A stretch of 64,000 bases of DNA from Octopus sinensis. Its lineage: Eukaryota. The stretch covers positions 76,756,001 through 76,820,000 of the forward strand of contig NC_043001.1 in assembly GCF_006345805.1 (NCBI RefSeq), in the 5' to 3' direction. Within the stretch, counting starts at the first letter, position 1, and each line of letters opens with the position of its first letter. The notes beneath the pieces were generated by a model. That model saw only the letters and a program-made list of their open reading frames with translations, was not told the origin of the DNA and searched no databases. Shown one piece after another: positions 1 to 64,000 of this stretch. The translations under genes were made by a program, and so were the position numbers.

Positions 1-317
1 TTCTTCTGAGGTCGCTAAAATAAGTATCAGTTGCGTACTGGAGTCGATCTAATCGACTGGCCCCTCCCCAAAAATTTCGGACCTTGTGCCTAGAGTAGAA
101 AAGATTAGTACGCTCAAGTAAAAATGTATTTCAACCTCTCTGATTTACTGATAAACCTTCGGTGCTATTGTGAGGTCTGATCTACCGCGGTATCCATAAG
201 TTACATTGTGAAATGGCCTGATCTTTCTACTGAGAACTCAGTTGGTTTTGTGACCTTTTATGGTATGACTGTTACCTGTGCATATCTTTGATGGCTATGA
301 TTTTGATGATTATGGTT

Positions 318-633
318 GGTTGTTGTTGTTGTTTGTTCGTTCGTTCTCGAGCCACGCCTGGCTCATAGGGCCGGTTTCCCGGTTTCCTTGGCGTATAGGT
401 TCCCCACCTGGACGGGACGCCGGTCCGTCGCAGGTGAGCTGCATGATGCAGGAGGAAAGAGTGAGAGAAAGTTGTGACGAAAGAGTCAGCAGAAGTTCGC
501 CATTACTTTCTGCCGGAACTGCGTGGAGCTTAGATGTTTTGCTCATAAACACACATATCGCCCGGTCTGAGATTCGAATCCGCGATCCCTCAACCGCGAG
601 TCCGCTGCTCTAACCACTAGGCCATGTGCCTCC
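318..633 (-). mobile_element. tRNA-derived SINE (family C, V-domain-like body)
   Basis: Minus strand begins GGAGGCACATGGCCTAGTGGTTAGAGCAGCGG (A box) ... GGATTCGAATCTC (B box). The body contains CCTGCGACGGACCGGCGTCCCGTCCAGG and the tail is (AAC)n. Related copies lie at 16414, 35355 and 39090. Confidence 0.8.
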
Positions 634-1145
634 ATAGTTGGTATGATTAAGTATGTTATCTACAATAATAAACGCGAAATTGTGTCTGTCCATCCGAGAT
701 ACCTGTATCTCAGTCTACATTTACTCTACATAGGCATATTATACCCTTTTAAAATCAGGATGATCCCGGGGTTGAAAATTTGCCTTTCATTTGGTTCTTG
801 AACATCCAGCATTAGGATCAGGTCTAGATCAGTATTTGTTATATGCTAAGTTGAAAATTCAAATTTTAAAAGAACTCAAAAAATTTGTGAACTTACAAGT
901 TTTTCATTTGAACTAAATTTATAGTAATACCATATTGGTAGCGTACCAATAAATGCTTTATTATAATTGCTGTCTTAGTTTTGGGCCCACAGGCCCAATT
1001 AACCCTCTGGAGGAGCTAGAGTAAAAGCCCGCCCGGAGTGTGGTTTTTAAGCTAGTTAATAATAAATCATTATTCAACAATATTTAAGGTGCTATTTTAG
1101 CATGCGATCTGCCGCAGTATACGTAGTCTACGTTGGTACAGGACT

Positions 1146-1230
1146 AGGATTAGGGTTTGAGTTTAAGATAAGGATCAGGGTTTAGGGTTAGAGTCAGAGC
1201 TTAGGGTTGGGGGTTAGGATTATGGTTAAA
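1146..1230 (+). repeat. Degenerate TTAGGG-like repeat tract
   Basis: Imperfect GGTTAG/TTAGGG units, e.g. GATTAGGGTTTGAG...GGTTTAGGGTTAGAG...CTTAGGGTTGGGGGTTAGG. Confidence 0.6.
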
Positions 1231-1485
1231 CTGTACGCTAAAGTGTAAATGGCCACGTTGACCGCACACTCAAGTGCAACCTTATTTAGCTTGTTTTTAT
1301 CATCCTGGAGTATAAAATTCTTGCATTGGAGGTAGACTTCACCCTGATGTGTAAATATGCTGGTAGACCACACGCTGAAGTGGCACCAAGCCCTCTGTGT
1401 TGTCTTTCCGTACCCTCTTTAACACTCAATACCCCCAAATGGTTTTGTAATATCTTTGTAAGGCATTTTATTATTAGTATGGAGG

Positions 1486-1705
1486 AAGGTCGCGAGCTGG
1501 CAAAATCGTTAACAAACCGGGCAAAAATTCTAAGCAGCGTTTCGTCCATCTTTACTTTCTGAGTTCAAATTCCACCGAGGACGACTTTGCTATTTATCCT
1601 TTTGGGATCCATGAAATAAATGCCAGATGAAAAGGTGAGTCGATATAATCGACTAGTCCCCTTCTCCCAAAATTTCAGGCCTTATGCCCATAATAAAAAA
1701 GAAAG
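1486..1705 (+). mobile_element. tRNA-derived SINE (family A, Meta-domain-like core)
   Basis: GCGAGCTGGCA head, TTCTGAGTTCAAATTCC B box and GCTATTTATCCTTTTGGGATCCATGAAATAAATGCCAG core variant. Many homologous copies occur in the window. Confidence 0.7.
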
Positions 1706-2062
1706 GATTATTAGTATAGATAAACACCAGTGGTAGTATAAGATGATTCTTTCTGTAGCAAGACACCTTTTCACCGATCTACGAAGTCTTAGATTATTGC
1801 CAAGTTCTTATTGAATAAAATTCAAGCAAACCTACTCAAGTATTTCTCACCCACGAATGACTGTGTTTACGTGTAACTTTCAGAAAAATAATTTTCTACA
1901 AATACTTTTCAGTTGGTGTAAATTTCGATTATATTGGAATTTGTCGAGAAAACTCTTTTCGAAGAGCTCGAAGAGGTGTTTTGGATAATTCACATGAGTT
2001 GACTTTGTTTCCTCATAACCTTCAGAAAATTGCGTATTTTTAAATAAAATTTTCTACATATA

Positions 2063-2468
2063 GGCGCAGGAGTGGCTGTGTGGTGAGTAGCTTGCTTACC
2101 AACCACATGGTTCTGGGTTCAGTCCCACTGTTGTGGCACCTTGGGTAAGTGTCTTCTACTATAGCCTCGGGCCGACCAAAGCTTTGTGAGTGGATTTGGT
2201 AGACGGAAACCGAAAGAAGCCCGTCGTATATATGTGTGTGTGTGTGTGCATGTGTGTGTGTGTGTGTGTCTGTTTGTGTTTGCCCCCCACTCCCATCGCT
2301 TGACAACCGATATTGGTATGTTCAGGTCCTCGTAAACTAGCGGTTCGGCAAAAGATATCGATAGAATAAGTACTAAGCTTACAAAGAATAAGTCTTGGGG
2401 TCGATTTTTCGACTAAAGGCGGTGCTCTAGCATGGCCGCAGTCAAATGACTGAAACAAATTAAAGAAT
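2063..2468 (+). mobile_element. tRNA-derived SINE (family B, CORE-like, internal microsatellite)
   Basis: GGCGCAGGAGTGGCTGTGTGGT head, GGGTTCAGTCCC B box, GGCACCTTGGGTAAGTGTCTT CORE-like block, internal (TG)n, and tail GGCGGTGCTCTAGCATGGCCGCAGTCAAATGACTGAAAC. Confidence 0.85.
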
Positions 2469-3775
2469 ATACATATATATATGACGGGCTTCTTTCAGTT
2501 TCCGTCTACCAAATCCATTCACAAGGCTTTGGTCAGCCCGGGGCTATAGCCGAAGACACATGTCCAAGGTGCCACGCAGTGGAGAGAGAGAGGGAAGTAG
2601 AGGAGAGAGAGAGATGGAAGTAGAGGAGAGAGAGAGGGAAGTATAGACAAACTATTATTGAAAATGGTGTGGTTTTTGCATCTGTTGCTAGAACAACAAA
2701 AAGCAAGATGTGATTAAACCTATGTCTGCAGCTAAGATTTTTAATTCTCTCTTTTAGTGGCTAAGTTCACCTAGGTATAAGTGCTTTGGTGCTGTGTAAA
2801 TGACTCATCTGAACAGCAGCAGCAGCAATGTTCAATTGGGCTTTCCAAATGTGATTCTACTTGTCATATGAAAAAACGAAACGGAGCAAATTTTGGCGTG
2901 CCTGTGCCTCTCTCCATCCGATTTTGTTTCCTCATAACTTCCTGAAAAATGGTTATTTATTAATGAAATTTTCTACAAATACCTTTCAGATAGTGAAAGT
3001 TATATCAGATTTGTTATGAAAAGTTATTTCGAAGGGAGCGAAGTGTTTCGGATAATTCACAGAAGTCACTTTGTTTGCTCATACCATTCAGAAAAAGAAG
3101 TATCTTTTAATGAAATTTTCTACAATTACCTTTCAGAGGATGTAGAATACAATTATATCGGAATTCACTTCGAAAAAAATTGGTGCACACATACTAACAC
3201 ACATGACGTAAAATGAAAAAATAGAAAATGAAAATTGAAATTTTGAAAAAATTAAGTAATGTGTATGTGCGCGCCCACCAATTTTGTTCACATTATGGTT
3301 CCGGGTTCTGTGGCACCTTGGGCAAGTGTCTTCTACTATAGCCTCGAGCCACCCAAAGCCTTGCGAGTGGATTTAATAGATTGAAACTGAAAGAACGCGG
3401 TCGTATCCGTGTGTCTGTTTGTGTGTGTGTATGTGTTGTCCCATCATCGCTTGACAACCGATGTAGGTGTGTTTACGTCCCCGTAACTTGGCAGTTCGGA
3501 AAAAAGACCGATAGTATAAGTACTAAGCTTGCAATGAAAAAGTTCTGGGGTCAATTTCTTCGACTAAAACTCTTTAAGGCGGTGCCCCAGCATGGCCGCA
3601 GTTTAATGACTGAAACAAGTAAAAGAATAAAAGAATATATCCGTTTCCTTTCCAATAAAATTAGTCCCACGAGGACATTTTCAATAGCTTGTGATGAAGA
3701 TCGAACCAAACACATTCATTATTACTCAACATTTCTTTAGAATTTGCTCACCAGTTCTTAAACTGTTGTTACTAT

Positions 3776-4380
3776 TGAAATGAACTTAGTGTGAGTGAAT
3801 ATCTTGTCTTGTACTTTCGGGGTACAAGAAAGCAATCACTACTCGTTCGTTAATAATCCAGAATTCTACCAGTCAGAAACAACAAGACGCAGACGTAAAA
3901 TATATATATACTACTTTATTCTCTTTCTTGGTAACAATAACAATAAGTGTGTTATCTGATGTCCTTGGTTCTGGGCGCGCAAGGCTGAAAGTTAATCGAT
4001 TGTAACATTTACAATATTCAGCCGCAAATCAGAACGGGTTCAAGATGGCGTCGAACAATGGAGACGATGTTGGTCTGCAACAATTTTGGTTAAAGGCCTT
4101 TTGGTAAGGACTGCTAGAATCAGTTCGAACGGAGAGAAAATATTAACGTCCTGCTCCTTAGGTCGCTGCTGTCCTAAGTCGCCGCTGCTGCTGCCAGCGG
4201 TCAAACGTTCTACGACCCCCTTACCTTGGCTAACCACCAGATAGGCAAAAGGGTCGTGCTTCCGGTGGTTCGCGCATGCGCGAGAGGGCCCTTCCTTTCT
4301 GTGCCTTGGTGAAGGCACCAACACGCGCGAAAATAGAAAATGGACGGTGCGCGCGCGCGCACCGTTATAGTATCACTACT
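3776..4380 (-). repeat. 3' LTR
   Basis: Aligns to 5922-6526 at offset 2146. Minus-strand AATAAA at 3915-3920. Preceded on the minus strand by the purine tract GGAGGGGAG (about 4384-4392). Confidence 0.9.
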
Positions 4381-5899
4381 AGGCTCCCCTCCAGTGCGTA
4401 CGCACGAAAGGAAACTTATTGTAGTGACTGCAAAACTCAAGGTGGACACCAGATAACCAAATAGCACACAATAATATAATGGCAAAATTTATAACATACA
4501 CAAGAAATTTACTAAAGGAAAAAGAGAAAAAATACTCAATGAGCAAAAATCAAGAGTGCATGCATGAAAGTGTATACGTCACAAAGTATAAACCCTTCCG
4601 CTGAAAGGAGCGGAGGGAAAGCAAAACTCACAGTCAATGAACCTAGGCGAAATTAAATCCAACTCCTCTAAAGGTGGTTGATCCTGCAAAATAGCAGTTA
4701 AATCAATTGCTGCAGGAGAGGAAATGGAATTGACAGAAGCTCGCTAGTAACACAAAAGGCAAAAGTGCAAACATGCTGGTGTGATGCGCGACACAGATAA
4801 TTTTCTGTTAATTACGTGACCAACAGTGGTCTAACAGGGAAAAATAATTACGCCTCAACATGGCGCAGCGCATGTGAACATCCGACGTCCTATGAGTCGG
4901 GAAAAACTAAGCTACTGCAAACGTGTTGCAAAAAACAATGCAAGTACACGTGCGGAGCAAAAGGCGCATGAAATGCAATAGAGTTTGCCAGACCGAAAAA
5001 ACAGCAAGAATATGCCAGTGGTTGAGCGATTATATGCCTCGTTCGTACAGGAACAAAGGTATGACATGCTGGCGCGTTATAATGGACAAACAACCCTCTC
5101 TATGTATACGTGACCGACCTAGGGTCTATAGAAATGAGGGGTGTCCACAAAAGGCAAATTCAGCATGGAAAAAAAAAACAAGCGAGAAAAGCATGTGTGA
5201 CGTATGTATGTGAGAGAGAGCATTTATGTGTGTGTACGTGTGTGCGACAGAAATACATACAAGGTGAATGCGAGCAAAATACAAAAAATACAGCGCATAG
5301 AAAAAATGTCTCTCAAGGCTATTCCAGACAATGGTTAATTTACCAGTCTGTAATAGCCTGAAGCACAATAGCAGTTCGTTCTGTAACAGAAATGTTGAAA
5401 TCACAAAATGCAGATGCCGGTTGAACACATATCGTGTAACGGTTGTGGCTTCGATGCTGTGACAGGTTAACTGGAACAGAAGAATCTCGTAGATAGTCGG
5501 TGCTGTGAATCCTTGGTGTGCATATGCACAAACGGCAAGTGGACCAAACTTCCGCGAGTTGCTATGTACATCTTGGTCGACGGTGTTGAAAGGCGACGGT
5601 GGTGGAGGCGACTGTAGTGGACTTGAGACAACATCGTTCTTAGTGATGATGGCGACGAAGATAGCGACGACGTGAAGTAGACAGACGACGATGGTGATGA
5701 CGAAGGCAGAGAAAAAGCATCGATGAATTGATGGCGTTCGTCATCATGGCTGTAGAATAAGAAAGAGGCTCCTTCTACAACTGTTTGTGGTGGCCGGAAA
5801 CAAATCGTCGAAAGATGAATGCGTAGAGTTAAATCGTGTTCCGACTTCGCAGAAAAACTGGATTTTTTTGTTGTTAAGTGATCTCTGGTTTTAGACCAG

Positions 5900-5920
5900 A
5901 ATCACGTCGGGAGGTCACCA
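5900..5920 (-). promoter_or_regulatory. Primer-binding site complementary to the tRNA-Trp 3' end
   Basis: Minus strand reads TGGTGACCTCCCGACGTGATT, 1 nt after the LTR-terminal CA. This matches the tRNA-Trp 3' end AATCACGTCGGGGTCACCA with a 2-nt insertion. Confidence 0.85.
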
Positions 5921-5921
5921 G

Positions 5922-6526
5922 TGTAACAAACTTAGTGTGAGTGAATATCTTGTCTTGTACTTTCGGGGTACAAGAAAGCAATCACTACTCGTTCGTTAAT
6001 AATCCAGAATTCTACCAGTCAGAAACAACAAGACGCAGACGTAAAATATATATATACTACTTTATTCTCTTTCTTGGTAACAATAACAATAAGTGTGTTA
6101 TCTGATGTCCTTGGTTCTGGGCGCGCAAGGCTGAAAGTTAATCGATTGTAACATTTACAATATTCAGCCGCAAAAACAGAACGGGTTCAAGATGGCGTCG
6201 AACAATGGAGACGATGTTGGTCTGCAACAATTTTGGTTAAAGGCCTTTTGGTAAGGACTGCTAGAATCAGTTCGAACGGAGAGAAAATATTAACGTCCTG
6301 CTCCTTAGGTCGCTGCTGTCCCAAGTCGCCGCTGCTGCTGCCAGCGGTCAAACGTTCTACGACCCCCTTACCTTGGCTAACCACCAGGTAGGAAAAGGGT
6401 CGTGCTTCCGGTGGTTCGCGCATGCGCGAGAGGGCCCTTCCTTTCTGTGCCTTGGTGAAGGCACCAACACGCGCGAAAATAGAAAATGGACGGTGCGCGC
6501 GCGCGCACCGTTATAGTATTACTACA
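5922..6526 (-). repeat. 5' LTR
   Basis: TG...CA termini intact (minus strand TGTAGT...GTTACA). Followed by the PBS. Confidence 0.92.
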
Positions 6527-7169
6527 CTATTCTTGTTGAAGACGAAATTATTAAAATGAAACCAAAACTTCTAACACAAACTTGTTATACATAATACTGC
6601 ATATCACAACGGTGACAGCTGGACTACATCAAGCAGTATATTCTTGGCTCATGAATAAAGAAACAAGCACGGCCATTATAACTACATGTATTTAATCATG
6701 CTGAGTTAGCCTTCCGGCAGTTTGAGCGAGATTAAATACACATGGACTTGGCCTAATATTTATTTATTCATAATGGAACATGTATCTAGCAATTATTATT
6801 TCACTATAGCGGCTAATGCCTTTTACATTTGGTTTGCAAGTGTCCGGTTTTCTGAAATTTTGATTAGTGTTTCATGATGAAGTAATAGAGAAGCAAGGAA
6901 CCGCTGAAAAACCGGTGGTCCGTATGTTGTCACTGGTATTGCCCTATGTTCTTGACCAAGACACTTATTATTCGAACGTAGTATTGTACATAGCGATCAC
7001 CGATGCTAAAATTTTGTAACATAGAGTGATGCGAGATGGACTCTACCAAGTTGATTTTCTTTCTTTTTTCCCCCTACACCCCCTCTCTCTCTCCTCTCTC
7101 TGTCTCTCTCTGTCTCTGTCTCTCTCTCCCCTCTCTCTCTCTCTCTGTATATATATATATATATATATA

Positions 7170-7573
7170 CTCTTTTTACTCTTTTATTTGTTTCAGTCAT
7201 TTAACTGTGGCCATGCTGGAGCACCGCCTTTAGTCGAGCAAATCGACCCCAGGACTTATTCTTTGTAAGCCTAGTACTTATTCTATCGGTCTCTTTTACC
7301 GAACCGCTAAGTTACGGGTACGTAGACACACCAGCATCGGTTGTCAAGCGATGCTGGGGGAACAAGCACAGACACACAAACATATACACACACGCATACA
7401 TATACATATATACGACGGGCTTCTTTCAGTTTCCGTCTACCAAATCCACTCACAAGGCTTTGATCGGCCCAAGGCTATAGTAGAAGACACTTGCCCAAGG
7501 TGTCACGTAGTGGGACTGAACCCGGAACCATGTGGTTGGTAAGCAAGCTACTTACCACACAGCCACTCCTACG
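7170..7573 (-). mobile_element. SINE family B, near full length
   Basis: Reverse complement of the 2063-2468 element, including head, CORE-like block and tail. Confidence 0.85.
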
Positions 7574-7760
7574 TGTGTATGTATGTATGTATCTGAAACT
7601 ACCATTACCCAGCTTTGCAGCAATTTTCTTAAGTTTTTGACTATTGTTTTAACATCATTTTAAGGTAATAAATATTTGTCATTAGAAAGTTATTACTCAG
7701 TTCATCATTTTCTGCAAGCACCAAAGAATTTGATACATACAAAATTATAATTATTATATA

Positions 7761-7996
7761 CGTGGCTTGATCAATAAATATCCGGAGTAAAGCCGCTTGG
7801 TTCAGGTTGACCTTAAACTCTGATGTGTATACCCACTAAGTTTTAACGTTCTATCTCACTTCCGCTATTTACAGCAGTGCTTGGAAGGAAGGTGTGTAGC
7901 GTGTTGTCGTCGCATTGACTATGACAGAGAAAGTTGAGCAGAGAATCTGCATCAAATTTTGTCAAAAGCTTGGAGATACCTGCTCAGAGGCCTGCA
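7761..7996 (+). pseudogene. mariner transposon 5' end with truncated transposase N-terminus
   Basis: TA followed by TIR-like CGTGGCTTGATCAATAAATATCCGGA. The ATG at 7921 gives MTEKVEQRICIKFCQKLGDTCSEA, a typical mariner HTH start. Confidence 0.8.
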
Positions 7997-8175
7997 CATG
8001 GCACTATGATAATATATATATAATATATACACACACGGCACTCTGATCGAGAATACATAGAGAAAATAGAAAATGCAAAATAATAATCATGTAATATATC
8101 ACAGAAAAGTATATGCAAAGATAATATTAGTGCACGCGCGCGAGTGTTGCGTGTATATATATATGTGTGTGTTGA

Positions 8176-8372
8176 GGCGGCGAGCTGGCAGAAATGTTAG
8201 CACGCCGGGCGAAATGCGTAGCTGTATTTCGTCTGCCGTTACGTTCTGGGTTCAAATTCCGCCGAGGTCCACTTTGCCTTTCATCCTTTCGGGGTCGGTA
8301 AATTAAGTACCAGTTACGCACAGTTTGTCTGTCCTCTCTGTGGTTAGCCCCTTGTGGGTAGTAAAGAAATAT
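8176..8372 (+). mobile_element. SINE family A
   Basis: GGCGGCGAGCTGGCAGAAATGTTAGCACGCCGGGCGAAATG...GCCTTTCATCCTTTCGGGGTCGGTAAATTAAGTACCAG. Confidence 0.85.
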
Positions 8373-8481
8373 ATATATGTGTGTGTTTAAGTGTGAGCGC
8401 CCGCACGTGTATATATAATATATATGTATATATATATATATATATATATACATACATACATACATCATACATACATATATG

Positions 8482-8539
<58 letters not shown>

Positions 8540-8836
8540 CGTTTCATGCGGCTCCATTTGATTGAACAAATCAAATATTACATCAATTTTAAAATGTAGA
8601 GCAATCTTCAGCTGCATAAAATATAGAATTTTGTTAAATTCGAAGGATTCATTTGTATAGTGTTCCCATTATCCAAAATCACAAAGAGGGTAAGTAGATA
8701 GACAAAGAACATATTTCATAGTTGGTTATTTTGATTGTAATCACCCCATTTTGAATTATATGGATAATACCATACTAAATTCTGGTGCCTTTAACTTAAG
8801 TACCATATTCAACTGAATCTAAATTTTACTGAACTA

Positions 8837-8910
<74 letters not shown>

Positions 8911-9034
8911 TATATATATATATATATACATACATACATACATACATACATACATACATGCATAAACATATATATATATATATACACACACATACACACA
9001 CATATATATATATATAATATATAAATATATACAC

Positions 9035-9480
9035 ACATATATGTACATACCTACATATATATGTATATATACATGCACATATGGGTAAAGGACATAAAAA
9101 AAACGTGGACAGAATGAGAAACGAAGAAGATAAAAACAGAAACATAGAAAACGAACTGTTTTGTTCTCACTGTCCTGTTTTTCGTACCACTTTCACCCTC
9201 CGCAAAAAATCCCAAATTTTATTTAATTTGCTTTGCAGAAAGGACTGCTTTAACGAAGTCGCATATTGTCCTTACCTCCGAAACGCGGAGTAGATAAAAC
9301 AGGGAACAACTGATGAAAGGAATGTTCTTTATGTTGCATGTCTCGTTTCTCTGTTTTTTTTAGTTGTTCGAAAAAAGTTCGTTTTCTATGTTCTTTGTTT
9401 CTCATTCTGTCTACGCTTTTTGATGTCCAGTACCTATATATGCATGTATATATACATATATATGTAGGTATGTACATATA
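9035..9480 (+). mobile_element. Penelope-like/pLTR-type non-coding repeat with inverted partial copy
   Basis: 9035-9153 is the reverse complement of about 9370-9480. The core 9155-9365 is homologous to the minus strand of about 14330-14530. Confidence 0.55.
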
Positions 9481-9697
9481 TGTATCTATATATATGCATA
9501 TATTTATATATTATTTATATTATTATGTTCGAACGCCACGAATCCTTTTCCAAGTAAGTTTTATCTTGTTCTTCCTTTCTTCATGATTGATCGCTAGCCA
9601 CTAAACCTTTCTTTTTTTATTTTCTCTCTCTCTCTCTGTCTCTCTTTATTTTCTCTCTCTCTCTCTCTGTCTCTCTTTATTTTCTCTCTCTCTGTTT

Positions 9698-9760
9698 ATT
9701 TCTGTTCAAGAGCGTATGCTCGAAACGTAAAAGACTCTCTCACTTCCCGAGCGTTAAACT
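9698..9760 (+). ncRNA. Decayed minimal hammerhead-like motif (dispersed family)
   Basis: CTGTTCA-A-GAGC-GTAT-GCTC-GAAACGT...GAGCGTT-AAAC. Stems II and III match 14094 but the CUGANGA core is mutated. Confidence 0.45.
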
Positions 9761-9830
9761 AATACATCTGTTTGTTGTTTACACACCCGTCTTCGTCGTT
9801 TGTTTTGTATTTTTGTAAATTCCATCTATC

Positions 9831-9970
<140 letters not shown>

Positions 9971-10423
9971 ACATGAATGTATATTATAATATGTAATACA
10001 ATAGTATTTTACAAAAAAGGTATTGAATGCAATAAAATTTGCATAAATTATAATTCATGATAGAATAGTATGCACAAAGATGAAATATTAGAATAATACA
10101 GAATATACATATTGGATTTTCAGATGAATAAAGATAATCTTATTCTGCTTTTGTACTTTTAACAGCGCGAACTCTTTCATTTCTCATGTCTACACAGTAT
10201 TTTTTTTGCATTCAGTTGAGCGTGTGTATGTGTGTGTGTGTTTGTGTGTGCGTGCGTGTGTGTGCACGTGTGTGCGCATGCACGTGGGAGTAAACACACA
10301 CACACACACATACTTACGTACATGCATATATGCAGACAGCAGACAAACAGACAGACAAAAAGACAGATGGACAGAAGACAGACAGACAGACAGATATATA
10401 GATAGATAGATAGATAGACAGAC

Positions 10424-10531
<108 letters not shown>

Positions 10532-10843
10532 GCTTAAGCATGTGTGTATGGCTCAGAAGTTTGCTTCGCAACCAAGAGGTCTCGGGTTCGGTCACACAGT
10601 AATTGGACTGCGGCCATGCTTAGGCACCTACATGACGGGTTTAGTCGAACAAATCGAGCACCGTTCTTAAATCGAGTCTGGCACTAATTCTATTGGTATC
10701 ATCAGCTGAACTGGTAAGTTACGAGGATGTAAACAAACAAATACCGGTCGTCAAGTGGTGGTGGGTGACAAAAACAAACACAATTGTGCGTATGCATGCA
10801 CACACATGCAGATAGATAGATAGACAGATAGATAGATAGATAG

Positions 10844-10901
<58 letters not shown>

Positions 10902-11029
10902 TTAGGCAGACGACGGGTGTCTAAGTTTCCGGCTACCAAATCCACTCGCAACGCAAGGATGCTACTGTAATATGATATCTACCATCCATTTTCTAATATA
11001 GTATATCTTCTATTAACTTCCTACTATAA

Positions 11030-11511
11030 TGTGATATCTACTTCGTCAATCTGTATAGGATTTTCCTGTGCCAATCATTTGATCCCTCGTTTGGTGTGAT
11101 ATTATCACGCTACAAACTTCACGACACATTAAACCAGTTTGTAATAGTATTAGGCGACTTTCCAGTAAATGTTATTGTAGTACTCCTCGGGATCTCGTGA
11201 ATAAAATAGTACACTAATTCTAAAATTTCACACACACTCAATCTGCTATTGATCTTCTCATTTAAATCGGTATAGTAGAAAAACGGATTTCCTTCTCGAA
11301 CTGAGCTATATGCTTGATACCTTTTTTTCGAACATCTCAATATTGGCCGGAATTTTCCCGTTCTATTCCTCTTCTTTTTTTCTTGCATTTGTGTTCCGCA
11401 TTTATGACAAGGAGGTACATTTCCTTCCTCGTCAATAAGATAGTGCTCTCTCAAATAAGGCACCGATTCATTTTCGCTTGAGATTATTTTGTAAAAGTCT
11501 CTGGCCAACAT
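11030..11511 (-). pseudogene. Merlin (IS1595/ISXO2-like) transposase, frameshifted N-terminal half
   Basis: MLARDFYKII...PPCHKCGTQM...ILRCSKKR zinc ribbon and ITNWFN. After frameshifts it continues MCREVC and PIQIDE, the first catalytic Asp motif of ISXO2-type DDE transposases. Confidence 0.75.
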
Positions 11512-12769
11512 GGTGCTAGTGTGAACAACTAAACGGGCTAGAATTAATTGCTGAAGGCCGTAAGTGGGTTGTTTGGTAGAGTGCATTGTCATTTACGGTA
11601 GGTCACAAATAGCAAGACAGATATTATACTAAAGTAGCACCAACCCAAGTCTATAATAAAAGACAGATCTTTTCGCTTTGACCGGCAGATATTTAAAATA
11701 ATTTTTTTTGTAACTAAACACTTTTAAACTTCGTATACTGGTAGAATGTGTTTATAAAACATTTTTCTCTTAGCTTTCTTGAGAATATTCTGTAGTTTGT
11801 AGCATATTTGTTGTTTAATTTCTTGCATTTCGGTAATTTCAACCAATCAATGACGTCTATTGAGGTGAAAACAATATCTGCCGAAGTCTGTCAACAATAA
11901 TGTTTTGCGGTGTCATATGAAAATGTTCCTGCTATTTATGACATATTTCATATCAGTTACGTTCGTAAGAATAAAAGTGAAAAGATCCTGAAAGACATGC
12001 CCAATGCACTACACAGCAGGACCGAACCCAAGACCACGCGGTTGGGAAGTAAGCTTCTTACCCACACAATCAACAAATATAACGATATCACCGTAATAAT
12101 ACTATCACGTTGAATGTGGACCATTAAAATAATCATAACAACAGCAATACATGTATAGCTATGAATAATTAATTAGCTGTACGAAAGTCACAATACACTT
12201 AACATATGTCGTCTCACTGGCAAACTATTCGCCGTTGGTAACCCACGCTCCATTGCAACGATAGTTATTAATATTTATTACAGAATGTCCATAATACTAT
12301 TCCACTATGGTCGAAGTAGTGCTGTCTGAACTATGGAACGAAATCTAAGGTATAATTTATTGTTATATAGCTAACATTCATAATATTCGTGAGAGAAATG
12401 ACTGATGAAGTATGGAAGCAAATCGAAGACACAATCGATAAAGGCACCAAGTTATCAAAATAGTCGTACAATAGATGAATCGTATCATAAACTAGAGTGT
12501 TACCCGCCAAAAGTATACTTTTGCTACCATAGATAAACATGAGAAACTAATCACTATGAATAATCCTTTCTATTAAAGGCAAAAGGCCTGGAATTTCTCA
12601 GGTACTTAATTTATCGACCCCGAAATGATGAAAGGCAAAGTCAACTCAGGACGTAGCGACGGGCCAAATAGCGCTAAGCATTTCGTCCAGCGGGATGACG
12701 ATTCTTTCAGCTCGCAGCCTTACAGTCTCTATAAATAATAAATAGCATATATACACACACGCGCGCGTG

Positions 12770-12948
12770 CGTATGTGTATGCGTGGAACTTTGGGCAAAT
12801 GTCTTCTATGATAGCCTCGGGCCGACCAAGACCTTGTGAGTGAATTTGGTAGTCGGAAACTGGAAGAAACTCGCCGTTTAAGTATGTGTGTGCGTGCATT
12901 TGTGTGTGCGTGCGTTTGTGTGTGTGTGCGTGCGTTTGTGTGTGTGTG

Positions 12949-12982
<34 letters not shown>

Positions 12983-13222
12983 GCGCGCGCGTTTGTGTGT
13001 GTTTGTGTGTGTGTGTTTCTGTCTGTGTTTCCCCACCACCGCCGCTTGACAACAAGTGTTGATGTGTTTACGTCCCCGTAACTTAGCGGTTCGGCATTAG
13101 AGAATAAGTGGCAGGCTTTTAAAAATAATAAGTACTGGGTTCGATTCATTCGACTGAAAATTATTCATGGCATTGCCCCAGCATGGCCGCAGTCTAATGA
13201 CTGAAACAAATGAAAGATAAAA
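12770..13222 (+). mobile_element. SINE family B with expanded internal (TG)n
   Basis: CTTTGGGCAAATGTCTTCTATGATAGCCTCGGGCCGACC...CCCCAGCATGGCCGCAGTCTAATGACTGAAAC. Confidence 0.8.
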
Positions 13223-13893
13223 GATGCAAACATACATACAAGCACCCATACACACTGCTTCTTTAACTTCCGCTGCCAACTGATCGTCAAGTTTATCCTT
13301 CAGCTGAAGGTCCAGTTATGTCTATGAGTGTGTATGTGATATTGTGTGAATGTGCGAGTGTGTGAGAGTATGCGAGTGCGTGCGTGTACATGTGAGTCTG
13401 TGTGTGTGTTTTTCTGTGTGAAAGTATGTGTTACGTATTTGGCGTCCATCGAGTACGTGACTTCTATCATCCTTGTTATTGTCAATTTCGACGCTCCTCA
13501 CTCGACTTCTTTTATTTAATCTTTCACGTATTTTTCTTTTGTGAAACCCTCCCACTTCTCTCTAAACACTGTAAAGCGTGACTTGGGCAGGTAATCAACC
13601 TACCAACATTTAGATGGATTGTCACTATGTAAAGATAGTTTATGACCGTTACTTCGATAAATTTTTAAGCATGTTTATTTCTTGACGTAAGCTTAACTTA
13701 CAACGAAAAACAGTTGATACGTGTATAAAAAAAAGGATATGGTTTTCAAATATGCTCTTTCCTAGAATTGTAACATTCAGTACCATATATGTGAAATTTG
13801 GTGCTAACTGATAAGCACGTAGACAAGGCAATAGTGGTTGTCAAGCGGTGAGAGGCAAGCACAGACACATACATACATACATACATACATACA

Positions 13894-13979
<86 letters not shown>

Positions 13980-14088
13980 TAAATAATATATATGCATATA
14001 TACATATGTACATGAAAATGTGACCGCGTGTGTACCGTTGGCGATTTTTTTCCTCCGTCTTCCCTTCTCTGGATCTTTCCTTTTCCTC

Positions 14089-14158
14089 TGTTTCTGACGA
14101 AGAGCTCCGCTCGAAACGTAAAACCCTCCTTCTTCCCTTCCTTCCTGAGCGTCAAATA
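14089..14158 (+). ncRNA. Putative type I hammerhead ribozyme (minimal, PLE-like)
   Basis: Stem I UGUUU/AAAUA; CUGACGA at 14094-14100; A; stem II GAGC-UCC-GCUC; GAAA at 14113-14116; stem III ACGU/GCGU; GUC site ending at 14153. Confidence 0.6.
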
Positions 14159-14239
14159 ATACTATATTTGTTCCACGTCCTCGCGTTGTTGTGTTTTCTC
14201 TTTGTGTTTTTATGTGTGGATTAACTTTACATACTTACC

Positions 14240-14580
14240 TATATACACAGGACGTCACAGAACGTAAACAAAAAAATAATATTAAAATATGGAATACGAA
14301 ATACGAATACCTGGAATATGAACTTTTTTGCTAACAACGAAGGAAACAAATGGAAAATAGGACACGCAACATAGAGAACGACCCTTCGTCAGTTGTTGGA
14401 TGTCTTTCTATTCCGTATTTCGAGCATTTCACAAGATACGCCTTCGATAAAACAGTTGCTCCCACAAGGCAAATTAAATAAAATTTGGGATTTTGCGGAT
14501 GGTCTAAATTGGTAACAAAAACAGGACAGTGAAAACAAACAGGACGGGCTGCTAAGCCTAAACGAAGTGGAGTAGCGAAC
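14240..14580 (-). mobile_element. Penelope-like/pLTR-type non-coding repeat, partly duplicated at about 15035-15190
   Basis: Homologous to 9155-9365. The segment CACAGGACGTCACAGAACGTAAAC...GAACGACCCTTC recurs about 800 bp downstream. Confidence 0.55.
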
Positions 14581-15307
14581 ACGAAGAAGCAAGCTTGGAC
14601 AGGAGACAGACAAGAATACGTCTGATACGTCCAGCTGTATCAGAAGGACAGGAACACAAGTTAGGAAAACAAAGAAAGATAGCCGATGGTCATGTGGGAA
14701 CCACGAGAGAGCAAAGGAGGAAGAGTGAGAGAGAGAGTTAAAGACAGAGAACGGTGAAGGGGGAGAGAGCATTAGAGAAAGGATAAGAGAGAAAAAAAAC
14801 GAGAGGGGGGTAAGGAGAAATAAAAAAATTAGAGAAGAAGAGAGAAAACGAAAGAGTGATAGAATGCTAGAAAAGAATAGAATAGTAAGTATTGCATCAG
14901 AATTATTAAAATAAAACTTACTTGGAAATGGACGCGTGGCATTCAATCATATAATAATATAAATAATATATATATGCATATATACATACGTGTATGTACA
15001 TACTTACATTTATACATATATACATATGCATATGTGAGCACAGGACGTCACAGAACGTAAACAACAAAAAAAAAAAGAAAATATGGAATACAAATTACGA
15101 ATACATGGAATATGAGCTTTTTGCGAACAAGAAGGAAACAAACGGAAAACAAGACACGCAACATAAAGAACGACCCTTCATCAGATATATATATATATAT
15201 ACACAAACACACACGCACATATCAATGAACATATATACATACACAAACACACACACTAATACACACACGCATACATATATACACATATATAAATAACCTA
15301 CATATGT

Positions 15308-15407
15308 NNNNNNNNNNNNNNNNNNNNNNNNNNNNNNNNNNNNNNNNNNNNNNNNNNNNNNNNNNNNNNNNNNNNNNNNNNNNNNNNNNNNNNNNNNNNN
15401 NNNNNNN
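15308..15407. other. Assembly gap (100 N)
   Basis: Run of 100 Ns between microsatellites. Confidence 0.99.
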
Positions 15408-16413
15408 GTGTGTGTGTGAGTATGTATTTATAATTGTCCAGTATTTTCTGCTTTTGTCACAGAAAGAAAACTAAAATAAAGATGGGTTTTATTGTTAATA
15501 AATAATAAATTACAAGCAAAATAACTTATTCCTTTTAGTTTTTTTCTGATGAAACGATAGTCGTAACATATTGACTGATTTTTTTAAAGATGTTGAATAA
15601 AACCATTCTGTTCTCTTTTCAACATTGGTTTCTTTTTTGTAGTTGTTTTATCATCGATCTTACAACTAAGGTATATATTTATGCGTGTGTATATAGATAT
15701 AAGCTTAATGGTCTGTATTTATATAGTTTATGCATGTATTTATAGTTTATATTACATGTATAAAGCTAGATTGATTTTTTTCTATATAGGTTATATATAT
15801 ATATATATATATATTTGTGCATATGTGTATGTATATATATATTTATATATATATATATTATATAGATAGATCAATAAATAAACTGATAAATATGGATGTT
15901 GATACAAATATAAGTACATATGTGTGTATGTGGTGTACATATGTAGATATGCATACATATAAATATGTCTATGCACACACATACACGCTACTTTATATAT
16001 TTATAAATTTAATGGACTAGTTTTCTAGTTACAAAGACAGTGATCGGATGACCCTGTGTTTTTTATATATATTGCAAGCGAGGTAAACAGCTGCCATGCC
16101 TAGCAATGAGTACCCACCACTGAGGAGAGTCAATACAGATCGAAACCACATCATCTGCTGGTCTTGAAGCTAGGGTGGCAGAAGTTACCTTCCGTTTGCA
16201 ATAAATATCAGGTGTAAGAATCACACTGAATAAACTAGCTGGAGATTGCTTCCTAAGGTTAATTGGCAGTATCGTCTTAGAGGACAGCCACATTGAAGTA
16301 GCCATAAGTAATACTGAAAAGAATACAATTTTTCAAAAAACAAAAAGGATTCCTTAAAATTAAAACAAATTTCTCATTTGTGCAACTTCTCTCACAACTA
16401 CTCTATCATTTAC

Positions 16414-16745
16414 CCCTTCTTTACTTTGTGAAGGCACATGGCTCAGTGGTTAGAGCATCGAGCTTACGATTGTGACATTGTGAGCTCGAATCCCGGACTG
16501 GGCTGCATGTTGTGTTCTTGAGCAAGACAATTTATTTCATGTTGCTCCAGTTTACTCAGCTGTAGAAATGAGTTGCAACGTCACAGGTGTCAAGCTGTAT
16601 CGGCCTTTGCCTTTCCCTTGGATAACATTAGTGGCGTGGAAAGGAGAGGCTGGTCTTCCATAAACAACCTTGCCCGGACTTGTGCCTGGTAGGGTAACTT
16701 TTTAGGTGCAATCCCATGGTTTGTGTCATGACCAAAGGGGGTCTC
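16414..16745 (+). mobile_element. tRNA-derived SINE (family C-related)
   Basis: GGCACATGGCTCAGTGGTTAGAGC A box, GAGCTCGAATCCC B box, and TGTGTTCTTGAGCAAGACAATTTATTTCATGTTGCTCCAG core. Confidence 0.75.
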
Positions 16746-17902
16746 ACTTTGTGTATAAAATCCCTCTACTCATTGCCTGCCTCCAGTTCAAGCATGTACA
16801 CTCATCTTGCACCACTTATGTCGACCCTCTCTGTATCTCTTGTTTACTCTTTCTATATATAATATAAAGCTTGACTGGAGACCTCAACTAACCAACTAAA
16901 TAACATATCAACTATTATTATATAACTGTATCGATCAGATTATATCACATTTCTATACATCACTGGTCACAATGTGCTTCCTTGTATTGATGCAGCTTTC
17001 AAATGATACCACCTTGCTGGTTAGATGTGCAGGCCAACATTGCTCCAGAATGAGATGCCAGTCCATCACTGGGTTACCCATTTACAGCTGAATGGACTGG
17101 GACAATGTGAAATGAAGTGTATAAAAGTATAGAGTAACCCATAAGGTTAATGTAAAATTGTTCTTATTGTAACTGAACTGGCAGAATTGTAGCATGCCAG
17201 GCAGAATACTTCACAGTATTATGTCTGTCGCTAGGTTCTGAGTTCAAATTCTGCCGAGGTCAACTTTGCCTTTCTTCTTTTCGGGGTCGATAAATTAAAT
17301 ACCAGGGAAACACTTGGATTGATGTAACTGACTAATTCCCTCCCACAAAATTTCAGGCCTTTTGCCTATATTAGATAGAAAAGATTATAACCAAACATGT
17401 AAACAAACTTTAATATAGTTTTGTATGTGTGTGTGTCTGTGTGTATAAAATAGGTATTTTTTTTTATTCTTTTACTTGTTTCAATCGGTTGGCTGCGGCC
17501 ATGCTGGAGCACCACCTTTAGTCGAACAAATCGACCCCAGGACTTATTCTTTGAAGCCTAGTTCTTATTCTATTGGTCTCTTTTGCTGAACTGCTAAGTA
17601 GAAGACACTTGCCCAAGGTGCCATACTGTAGGATTGAACCTGGAACCATGTGGTTGGGAAGCAAGCTTCTTAACACACAGCCATGCCTGCATCTATATAT
17701 ACTCTTTTACTCTTTTCAGCCATACTGGAGCACCGCCTTTAGTCGAGCAAACTGACCCCAGGATTTATTCTTTGTATGTCTAGTGCTTATTCTTTCGGTC
17801 TCTTTTGCCGAACCACTAAGTTACGGGGACGTAAACACACCAGCATCAGTTGTCAAGCGATGTTGGAAGGACAAACACAGACACACAAACATATACACAC
17901 CC

Positions 17903-17955
<53 letters not shown>

Positions 17956-19489
17956 TACGACGGGCTTCTTTCAGTTTCCGTCTACCAAATCCACTCACAA
18001 AGATTTGGTCAGCCCGAGGTTATAGTAGAAGACACTTGCCTTAGGTGGTATGCAGTGGGACTGAACCTGGAACCATATGGTTAGTAAACAAGCTACTTAC
18101 CACACAGCCACTCCTACCCCTATGTATAACTTAATATCATATAAAAATTGGTTGCTGTCTTATCTGCTTGCTTTTCGTGCATCACGTGCAGAAGTTGACA
18201 GAAACCTAGGGGACAATCACATCACAATATTACTTTGCTAGAAGTTGACGTCATTTAAGACCAAAGTATAGAACATTCATTTATACAAGCGATTACCATC
18301 CACAGACAACATTGCCAATAAATCTACAATATTATGATAAAAATATTCTGTTTCTTATCATTATTTTCATAATTTTTTTTTCTTTTCCTTTTCTTTTTTA
18401 CATTTATCGTATTTTGACGATATCAGAATTTCATTAATAAATTTCCAATTTTGGTCAATACATAATTTCTTCACAGACAACCAAACCAACAAATATCAGA
18501 TTCAGTCTTTTACAGCAGAATTTCAATTTGTCATTCATTTTCAGTCGATTTTAGATAAAGAAAAAAAATCTCTTTTCCCGATAATTTCGTTAATGTTTGG
18601 TTTCTTTTATATAATAACACCCAAACATTTTTTATCAGCTCAACCGGCCAGGTACTGTTCCATCGTAGTGTGTGCATGTGTGTGTTTCAAAGAAGATATT
18701 TTGCTGTTTTGTCCAGCACGTCAAATAACATTCTTTGATTGGTTTTCACAGCTTCTGAAGATAAGAAACATTCACATTTACTGTTTATCTTCTAGCTATC
18801 AATCTGTCTGTTTCTGCCTATCTGTCTGTCTTCCTCTTTGGCTTGACTGGAACTGGCAAGACCAGGGCCACACCAGGCTTCATGGTCTATTCTAGCTTGG
18901 TTTTTACGGCTGGATGCCTTTCCTAACACCAACCACTTCACAAAGGGTACTGGGTGCATTTTATGTGCCACCAGTGCTTTTTACCTGAAAGAAAGCCAGT
19001 TGTAGATATGTGTGTGTGTGTATGTGTTTTAGTCCCCTCACCATAGCTTAACAACTGCTGTTGATGTGCTTACGTCCCCGTAACTTAGTGGTTCAGCAAA
19101 AGAGACCGATAGAATAAGTGCTAGGCTTTCAAAGATTAAGTCCTGGGGTTGATTTGTTCGACTAAAGGTGGTGCCCCAGCATGGCCACAGCCAAATGATT
19201 GAAACATGTAAAAGAATAAAAGAAAAAATATCTATTTGATACATATATACATACAATGATTTTTAGATGGCACCTTGGTATTAGGATCTCAATTCTGTTG
19301 TGGTGGGTGGGCCTTATAATTATATAATTACGTTTCTATTTCAACTTCCATCCTTCTATACACACCCACCCATATGTAGGTGGCTGAGTATTCCTAAAAC
19401 ACTTGTGCCACTCTTATGCCCTTAATGCAATGCTCAGGCAGAATTAGCACAACAGTGTGTGGTAAGCAAGCTCAGCAATTTGAAATAAA

Positions 19490-19685
19490 TGCCATGTAAA
19501 AGAGCTCATGCCAGTCAGTGCCATGTTAAAAGCACCCAGTACACTCTGTACAGTGGTTGGCATTGGAAAGGGCAACCAGCCATTAGAAACCAAGCCAGAT
19601 CAGCCTCAAACCTTTCTGGCTTGTCAGGTAAAACCATCCAACCCATGCCAGTATGGAAAACAGAAGTTAAAAGATGATGATGATA
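19490..19685 (+). mobile_element. RTE-type LINE 3' tail fragment
   Basis: GTGGTTGGCATTGGAAAGGGCAACCAGCC...CCATCCAACCCATGCCAGTATGGAAAAC with a (GAT)n tail. Homologous to 27260-27530. Confidence 0.6.
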
Positions 19686-19877
19686 ATAATGATGTAGAGA
19701 CTGACCAAGGGGTTTTTACTCTTTCTGTCAACCGAGCTTCATTCACAAAACACTACTCTGAAGATTAGAACCCACTTCCTCAGCATTGCAAAGTGACTTC
19801 TTCAGCCAGTCCACAAACAGTGTGTGTATCTGTGCATAAGAAGAGAACCAATTACTGACCAATTTCTTCCTCATTAA

Positions 19878-20097
19878 CCCTTTAGCAATTGAACCAGCTC
19901 TATCTGGTCAAAATATTCTGTTTGTTTTATGTTCCAACTGGCACACTACAGCCTCTCACACCTACCCTACAATGTCAAGCTAAAAGTAACCAGCCCCACG
20001 ACAGAAACCTCAAAGCTACGAGATAATGCATGGTTAATTCAAAACAATGTGAATAAATAAGCATTACATTTAACAAAGTAATCTAAATGTTAATGGA
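19878..20097. mobile_element. piggyBac-like MITE
   Basis: TTAA|CCCTTTAGCA at the left and a degenerate TGTTAATGGA|TTAA at the right. Confidence 0.55.
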
Positions 20098-22714
20098 TTA
20101 AATATAGCTTCCATTACCCTTCTTCATTTTTAAATCATTTTTTTCCCCTCCACTCATTTGACTACTCCCCTCTCGTTTCTCTAAAACACTTTTACTTTTT
20201 CTGCCACACCTACATTTACTTACACACACACACACACACACACACAGCATATCTCCAGTTTCTTTCATTACCATTTGATAATCCGAAACATGAAGCTTTT
20301 AGGTTATTGTAATTACCAATTCTTTTCTTAGCTTCTATTAAATCATTAAATTGTGTGTGTATTGAGATGTCTGAGTATGTGTGTATATATATATATATAT
20401 ACACATTTATATGTATTAGCTTACATGCACATATATGCACACCCATAGATATATACACACACTCATTAACACACAAAACTATACAATGGTGAACCAAAAA
20501 TAAAGATTGTGTTACATTCTCATATATACTAATATATACATACATAAATGTATATATATATATATATATGTATGCATATATATGTATGCATATATATATG
20601 TATGCATATATATGTATATGTATGTATAAATTTATATATGTATGTATATATACATGTATGTATGTATGTATATGTATGTATATATACATGTATGTATATG
20701 TAAGTATATATATGTATGTAAGTATGTATATACTATATGTATGTATATATATTTATTTATATATGTATGTATATATATCTATCTATGTAATTATATATAT
20801 TTTGTATATATATATATATATATATATTTGTGTATATATATATATATATATTGTGTGTGTGTATATATATATATGTATATATATGTATTTATATATGTAT
20901 ATATATATATTATATAAAAGGGCTTAGTAAAATAAATTACTTTGCCGCATACTGAACTCATTAGAAATAGCAGCAAAAAACATTTTTAAGGCTATTTCTA
21001 ATACTTAAAGAAAATCTCTCTCATATATAGTGTTTGCATAATTAAACTCACAAAAGTTTGGGGGTAATGACATCGAAAAATCAAATGCTAAGGTTATTCG
21101 AGAACGTTACGTTTCAAGATTAGTCAAAACAAAATTTCTATCATCGGCTCGGAAATTCCTTGGTTTGGATTTGGAAACACTGAAAATAAGAACATACCCT
21201 CTCGAAGATCTGCTCCCAACTAACAGTGCCAAACAATTCAAAATAAGCAAGCAAGCGAAGAATCTCTGTTCCCCCTTTCCACCAGCGTGGGTTAAAATCA
21301 TCAAACTCTATGCTTATTTCGGTAAAGTCCGAAGCATTAATCAGAGGAGATTAATTATAATTTCAACAATTGAGGGCAAAATTAATAATTATTAATCAAT
21401 TTCACCAAGTGTTCAGTATGCAAAGGGACCATTCAAGGCGAATTCAAATTATTACATTATATAAAAGGGCTTAGTAAAATAAATTACTTTGCCGCATACT
21501 GAACTCATTAGAAATAGCAGCTAAAAAACATTTTTAAGGCTATTTCTATACTTAAGAAAATCTCTCTCATATATAGTGTTTGCATAATTTAACTCACAAA
21601 AGTTTGGGGGTAATGACATCGAAAAATCAAATGCTAAGGTTATTCGAGAGAACGTACGTTTCAAGATTAGTCAAAACAACATTTCTATCATCGGCTCGGA
21701 AATTCCTGGTTTGGATTTGGAAACACTGAAAATAAGAACATACCCTCTCGAAGATCTGCCAACTAACAGTGCCAACAAATTCAAAATAAGCAAGCGAAGA
21801 ATCTCTGTTCTCCCCTTTCCACCAGCGTGGGTTAAAATCATCAAACTCTATGCTTATTTCGGTAAAGTCCGAAGCATTAATCAGAGGGAGATTAATTATA
21901 ATTTCAACAATTGAGGGCAAAATAATTAATTATTAATCAATTTCACCAAGTGTTCAGTATGCAAAGGGACCATTCAAGGCGAATTCAATTATTACATTAT
22001 ATAAAAGGGCTTAGTAAAATAAATTACTTTGCCGCATACTGAACTCATTAGAAATAGCAGCTAAAAAACATTTTTAGGCTATTTCTAATACTTAAAGAAA
22101 ATCTCTCTCATATATAGTGTTTGCATAATTTAACACAAAAGTTTGGGGGTAATGACATCGAAAAATCAAAGTGCTAGGTTATTCGAGAACGTACGTTTCA
22201 AGATTAGTCAAAACAACATTTCTATCATCGGCTCGGAAATTCCTTGGTTTGGATTTGGAAACACTGAAAATAAGAACATACCCTCTCGAAGATGCTCCCA
22301 ACTAACAGTGCCAACAAATTCAAAATAAGCAAGCGAAGAATCTCTGTTCTCCCCTTTCCACCAGCGTGGGTTAAAATCATCAAACTCTATGCTTATTTCG
22401 GTAAAGTCCGAAGCATTAATCAGAGGGAGATTAATTATATAATTTCAACATTGAGGGCAAAATTAATTAATTATTAATCAATTTCACCAAGTGTTCAGTA
22501 TGCAAGGGACCATTCAAGGCGAATTCAATTATTACATTATATAAAAGGGCTTAGTAAAATAAATTACTTTGCCGCATATGAACTCATTAGAAATAGCAGC
22601 AAAAAACATTTTTAAGGCTATTTCTATACTTAAAGAAAATCTCTCTCATATATAGTGTTTGCATAATTTAACTCACAAAAGTTTGGGGGTAATGACATCG
22701 AAAAATCAAATGCT

Positions 22715-22785
22715 AAGGTTATTCGAGAACGTACGTTTCAAGATTAGTCAAAACAAAATTTCTATCATCGGCTCGGAAATTCCTT
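22715..22785 (-). ncRNA. Putative variant type I hammerhead in array unit (also about 21090, 21636 and 22176 on the minus strand)
   Basis: Reverse complement of the motif at 23355-23425. Confidence 0.5.
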
Positions 22786-23354
22786 GGTTTGGATTTGGAA
22801 ACACTGAAAATAAGAACATACCCTCTCGAAGATCTGCTCCAACTAACAGTGCCAACAAATTCAAAATAAGCAAGCGAAGAATCTCTGTTCTCCCCTTTCC
22901 ACCAGCGTGGGTTAAAATCATCAAACTCTATGCTTATTTCGGTAAAGTCCGAAGCATTAATCAGAGGGAGATTAATTATAATTTCAACAATTGAGGGCAA
23001 AATTAATTAATTATTAATCAATTTCACCAAGTGTTCAGTATGCAAAGGGACCATTCAAGGCGAATTCAAATTATTACATTATATAAAAGGGCTTAGTAAA
23101 ATAAATTACTTTGCCGCATACTGAACTCATTAGAAATAGCAGCTAAAAAACATTTTTAAGGCTATTTCTAATACTTAAAGAAAATCTCTCTCATATATAG
23201 TGTTTGCATAATTTAACTCACAAAAGTTTGGGGGAGAAAAGTGGAAAGGGGAGAACAGAGATCTTCGCTTGCTTATTTGAATTTGTTGGCATGTTAGTTG
23301 GGAGCAGATCTCGAGAGGGTATGTTCTTATTTTCAGTGTTTCCAAATCCAAACC

Positions 23355-23425
23355 AAGGAATTTCCGAGCCGATGATAGAAATGTTGTTTTGACTAATCTT
23401 GAAACGTACGTTCTCGAATAACCTT
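23355..23425 (+). ncRNA. Putative variant type I hammerhead in array unit (also about 23896-23966 and 24438-24508)
   Basis: CGAG-CCGAUGA-U-AGA...UCU-U-GAAA-CGUACG-UU|CUCG. Stem I is CGAG/CUCG extended by AUU/AAU and AAGG/CCUU, and stem III is the palindrome AACGUACGUU. Departures from consensus: U4C, a U-U pair closing stem II, and a GUU site. Confidence 0.5.
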
Positions 23426-24784
23426 AGCATTTGATTTTTCGACTGTCATTACCCCAAACTTTTGTGAGTTAAATTATGCAAACACTATATATGAGAGAGA
23501 TTTTCTTTAGTATTAGAAATAGCCTTTTAAAAATGTTTAGCTGCTATTTCTAATGAGTTCAGTATGCGGCAAAGTAATTTATTTTACTAAGCCCTTTTAT
23601 ATAATGTAAAATTTGAATTCGCCTTGAATGGTCCCTTTGCATACTGAACACTGGTGAAATTGATTAATAATAATTAATTTTGCCCTCAATTGTTGAAATT
23701 ATAATTAATCTCCCTCTGAGTAATGCTTCGGACTTACCGAAATAAGCCTAGAGTTTGATGATTTTAACCCACGCTGGTGGAAAGGGGAGAACAGAGATTC
23801 TTCGCTTGCTATTTTGAATTTGTTGGCACCCTGTTAGTTGGAGCCGATCTTCGAGAGGGTATGTTCTTATTTTCAGTGTTTCCCAATCCAACACCAAGGA
23901 ATTTCGAGCCGATGATAAAGAAATGTTGTTTTGACTAATCTTGAAACGTACGTTCTCGAAATACCTTAGCATTTGATTTTCGATGTCATTACCCCCAAAC
24001 TTTTGTGAGTTAAATTATGCAAACACTATAATGAGAGAGATTTTCTTAAGTATTAGAAATAGCCTTAAAAATGTTTTTTAGCTGGCTATTTCTAATGAGT
24101 TCAGTATGCGGCAAAGTAATTTATTTTACTAAGCCCTTTTATATAATGTAATAATTTGAATTCGCCTTGAATGGTCCCTTTGCATACTGAACACTTGGTG
24201 AAATTGATTAATAATTAATTAATTTTGCCCTCAATTGTTGAAATTATAATTAATCTCTCCTGATTAATGCTTCGGACTTTACGAAATAAGCATAGAGTTT
24301 GATGATTTTAACCCACGCTGGTGGAAAGGGGAGAACAGAGATTCTTCGCTTGCTTATTTTGAATTGTTGGCACTGTTTAGTTGGGAGCAGATCTTCGAGA
24401 GGGTATGTTCTTATTTTCGTGTTTCCACATCCAAACCAAGGAATTTCCGAGCCGATGATAGAAATGTTGTTTTGACTAATCTTGAAACGTACGTTCTCGA
24501 ATAACCTTAGCATTTGATTTTTTCGATGTCATTACCCCCAACTTTTTGAGTTAAATTATGCAAACACTAATATGAGAGAGATTTTCTTTAAGTATTAGAA
24601 ATAGCCTTAAAAATGTTTTTTAGCTGCTATTTCTAATGAGTTCAGTATGCGGCAAAGTAATTTATTTTACTAAGCCCTTTTATATAATGTAATAATTTGA
24701 ATTCGCCTTGAATGGTCCCTTTGCATACTGAACACTTGGTGAAATTGATTAATAATTAATTAATTTTGCCCTCAATTGTTGAAA

Positions 24785-24825
24785 TGTATATATATATATA
24801 TATTCATGTTTATATATATATTGTG

Positions 24826-24856
<31 letters not shown>

Positions 24857-25172
24857 ATGTATATATATGTATTTATATATGTATATATATATATATTCAT
24901 GTTTATATATATATTGTGTGTGTGTATATATATATATGTATATATATATGTATTTATATATGTATATATATTCATGTTTATACATATATTTATGTATATA
25001 TACGTATTTATGTATATATACATATATATAGATATATATATATATATTTATGTGTATATATATCTATGTATATGTATATTTATGTATGTATGTAAGTATA
25101 TATATGTAAGTATATATATGTAAGTATATATATATATACATACATACATACATACATACATACATACATACA

Positions 25173-25207
<35 letters not shown>

Positions 25208-25406
25208 GTGTGTGTGTATATGTAGGTAAATGTGTATGCATATATGTATATATATAAATATATATATATAGGTGTATATGTGTGTGTGTGTATATATATA
25301 TATATAGGTATATATATGTATATATAAATGTAGGTATATATAGGTATATATGTATATATAAATGTAGGTATATATAGGTATATATGTATATATAAATGTA
25401 GGTATA

Positions 25407-25446
<40 letters not shown>

Positions 25447-26120
25447 TATGTAGGTATATATATATATAGGTATATATGTATATATAAATGTAGGTATATA
25501 TATGTATTTATATGTATATATATATATAGGTATATATGTATATATAAATGTAGGTATATATATGTATTTATATGTATATATATATATAGGTATATATGTA
25601 TATATAAATGTAGGTATATATATGTATTTATATGTATATATGTATATAGGTATATATATGTATATATAAATGTAGGTATATATATATGTATTTATATGTA
25701 TATATGTATATAGGTATATATATGTATTTATATGTATATATGTATATAGGTATATATATGTATTTATATGTATATAGGTATATATATGTATTTATATGTA
25801 TATAGGTATATATATGTATTTATATGTATATAGGTATATATATGTATTTATATGTATATAGGTATATATATGTATTTATATGTATATAGGTATATATATG
25901 TATTTATATGTATATATGTATATAGGTATATATATGTATTTATATGTATATATGTATATAGGTATATATATGTATTTATATGTATATATATATATATTAT
26001 ATATATATATATACGTGTATGTATATATGTATGTATGCATATATATACATACATTATATATATACACATATATACATAGACACATTTATACATACACACA
26101 TATATATATAATATATATAC
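24785..26120. repeat. Compound TA-rich micro/minisatellite (units such as TATATAGGTATATATATGTATT)
   Basis: Directly visible periodicity of about 20-40 bp. Confidence 0.9.
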
Positions 26121-26268
26121 ATTCGGGATAACCATATTTTTATGATTTCTGTTAGCTTGCTTTCCTCATTATTAATATAAGTGAAATTATTTTATGTATT
26201 TAGACGATTTAACGTCTATTTTTCAGCATTTTTGCAAAGAAAAGTTTTCTCTTCTGCCCTTATTAATG

Positions 26269-26318
<50 letters not shown>

Positions 26319-26554
26319 CATACATACATACACACTCAGTGTTTTCGTTTAGGGATAATGATACTAATAACCAGCAGTTAGAACTCAGTATAGTTATATA
26401 GTTATGCTTTAGAGTAAAGCATTAGACAAGTACAAAGCATAATAATTAATGAATGACAAGAAAATAGAAGGTATTTAATCACCTTTAGTAGCTTACAACT
26501 GTTTCTACTATAAGAAGCAGTGCACTGAGAGATGAGTGTTTGTGCAACATCCTA

Positions 26555-26770
26555 CAAGGGGGTCCTGAAAATTTCCTGACGTTAAGGATATCATGAAAGT
26601 CCTGGCTGGAGGTTCAGTCTTCCGAGTTCTTTTACAGGGCTTAGAAAAATTAATGGACTGCTGCAATAAATGCGTGAATTTGAGAGGGGAATATGCTGAA
26701 TAAAATCATAATTAACTGATCTGCCTATATTTTCTTTGAGCCAAGGTCGGGAATTTTTCAGTATTCCTCA
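26555..26770 (+). mobile_element. mariner deletion derivative (MITE) retaining the transposase C-terminus
   Basis: TA|CAAGGGGGTCCTGAAAATTTCCTGAC versus right end GTCGGGAATTTTTCAGTATTCCTCAT. Encodes FLQGLEKLMDCCNKCVNLRGEYAE*, the mariner C-terminal motif. Confidence 0.8.
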
Positions 26771-27259
26771 TTTTGCTTCTTCAGAGCGAATTGTATACAT
26801 GCATATATTATGTGTGTGGGTGTCTGTGTTACTGGTCATCAAATCATTCAAATGAACTATTTTTACAAATATTATTTTTTTTCTACTCATTGCACAAGGC
26901 CCGAAATTTTTATGGGGGGGGGAGGTGGAGGGTAGGCGGTCAGTTGATTAGATCAACCCCTGTATGCAACTGGTACTTAATTTATCGACCCCGAAAGTAT
27001 GAAAGGCAAAGTTGATCTCGGCGGAATTTGAACTCATAACGTAAAGACAGAGGAAATACCTATTTCTTTACTACCCACAAAGGGCTAAATACAGAGAGGA
27101 CCAACAAGGACAGAACGTAACGGCAGACGAAATCCGGCTACACATTTCGCCCGGCATGCTAACGTTTCTGCCAGCCTGCCGCCTTCTGTTTTTTTTTACA
27201 AATATTGCCAAGACATGGGACGAAGTGGTGAAGCATGATCTTCTTCAAATGTTGGGCCT

Positions 27260-27530
27260 CACAGAGGCAATGACTAGTGACCAAGACCTGTAGCGATATG
27301 CCCTGCTTGAGAAGACCCGTCAAGCCAAGTGAAATCGTAGTTATGGCGAATGTCGGTAGCACGTTAAAGCTCCCACTACACTCTCTGAGTGGTTGGAGTT
27401 AGGAAGGGCATCCAGCCATAGAAACCATACCAAATCAGACTGGAGTCTAATGCAACCCCTCAGCTTACCAACCCTGGTCAAACCGTCCAGCCCATGCTTG
27501 CATGGACAACGGATATTAAATGATGATGAT
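27260..27530 (+). mobile_element. RTE-type LINE 3' end
   Basis: Encodes a C-terminal LEKTRQAK* followed by a 3' UTR (GAGTGGTTGGAGTTAGGAAGGGCATCCAGCC) and a (GAT)n tail. Confidence 0.65.
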
Positions 27531-27745
27531 GATTTGCAGATTTTATTGGTGCATTGATTCATTAAGACTCATCCATGAAGAAATTGTCATCAGTCTCTTT
27601 TGAAACCCTGAAGAAAAACCAAAATTATCTAAGTTTCTATAATTCTGTCTGACTGCGGTGGTATTACCTTTGTTTGGAACCATTGAATAAACTCAATCCT
27701 TTCTTTGAGTGGGTTCTCACACTGCTTTAGACGGTGGTAATACTT

Positions 27746-27975
27746 AGGCGAGCTGGCAGAATCGTTAGCACGCCGGGCGAAATGCTTAGCGGTATTTCGT
27801 CTGCTGTGACGTTCTGAGTTCAAATTCCGCCAAGGTCGACTTTGCCTTTCATCCTTTCGGGGTCGATAAATTAAGTACCAGTTACGCACTGGGGTCGATG
27901 TTATCGACTTAATACCTATGTCTGTCCTTGTTTGTCCCCTCTGTGTTTAGCCCCTTGTGGGTAATAAAGAAATAA
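27746..27975 (+). mobile_element. SINE family A, full length
   Basis: Head, B box, Meta-like core, and tail GTTTAGCCCCTTGTGGGTAATAAAGAAAT. Confidence 0.85.
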
Positions 27976-28805
27976 GTAATACTTAATGCCTTTAGCTGTT
28001 TCAGACCAACCTAGATTGGGAATATGGGAGCAAGAAATATGGATAGAGTTAACTACACTTCATAGATACGTAGCCTTAACGTACATTGGTTACTTCTTTT
28101 GTTTGTTTGTTTTTATTTAAAAGAAAAAAAGATGAAAGAGGAATGAGTTCCAGAGGGAGTATATCTAAGGAAGCAAAGATATGTTTACAAGAGCTTAGTG
28201 CAAAGTCTTGCAAGACCCAGTAAGCGCGAAGAGGAGGATTAAGTTGGTTGTTTTATCATGTCTGTTAACCAACCGTATTGTCACGTGGTATTTCGTTCTC
28301 TGTATCTCTCTCTCACTCACTCTCTCTCTCACTCACTCTCTCTCTCACTCACTCTCTCTCTCACTCACTCTCTCTCTCTCTCTCTCTCTCTCCACACGCA
28401 TATTTCAACGTACGCGAAAAAGGCCTAACGCGAAACGGTTTCGCGTTAAGTCTTCTTCGGCTCTACATTGTATTCTTCTTTTGTTCTTTGATAAATTCAC
28501 GCAAAAAATAAGCCTCAACTACAGTTGATTGTTTACCTGACTTGACGTCGGTCTCGGCGAACATGTTTAAAATCATACAATAATTTTTTTTTTTTTTTAA
28601 TGCTTAGAAACCAATACTGAGGTGGGAAAATCAAATAAAATACGTGAAAATATGTACAAACTATTCATCTAAAGCAAATATAAAACATGTCTTGCAACTG
28701 ATCACCGACGAAGTTTGAGGTATGCATGTATACATACACTTGTAATAATAAGAATTCGTTAACCACGTGACTTTGATGCTTCTCACATTTTAGTAATGAG
28801 GTCTA

Positions 28806-29265
28806 AGGCGGCGAGCTGGCAGAAACGTTAGCACGCCGGGCAAAATGCTTAGCGGTATTTCGTCTGCGTTACGTTGTGAGTTCAAATTCCGCCGAGGTCG
28901 ACTTTGCCTTTCATCCTTTCGGGGTCGATAAATTAAGTACCAGTTACGCACTGGGGTCGATGTAATCGACTTAATACCTATGTCTGTCTTTGTTGTCCCC
29001 TCTGTGTTTAGCCCCTTGTGGGTAATAAAGAAATAGGTATTTCGTCTGCCGTTACGTTCTGAGTTCAAATACCGCCGAGGTCGACTTTGCCTTTCATCCT
29101 TTCGGGGTCGATTAAATATGTACCAGTTACGCACTGGAGTCGATATAATCGACTTAATCCGTGTGTCTGTCCTTGTTTGTCCCTTCTGTGTTTAGCCCCT
29201 TGTGGGTAGTAAAGAAATGGGTATTTCGTGTGTCTAAGTTCAAATTCCACCGAGGTCGACTTACT
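28806..29265 (+). mobile_element. SINE family A head-to-tail multimer (1 full + 2 partial)
   Basis: The tail AAAGAAATAGGTATTTCG runs directly into the internal GGTATTTCGTCTG at about 29036 and again at about 29220. Confidence 0.85.
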
Positions 29266-29840
29266 CCTTTCCTTGAATATTAAAGCTACTACTCAAGGAT
29301 TCGAACCTTGCAATCAACTTACTCCTTTCGTTGAATTTGCTGGTCTTGTGCCAAAATTTGAAACCGTATAATCACGAACCTCCAAAGTGGTCAATATTTA
29401 TTGATTCTTGGGGTAGTGGTCTAAGTGGCTATCCAAGGAGTCAACGAAGACCTGAGTTTTTGTTGTTCTTTATCAATTTTCGTCAAGCATTTTCATTAAA
29501 TTTATTTTTAATATCTCTTAGAAAAACGCGATAATGGCTCAAAAGAACGAAGGAATTATTGTTTAAATCCACCAAAATTTTATTAAGAATGCTTTTTATT
29601 TTAGAAATTTATTAAGAAGTTTTCATTGATAACGCTGACCCCTGCTCTGCGTGGTTGTTCAAGCAGCTAGAAATAGCAGCCAAATTTCCATCACTTTTTA
29701 AAGAAAAACAAAGGAAGTACACACACACAAAGTAATGCGAATCTGGACAGAAAATAAACAAAAAAATTCCAATAAGAAGACAATAGTCAAGACTAGATCA
29801 TCTTTGATTACAGGTCCGCTCGATGAGGGTAACCTGGAGC

Positions 29841-30065
29841 AGATCTTGTTAAAATTCTTCCAACCACTTGATGTATTTTAAATTTTCACCAATTATTTTC
29901 CAAAAAAAATGTAAATTTGCATGCTGATATCGAAAATGGCATTCATTTTTTTTCTAGAAATTAATAATAATAATTTCTATTTCTGTGTAGAAAATTCGAA
30001 ATAAAAAAAAGATCTGGTGAAAACTTGAAATACTTTGAGTGGTTGAAAGAATTTTAACAAGGTCC
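29841..30065. mobile_element. MITE with ~50-bp TIRs and an 8-bp TSD
   Basis: AGATCTTGTTAAAATTCTTCCAACCACTTG... versus ...GAGTGGTTGAAAGAATTTTAACAAGGTCC. TSD CCTGGAGC at 29833-29840 and 30066-30073. Confidence 0.85.
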
Positions 30066-30566
30066 CCTGGAGCATCCGCAACACGATACGTCTTTCACCA
30101 CCAGAAGCAAACTAAAACGGCATGTGATTCTTGTCATAAAGAATAGAACTTTTGTGCAATGAAGTTTTTTTTTTTTCAGTTTCATTATTGTTTAGCCCAG
30201 AGTAGCTCTGAGCAGATCTATGATCCAAGGAGATCCAACCGTGACTGTCCCGTCTTTTTTGTACATGACAGATTACCGTATTTTGCGGCAAGAGAGACGC
30301 AGATTTTTGTTTAAAAACAAAAGTGGAAATACCAAGCGTTTTCGGTATTCCTACAGAAGTTAGTTCCCCACTCCCAACGACTTTGTTTCCTTGTAACTTT
30401 CAGGAAATAGGTAATTTTGATATTTTCTACAAACACCTTTCAGATAGTGTAGATTACGATTATTTCGGAATTTAACGAGAAAAACATAATTGATGGATGC
30501 AACACATACATACTGATAGACATCACATAATTAAAAAAAAAAAAAAAATTAATTTCAAATTTCATA

Positions 30567-30943
30567 GGCGCGGGTATGGCTGTGTGGTAAGAAGCTTGCT
30601 TCTCAAACATGTAACACCAGGTTCAATCCCACTACATGGCACCTTGGGCAAGTGTCTTCTATTATAGCCTTGCACCGACCAGCGCCTTGTGAGTGGATAT
30701 GGTTGACGGAAACTGAAAGAAGCTTATCGTGTGTGTGTGCATGTATATATATATATATATATATATATATTTGCTGTAGTTCCAGCTCATAGCTGTGGCC
30801 ATGCTGATGCACCGCCGTTAACTAGACCTCCCCGGCGAGGAATCGAACCCCGGTTTCCCGCGTGACAGGCGGGGATATTTACCACTATATTACCGAGGAC
30901 TGGCATATATATTATATACTTCAGCCATGCTAGGTCACCGCCA

Positions 30944-31005
<62 letters not shown>

Positions 31006-31218
31006 GTGTGTGTATGTGTCTGTGCGAGACTTTGTCGTCTCCCCACCACTGCTTGACAACCGTTGCCGGTGTATTTACGTCCCCATAACTTAGCGGTTCG
31101 ACAAAAGTAACCGATAAAATAAGTACCAGGCTTTTAAAAAGTACTGGGGTCGATACATTCGATTACAAAATTCTTCAAGGCGGTGCCCCAGCATGGCTGC
31201 AGTGTAATGACTGAAGCA
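30567..31218 (+). mobile_element. SINE family B interrupted in its internal microsatellite
   Basis: The 5' half (30567-30740) and 3' half (about 31010-31218) are separated by TA repeats, two antisense SINE-tail fragments and a tRNA copy. Confidence 0.7.
30828..30899 (-). tRNA. tRNA-Asp(GTC), divergent; gene or pseudogene
   Basis: TCCTCGGTAATATAGTGGTAAATATCCCCGCCTGTCACGCGGGAAACCGGGGTTCGATTCCTCGCCGGGGAG (72 nt). All four stems pair, the anticodon is GTC, and there is no adjacent oligo-T terminator. Confidence 0.8.
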
Positions 31219-31382
31219 AATTATATATATATATATAGGTAAACAGTAACATTAATTACAGACATGGACAAGAACATGAAACACCACAGAGACGACACAA
31301 GAACCACAGGACGGGACATTCGAAGCCCTCAGTCATCAGTCAAGAACCAGATCATCTTAGCAATTTCGGCTGATTAATCTTG

Positions 31383-31457
<75 letters not shown>

Positions 31458-31968
31458 TGTCTGTACGTCTGTGGGCGCCCATCAGTTCCTTTTTTCACCT
31501 TAAATCCTGATACAATCTACATTTAAAAGTTATTTGTAAGCAATTTCATTTAAAAAAAATACCCATTTTTCTGACAGTTATGAGGAAACAGTCAACTCGT
31601 GTGAATTATTCAAAACTCCTCCCTCCGAATAATTTTTTAAAACAAATTCCGACTGCAAGGTATATGGAGAAAATTGTTTTAAAAAATCATCCATTTTTCT
31701 GAACTGGAAACAAATTCGAGGGATGTCACACTTGTCTAGGTATATCACGTCTTCCACGACGCTAATTGAGAAAGTTGTTATTGTGATTTTCTTAAGGCAG
31801 TGATCAGTGATGTGTTGTACACACGGTGTGGTTGGCATTGTCCGCAGTCGCAGTCGGGCCCTAATAGCTGGTAGGTGGTTAGCATTGATAAGTGTGGTAT
31901 GATCACCATGCTGTGTGACATGAACAGTTGCAGGGGTGTTAAAGTGGAGAACATATACATATCTATCA

Positions 31969-32020
<52 letters not shown>

Positions 32021-32525
32021 AAATAAAAAATATATGCATACATACAAACATATATGTACGTACCTACATCTACATGTATATATACATGCATATATAAATA
32101 ATTATACGTGAGTACAGGACACCACAATAAGACGTAGAAACGGGAAAATAAAAAAAACAAAAAACAAGAAAACGAAAAAACAAGAAAACGAAAAAAAACA
32201 GTTACAGGACGTGCTACACAAGGAAAAAACCCCCGTCATCAGCTGTCGCTAGTAGAGTCAAGCATGTTTCGAAGGCAGAGACAGAACACTAATCCACTAG
32301 GCCTTCCTGCGAGAGAATTAAAATAAAATTCCAAGCAGCGGGGCAAAATGAGTACGAACACGAACAGGACGTAACAATAAAACTGCAAAAATAAAAATAC
32401 ATGTACAAAAAATACAAATAAATACAAAACGAGAAAAGAAAAAGAAATACAAAACGAGAAAATAAAATAAAAAGAGAAATACATATATGTATATACATAT
32501 ATATATATACATATATATACATATA

Positions 32526-32888
32526 TCTCTCTCTATATAAACGGCAGTTTGTCTGTGTGTCTGTTTTCTCGTACCCTCACTCTGACCACGGCTTTCAACC
32601 GATTCTGATGAAACTTGACACACACATAGCCCAATGTCATAATTCAAAACTAACGCAGCGAAAATTTTGAAAAGTTCCCCCAGTTCTGAAAAAAATCGAT
32701 AAATTCGACATGGGGTCGAGAATCAGAAACCCAAACCACAGACCGTCTAGGAGACGCAACTCCCCCTTTTTTAAATCTCAAAAAAAAATTTACCATCATT
32801 TTTTTGCTATTTTTTGGCTATAACTCTCTAAAAATGCTTTATAGTTATTTCCCTTACAAACCTGAGCAACGCCGGGCGATACTGCTAG
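32526..32888 (+). mobile_element. Non-autonomous Helitron
   Basis: 5' A|TC start (TCTCTCTCTATATAAACGGCAG), subterminal hairpin-like CCTGAGCAACGCCGGG, and 3' CTAG|T end. Inserted in a TA microsatellite. Confidence 0.75.
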
Positions 32889-32889
32889 T

Positions 32890-32904
32890 GTATATATATA
32901 TATG

Positions 32905-32944
<40 letters not shown>

Positions 32945-33387
32945 TGTATATATATATGTATATACATATATGTATATATATGTATATACATATATGTATA
33001 TATATGTATATACATATATGTATATATATGTATATACATATATGTATATATATGTATATACATATATGTATATATATGTATATACATATATGTATATATA
33101 TGTATATACATATATGTATATATATATGTATATACATATATGTATATATATGTATATACATATATGTATATATATATGTATATACATATATGTATATATA
33201 TGTATATACATATATATATATATATATTATATACATATATGTATATATATGTATATACATATATGTATATATATGTATATACATATATGTATATACATAT
33301 ATGTATATATATGTATATACATATATGTATATATGTATATACATATATGTATACATACACATATTTATATACATACATATATATATT

Positions 33388-33452
<65 letters not shown>
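32890..33452. repeat. TA microsatellite with an 18-bp higher-order unit (TATATATGTATATACATA)
   Basis: Directly visible periodicity. Confidence 0.9.
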
Positions 33453-33455
<3 letters not shown>

Positions 33456-34242
33456 ATGAGTGTCTTTCGAGGGAATTTGTTCATTTTTAGCATATCGACT
33501 TATGCAGAGGTGTCTTCGTTGGTTTGAGGTTAAAATGGATGTTTAAAGTAATGATGAATAAATAACTCAGAGCATACATATGGTATGCAATATGTCCTTC
33601 CCTTTTTCCTTTCTTATACATAATACGTTAAGGTATGGGTTTTAAAGGAGTTTGGCTGTTATTTCTAGCAAATCGAACGGTCGCGAAACCGCATCTTCAT
33701 TAGTTCGTATTATTTTGCATGCAAAAGGCAAAAACAGCCTGATTTGCATCATAAGAAAAATCAATCAGTATTTCGAATACTGGTTGGTATCTTTGATGAC
33801 TGTCTGAATATTTCTAGTCTCGAGGTATTAAAAATATATATATATGTATTTAAAAAGCAAAAGTTAAAATAAAGTGAAACTATAGAGATTGCTTTAAACT
33901 GATTTATGGCCGTCTTAAGATGGTTTGTCAGACAGAAACAAAGAGAAATCTATCAAGATTCGTCTTTCTTTACTTCTTTATTATTGTTATTATTCGGATG
34001 TATTTTTTTTGGCAAATAGTTTTTTTTTTTGTTTTTGTTTTTGATCTGAAATGATGTGTTGAAACAAATATTAGTGTTTCGCAAGAACCAGTCACACACA
34101 CACATATACACACACAATATTTTATCAACGTAAAATACTACAGGAGTTACTCAAGCACATAGTTTTTCGTGTTAAAAGCACATTGTCAGACAACTCTGGG
34201 AATATTAAAGCTACTACTCAAGGAACCGAACCTTGAAATTCT

Positions 34243-34613
34243 TACTCTTTTACTCTCTTACCTGTTTCAGTCATTTGACTGCGGCCATGCTGGAGCACCG
34301 CCTTTAGTCGAGCAAATCGACCCCAGGACTTATTCTTTGTAAGCCTAGTAACTTATTCTATCGGTCTCTTTTGCCGAACCGCTAAGTTACGGAGACGCAA
34401 ACACACCAGCATCGGTTGTCAAGCGATGTTGGGGGACAAACACACACACACACATATATACATACATATATACGACGGGCTTCTTTCAGTTTCTGTCTAC
34501 CAAATCCACTCACAAGGCTTTGGTCAGCCCGAAGCTATAGTAGAAGACACTTGCCCAACCTGGAACCATGTGGTTGGTAAGCAAGCTACTTACCATACAG
34601 CCACTCCTGCGCC
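34243..34613 (-). mobile_element. SINE family B
   Basis: High similarity to 7170-7573. Confidence 0.85.
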
Positions 34614-34671
34614 TATAAATGTTTAACATTTTTCAAAACCCTCCCTGCTCTCTCTCTCTCCCCACGCACGC

Positions 34672-34709
<38 letters not shown>

Positions 34710-34814
34710 GAAATTGGTTTCAAACAACACCTCAAACCATAAAGATAATAAATATTTTTGTCTTGGAAATTAGTATTCGTTTCAAACATGAGTTCATGTT
34801 CCATCTTTTTTGGT

Positions 34815-35212
34815 GGCTATATGGTAAGAGATTTACTTCCCAACCACATGGTCCCGAGTTCAGTCCCATAGCGTAGCACCTTGGGCAAGTGCCTTCTACA
34901 ATAGCCTCGGGTTGACCAAAGCCTTGTGAGTGAATTTGGTAGACGGAAAACGAAAGAAGCCTGCTGTGTGTGAGAGTGCGCGTGTGTGTGTCTGTGTCTA
35001 TATGTATATATCTGTGTGTGTATGTTTGTGTCTATATGCCCACCACTTGACAACCGGTGTTGGTGTGTTTACGTCCCTGTAACTTAGCGATTCGGCAAAT
35101 TAGAACGATAGAATAATAGTCTTTAAAATAGTCCAGGGGGCGATTTGTTCGCCTAAAATTCTTTCAAGAGGGTGTCCCAGCATGGCCGCTGTCAAAAGAC
35201 TGGAACAAGTAA
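34815..35212 (+). mobile_element. SINE family B
   Basis: Head, CORE-like block, (TG)n and tail present. Confidence 0.8.
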
Positions 35213-35354
35213 AAGATATCTATAATTATTGTATGCCATATTTTTTGATAACCAGGGTGGCGAAAATAAACTTCCAAAGATACCCGTCGTATGACGAGCA
35301 ACACGCTATAATGTATCCTAGTGAAAGCGTGTGTCCTAGTAGGCTGAGGGTGAG

Positions 35355-35665
35355 GACGCATGGCTTAGTGGTTAGGATTTTCGGCTCACGGTCGTGAGTT
35401 CAATTCCCGGCGGCGCGTTGTGTCCTTGAGCAAGACACTTTATTTCACGTTGCTCCAGTCCACTCAGCTGGCGAAACCGAGTTGTAACGGTAATCCAAAG
35501 GGGCCAGTTCTTCTACATTCTGTGTCATGTTGAATCTCCTTGAGAACTACATTAAGGGTGTGCGTGTCTGTGGAATCCTCAGTCACTTGCACGTTAATTT
35601 CACGAGCAAGCTCTTTTGTAGATTGGATCAACTGGAACCTTCGTCGTCGTAACAGACGGAGTACC
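35355..35665 (+). mobile_element. tRNA-derived SINE (family C-related)
   Basis: GCATGGCTTAGTGGTTAGG...GAGTTCAATTCCCG...TGTGTCCTTGAGCAAGACACTTTATTTCACGTTGCTCCAG. Confidence 0.75.
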
Positions 35666-35965
35666 AGTATGTTAGGGTGTTCAGCCTTTGATCATAAGTT
35701 CATGAGTTCAATTCCAAGGCCAGACACTTCATTTCACATTCTTTCTTCAGTCTACTCAGCCATAATGAACACCAACCGACTTCTAGGGCAGCCCTTTCTT
35801 CCTTCAGCTATAACCTCCCAGATATTGCAATCACTTGGTGAGGGACCGATAAAGTGTTTGTGTTTGCTCGCAACTACATAGACACCTAAAAACAAATATC
35901 GAAAATGTGGTGCATGTTACCTAGCCCTTATCGCTCACGTGTGACGTCTAGTTAGATGCATTTAA

Positions 35966-36218
35966 GCCTTAAACGGCGGAAAAGGGTTACATTGTATGTA
36001 TGTGCCAAAGGGGCAGAAAAAGAAAAATCGCTTTTTTCATAAGGGTTATTTTATTCTTATTTTCCCTTTAAATTAGTACAAAACCTACAATAATTGTCTC
36101 TTGCAGAATATGCAAAATGTACGAGTTCATTATCGAAAAATGCCGTAAAATATTCACTATCCTTTGAGATGATGGCCGTATCTGAAAGCATCATTTGATG
36201 ATGGCCGCCGTTTAAAGG
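35966..36218. mobile_element. piggyBac-like MITE
   Basis: TTAA|GCCTTAAACGGCGG...CCGCCGTTTAAAGG|TTAA. Confidence 0.8.
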
Positions 36219-36263
36219 TTAAAGCATTCGTGATATTAATGCAATTTAAGCAAAACAGGCGTG

Positions 36264-36650
36264 GCTTGTGGCAAGAAGTTTGCTTTCCAGCCACGTGGTT
36301 CCGGTTTGAGTCTCACTGCGTGACACCTGGCGCAGGTGTCTTTTACTATATCCCTGGGTCGACCAAAACCTTGTGAGTGGATTTAGTAGACGGAAACTGA
36401 AAGAAGCCCGTCGTTTGTGTGTTATATATGTGTGTCTGTGTTTGTCCCCGCCCCACCGCTTGACAACCGGAGTTGATGTGCTCACCGTCCCTGTAACTTT
36501 AGCGGTTCGGCAAAAGACACCGATGGAATAAGTACTCGGTTTTATAAAGTATAAGCACTGGGGTCGACTCGTTCGACAAAAATTCAAGACGGTGCCCCAG
36601 CATGGCTGCAGTCTGATGGTTGAAACAAATAGAAGATAAAAGATAAAACA
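36264..36650 (+). mobile_element. SINE family B
   Basis: Head, CORE-like block and tail present. Confidence 0.8.
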
Positions 36651-36853
36651 AAGATGACGGTTGAAAGTCTGCCTCCTCCAAGTGGGTAAGTTTTCGGAGC
36701 AGCTGTTCATTGTCGGTGCGTTGAAACCAATCCCAAAAATATTTCTTCAGAGCGGACTATTGAATTTAGACAGTGAGGATGAGGAATACCTTGTAAAATA
36801 TTTAAGGTTGGGATTAACGGAAAATCTTGCCTCTCCCAATATAGAAACATTTC

Positions 36854-37250
36854 TCATGGACCAGTAGACAAAATGGAATAGGCGTTGCTCCGGAGAATAG
36901 CGAGGGAGATGCGCTGGAACAACCACTCTTGGCTCACGGGGCTCGCACTTGCGGACAGCCATCTCCGCCCCATTGCGGTGAGCAGAGATATAGTCCAAGG
37001 TTCAAGAACGTCGGAGGTCTCAACCGTCACGGACTCGACCATAAACTTGTTGGGAGAGCGACCGAATGGAAAGGCGTTACTGCGGAAGATAGCGAGGGAG
37101 ATGCACTGGAACAACCATTCTTGGCTCACGGGGCCCGTAATTGCAGACAGCAATCTCCACCCCGATAGGGTTACGGTCCAGAGATATGGTCTCAACTTCC
37201 ACGGGCTCGACCATAAACCTGTCGGAGAGCGACCGATACCTTTGACGGTT
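36854..37250 (-). pseudogene. CRE-like non-LTR retrotransposon C-terminus (restriction-like endonuclease end), tandemly duplicated
   Basis: VETSDVLEPWTISLLTAMGRR...EWLFQRISLAILRSNAYSILSTGP* resembles the VET...FQRISLAIQRGNA C-terminal motif of CRE-type elements. Two ~190-bp copies start at about 36874 and 37066. Confidence 0.7.
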
Positions 37251-37615
37251 TTTCTTTTTTTTCTCAGCCTAACGGGCAGCGGATCTTGGACTGATTAGCT
37301 GACAAAACCAAGTTGCCAGTGGAGAAGGTGCCGACAGCGAAACTTGAATTGATAGTGAAACATTCACCCCGCTTCATTCGCTTTACGTAAAGCAATTTCA
37401 CTCGGCTGTTAGTATTATTTCATTAGTAAATATTTTGTTGTCATTTGTCACTTAACCAACCTAACGTTGTGTGAGTGTTAGCTGCAGATGGGAACTGGTT
37501 TCGTTGTAGAATAATTTGTTCTCTGCACAACAAACAGATGGTTGCGGCTTTCATACCAATCAAAACCTCACCAATTGGAATAAACTTCCCAGGTGCAAAA
37601 CACTCACACAAACAC

Positions 37616-37675
<60 letters not shown>

Positions 37676-37966
37676 ACATGGTATTTGAGAAGGACTCCGT
37701 GCATACACGTGTGAGATTATGTGAAGATATGAGGTGTAAATTGCAAATACACACACACACACACCACACACATTGCATGAGCAGAACTGCATCTGTGTAA
37801 TGATGTGATAAGTGGTGTTAACTTCGTGTGTGTGTGTGTGTGTGTGCGTATGTGCGCGCGCGCATATAACACACAAACTAATTAAGATTGCGTCGCGTAC
37901 GTGTGCAACAAAGTGAAAATATATACATAATTGTAAATTTTTTTCGTTTGTGTATACGTGTGTATG

Positions 37967-37997
<31 letters not shown>

Positions 37998-38666
37998 AGA
38001 TTTTTGAAGTGGTGTACAGATTTTACATATCTGTGACGAGCTGGCAGAATCGTTGGTACGCTGGGTGATATGCATGGCGGTAATTTCGTCCGCCTCTACG
38101 TTCTGAGTTCAAATTCCGCCGAGGTCGATTTAGCCTTTCATCTTTTCGGGGCTCAATGAAACAAGCACCAGTGGAACACTGAGGTCAATGTAATCGACTT
38201 AACTACTCCTGAGTATGAGTATATCAAAAAAAAAAAAAAGAAAGAAAGAAAATTGCATCCCTCTGTCAAACCACATTGAGCCAGTTTGGCAGAGTAGGCT
38301 CATCAAACCAGTCTGATCTCAAGCTCAAACTCACAGCCTACACATTGAACCGTGGATGATGGAGAGAACATGCTGAGGCCTTCGTCCCATAGTGGACTGA
38401 ACATGCGCAATCTAATATATATATATATATATTTCCTTTCATTTCAGGCACTTGACTGCAGCCATGCTGAAGCACCACCTTTTAGTCGAAGAAATCTACC
38501 CCAAGACTTATTCTTTGTAAACCTAGTACTTTATTATATCGGTCACTTTTGCCGAACCGCTACGTTACCGCTAAACACACTATATATAATAGGCGCAGAG
38601 GGTCATAGTTTTTGCCAAATAACCACACGCACTATATACTTGCTCTTCATTTCAGCATTATGATTA

Positions 38667-38712
<46 letters not shown>

Positions 38713-39089
38713 GTTAGTGTTGTTTCTCTGAAATCTTTCGGCACACGTCCAATGACCTCTTCAGCAACTCTCCATCCCACTTGTCTTCTTTTTAAGTCAT
38801 TCTGTCCTGTGGTGTGTGTGTGTATATATACACACACATTAACGTTTGATTTTATGCCGATATACATAAAAAAGCTATTTAACGTTAAACAGAAGGATTG
38901 CCCAATACTTTCTAATAGAGTAAACCTTTATTAAGCTTTTACAAGGAAAAGGTTGACAGCGACTTCGAAGTTTCGGCTTCGGCTGCAGTCATGCTGGAAT
39001 ACCACCGTGGTTTTGTTGATTTCATGTCTGGGTTGTTTCGCATCACTACTCCTGTATGTGCGTTTGTCCCAGCTATTGGTCCATTTGTG

Positions 39090-39345
39090 GAGGCGCGTGG
39101 CTTAGTGGTTAGGGTGTCAGCACCATGATCGTAAGATTGTGGTTTCGATTCCTGGACCGGGCGACGCGTTGTGTTCTTGAGCAAAACACTTCGTTTCACG
39201 TTGCTCCAGTCGACTCAGCTGGCAAAAATGAGTAACGCTGCGATGGACTGGCATCCCGTCCATCTGGGTTACACATACGCCATTGAAACCGGGAAACTGG
39301 GCCCATGAGCCTGGCTAGGCTTTAAAAGGGCGCATTTATTTTTAT
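39090..39345 (+). mobile_element. tRNA-derived SINE (family C)
   Basis: GGCGCGTGGCTTAGTGGTTAGGG...GGTTTCGATTCC...GCTGCGATGGACTGGCATCCCGTCCA. Confidence 0.8.
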
Positions 39346-39953
39346 TATTAGTCCATTTGTTATATAAGGAAGTTTGATTCCGCTGCCCTCGTCTATACTT
39401 CATGTCGGGCTGTTGGTTCATCCGGTATTGTGGAGAGGAGGATGTCTAGTTCCTTTTTGAAGACATCTACTTCCACTTTATGCAGATTTCTTAATTTTTG
39501 TGTCAGGGCATTAAAGAGCTGTTGGTCTTTGAACCCTAGGTTATTGCCGTAGCTGGTCCTGAATTTAGATAGAGTGGATGGTACCTTTGGTATTATATAT
39601 ATATATAATTAATTTTATTGTATTTTGTATTTTTATTCGTGTAACATCGTCTGTTTTTCCGTCTTTGTTTTCGTATACATTCGATGCTTTCTTCCAAGGA
39701 ATCTAATGCTCTTAGCTTAATTTTTTCCTTGGGGCTGGCCAGATTGGAGCAATCTCAAGATTAATCAGCCGAAATTGCGACGATGATTCGGTTCTTGACT
39801 GAGGATAGAAAGCTTCGAATGACTCGTCCTTGTTTTTTTGTATCGTCTATCTGGATGTTTTGTTGTCCCTTTTTGTGTCACTAGTTGTCCGGATGCTTTG
39901 CGTTCTTGTCCCATTTTGTATTATATATATACAGCGGCGTACGTACACTTTGT

Positions 39954-39992
<39 letters not shown>

Positions 39993-40811
39993 CACATATA
40001 TAGCGAGAGAGAAAGAGAGATAGACGGGTACGCACACACAGTCATAGAAAAAATGTGTTACTTATTTGTATGTATTTGTATCATTGCGTATAATACACCC
40101 AAAGAAATGCAAAAACAAAACAAAAGAAATAAAGGTAAAACATGAGAATGAACAAAAAGAAAATATAACCCGAACTAGACCCAACAAGCGAACAGCTGTA
40201 GTGTGTAGAGAATGGAGGTGGTGGTGGTGGTGGGGTGCAATAATGATGGGGAGATTGGTAGGAAAGAAAGATTGAATGTGGTTGCGGGGGTGGATGGGTG
40301 GTGAGGTAAACAAAGATATATATATATATAAGAAATTAGATAAAAAAAAATAACAAAAGAACTAAACAATAAAACACAGATACACTGAAAAATAAATGAT
40401 AAAAGCAATAAAATAAAAGAAAGCAAAGTAATAAATATATAAACAAACAAGCAAACAAACAAACAAGCAAACGTAAAACAGACGTTAAATCGTTGCCAAA
40501 AAAAGCTAATCCTTGCAAGTTTGGCTGCATGCCAGAAAGAGGCAAGTTATCGGGCGTTGAGGCTATGTAATTCACTGCTAAGGACTAACGTATTATGTAC
40601 TAACTCTCTCTGTCTCTCTCTCTCCGTCGTTCTTTCTTACCCCCTCCCGCGCTCTCTCTTTCTCTGTTACCCTCTCTCTCTCTCTCTCTCTTTCTGACTG
40701 TCAGTTGGTGTGTATGTCAGCTTGCCTGTGTCTTAGCAGGCAGTATTGTCTCATTGAATGTCTAAGTCTGTTTCTATCTCGTGCTCTCTCTTTCTCAATA
40801 TAACAACAATA

Positions 40812-41010
40812 ATAATCCTTTCTACATAAGGCACAAGGCCTGAAATTTGTGGGGAGGAGGCTAGTCGATTACATCGACCCTCGGGTTTCACCTGATACTT
40901 AATTTATCGACTCCGGAAGGATGAAAGGCAAAGTCGACCTCGGCGGAATTTGAACTCGGAATGTATCGACAATCCTTTCTACTAAAGGCACGAGGTACCG
41001 ATTCTGCCAG
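40812..41010 (-). mobile_element. SINE family A
   Basis: Reverse complement of the Meta-like core and the tail CAGGCCTTGTGCCT. Confidence 0.75.
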
Positions 41011-41635
41011 CTCACTGCCTTAATAATAATAATAATAATAATAATAACAACAACAAAGGTGGAAACATGGGTGGTTCGTTCAACATCCTTAAACAATCCT
41101 TATTCAGGGATCTATTGTGTGGGATGGGCTATTCGACCTGAAGAAAATTTAAACTGGGCCCCACCTGCAAGGTCATGCGCTGTTTATCTTGATGCATGTG
41201 CCTGGTGTGCCCTTATCAGACTGGTAGTCACGATGGTTATACTGGCCTTTGTATATTTTACCTCAGTGTCACTTTGATGGCATGAACTGCTCTCTCACCC
41301 AATAATAATAATAATAATAGAATGTTGAAGTGAATCTAACGGTTTTTGTGTGGTTTTTAAATGGCTTATTAACACCGTCCACACTGCAATTGTTAATAAT
41401 ATTTTCTTTATTAACCACTAAGGGTTCACAAAAACATTGGGGACGGTACAGGTTGGTACAATGTCGGGTTACTTAAAGGAGAGTGTATAAAGAGCAGCAA
41501 ACAATAGAATTTCAATAATGAATAATTCCCCAAAAGAGGAATACTTCTTTGGGTTGCTCGCAGAAACTCCACAAAATCGCGGTCGACCTAATCACGAGGG
41601 CAAGTGCCCTTTTCTCATACTCTTCCGTCAATCTA

Positions 41636-42125
41636 CAGTGATCCCTCGCTACTTCGCGGTTCAACTATCGCGGATTTAAAAAAAAATATATATATATATA
41701 TGAACGCCTAATTTTTTTTTATTAAATCCATTAAAATATTAATAATAAATATTATTTCCTAGTCTAGGAACAACAAAGCAAGCGTAAAATAGCAAAAAAA
41801 AGCACATACGGGGGTATTTGAACTTAAGACGGGCTGGGATTGGTGCAATGGAGAGAGACGACGAATCACAGCTTTCTATTTTGTAATCTAGCCTGTGTAA
41901 CAGTAACAATTAAAAATTTTTTTAATTTAAAGTGTTATTGCTTAACAGTTGTCCTTGTTATTAAAAGACTACTGTAATGGATGCGTTGTTAACAGCACAG
42001 GGAAGGTTTAAAAGTCCAAATACACGTTAAATAAATACTGTAAATATAGTGTCCCTACTTCGCGGAAATTCAGTTATCGCAGCCAGTCTCGGAACCAATC
42101 TACCGCGATAAACGAGGGATCACTG
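41636..42125. mobile_element. pogo/Tigger-like MITE
   Basis: TA|CAGTGATCCCTCG...CGAGGGATCACTG|TA. Confidence 0.88.
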
Positions 42126-42169
42126 TATAGACTTATGCCTACATATTGAGTAAGCCCGTTCACTCCGAC

Positions 42170-42700
42170 CGTCCTAGTCACATTCACCCACATTGGGTGC
42201 ACAAGGCAGCACTTAGCTTTCTAACATAATTTTCCTGTCCAAGGAAACTTGAAAAAAGTCGATGAGAGCTTGGCCCAAGAGTGAAGGTGTCTGTCTTCAA
42301 CCCTTTCAATCTGGTCCACCACACAACCTCTATCGCTAAGGTCGCCAGATTAATACTGCCTGTCCTTCCCGACCAAAGAGAAGAGGTGGGACGATCTTCG
42401 AAGACGAAGGCAGCGGGACTCGGTTGATAACCGGATCCATCCTACATATACACGACAGCAAGTGTTCTATGTAAACTCACGAGTCAGCAATGCTTGGACA
42501 ATGGACGAATGCGTGTAGAACAGTTTTGTCGCTGTGTGTGCATCTCGGATAAGCCCGGCTGACGATACTTCCATACTTGTAGAGTTTATCTCGAGCCAGC
42601 CATGCCACTCGGTAGCACTGCCAGTCTAAGGATTTCTAGAAGTTATCCATAATAGTTCCCAGCCCAAAACTCTTCCGAAACAGGTTAGGTAGTTCGTTCT
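42170..42700 (-). pseudogene. Tx1/L1-like LINE ORF2 C-terminal fragment (zf-RVT zinc knuckle)
   Basis: Minus frame LARDKLYKYGSIVSRAYPRCTHSDKTVLHAFVHCPSIAD* matches the RDKL...CPRC...ETxxH...C pattern, with stops. Confidence 0.7.
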
Positions 42701-44156
42701 TGTCGACTCTTAAAGTTTCTCTAATAATAATAATTCTGGGTTCAAAACATTTGGTGCAAGGTCAATATTTCTGGTGGAGAGAGGTGAGTCGATTACATTG
42801 GACCCTAGTATTTGACTAGTACTTTATTTTAATGATTATAGAAGGATGGAAAGCAAAGTCGATCTCGACAGAATTCGAATTCAACGTAAAAAGCCGGAAG
42901 AAATGCCGTTTAGCATTTTTTCCGACGCGCTAAAGATTCTGTCATCTCTCCGCCTTCCCAATGCGAATAAAAATAATCCTTTCTACTATAGGAACAAGGT
43001 CTGCAATTTAGGTGGAAGGGGTAAGTCAATTAAATTGACCTCGGTACTTGATTGGTAATTAATATATCGACCCCAAAAGAATGAAAAGCAAAGTCAACCT
43101 CGGCGGAATTTGAACTCAGAACGTAAAGACAGACGAAATACCGATAATGATAATAATCATAATAATCATTTCTACTAAAGGCATAAGACCTGAAATTTGG
43201 GAGGAGGGTACTAATCGTTTCAAAGGCTTTATTGGATCTTCTACAATTCGAATGAGAGTTACGGGTAATGGGTACTTTGTGCAATTATTGTGCTGGAGAC
43301 ATGAAGAAGTATGAAAAAGCTTGTTGGTGACAATAAAAATGAGTTTACATGTACAAAGCTACGAATAGGTAGCTTATCGAATGACTAACAGTGATAATTA
43401 CGAGGTATTACATAATCTGTCTTGGAAGTAAAGTGAATGTTTCTCAGATTCACTTTTTCTGATAAGGAGAAAAACTGACTGGTACTTTATTGACCGACCA
43501 TGGAAGGATGAAAGACAAACTTGTCCGCTGTGGAATTTGAACTCAGAAGGCAAAATGCCAGAATAAATGCCACAGGGCATTTCGTACCGCATGCTCTTAC
43601 GATTCTGCCTTTTCGGATAGTCTGTGTATAGGTGCGCCATCGATTTCTCGGTACCCTTGGTTCCTATATCATCTGTGGTCATGTAATAAAACTTTAAATT
43701 TTGTCCCGTTGCTTCTCAATGCTACAAGCAATAGAGGAACCAATGCCATAGACATAACACAGCTTGCATCCCGAAACCCTACAGTTCATTTTTTTTTCGA
43801 CAGTTCTACTCCTTTATCTTGGATTGATATGGATTAGTGCTTACATTTGAAATAACTTCTGCTGATCTTGGTTCTCTTAGTTGTAGCCATAGCTAAAAGC
43901 AATTTTAGGATAAATAACCAGAAGGTATCGTCAGTAACAAGTGCAATGTGAATAACACATGTAAACATACGGTACACACAACATCTGTAGTTGCGCAATG
44001 AACTAGACTGGTGACTAAAGAAATTTCAAGCCCCCCCCCCCACTCTTTGTAATTCATCTGGAAGTGCCTCACTATCACTTCCCGGTTTGTCTGAGGTGCA
44101 TCTATGTGTGAGTGTATGTTTGTGTATGTATATGTGTGTGTGTGTGTGTGTATGTA

Positions 44157-45073
44157 CTGGATGATCCTATAAATAATGCGGGTTTTTTAATACTTTTATT
44201 TTCAAAAATAAACAAAGTTCTTTTTTTAATCTAAAATATACTCTCCTTCATTTTCTACAATTCTCTTTAATCTATCTGGTAGACTTGCAAGGCCCCTCTT
44301 CCAAAATTCTCTTGTCTGTGACAAAAGATACCCCTCCACTACTGTTCTCATCTCGTTTACAGAATTCATATTTTTCCGTCCAAAGAATTTTGAAGAATGT
44401 GGAATAAATGAAAATCAGATGGGGAAATGTCCGGCGAATATGGTGGGTGAGACGTCGTTTCCCATTCAAACTGTTCCTGTGTTTGGAATGTCATCCTCGC
44501 TGTATGTGGCTGAGCATTATCCTGATGGAAAAACACCTTTCGTCTTGAAACCAAAGAGGGTCATTTTTCTTCTAGTGATAACTTGAATGACTGGTTGAAT
44601 GACCAAATCCAAGCTTCTCTGCTAGTTCCTCAACAGTTACGATGAGATTTTGTTCCGCCACGGTTTGCAGGGTGTCATCGTCGAGTTCTACAGATCTTCC
44701 AGGACGAGGCTTGTCTTCTAGGCTGCAGTTACCGGCTCGGAATTTCTTGAGCCACCGTTGACACTGGCTTACGCTTATTGCTTATTGTCCGACCCCAATA
44801 TCCTGCATTAATATTCCTCGCACTTTCCGTCGCATTGTCTTTATTGAACACATAAAGCAAACTATGCTGAATATACTCCTTTGTCACTTCCATTATAGCT
44901 TTGAAAAAATAACTATTAAAATCGAATTGCACTCTTCAAAACTTGCACTAAGAAGAAGTACAATGTAAAATTACTACCTGCTCTTATAGCAAGGTGATGC
45001 AGGTAGTTTATCCCGTCCCCTCCAACTTTTAGTTCATGGAATTGAAAAAAACTGCATTTATGGGATGACCCAA
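44157..45073 (-). mobile_element. mariner transposon, internally deleted, decayed transposase
   Basis: TA-flanked imperfect TIRs (CTGGATGATCCTATAAAT / ATTTATGGGATGACCCAA). ATG at 44893 gives MEVTKEYIQHSLLY. The C-terminal part reads VFFHQDNAQPH...HPPYSPDISPSDFHLF (D,D34D region). Confidence 0.9.
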
Positions 45074-46775
45074 TACACACACACACACACACACATTGTT
45101 TCTGTCATTAGACCGCAGCCATGCTGAGGTACCGCCTTCAAAAACTTTAGTCGAACTTATCGATCCCGCTACTTATTATTTTGTAATGCCTGATACTTAT
45201 TCCATCGATGTCTTTTGCCGAACTTCTAAGTTACACGGGGGTAAACACATCAACACAGTTGTCGAGCAGTGGTGGAGGATACACTCATACACAATGGGCT
45301 TTTTTCAGTTCCACTCATATATCACATCCACTCATAAGGCTTTGGTTAGCACTTGGCTATAGTAGAAGACACTTATCCAAGGTGTCACGCAGCAGGACTG
45401 AACCTAGAACCATGTAGTCGAGAAGCAAATTTCTTACCCCACAGCCACACCTTCCCCTTTATATGATCTTGTTTCAGTCATTGAACTGCGACCATGCCGG
45501 GTCACTGCCTCGAAGACTCCAGTACGTTTTTATTTTAATTCTTTAAAGTTTGCTGCTTATTCTCTCGGTTTCGTTTGTTGAACCGCTAAGGCTAAAGGAA
45601 CGTAAACAAACACCTGTTGTTAAGCGGTGGCGATGTGTATATGGGGGGTGGGTGTGTACAAACACATGCATATATGCAAGAACGACCTTCCTTCATTTTT
45701 TAGTTCTACCAAATCCAGTCACAAGACTATATATAGTAGAAAGCACTTGTCCAAGGTTCCGCATAGTGGGACTGAACTATATGGTTGGGAAGGAAACTTC
45801 TTACCACATAGTTACACCTACACACACACACCACACACACACACACACGCACATTTATTTATTTGTGTGTGTGTGTGTATGCGCGCGCGCTTTTATGTGA
45901 AAGCAGTTGTGCTTCTGTATGTTTGCACGTGTACGTACACACATACACAACGAATTCCTCCAGTGAGGTTTCTAGTGTATAAAACATCAGAACATTTTCT
46001 AGAACATTCTATTTGCTTTCCTCAAGAATCTCACAATAGTCACTTGGGTTTTATGTTTCTCAGTCTGACACGTGCCTTGGTACGAAACTATCGGCCCACG
46101 ATTAACTCTGTATGTGAGAATACGTCATTCCTATCAATGCCTGCATCCCTACTACAATATACCTACAAACCAACGAAGGAGTCCCTATGTCAAGAATAGA
46201 CAGCTTATTTCGAGAAGCGGGCCGCATGTGGCATAATTAGGTGGGCCGCACAATGAAAGAAAAAATTCAAGGTAATTTTTCGTTGGCGTGCCATTCAGGA
46301 AGTCCCGCAAGTCACAGTATGCCAGAGACTGCACTACGTGTCCCTCTCTCTTGCTTGAAATACCAACCAAGTCTTCCTCAAATCCCATCCTACTGAAAAA
46401 AAACATGGAATTAGAAATTATTTAATGTAGTCCTAGATACACTATGCCTGAAAATCGAACAAAATGTTGATGGCGGGAACGTTGTTGATCGTTACCCTAC
46501 TTCTACAAAGTTGACCTTCAGCTAAACAAGCTATCGACTACATATTTAGACATCCACCCCCACCAATCTACTCGTCATAACATCATATGGAATGCTGGCT
46601 TCTTACATCTACATACACATACAATAGAAATAGTTGCACATCTATTACCTGTCCACATACTTATACAAACATATATGAACGTGTGTTTGTGTGTATATAT
46701 GTATATATATATATAAGTCAAATCGAATAAAGAACATTAACAATAACAAACAAGAACGCGCACATGGAATGTACC

Positions 46776-46836
46776 AGTTTGACACACAATAAAAAGAGAG
46801 TTTTTGATGTTTCGAGCATAGCTCTTCGTCGGAGAG
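46776..46836 (-). ncRNA. Putative minimal hammerhead (dispersed family)
   Basis: Minus strand CCGACGA-A-GAGC-UAU-GCUC-GAAA-CAU...GUGUGUC|AAAC. Stem III is ACAU/GUGU; stem I is weak. Confidence 0.5.
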
Positions 46837-47139
46837 GGAAAAATCCAAAGAAGTGGGGGTGGGGCGATCACCAACAGCACGTGTGTAGTTACATTGTTGT
46901 GGCAATAGACTTCCCAGATTCGCTGTTCTTGATGAGCGTTAGCAAACAACACACAAACCTTCGCAGCTTCAAACTTTTAACTGAAACGAAACCGTAACAT
47001 ATTTGCTTCATGACGACGCCATTTTGCACATGATTAATGTCAATAGTGTCAGATCAATGGCCGTGTCAAATATGGGATCTTTTTCTGCCTCACCGAGTAA
47101 TATACATACATACGATCATACACACACACACATATATAT

Positions 47140-47495
47140 ATAACTTAGAAAGGTTTTGCCCAGTATTGGCCCAGGTCATGTCTAACTTAATAGCACCACC
47201 TGGCGAAGTCTTTCAATTCAGGATTTGGGCACCAAGGCCCATTCGAGCAGAGAGTTATTGTTTGCGGAGACATATCCGGGTGTGGGTGGTTTGTCAGCAG
47301 TATTCAAGGTGGGGTCGGGCAAAAGTGGAGAATAGAAGGATAATGGTGTGGGGAATCTCTCAACTGGAAGGTTCTGAGAATCCAGGAACACATTCTGCGG
47401 ACCGTATCAACTTTGCTTATGTTGTTGTCCACAGTTACTCCCAGGTCTCTGATGTTAAGAAAATGGAGGGGATCAATAGGTGGTTCATCAACTTT
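47140..47495 (-). pseudogene. CR1/L2-clade LINE reverse-transcriptase C-terminal fragment
   Basis: Minus frames give NIRDLGVTVDNN...CSWILRTFQLRD and ILLFSTFARPHLEYC, with frameshifts and stops. Confidence 0.75.
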
Positions 47496-47660
47496 TAGAC
47501 ATTATATTATGTCAATTTATTTATTTACTAAACTGATAATTACAATAATATACATACATGTATAACATATTATGCTTTACATATAAGTTATAAAATATAT
47601 TAATATGTAAGGATACCAGTAATTATTACAAAATAACATACATGAATTATATATATATAA

Positions 47661-47731
<71 letters not shown>

Positions 47732-47752
47732 CATATATATATATATATATTC

Positions 47753-47787
<35 letters not shown>

Positions 47788-48413
47788 ATATATATATAAA
47801 TACACTCATAGGTATAAAAGTACTTATGTGTGTATTCATGTACATAAATGTGTATGCATACACACGCACGTGCACACACATTAATATCCCCTCAGTAACA
47901 AACACATGATCCACTACTTCCATCTCCAGAGGAATGTACCAATTCTTTCGACATCAACCGTAGAATATCATTGATATCTCACACACACGCACAGACACAC
48001 ACACACAAACTCGCGTATCTCTGTGGTAACCTTTATTACGAATGGGATGCCGTGCTGAATACCCCAGCTGGGTGCGTTGACACGTCCGTTGTAGCAGCAG
48101 CAACAGTAGTAGTACCCTGCTGTAATATCTGTTGCTACCCTCAACCCATATATACTTACATATCTACCTACGTGCCTGTATACCAGTCTCCTTACACACC
48201 TAAGTATCTCATCAAAAACTTACGTGTATATGTGTGTGTATGTGTACTCAAATTTGTTGCTGTATATATATATATATATGTGTGTGTGTGTGCGTGCGTG
48301 CATATGTGTTTGTGTACATGTACACAAAAAATGTTGAGGCGCACACACTCTATGTATATACCCACACAGACATACCTATAATGTATGTTACGTATGTATG
48401 TATATATATATAT

Positions 48414-48447
<34 letters not shown>

Positions 48448-48626
48448 ATAAACTCGTATAGACATATTAGGTACACATACATACATGTAATGTTATGTAT
48501 ATATGTGTATACACACACACACTCTCTCTCTATTTTTCCTCTCTTTCTCGTCACATGCATACAGACGCTCTTATGAGTGGCACAATAGTGCGACGCGAAA
48601 CGTCTTGTTCTAAATAACAACTGCAA

Positions 48627-48673
<47 letters not shown>

Positions 48674-48937
48674 TATATACATATATACTTATATATACAT
48701 ACATATATATGCACGAATATATATGCATATATATATATACACACATATACATATATATACACATATATATTTACATATGTATGCATATATATATATGCAT
48801 ATTCATGCTTATATATACATATATATATATATATACACACACATATATATATATTATATATATATATATACACACACACACATCTATACATATATATACA
48901 CACACATCTATACATATATATACACACACATCTATAC

Positions 48938-48999
<62 letters not shown>

Positions 49000-49015
49000 G
49001 CATATGCATATATAT

Positions 49016-49047
<32 letters not shown>

Positions 49048-51460
49048 GCATTATGCATATATATCTGCGTATATATATATGAATTACTCGCGCTTACGCA
49101 CACGTTAATGTAAAAACTGATTGGATAAACTGACAGATACTTTTACAGCATTACGTAGCGTTTAATCATGTCTATCGTATAAAAATGTTATTTCTCACAT
49201 TGACACAATACTAAAAATACGGCTGCTTTTCTTGGTGAGGAAAGTTAAATCGACCTCAGTATTCTGCAAGTATTTATATTTTGACTTTTATTTTGTTTCA
49301 CTCATTGCAGTGCGGCCATGCTGGGGCACCACCTCGAAAGGTTTTTAGTCCGAGAAATCGATTCTAGTATTTGTTTACTTATTTATTTGGTGTGGTAATT
49401 GTTCTGTCGGTGTCTTTTGCCGAACCGCTAAGTTATGGGGGTTGTGAGCAAACGGACGCTGGTTGTCAAATGGTGCGGGAGGACAGATACACACACACCA
49501 CACACATATATATATACGACGGGCTTCCACACAGTTTCCGTCTACCAAATTCAATCTCAAGATATTGGTCTACCTGGAGCTATAGTAGAAGACGCTTTGT
49601 GGAATTGAACCCAAGACCACATAGCTACGCTTGTGCCTTCATTGACCCAAATAAGATGAAAGTTTGGTTTCATACATTTTTCTTATTTTATTTGAAAATC
49701 TCTTTTTATGCTAATTTCACATGCGTATTGCGTATTCATAATTTTTTTTCAGTTCCTACTCAAAACTGCTTACAGATCACAACCATCTCACGAACGCAGG
49801 TTCGTGAGGAGCGTTTCGCGTTCCGATGGTTGTGAAAAGAACACGGGCGTTTAAAGAGTGAAATTTTTAAAGATCGACACTTTTTATTCATTTCATCCAA
49901 TTAATATTCATCCATTCGCGGTACGCAATCGCAATTTTATAAAAACGCCATTTTTTTTTTGTATTTTGTATTAGTTTGTTTGGAGACACTACTTACTTTT
50001 TTCAGGAAGTAAATAATAAATATAAGAAAATGAAACTAAAATTAAAATTAAACAAAAATTAAAACGAAAATGAAACAAAAATCTTTAGCCTAACCAAGTA
50101 GTTCTCATCCGGGATCTGTATGGCCTCTAGGAATCCACATGGCCTCTAGAGGTCCACATGAACCATGTGGGTCCATATAAGATTATGCTGTTGAAATTTG
50201 TGCAATAAACTGGCTATACTTCTACAATGCACAAAATATTTTAATTCTTTTAATAGAACTCCTAATAATATTTAATTATAAAAATGTAATGGGACTTTTT
50301 TAAACATAGAATGTTTATTAGGGTTCAGTAGACCAAAATAAGAACCATAAGGGCCCATAGGTTGATAATCAATGCACTGAACCCTAACCCAAAATGGTTT
50401 CAGTTGGTTGCTTTGGGGCCATGTGAAATAAAACATCGTCTGCTTTTTTGATCTCCTTTGCCGAAGCCCTAAGTTGCTAGGACGTAAACAAACCAGCACC
50501 TGTTCTCAAGCGAAGGTGGGACACAAACACACGCACGCGTGTGTGTTTGCGTGTACGACGGGCTTCTTTCGGTTTCAATCTACTAAATCCACTCACAAGC
50601 TTTTGTTCAGTCCGACGGCTATTATGGAAAGACACTTGCCCGAGGTGCTACGCACTGGGACTGAACCCAGAATCGTGTGGTTAGGAAGCAAATGTTTTAC
50701 CGCACCGCACCGCACCGCCTGTGCAGCAATTTTTCTATGAAATCAACAGAAGTGTCTGTCAATCCGCAACCATCCGGTTGACCTTGGCATGATTCGAAAT
50801 CAGAACGTAAAAGAACCGTATCTAAAATATTGCTACAAGACATTTTAATAAGCATCTGCCAACTGCTCGTCACAGTTAAGTGTTAGAGAGAGAGCAAGAA
50901 CATGTACGTCAATGTGGCAGGTTCATACATTAAAAGGCATCGCGCCAGCTTATAAAGTGCACAAGGTGCGGTTTTTATCAAGTCTTCCCCCTTCTCTCTT
51001 ACTATAAACGAGTCGCTAACATCAACGAAACTCAAGTATTTACATTAAGCATCACCAACTAGATTTACAAATCGACACCGTCACCTTCAACAATTCTTTT
51101 TTTTTGTTTCAACTGTTAACAAACAATTTATTGAATGACGTCAGTTCCACGCACCTTCCTCTTTCTCCTTACCACACTTCTACAGTTTCTTGAAGCCGAT
51201 GCATGGAATACATTTCTGTTTGTCTTTTTATTTAATTATGTATTTTATTTGTGTATTTGTTTTGTATTTGACATTGTTATATGGATTTCGTTGCTTTCTG
51301 TTTCTACTCTTGATTTTCGAGACAAGACAGGTACACACACATACGTCTGTTTGTGTGCTTAAGAATATAAGAATAGTTTAGACTTCGAATTTCCGTCTGC
51401 TTATATATATATATATATATATAAACGCATATATGTATTACATATATATATATATATTAT

Positions 51461-51505
<45 letters not shown>

Positions 51506-51510
51506 CACAC

Positions 51511-51615
<105 letters not shown>

Positions 51616-51686
51616 TACACACACACATACATACATACTACATACATACATACATACATACATACATACATACATACATACATACA

Positions 51687-51719
<33 letters not shown>

Positions 51720-51803
51720 GTGTGTGTGTGTAATACACATATATGTGTGTAATACACATATATGTGTGTGTGTAATATATATATATATATATATATAAGC
51801 AGA

Positions 51804-52276
51804 CGAAAAACTGTATGCAAGCAATAATAAATCTCTGAACGAGATGTAAACAGTAACTGCACGACAATGTAAGGTATACTAGCCATCTCAATATAGCTAA
51901 CCACTAAGGGTACCTTACATTGTCGTGCAGTTACTGTTTACATCTCGTTCAGAGATTTATTATTGCTTGCATACAGTTTTTCGAGATCAGTGACGAAAAG
52001 TTACTGGAAAAACGATATATAAGGATTTGCATTGGGACTCCCTTCATCGAAAACCGGTGATTGCCGTACGCTGAAGACAGGCTAATACCTAGAAACTGCA
52101 GTCCGTGTGTATCACTTAGGTTGACGAGGGAGGGATGACCTCCCTTTGCAAATACCATAAGGGCACAGAAAGTGTGCATAAAGCCAGCTGGAGACGATGT
52201 TCTCCTGGGGCTACAAGCTACAGTAACACCCACCCTTAGTGGTTAGCCATATTGAGATGGCTAGTATACCTTACAT
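51804..52276 (+). mobile_element. Retrozyme-like element: 356-bp monomer plus 107-bp inverted partial copy
   Basis: TACCTTACAT occurs at 51911 and 52267 (period 356). 51804-51910 is the reverse complement of the unit's last 34 nt joined to its first 73 nt. Contains a canonical HHR and no ORF of note. Confidence 0.8.
52056..52116 (+). ncRNA. Type I hammerhead ribozyme (canonical core)
   Basis: Stem I UACG/CGUG with distal GGUGAU/AUCACU; CUGAAGA at 52071-52077; C-A mismatch then stem II AGG-CUAAUA-CCU; GAAA at 52092-52095; palindromic stem III ACUGCAGU; GUC cleavage site after 52103. Confidence 0.8.
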
Positions 52277-53058
52277 ATAAATCAACAATTAGACATAAAC
52301 ACAGTCGTGTTTTAATACGTGTGCGCGCGTGTAAAAGTTCCAGCCTACTGGATGTCAGTATTCAATGACACTCCCCTCCCGCCACCAAACTAACCTATCC
52401 CGTTGTTATCCGTGAATTTATATATTAAAGGTTTCAAATTTTGACACAAGGCCAGCTGTTTTAGGAGGAGGGAAGTCGATTATATCAACGTCAGTACTTG
52501 GTTTGTCGACCCCGAAATGATGGAAGGCAAAACTGGCCGCGGCGGCATTTGAACTCAGAACTCAACGTAAAGAGTCGGAAGAAATGCCATTTAGCATTTT
52601 GTCCGACACGCCAACAATTCTTCCAGCTCACCGTTATGAAATAACCAAAATTTCACATTCACTCACACATTTATAAATACAAATCTCTTATAGGGATATT
52701 TATCCAAGCGACACTGGTTTAATATATTAAATTTTGAAGAGAAAATCCTTCAATGAATACATTATATAGAATATCGTAAGATATCAAACGTTTTTATTGA
52801 GTTAGAAAACAGAGAGACCTAATGGATACACATTAATTTATCGATTAACATATTAACCAACAATTGTTTCATTTGCTAGTTGTTGATTAATTAATAAATT
52901 AGTTTGTATCCATTTGATCTCTCAATTTTCTAACTGTCTCTCTCTCTCTCTCTCTCTCTCTCTGTACATATATATATATATACATGTGATCTCTTGAGCA
53001 CCACCAGCAAAAATATTTTTTTCCTCTGTCTTCCCTTCTCGGGATCTTTCCTTCTCCT

Positions 53059-53125
53059 TGTTTCCGACGAAGAGCTCCGCTCAAAACGTTAAACCCTCCT
53101 TCCCTTCTTTCCTGAGCGTCAAATA
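53059..53125 (+). ncRNA. Inactivated minimal hammerhead copy (dispersed family)
   Basis: Near-copy of 14089-14158 reading CCGACGA-A-GAGC-UCC-GCUC-AAAAC, with the catalytic G12 changed to A. Confidence 0.5.
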
Positions 53126-53188
53126 ATACTTTAATTGTTCCACGTCCTCGCGTTGCAGTGTTTTTTTTCTGTGTTTTCTTGTTTGGAT

Positions 53189-53219
<31 letters not shown>

Positions 53220-53224
53220 TCTTC

Positions 53225-53600
53225 TATTACATATTTCAGTCGTTTGACAGCGGTTATGCTGGAGCACCGCCTTAAAGGGTTTTAGTCGAAATGACCCCAG
53301 AACTTATTCTTTGTAAGCCTAATTCTTATTCTATCGGTCTCTTTTATCGAACCGCTAGTTACGGGGACGTACACACACCAACATCGGTTGTCAAGTGGTG
53401 GTGGGAAGACAAACAAAGACACACACACATTTATACACACGACGGGTTTCTTTCAATTTCCGTCTACCAAATCCACTCTCAAGACTTTGGTCGGTCCGAG
53501 GCTATAGTAGAAGAAACTTGCCCATGGTGCTACTCTGTGGGACTGAACCAGGAACCATGTCGTTGGGAAGCAAGCTTTTTAGCACACATCCATGCCTGCG
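53225..53600 (-). mobile_element. SINE family B
   Basis: Reverse complement of the consensus seen at 2063. Confidence 0.8.
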
Positions 53601-53602
53601 CC

Positions 53603-53641
<39 letters not shown>

Positions 53642-54589
53642 CATACATACATCATACATACATACATCATACATACATACACATACATACATACATCATA
53701 CATACATACATACACACACACATACACACATACACACATACACACACACACACACACACATACATACATACACACATACATACATACATACATACATACA
53801 TACATACATACAATATGAAGTTAGATTCAGTCCCAGATGATTTAAAGTTTTGCGGTCGGGTAAGGACGGTCCCATCTCATCAGATATCGGAAGATCTCAG
53901 CAAATATTTTCCCGATATATGATGAGATAGCTCCGCCTCACGCGCCAACGAAACTTTAAGTCATGTGGAGCTGAATCAAACAATATAACTCTTCCCATAT
54001 GTATGAAGTGCCACTTTCTTTCGTTTGTCCACTCACTCGTGTGAGTGAGTGTATATGTGTATATTCGCATACAAATTTATATACATGACATAAATTTACA
54101 TGTATGTTTTTTTTTGTGTGCTTGTATATGTATATATGAGTGCATATAAGTGTATGTATGTCTATCTTTGTGTCAGAATTTGATCAAAAGTATTCTATCC
54201 GCGATTATCCCAGTCGTTTGTTGATATAGTGTTTTTTCCCCCCATTCAAATATAATATATTCTGAACTGTTTTATGTGGCCATTCTTTATTTCAAGACAG
54301 AATGGTGTGATTTGAATGAGGTTTGGCTGTTATTTCTTACGGGTCGAGATTGGGCTCTCTCGTCAGTTAAAGTTTTATTGATGTCTGCGAACATCGGGAC
54401 GTGAGACGAAAACAAATGTCTTTATTAGTTTTAAATTAAAATTTACATTTTCATCGATAATGAAAGTAGACAAGACAATAATTTATGTCTGCTATATACC
54501 TAAAAGTTTATTGTTTATTCGTTTCAGAATTTTATTCACTGTCTGAAATTATCAAACCATCAGGAAATTAAATTAAGATATTATTATTT

Positions 54590-54962
54590 TATCTTTTACT
54601 AGTTTCAGTCAATGGACTACGGCCATACTAGGGTATCGCCTTGAAAGGTTTAGTCGGACAAATCACCCCCAGTGCTTATTTCGTTTTAAAGCCTGATGCT
54701 TATTCTATCGGTCTCTTTTGCCGCACAGCTTAGTTACGGAGGCGTAAACAAACCGACACCGGTTGTCAAGCAGTGGTAGGGACAAAGACAGACTCAAAGA
54801 CGTGCGCACACGCGACGGGTTTCTTTTAGTTTCCGTATACTAAATCCACTAACGATGCTTTGGTCGTAGAAGAAAGACACTCGTACAAGGTGCCACGCAG
54901 TGGGATTGAACACGGAACCATGTTGTTGGGAAGCAAACTTCTTACCCACGCAACCATTCCTG
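54590..54962 (-). mobile_element. SINE family B
   Basis: Tail, body and head recognisable on the minus strand. Confidence 0.75.
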
Positions 54963-55106
54963 CGTCTGCAAGTGTGTGTGTTTTATACAGTGGATCTTGA
55001 AGTACATATAAAGCTGTAAATGATAGCATGTAAATATTGAGTTGAAAACCCTTTTGGAAAGAAGAAATTGAAGGTTGCGGTATATATATATATATGTTTA
55101 TATATA

Positions 55107-56282
55107 CAGGGGTTAGACAAAAATTTCAAACAAATTTATTTTAATATGGGGTAGGACCGCTTTTGGCAATAATTACAGCTTGAATTCTACAAGGTATGGA
55201 CTCGTACAAATTTTGAATTGTTTCCAATGGAATTTTTGTCCATTCTTCAGCTAAAACAGTCTCCAGTTCTTGTAGTGATGATGGTGGAGGATATAGACTT
55301 CCTACTTGTTTTTCTAAAATGCACCATAAATGTTCAATAATATTGAGATCTGGGGACTGTGGTGGCCAGATAAGATGTTCAACTTCATTAGAATGTTCCT
55401 CGTGTCATTCAGTAGCATTTCCCCCTGGAAACAGTTCCACAATCATAGGATGAATTTGATCAGATAAAATGCTTAAATAGTCTCGACTATTAATTCTGCC
55501 ATGAAGGGAAACCATTGGGCCAGCGGAGTTCCAAGATATAGCCCCCCCCCCGATCATCACAGATCCTCCTCCATATTTAACAGTTGGAAGAAGGCAGTCT
55601 GAGTCAGATGCTTCTTTTGGCTGTCTCCACACGTATACTCGGCCGGTGGTAAGAAATAGGTAAAGGATGACTCGTCCGAGAAAATAACATTCTTCCTCTG
55701 CTCTATGGACCAATTCTTTGCAACGTTTGTTTTGAAAGTAGCTGTTTTCTGATTGCAGCCCTCCCTTGAAATCCAGCTTTGTGCAACTCCCGGCGAACAG
55801 TTTTTTGTGGAAACTGAGTGCTCGAGGTGGTCATTAAGCTCTGCAGTAATTTTAGGAGCTCTACTTTTGTGATCCTTTCTAACAATTCGCGTAAGAGTCA
55901 GACGGTCCCTATCTTAAAGTTTTGGTTTTCCTCTGGAGTTTTGTTTCGACGAGGTTTTTTTCCCCTCTTTCTCAAAATCTGTCATTACTTTCGAGAAAGT
56001 ACTTCTTGATAAACCAAACATTTCAGCTGTTTTCGTTACGCTAGCGCCTGCCATATGAGCACAAACAATTTGACCTCTTGGAAAGTCCGATAGATTTGTC
56101 GTTTTAATGAATTTTAATTACCTTTTCTGATGATATCTGAAAAGCAACAGCAAATTTAGCAAAACATATTAAGCAACACTAAAAATAAATCAAAAAGCAT
56201 AAAAATAAACAGGCTTTTGACGGTTTTATAGATATTTCAAAATTATGATGCTAGGTGTTTCCATTATTTTGTCCAACCCCTG
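55107..56282 (-). mobile_element. Tc1-family transposon, near full length, transposase decayed
   Basis: TA|CAGGGGTTAGACAAAA...TTTTGTCCAACCCCTG|TA. Minus-strand fragments: LSDF..RGQIV, LPTVKYGGGSVMI, WPPQSPDLNIIEHLW, and AKSGPTPY* (stop at 55141-55143). Confidence 0.93.
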
Positions 56283-56498
56283 TATATACTTTTAATATTC
56301 TACTTGTTTCAGGCATTTGACTGCGGCCATGCTGGAGCACCGTCTTGAGTTTTAGTCGAGCAAATCGACCCCAGGACTTATTTATTAAGCCTAGTACTTA
56401 TCCTATCGGTCTTTTGCCGAACCGCTGAGTTACAGGAACGTAAACACACCAGCACCGGTTGTCAAGCAGTGATGGACACACACACATACACCCCACCC

Positions 56499-56531
<33 letters not shown>

Positions 56532-57119
56532 ATAGGTTTCTTTGAGTTTCCGTCCACCAAATCCACTCACAAACCTTTGGTCACAAAGGTTTGCCCAAGG
56601 CGTCACGCTGTGGGACTGATCCCGGAACCATGTGGTTGGGAAGCAAGCTTCTTAGTATACAATCACACCTGCGCCTATATATGTGCGTTTGTGTGTGTCG
56701 TGTCCCTCATGACTATTCGACAACTGGGGTTGGTTTGTTTACGTCCCCGTTTCCAAGCTGTCTGGCAAAAGCGACTGATTCAGTAAGTAGTAGGTTTTTT
56801 AAAAAAAATGCATTAGTGTCTTTGTTCGGCTAAAACCTTCAAGGCAGCGCCCCTGCTTGGCTGCAGTCCAATGACTGAAACAAGTAAAAGTTAAATGTAA
56901 GTTTTTGTTTCAGTGACCACTGTAAAGACAAGCCCACGCGCCAATTGTGTGCTCGACTTATTACAAATTGCACTCAAACCTCTGTTAATTAGCACCCTAC
57001 CTTTTAGAAAAGGAAGTAGACTTTAGCATGGGTTTGAATCATTAATCATTTTGTTGATAATTCACCATATAAAATAGGTTGCGCGTGGAAGCGAGAATGA
57101 ACGCACTAATGTTTATCTG

Positions 57120-57652
57120 TTAACTTGTTTCAGTCATTAGACTGCGGCCATGCTGGAGCATCGCCTTGAAGGGTTTAGTCGAACAAATCGCACACTCAGT
57201 AGTTATTGTAATTTTTAAAAAAATTCTGGTACTTATTCTATCGGTTTCTTTAACCGAACCGCCAAGTTATGAGGACGTGAACCAACGAACACCGGTTGTC
57301 GAGCGGTGTTGGGGACAAACACAAAGACGCTCGCACACACGTGCGTGTGTAAGTATGTGTATGTTGGTATGTGTGTGTACATACATATGTATTTACGTAC
57401 ACACATATGTACGTATGTGTGTATGTATTTGTGTAAGTATGTATATATATGTATATATTTGTGTGCATGTTTGTATGTATGTGTGTACTAGACGAGTTTC
57501 TTTCCGTTTCTCTCTGCCAAATCTACTCACAAGGCTTTGGTCGGCCCGGACCTATTGTAGAAATCACTTTCCCAAGGTTCCACGCAGTGGGACTAAATCC
57601 GGAACCACCCGGTCGGAGAACAAACTTCTTGCTATACAATCATGCATTCGCC
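57120..57652 (-). mobile_element. SINE family B with expanded microsatellite
   Basis: Tail, body, (TG/TA)n and head recognisable. Confidence 0.75.
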
Positions 57653-59360
57653 TTTAGATGTTTGTATATTTTTATCAACCCGTATCGTTTATATTTACGT
57701 GTGTAGAAATATCTGATTTAATGGAACAACGAACGTAGTAGCTTGTAATCTTCTGAAATACATACTAAATAATATTATTATGAAAGTAGTTCATAGTTAT
57801 TGAGGACAAAATAAGTAGAAAGACTTAAAACTACTGCATATAAGCAACATGTTCTTGAGTTAATTCTACAATTCAAGGTCAGTGTCTTTTCTCGAATACT
57901 GCATATACGTAAGAAAAAGTGAAAGAAGGCGAGTGACTAACCCACCGATCGACATATCTCCAAGAGGAGCTCTGGGGTTGAATTAAATTTTTATAACAAT
58001 AAGTAAGTTTCTAGAACCTTCGATCAAGCTGTATCGCGGGAAGACTCGCGCCCTTCCTTCTGAAGTTCGCCGCATCTACCAAAACAAGGTAGCCAGTGCT
58101 GATCGGTCAAGCCATATTCGCGTAGGCGTTATTACATTTCGTGGTCACACGTTGCCTTTTATAACAAAAGGGGTCGTGATCTTGAGCTGGAGAAAATCTG
58201 AGAACGATGATTCAGAACTCAGCAGGGACCTCGCTACAACACGTTGGATAATGTATTCTTAGATTTCCTTGTCAAGATAAGACTTCAGCTGTGTAGATAT
58301 ATTTTATGGTCACTCCTGTAATGATGTTAATTATCCGCCAAAATAATATCAGTAACTGACGAAACTCATTCAGCAGCGGTGGTGAGAATTCTAGTTGCAT
58401 ATTTCTACCTCGTTGGGCTTTGTCTCTCGCATTTACCCACGTCAGTTACCCAAGACAAAATCTGTTATTACTGATATAGGAAAACAGTGATTGAAAAATC
58501 ACTGATGTTGCGAAACACAGTTCGTCTTTGCGATGTTTCTGCTTTAAGTACGATACGCATCTTATTCATCTTTTAATTCCATTCCAGGCCCTCGCGTATT
58601 TAAATTAGTATTAACATAATTAATACAGTAAGCAAAAGCATTTAAAAATGGCCGAGGAAAAGACTGTATGAACTACAACGTCTATTGTAGTTTGGTCTCA
58701 AAAATAAATTGAAAGTACGAAACAGAAAAAAGGGAAATCTACTTTTATCTGGAGGAAGGTCTGCAGGAATATTAAGAAAACATTGCATGTGAAAAATATA
58801 AACCATCTCATTTGACCAATTACTCTTAATAATATGTACAAAAAACATCGATTTGTAATTAAGCATACAAGTATTGAAAGCACTAGAGATGAACGTGCTG
58901 ATAACCGTTAAGTAGGTTGTGGTGATATTTACACAGGAGACGTCTGCCGTGGTAATAGCTATTTTATTTGTTTTATTTCTCAAAACGCTAGTGATGTGTT
59001 TTTGGAAATATATTTGCTCATTATGGCTGACAAAAATATAAAAACTAAATATTTGTTTTATAAAAAAAAAAAATGTTTCCCTTATATTTTTGTTGATTTC
59101 TATAATAATAATAATAATAATAATAATAATGCCGTGCGTAAACGATTGAGTATGCTCTAGAGGAACTGTTTAGATTTTGCTGAATAATGTGTGCACTGAA
59201 TCTGTATGATATGTAATATGACAAGAAGTAAATGATATGCATTGCATAACTAATAATACTGCACACTAGTTTACATGCTCAGTATTTAGTCCCGTATCCG
59301 TGGGTGAGATACTGTGTCAGTGTGTGATATCTATCTCTCCCTTAATATCTATCTATCTAT

Positions 59361-59391
<31 letters not shown>

Positions 59392-59728
59392 ATGCGCAGG
59401 TGTGGCTGTATGGTCAATTTGCTTCCGAACCACATGGCTCCAAGTTCAGTCCGACTGCGTGGCACTTTGGGCAACTATCTTCTGCTAAAGCCTCGTGCTG
59501 ACCAAAGCCCTGCGAGTGAAAGAATCTCGTATATATCTGTCTATGTATATATAAAATTCTTTGCCTCTGTCTGTTCCCTATGCATTCTCAAACGGCTCCA
59601 ACAAATCAAATTTTACAATGTAATAGTATTACGCCCTACAAGTGTCAACGTGTAATTTTTTTCATTTAGATTAAAGCAATATAACATTTTCTCGAAAACA
59701 ATCTTTCTATTGTCAACTATAGTAAACT

Positions 59729-60025
59729 ACATTTTATACCACGACTACGTCACATTTTGTATGTGTGTGTGTTTGCGCGTTCATTACGTACGACATAGTA
59801 AAGGACATTTTATACCACCACCACACATTTTGTGTATTAGTGTGTATATCTGTTAGTGTGTATATTTTTCCGTGTTCGTTACGTACGACATAATAAAGGA
59901 ATTTTATACCACGACGACGTCACATTTTGTCTATGAGTCTATATGTGTCTGTGGGTGTGAGTGTTTGCACGTTCGTTATGTACGACATAGTAAAGGACAT
60001 TTTATATCACGGCGACACATTTTGT
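59729..60025. repeat. Array of a ~58-bp conserved core separated by variable GT-rich spacers
   Basis: GTTCGTTACGTACGACATAGTAAAGGACATTTTATACCACGACGACGTCACATTTTGT-like core: three near-complete copies plus one right half. Confidence 0.8.
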
Positions 60026-61136
60026 ATCTGATTCCCCTCAGATCTTCTGTTGAGTTTATATGCTATAAATCTTCCCATTATGATATTCACTTTACAGATA
60101 ATGATAGTCTTCTGTTTAAAGCAGTGGTTCTCAACCGGGGTTGACATGACCTTTGGAGGCCCATATAAGATTTTGATGTTAAAATCTGTGGTCGACAACC
60201 ACTGTTGGTCATTGCCAGCAAACCTGCAGAACAGGGCAGATTTCAAAAGAAGATTCTGAAAACAGTCATTCAGTGATGTAATTTGAGGCAACCATAAATT
60301 TTGAACCCTTTCACTGTGGAAATCAGATGTATCCGCTCAAAATTTCATTACCCTTGACTGCTAAAGGCAGTTTTATATACCAATCTAGCTTTTGTCAACG
60401 AATTTCATGTTTGAAACAAAATTTTGTTGAAGAACGTCTTGTTTGAAACTATTTGTTGTTGAGATAAGTCAATTTTCTTGAGGCAACGTGACTTGCAAGG
60501 AAAAAAAATACCAATTCTATTTCTAGATATTTAACATCATTACTGGAATAACCATGAAATTTAATTTCGCAGTTAAGGGGTCGAGACTTTCAATTTTGCC
60601 TTATCTTTTCTTTTTCTCGGATAATGATTTCATTTGTAGTCTACTATACTAAAAAGAACTGTTGATTATCAGCAGATCGATCAGAGATCAATCTTACTTT
60701 GAGCAGAATTTTGTTGTTCCAGTCCATTGATGAGACCTTTCTTCGATTTTCCTGTAATTACCTTTTGAAAATATCATTATCATTTCATCATTATTTTCAC
60801 GGCCACTTTTCCATGCTTGCATGGATTCGACGGAAAGCATTGAGGCAGATTTTCTACGATCGGATGCCCGTCCTATCATCAACACTCACCTTTTTTTTAT
60901 ATATATATAAATAAGGTAATATTTCCCCATGGCTAGACATGCTTTTCACTGAAGATTGGAAATGAACACCACTTGTATGACACTGATGTTCGTTTATAAC
61001 TAAGGGGAGAGTAAAACACACACACACTCATGTATATACCTACGACGGGTTTCTTTCAGTTTCTGTCCATCAAATTCATTCACAAAGCTGCTGTTTGTTT
61101 GACCTTGGATGGGAGCTGTTGTAGAAGACACTTGAC

Positions 61137-61177
<41 letters not shown>

Positions 61178-61179
<2 letters not shown>

Positions 61180-61345
61180 GCGACGAGCTGGAAGAATCGT
61201 TAGCATGCCGGGCAAAATGCTTAGCGATATTTCGCCCGTCACTACGTTCTGTGTTCAAATTCCGCCGAAGTCGATTTTACCTTTCATCCTTTCGGGTCGA
61301 TAAATTAAGTACCAGTGAAACACTGGGGTCGATGTAATCGTCTAC
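61178..61345 (+). mobile_element. SINE family A
   Basis: GCGACGAGCTGGAAGAATCGTTAGCATGCCGGGC...CCTTTCATCCTTTCGGGTCGATAAATTAAGTACCAG. Confidence 0.8.
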
Positions 61346-61651
61346 CCCCCCCCCAATATCGTTTCAGTGTTTGTGGCTAATTGAGTAGATTTTGACTCTT
61401 GTTTCTCGCAAAACTGGTGCTATCTAGTACCCTTATTTATATATTCACTTATATTCTTTTATTTATTTCGGTCATTTGACTGCGGCCATGGTGGGGCACC
61501 GCTTGTAGTTGAACAAATCGACCCCAGGACTTATTCTTTGTAAGACTAGTATTTATTCTATCGGTCTTTTTGCCGAACAGCTACGTTACGGGGACGTGAA
61601 CACATCAACATCGGTTGTCAAAAGACGGTGGACACACATACTTACATACAT

Positions 61652-61711
<60 letters not shown>

Positions 61712-62362
61712 CTTGCTTACCAGCCACATGATTCTAGGTTCAGTCCCACTGCGTGACACCCTGGGCAAGTGTCTTCTGCTATAGCCTCAGGCAGACCAAA
61801 CCCTTGTGAGTGGATTTGGAAGACGGAAACCGAAAGAAGACCGTCGTGTGTGTGTGTGTATATATATATATGTAGAAGACACTTGCCCAAGGTGTCACGC
61901 AGTGGGACTGAACCGAGAACCATGTGGTTGGTAAGCAAGCTGTTTACCACACAGCCACTCCTGCGCCTGTATATAAAAAGCCTTTACGTTTTTTGATTTC
62001 CAATGTGCATTTTCGCTTATTTTTCTTCTTACTTTCCCCTTACATTTCAACGTGTAGTTTCTATTTTCTTTTTGTAACATATTTCTATTATATATATATA
62101 TATATACATACACACGTATGTGTGTGTGTGTACTGAATGACAACTATAATCTTATTAGTCATTTCCTCAAAAGTAAAGTATACAAGTACGTCTTTTATGA
62201 CGGAATTGATCAATGCTGTGTGTGTGTGTATCAAAATCCAGAAATTTCGAGAACGTGTGCTAATTCTTTTCAGGAGCAATGAATCTCGAAGCAATTAAAG
62301 CTATAAGTAAATATTAGTTTAAAATCTCCTGTACAGATGACAGATTTCCAATCTACCATTGA

Positions 62363-62409
<47 letters not shown>

Positions 62410-62542
62410 GAGAGACAGATGGGGGCGGATAGCTGGAGATATACAGATGATGTTGATAGACATATATTTGTAGATGTAATAGAATGTAACTACACGTGTG
62501 CCGTTGGCGATTTCTTTTTCTTCTTTGGACTTTTCCCTTTCT

Positions 62543-62603
62543 TTTTCCCGACGAAGAGCTATGCTCGAAACTTAAAACTGTCTCTTTTCACCGAGCGTCA
62601 AGC
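62543..62603 (+). ncRNA. Putative minimal hammerhead (dispersed family), weakened stem III
   Basis: CCGACGA-A-GAGC-UAU-GCUC-GAAA-CU...GAGCGUC|AAG. Confidence 0.45.
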
Positions 62604-62880
62604 TAATATAATTCTTGTGCGCGTCCTCACCTTCGGTTTTATTTTTTCGTTTTTTTTTTTAAATTCGTTTATTTGAATTGACTATATATATATATATTTC
62701 GGTGAGAATGTCTTTTTTTTTTCTTTTTACGGTGCCGAGTTTACAATCGTGTAAATAATAATAATAGTATTTTTATATAAGCTTAAAGCTTATGCCGATC
62801 ACCGTGCAATGACTAAGGGAAATAGTCTAATAAAGCCCTGTCGAGGGCTTATATGCCCCTCTATTAATATATAAATACAA

Positions 62881-62915
<35 letters not shown>

Positions 62916-64000
62916 AAATATGTGTGTGTAGAGAGAGTGAGAGATGTAGAAATTTGTATGTATGTATGCATGTATGCACATACACGTGTGTGTCAATGTG
63001 GGACGAGGTGTGGTAGGTGTTGGTGAAAGGTGAGAGAGAGAGCAAGAAAGATAGCGTGTTACAAGTATTTATTTAGTCTACTTATAGTTGTGTGTGGTGT
63101 ACTTAGGCGTTCATGCAAAAACTAGGTCAGTTACAATAGAGACACCGATTTTATGAGTGGAGATGTACCGTTGAGTATTAACTAACAGTTAGTTATTACA
63201 AGGAACTATTTGCAAATCATGTGAGTATCATGTACAAGTGTACAGCTTGCTATGTGGATATTATATACGTGTGTGTGTATTATATTTTGTTTTAATCATT
63301 GGATTGCGGCCGTGTTTGAGCATCGCCTTGAATTGTATCAGCCGAACGAATCAACCCTAGTACTTGTATCAATACTCGTACTCGGTACCCATTCTATCGG
63401 TTCCCTTTTGCCGAACTTCTAAATTACGAGGCCGTAATCAAGCTAACACCGGTTGTCAAACGTCACTAGGGGACAACCACACGTGTGTGTGTGTCCGTGT
63501 GCTATCCAAGAAAACACAAAGATGAGGTGAAAGCCTCCCACCCCCAAGTGTATTAGGTTTACGCTCAGAACAAATGCAAAAAACATGTTGAAAAACAGTT
63601 CAATACTCTGCACAAATTCCGATACAAATTTTTCATGGTTCAAAATTTGCTTACTTTTTACTCAACCTAATATATACATGATGCGTTTCTTTCAGTTTCC
63701 TTCCAACCAAATCCACTCATAAGGCATTGGTCGGCCCAGGGCAATACTAGAAGATACCCATGGTGCCACGCAGTGGGATTGAACCCAAGACCATGTGGTT
63801 GGGAAGAGCAGAAATTAGAAAGTAATTTAAGGGCCGAGTGTGTCATGCGTTGGTATTTATCAAACTTGATATGAGCCAATGCTCAAAACTCTTAACTTTT
63901 GAGTCTTGTACCGATTAAATCTATAGGCGCAGGCATGGCTGAGTAGGTAAGAAGCTCGTTTTGAAGCCACATGGTTCCGGGTTCAGTGTCATCTTGGACA

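What the first reader, a model, noticed from the sequence alone, without database searches (positions are those of the whole stretch)
51911..52276. 356-nt retrozyme-like unit with a canonical type I hammerhead ribozyme
Seen: a non-coding 356-bp unit with a 10-nt terminal redundancy (TACCTTACAT) and a complete HHR: CUGAAGA, a 3-bp stem II, GAAA, a short palindromic stem III (ACUGCAGU), a GUC site after 52103, and a bipartite stem I. Other hairpins occur in the unit (TAGCCAT/ATGGCTA, GGGAGG/CCTCCC, GGAGA/TCTCC). Known: metazoan non-LTR retrozymes (reported in axolotl, Acropora, Mytilus) are ~170-400-nt type I HHR repeats with short palindromic stem III that yield abundant circular RNAs, and Penelope-like pLTRs also carry HHRs. 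Inference: this is a retrozyme-class element in an octopus-like genome. I do not know of one described there but cannot check.
Basis: partly seen in the sequence, partly recalled or inferred. Interest (0 to 1): 0.88.

Follow-up and report, generated by a model that had tools for sequence, protein, structure and literature searches.

The report
Solo hammerhead retrozyme copy with inverted fragment
This is one stranded copy of a small non-coding mobile element carrying a hammerhead self-cleaving RNA motif, a kind already known in molluscs and other animals; its layout suggests it was copied from a circular or multi-unit RNA.

Summary
Window 51911-52266 is a 356-nt non-coding unit followed by the first 10 nt of a second unit. 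At 52056-52116 (+) it carries a type I hammerhead motif with every core nucleotide and the usual metazoan geometry. Only 1 of 2000 dinucleotide shuffles of the window gave such a motif.

Two qualifications:
- The base of helix II is a C-A mismatch, not the conserved G10.1-C11.1 pair.
- No Rfam hammerhead model scores it. A control shows Rfam also misses another real multicopy hammerhead family.

It abuts the direct copy head-to-head, next to (TA)n/(CA)n microsatellite. That is the insertion signature described for Penelope-like elements (PLEs).

Best reading: a young, dead-end monomer insertion of a non-LTR retrozyme, that is, a PLE-dependent non-autonomous element. It was copied from a circular or multimeric RNA.

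With a single hammerhead, this locus cannot release a 356-nt circle. Genome copy number, core conservation, cleavage, circular RNA and host organism could not be tested.

Mollusc retrozymes and 235 squid Hammerhead_1 loci are already published, so this is a new member of a known kind. Interest is modest.

The parts
51911..52266 (+). One complete 356-nt retrozyme-like unit (44.4% GC, non-coding)
   Evidence: The longest frame in the unit (94 aa, minus strand) has no homologue and no Pfam hit. As a circle the RNA folds to -110.1 kcal/mol, z = -4.2 against 200 dinucleotide shuffles, with 65% of bases paired.
52267..52276 (+). First 10 nt of a second unit (TACCTTACAT), giving a direct tail-to-head junction at 52266/52267
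   Evidence: The sequence departs from the unit at 52277 (genome ATAAATC, unit TGTCGTG).
51877..51911 (-). Inverted copy of unit positions 322-356 (the 35-nt tail), 34/35 identical
   Evidence: (I2). The single mismatch is at unit position 338.
51804..51876 (-). Inverted copy of unit positions 1-73, 73/73 identical. With the previous part it forms a second, inverted tail-to-head junction
   Evidence: (I1).
52056..52116 (+). Type I hammerhead motif: helix I 5' strand 52056-52070, CUGAAGA 52071-52077, helix II and loop 2 52078-52091, GAAA 52092-52095, palindromic helix III ACUGCAGU 52095-52102, C17 52103, helix I 3' strand 52104-52116
   Evidence: Geometry is 6 bp / 4 positions / palindromic 8-mer, the same as the Rfam RF00163 consensus shown and as the 'canonical metazoan' description in PMC4209133. 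The 10.1/11.1 position is a C-A mismatch.
52103..52104 (+). Predicted self-cleavage site (after GUC), unit position 193/194
   Evidence: Inferred from the motif, not tested.
51404..51795 (.). (TA)n / (CA)n / (CATA)n / (TG)n microsatellite block directly left of the element; probable target region
   Evidence: PLE insertions are biased toward (TA)n and (CA)n (PMC8557442).
51390..51403 (+). Host flank TTTCCGTCTGCTTA next to (TA)n; left arm of an inverted duplication
   Evidence: (I15).
51796..51809 (-). Inverted duplicate of that flank (TAAGCAGACGAAAA, 13/14). Its last 6 nt (CGAAAA) overlap the end of the inverted unit copy, which gives microhomology with unit 68-73
   Evidence: (I15).

Best explanation
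The locus is a single, evolutionarily young insertion of a small non-autonomous retroelement of the metazoan non-LTR retrozyme kind, that is, a Penelope-like-element (PLE) dependent hitch-hiker.

How the family would work (inferred from published retrozymes):
- Tandem master copies elsewhere are transcribed into multimeric plus-strand RNA.
- Neighbouring hammerheads pair through their palindromic helix III (ACUGCAGU), form active dimers and cut after GUC.
- A host tRNA-type ligase circularises the monomers, and the circle folds into a stable quasi-rod.
- A PLE reverse transcriptase/endonuclease acting in trans nicks a microsatellite target and copies the circular or multimeric RNA by target-primed reverse transcription.

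What happened at this locus (inferred from the sequence):
- Bottom-strand priming gave 1.03 units: back from position 10 of the next unit, through the full unit (356 down to 1).
- A second priming from the top strand at unit position 73 gave the inverted 108-nt piece (73 to 1, then 356 to 322). This priming used CGAAAA microhomology. It may have followed snap-back of the self-complementary (TA)n end, which would explain the inverted duplicate of the host flank.
- The two cDNAs were joined head-to-head at 51910/51911.

Consequence: only one hammerhead is present, so a transcript of this locus can be cut at most once. It cannot yield a unit-length RNA or circle, so this copy is a dead end.

Shown here: the sequence architecture, the motif and its statistics, and the predicted folds. 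Inferred: cleavage, ligation, the identity of the reverse transcriptase and the priming steps.
For: (1) The hammerhead has all core nucleotides and the canonical metazoan geometry. It gives 1 hit in the window against 1 of 2000 shuffles with any hit. Its geometry equals the RF00163 consensus and the description in PMC4209133.

(2) The tail-to-head junction GCTAGTA|TACCTTACAT is present twice: once direct (52266/52267) and once inverted with 73 further nt (51877/51876), 107/108 identical. The template therefore had a 356-nt period.

(3) The insertion ends (unit 1, 10 and 73) do not coincide with the cleavage site (193/194). The template was therefore not a simple cleaved linear monomer.

(4) The locus has an inverted 5'-truncated copy abutting the 5' end and a (TA)n/(CA)n target. 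These are the published hallmarks of PLE insertions (PMC8557442). Opposite-strand hammerhead pairs 100-700 bp apart are reported in PMC4209133. An unrelated hammerhead family recovered from metagenomes shows the same adjacent inverted copies (L010, L024).

(5) Size (356 nt), GC (44%) and absence of coding capacity, LTR or promoter boxes fit non-LTR retrozymes (PMC7229834, PMC7761336).

(6) The circular RNA fold is -110 kcal/mol with z = -4.2, and helix I extends into a long rod.

(7) Helix III is +2.9 kcal/mol as a hairpin but -11.1 kcal/mol as an intermolecular 8-bp duplex. This fits dimer-dependent cleavage.

(8) No RT or GIY-YIG domain occurs in the largest open frames within about 8 kb. 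This copy is not attached to an autonomous element.
Against: - No second copy of the unit was found in the window or in any reachable collection. A multicopy family, conservation of the core and covariation are therefore unshown.
- No Rfam hammerhead model scores the motif.
- The C10.1-A11.1 mismatch replaces a pair that PMC4209133 calls highly conserved, so activity may be weak or absent.
- No clear target-site duplication flanks the insertion.
- The inverted duplicate of host flank is not part of the textbook PLE picture and needs an extra step.
- The host genome, and hence the presence of PLEs in it, is unverified.
Confidence: 0.7

Rival explanations
1. The locus is the remnant of a genomic tandem array of at least three units. 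It was rearranged at the DNA level by inversion of a junction-spanning segment plus deletion, rather than being a primary twin-primed insertion.
For: The same junction appears in both orientations. Palindromic microsatellite flanks are prone to fold-back rearrangement. Published retrozymes are usually tandem (PMC7229834).
Against: This needs several independent events: an inversion, a 283-nt deletion and loss of all further units. Yet the two arms are 107/108 identical. The head-to-head arrangement is exactly the one known from PLE-type insertion (PMC8557442).
Confidence: 0.12
2. It is a fragment of an autonomous Penelope-like element (its pseudo-LTR or termini), not a separate non-autonomous family.
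For: PLE pseudo-LTRs carry hammerheads, and animal retrozymes are sister to PLE pseudo-LTRs (10.64898/2026.07.22.740005). The insertion signature is PLE-like.
Against: - The 356-nt period is shown by two junctions, so head and tail are contiguous with no reading frame between them.
- No RT/EN domain is nearby.
- The ribozyme has the canonical 6/4 architecture with loop 1 and loop 2. It is not the PLE 'minimal' type with a long helix II and an extra nucleotide after A9 (PMC4209133).
Confidence: 0.1
3. The hammerhead-like motif is a chance match inside an unrelated short repeat or fold-back element.
For: - About 20 descriptor matches are expected by chance in a 2.5-Gb genome (extrapolated).
- Rfam is silent.
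- The 10.1/11.1 pair is broken.
- Only one copy is available.
Against: - The chance of such a match inside this particular 356 nt is about 3e-6.
- Features not in the descriptor also fit: helix I is exactly 6 bp to an internal loop, helix II has 4 positions, loop 2 is 6 nt beginning C-A as in the RF00163 consensus, helix III is fully palindromic, and helix I extends into a rod.
- The element independently shows a circular or tandem template and a PLE-type insertion.
- The control shows that Rfam silence carries little weight.
Confidence: 0.05
4. The inverted segment is an assembly artefact, such as a fold-back chimeric read at a microsatellite.
For: Near-perfect inverted repeats beside long microsatellites are a known weak point of assemblies. 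The window holds a 100-N gap elsewhere (15308-15407).
Against: The structure is not a simple palindrome. The arms are separated by the 34-nt tail in inverted orientation and carry one mismatch. A fold-back read would not create that.
Confidence: 0.03

Closest known systems
Metazoan non-LTR retrozymes (Cervera & de la Pena 2020, PMC7229834), e.g. the Mytilus galloprovincialis 350-390-bp repeats and the axolotl Rtz_353 carrying HHR_Amex2
   Same: - The unit is about 350 nt, under 45% GC and non-coding.
- It carries a type I hammerhead.
- Helix III is 2 bp plus a palindromic tetraloop.
- The base of helix II is mismatched, as in HHR_Amex2.
- The RNA is predicted to fold into a stable self-paired circle.
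- The template was of more than unit length.
   Different: Here there are only 1.03 direct units plus an inverted fragment, not a tandem array. Copy number and circular RNA are unknown. The mismatch is C-A rather than U-U.
Classical hammerhead-bearing repeats: Schistosoma Sm-alpha, newt satellite 2 (Rfam RF00163 Hammerhead_1)
   Same: The geometry matches the RF00163 consensus: helix I 6 bp, helix II 4 positions with a 6-nt loop starting C-A, GAAAC-NNNN-GUC palindromic helix III. Dimer-dependent cleavage is expected (Forster 1988, cited in PMC4209133).
   Different: All eight helix II letters differ from the consensus GUCC/GGAC, and 10.1/11.1 does not pair. No RF00163 score was reported at E<=10.
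Penelope-like elements and their pseudo-LTR hammerheads (PMC4209133, PMC8557442)
   Same: An inverted 5'-truncated copy abuts the 5' end, the junction is a partial tandem, the target is a microsatellite, and a hammerhead lies on the sense strand.
   Different: There is no RT/GIY-YIG reading frame and the total period is only 356 nt. The ribozyme is of the canonical type, not the PLE minimal type.
L1 twin priming (5'-inverted LINE-1 insertions; from my own knowledge, Ostertag & Kazazian 2001)
   Same: An inverted 5' segment is joined head-to-head to a direct 3' segment, with microhomology at the second priming site.
   Different: The enzyme family differs. The template here must be circular or multimeric. 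An inverted duplicate of host flank is present.
   Same: N7 is A and helix III is ACUGCAGU. The family is invisible to Rfam, and some loci have adjacent inverted copies. L016 is a true tandem with a period of about 530 nt.
   Different: There is no sequence similarity outside the pattern used to find them. Their helix II has a G10.1-C11.1 pair and an extra A after A9.

Membership tests
Hammerhead ribozyme, type I | Conserved core C3 U4 G5 A6 N7 G8 A9 / G12 A13 A14 / A15.1-U16.1 / H17 (not G) | tested here: met
   CUGAAGA, GAA, A..U and C17 at 52071-52103.
Hammerhead ribozyme, type I | Type I topology: helix I open, helices II and III closed by loops | tested here: met
   Order of elements is helix I 5' strand, core, helix II hairpin, GAAA, helix III, C17, helix I 3' strand.
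Hammerhead ribozyme, type I | Canonical metazoan geometry: helix I 6 bp to loop 1, helix II 4 bp, helix III 1-2 bp with a 2-4-nt palindromic loop (PMC4209133) | tested here: met
   Helix I is 6 bp then a 3/1 internal loop. Helix II has 4 positions with a 6-nt loop. Helix III is A-U and C-G closing UGCA.
Hammerhead ribozyme, type I | Conserved G10.1-C11.1 (purine-pyrimidine) pair at the base of helix II | tested here: not met
   C10.1 (52078) faces A11.1 (52091). Only 3 base pairs follow.
Hammerhead ribozyme, type I | Score at or above the Rfam RF00163 gathering threshold (34 bits) | tested here: not met
   No hammerhead-clan hit at gathering, nor at E<=10 on 801 nt or 101 nt. In the control, RF00163 scored L012 at 33.3 bits and HH9 scored L016 at 24.9 bits, but none of the 10 JAAUYA-family copies searched, which carry compensatory helix II changes, was scored. 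The test therefore has low sensitivity.
Hammerhead ribozyme, type I | Site-specific self-cleavage | not testable with these tools
   Needs in vitro transcription of monomer and dimer constructs.
Hammerhead ribozyme, type I | Conservation of the core and covariation in the helices across copies | not testable with these tools
   No second copy containing the ribozyme was reachable.
Metazoan non-LTR retrozyme | Non-coding unit of about 170-400 nt (51-972 in vertebrates) with a type I hammerhead, low GC, and no LTR/PBS/PPT | tested here: met
   356 nt, 44.4% GC, no homologue and no Pfam domain.
Metazoan non-LTR retrozyme | Head-to-tail tandem arrangement (dimer or longer) in the genome | tested here: inconclusive
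   Only 1.03 direct units are present. The tail-to-head junction is nevertheless seen twice. Monomeric derivatives are common in published families.
Metazoan non-LTR retrozyme | Many copies per genome | not testable with these tools
   No eukaryotic genome collection was available. There is no other copy in the 64-kb window.
Metazoan non-LTR retrozyme | Expression as linear and circular RNA of unit length | not testable with these tools
   No transcriptome data. This locus alone has one cleavage site and cannot give a unit-length RNA.
Metazoan non-LTR retrozyme | Stable, highly self-paired predicted fold of the circular RNA | tested here: met
   -110.1 kcal/mol, z = -4.2, 65% of bases paired.
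Penelope-like element (autonomous) | Reading frame with reverse transcriptase and GIY-YIG endonuclease | tested here: not met
   No Pfam hit in the unit or in the largest open frames of 44-60 kb. Short degraded remnants were not excluded.
Penelope-like element (autonomous) | Insertion signature: partial tandem, adjacent inverted 5'-truncated copy, microsatellite target | tested here: met
   compared with the description in PMC8557442.
Penelope-like element (autonomous) | Minimal hammerhead variant: extra nucleotide between A9 and 10.1, long helix II, short helix I without loop 1 | tested here: not met
   Helix II has 4 positions and helix I is 6 bp plus an internal loop plus 6 bp.

The most novel reading that the evidence does not exclude
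The locus is a molecular fossil of how animal retrozymes move. A circular (or multimeric) hammerhead RNA was reverse transcribed for more than one turn by a Penelope-type enzyme at a (TA)n target. Second-strand priming then came from a snapped-back microsatellite end that switched onto the RNA at a 6-nt microhomology. It would also mark a recently active retrozyme family in a cephalopod, a lineage where none has been characterised, using a natural C-A pair at hammerhead position 10.1/11.1.
Probability: 0.3. Interest if true: 0.45.

Novelty: new member of a known kind. Interest (0 to 1): 0.3.

Why it matters
If the family proves multicopy and active, it would extend hammerhead retrozymes to another mollusc lineage. 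It would also offer a clean single-locus example of integration from a circular or multimeric RNA. The insertion ends do not coincide with the ribozyme cut site, and the architecture is inverted-plus-direct. Both bear on the still hypothetical rolling-circle, PLE-mediated mobilisation of animal retrozymes.

The C-A mismatch at 10.1/11.1 probably came from the template. The insertion is about 1% diverged, so a later hit on exactly that pair is unlikely. It would be a cheap test of how much that conserved pair matters in a natural ribozyme.

A practical point: Rfam models miss hammerheads whose helix II departs from GUCC/GGAC. Automated annotation therefore undercounts them.

Tried and rejected
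Searches that found nothing:
- Rfam at gathering threshold and at E<=10 gave no hammerhead hit. The miRNA-family 'hits' at 51844-51943 are just the 73-bp inverted repeat, and those at 51700-51790 are microsatellite.
- Looking for other copies:
  - protein search with the unit's 94-aa frame;
  - exact look-ups of the 34-aa and 46-aa frames;
  - the specific DNA pattern in metagenome, viral and prokaryote genome collections;
  - blastn within the window.
- The degenerate pattern found other hammerhead families, but none related to this unit.
- Host identification failed:
  - The ORF at 11119-11592 is not on record.
  - That ORF has one 71% homologue on an ENA contig that shares nothing else with the window.
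  - A frame derived from a repeat family at 36246-36710 gave no hits.
I replaced it with the ten largest open frames, which gave nothing relevant.

Ideas rejected:
- Pol III A/B boxes or a tRNA-like head: none at 2 or fewer mismatches, and no ARAGORN hit.
- MITE or terminal inverted repeat element: the inverted arms pair with internal parts of the direct copy, not with its far end.
- The 10-nt repeat as a target-site duplication: the inverted copy carries the same tail+10-nt+head context.
- Satellite DNA: only 1.03 units are present.
- A second 'loose' hammerhead-like match on the minus strand near 25237-25270 has a 3-bp helix I and a 12-nt loop 2. I regard it as chance (expected 0.036 per window).

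Full report
**What is in the sequence**

Window 51911-52266 is a 356-nt, 44.4% GC stretch. It is followed at 52267-52276 by a repeat of its first 10 nt, TACCTTACAT.

On the plus strand at 52056-52116 lies a complete type I hammerhead arrangement:
- The helix I 5' strand is GGUGAUUGCCGUACG.
- CUGAAGA follows at 52071-52077.
- Helix II and loop 2 are CAGG-CUAAUA-CCUA.
- GAAA follows at 52092-52095.
- ACUGCAGU follows at 52095-52102.
- C17 is at 52103.
- The helix I 3' strand is CGUGUGUAUCACU.

**Is it more than chance?**

I wrote a descriptor with these requirements:
- CUGANGA and GAAA are present.
- Helix II has at least 3 bp, with a mismatch allowed at its base.
- A15.1-U16.1 closes a helix III hairpin of at least 2 bp.
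- H17 is not G.
- Helix I has at least 5 bp.

It gives exactly one hit in both strands of the 64 kb. It gives a hit in only 1 of 2000 dinucleotide-preserving shuffles of the whole window. That is strong for one window. It extrapolates to roughly 20 chance hits in a genome of 2.5 Gb, so the motif alone is not proof.

Several features not required by the descriptor also fit:
- Helix I is exactly 6 bp up to an asymmetric internal loop and then continues for 6 more pairs.
- Helix II has the standard 4 positions with a 6-nt loop.
- Helix III is a perfect 8-nt palindrome.

PMC4209133 describes the canonical metazoan hammerhead in exactly these terms: helix I 6 bp, helix II 4 bp, and helix III 1-2 bp with a small palindromic loop that acts as a dimer in tandem repeats. 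The Rfam RF00163 consensus printed (aUccag CUGAcGA GUCC CAA+3 GGAC GAAACGcgCGUC cuggAu) has the same geometry.

**Two qualifications to 'canonical'**

First, position 10.1/11.1 is C-A, where G-C is highly conserved (PMC4209133). A mismatch at the base of helix II is known from the weakly active axolotl HHR_Amex2 (PMC7229834).

Second, no Rfam hammerhead family matches at the gathering threshold. None matches at E<=10 on 801 nt, nor on a 101-nt slice.

I tested how much that silence means. A degenerate pattern scan of metagenome contigs returned 24 loci. Fifteen of them belong to one multicopy family (projects JAAUYA01/JAAUXW01) with compensatory changes in helix II: GGGC/GCCC, GGAC/GUCC and GGGU/ACCC.

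Rfam results on these controls:

| Locus or family | Rfam result |
|---|---|
| L012 (canonical) | RF00163, 33.3 bits |
| L016 (tandem) | HH9, 24.9 bits |
| JAAUYA family (10 copies searched) | none detected |

The RF00163 consensus has a fixed GUCC/GGAC helix II, and my motif differs at all eight letters. Rfam's silence is therefore weak evidence against the motif.

Window 51804-51911 is the reverse complement of unit positions 322-356 followed by 1-73. It is 107 of 108 identical, with the mismatch at unit 338.

This inverted fragment spans the same tail-to-head junction (GCTAGTA|TACCTTACAT) that appears in direct form at 52266/52267. It abuts the direct copy head-to-head at 51910/51911.

Four conclusions follow:
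- The 10-nt redundancy is not a target-site duplication. It is the start of a second unit.
- The template had a 356-nt period, so it was circular or multimeric.
- Head and tail are contiguous with no reading frame between them. This copy is therefore a 356-nt non-autonomous element and not the untranslated region of a longer one.
- The insertion ends (unit 1, 10 and 73) do not coincide with the predicted cleavage site (193/194). The template was not simply a self-cleaved linear monomer primed at its end.

**Context**

Directly to the left lies about 400 bp of (TA)n, (CA)n, (CATA)n and (TG)n.

The published structure of Penelope-like element (PLE) insertions matches the locus (PMC8557442). [quoted passage not shown] Opposite-strand hammerhead pairs 100-700 bp apart were noted in PMC4209133. 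In the unrelated JAAUYA family, two loci (L010, L024) also carry adjacent inverted copies.

A 14-nt host-flank sequence next to (TA)n (51390-51403, TTTCCGTCTGCTTA) recurs inverted at 51796-51809 (13/14). Its last six bases, CGAAAA, overlap the end of the inverted unit copy.

I read this as follows, with modest confidence. A top-strand end in the self-complementary (TA)n tract snapped back and copied its own flank. It then switched onto the RNA at a UUUUCG microhomology (unit 68-73). This is a twin-priming-like route to the inverted piece.

No target-site duplication is evident.

**Other properties**

- The unit has no homologue for its longest frame and no Pfam domain.
- The largest open frames within about 8 kb show no reverse transcriptase or GIY-YIG domain.
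- There are no pol III boxes and no tRNA-like structure. This agrees with the statement that animal retrozymes lack promoters (PMC7761336).
- As a circle the RNA folds to -110.1 kcal/mol, z = -4.2, with helix I prolonged into a long rod. Published retrozyme circles are predicted to be similarly self-paired.
- Helix III costs +2.9 kcal/mol as a hairpin but gains -11.1 kcal/mol as an intermolecular duplex. It forms in the cofold of two motifs, which points to dimer-dependent cleavage.

**Most likely mechanism**

The element belongs to a family of non-LTR retrozymes, that is, PLE-dependent non-autonomous elements. The 2026 preprint 10.64898/2026.07.22.740005 argues that animal retrozymes derive from PLE pseudo-LTRs and that monomeric derivatives are common.

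The inferred life cycle is:
- Master tandem arrays elsewhere would be transcribed.
- Adjacent hammerheads would cut the transcript as dimers.
- A host ligase would circularise the monomers.
- A PLE enzyme would copy the circle for more than one turn at a microsatellite target.

This locus is the product of that process: 1.03 direct units plus a 0.30-unit inverted fragment. With one hammerhead it can be cut once at most and cannot release a 356-nt RNA. It is a dead-end copy.

The arms differ at 1 of 108 positions, so the insertion is young. For that reason the C-A mismatch was probably already in the template rather than acquired afterwards.

**What could not be done**

No eukaryotic genome collection was available. 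The following all returned nothing:

| Attempt |
|---|
| Protein search with the unit's longest frame |
| Exact look-ups of the unit's short frames |
| Specific hammerhead DNA pattern in metagenome, viral and prokaryote genome collections |
| blastn of the unit against the window |

Copy number, conservation of the core, covariation, the autonomous partner and expression remain open.

The host was not identified. The window is AT-rich (37% GC), rich in microsatellites and interspersed repeats, and has a metazoan-type tRNA-Asp. This is compatible with, but not diagnostic of, a cephalopod.

**Comparison and novelty**

Retrozymes of 350-390 bp with type I hammerheads are described in a mussel and 'from molluscs to arthropods' (PMC7229834). 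The giant squid genome paper lists 235 Rfam Hammerhead_1 loci (PMC6962438). Octopus genomes carry PLEs, including young insertions (PMC13282606).

I found no paper that characterises a cephalopod retrozyme.

The finding is therefore a new member of a known kind. Its mildly interesting features are the integration architecture and the C-A position.

Noticed in passing
window 30828-30899 (-): tRNA gene with anticodon GUC (Asp), 57.1 bits. It is the only Rfam hit at gathering threshold in the window.
   Followed up: no
window 52430-52633 and at least 14 other places (e.g. 28809-28940, 27747-27878, 61185-61312, 42877-42952): An abundant short interspersed repeat of about 140-200 bp at 67-92% identity. 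It starts about 150 bp right of the element.
   Followed up: partly
window 7161-7583, 2055-2482, 34243-34611, 17719-18117, 53197-53600, 56283-56673, 36257-36641, 3310-3640: A second repeat family of about 400 bp (73-86% identity). Its copies give the recurring pseudo-peptide '...FRLPN.LTR.WS...' seen in many open frames.
   Followed up: partly
window 3783-4379 and 5929-6525: A 598-bp direct duplication, 99% identical, 2146 bp apart.
   Followed up: no
window 15308-15407: A run of 100 N, which is an assembly gap.
   Followed up: no
window 11119-11592 (-): A 157-aa open frame with no Pfam domain. Its one 71%-identical homologue (P0001) lies on a 54-kb ENA metagenome contig (L025) that shares nothing else with the window. 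It is possibly a gene from a mobile element.
   Followed up: partly
window 52800-52848 / 52887-52935: A 49-nt inverted repeat (84% complementary) with a 38-nt spacer; a MITE-like hairpin.
   Followed up: no
window 51844-51943 and 51700-51790: Sub-threshold Rfam 'miRNA' and snoRNA matches. They are artefacts of the 73-bp inverted repeat and of the microsatellite, not RNA genes.
   Followed up: yes
window about 25237-25270 (-): A loose hammerhead-like string (CUGAAGA ... GAAA) with a 3-bp helix I and a 12-nt loop 2. It is probably chance.
   Followed up: partly
L001, L002, L004, L006-L010, L014, L015, L017, L018, L021, L023, L024 (contigs JAAUYA01/JAAUXW01): - This is a multicopy eukaryotic hammerhead family: CUGAAGA, an unpaired A, a 4-bp helix II with compensatory changes, then GAAACUGCAGUC.
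- Rfam does not detect it.
- The ribozyme segment is more conserved (85-92%) than its flanks (68-75%).
- Two loci have adjacent inverted copies.
   Followed up: partly
L016 (JGI11756J13266_100240), hammerheads at 30, 563, 1091: Three identical hammerheads in tandem with a period of 528-533 nt. This is a bona fide tandem retrozyme-like repeat in a metagenome contig. It scored only 24.9 bits by Rfam HH9 (gathering threshold 52).
   Followed up: no
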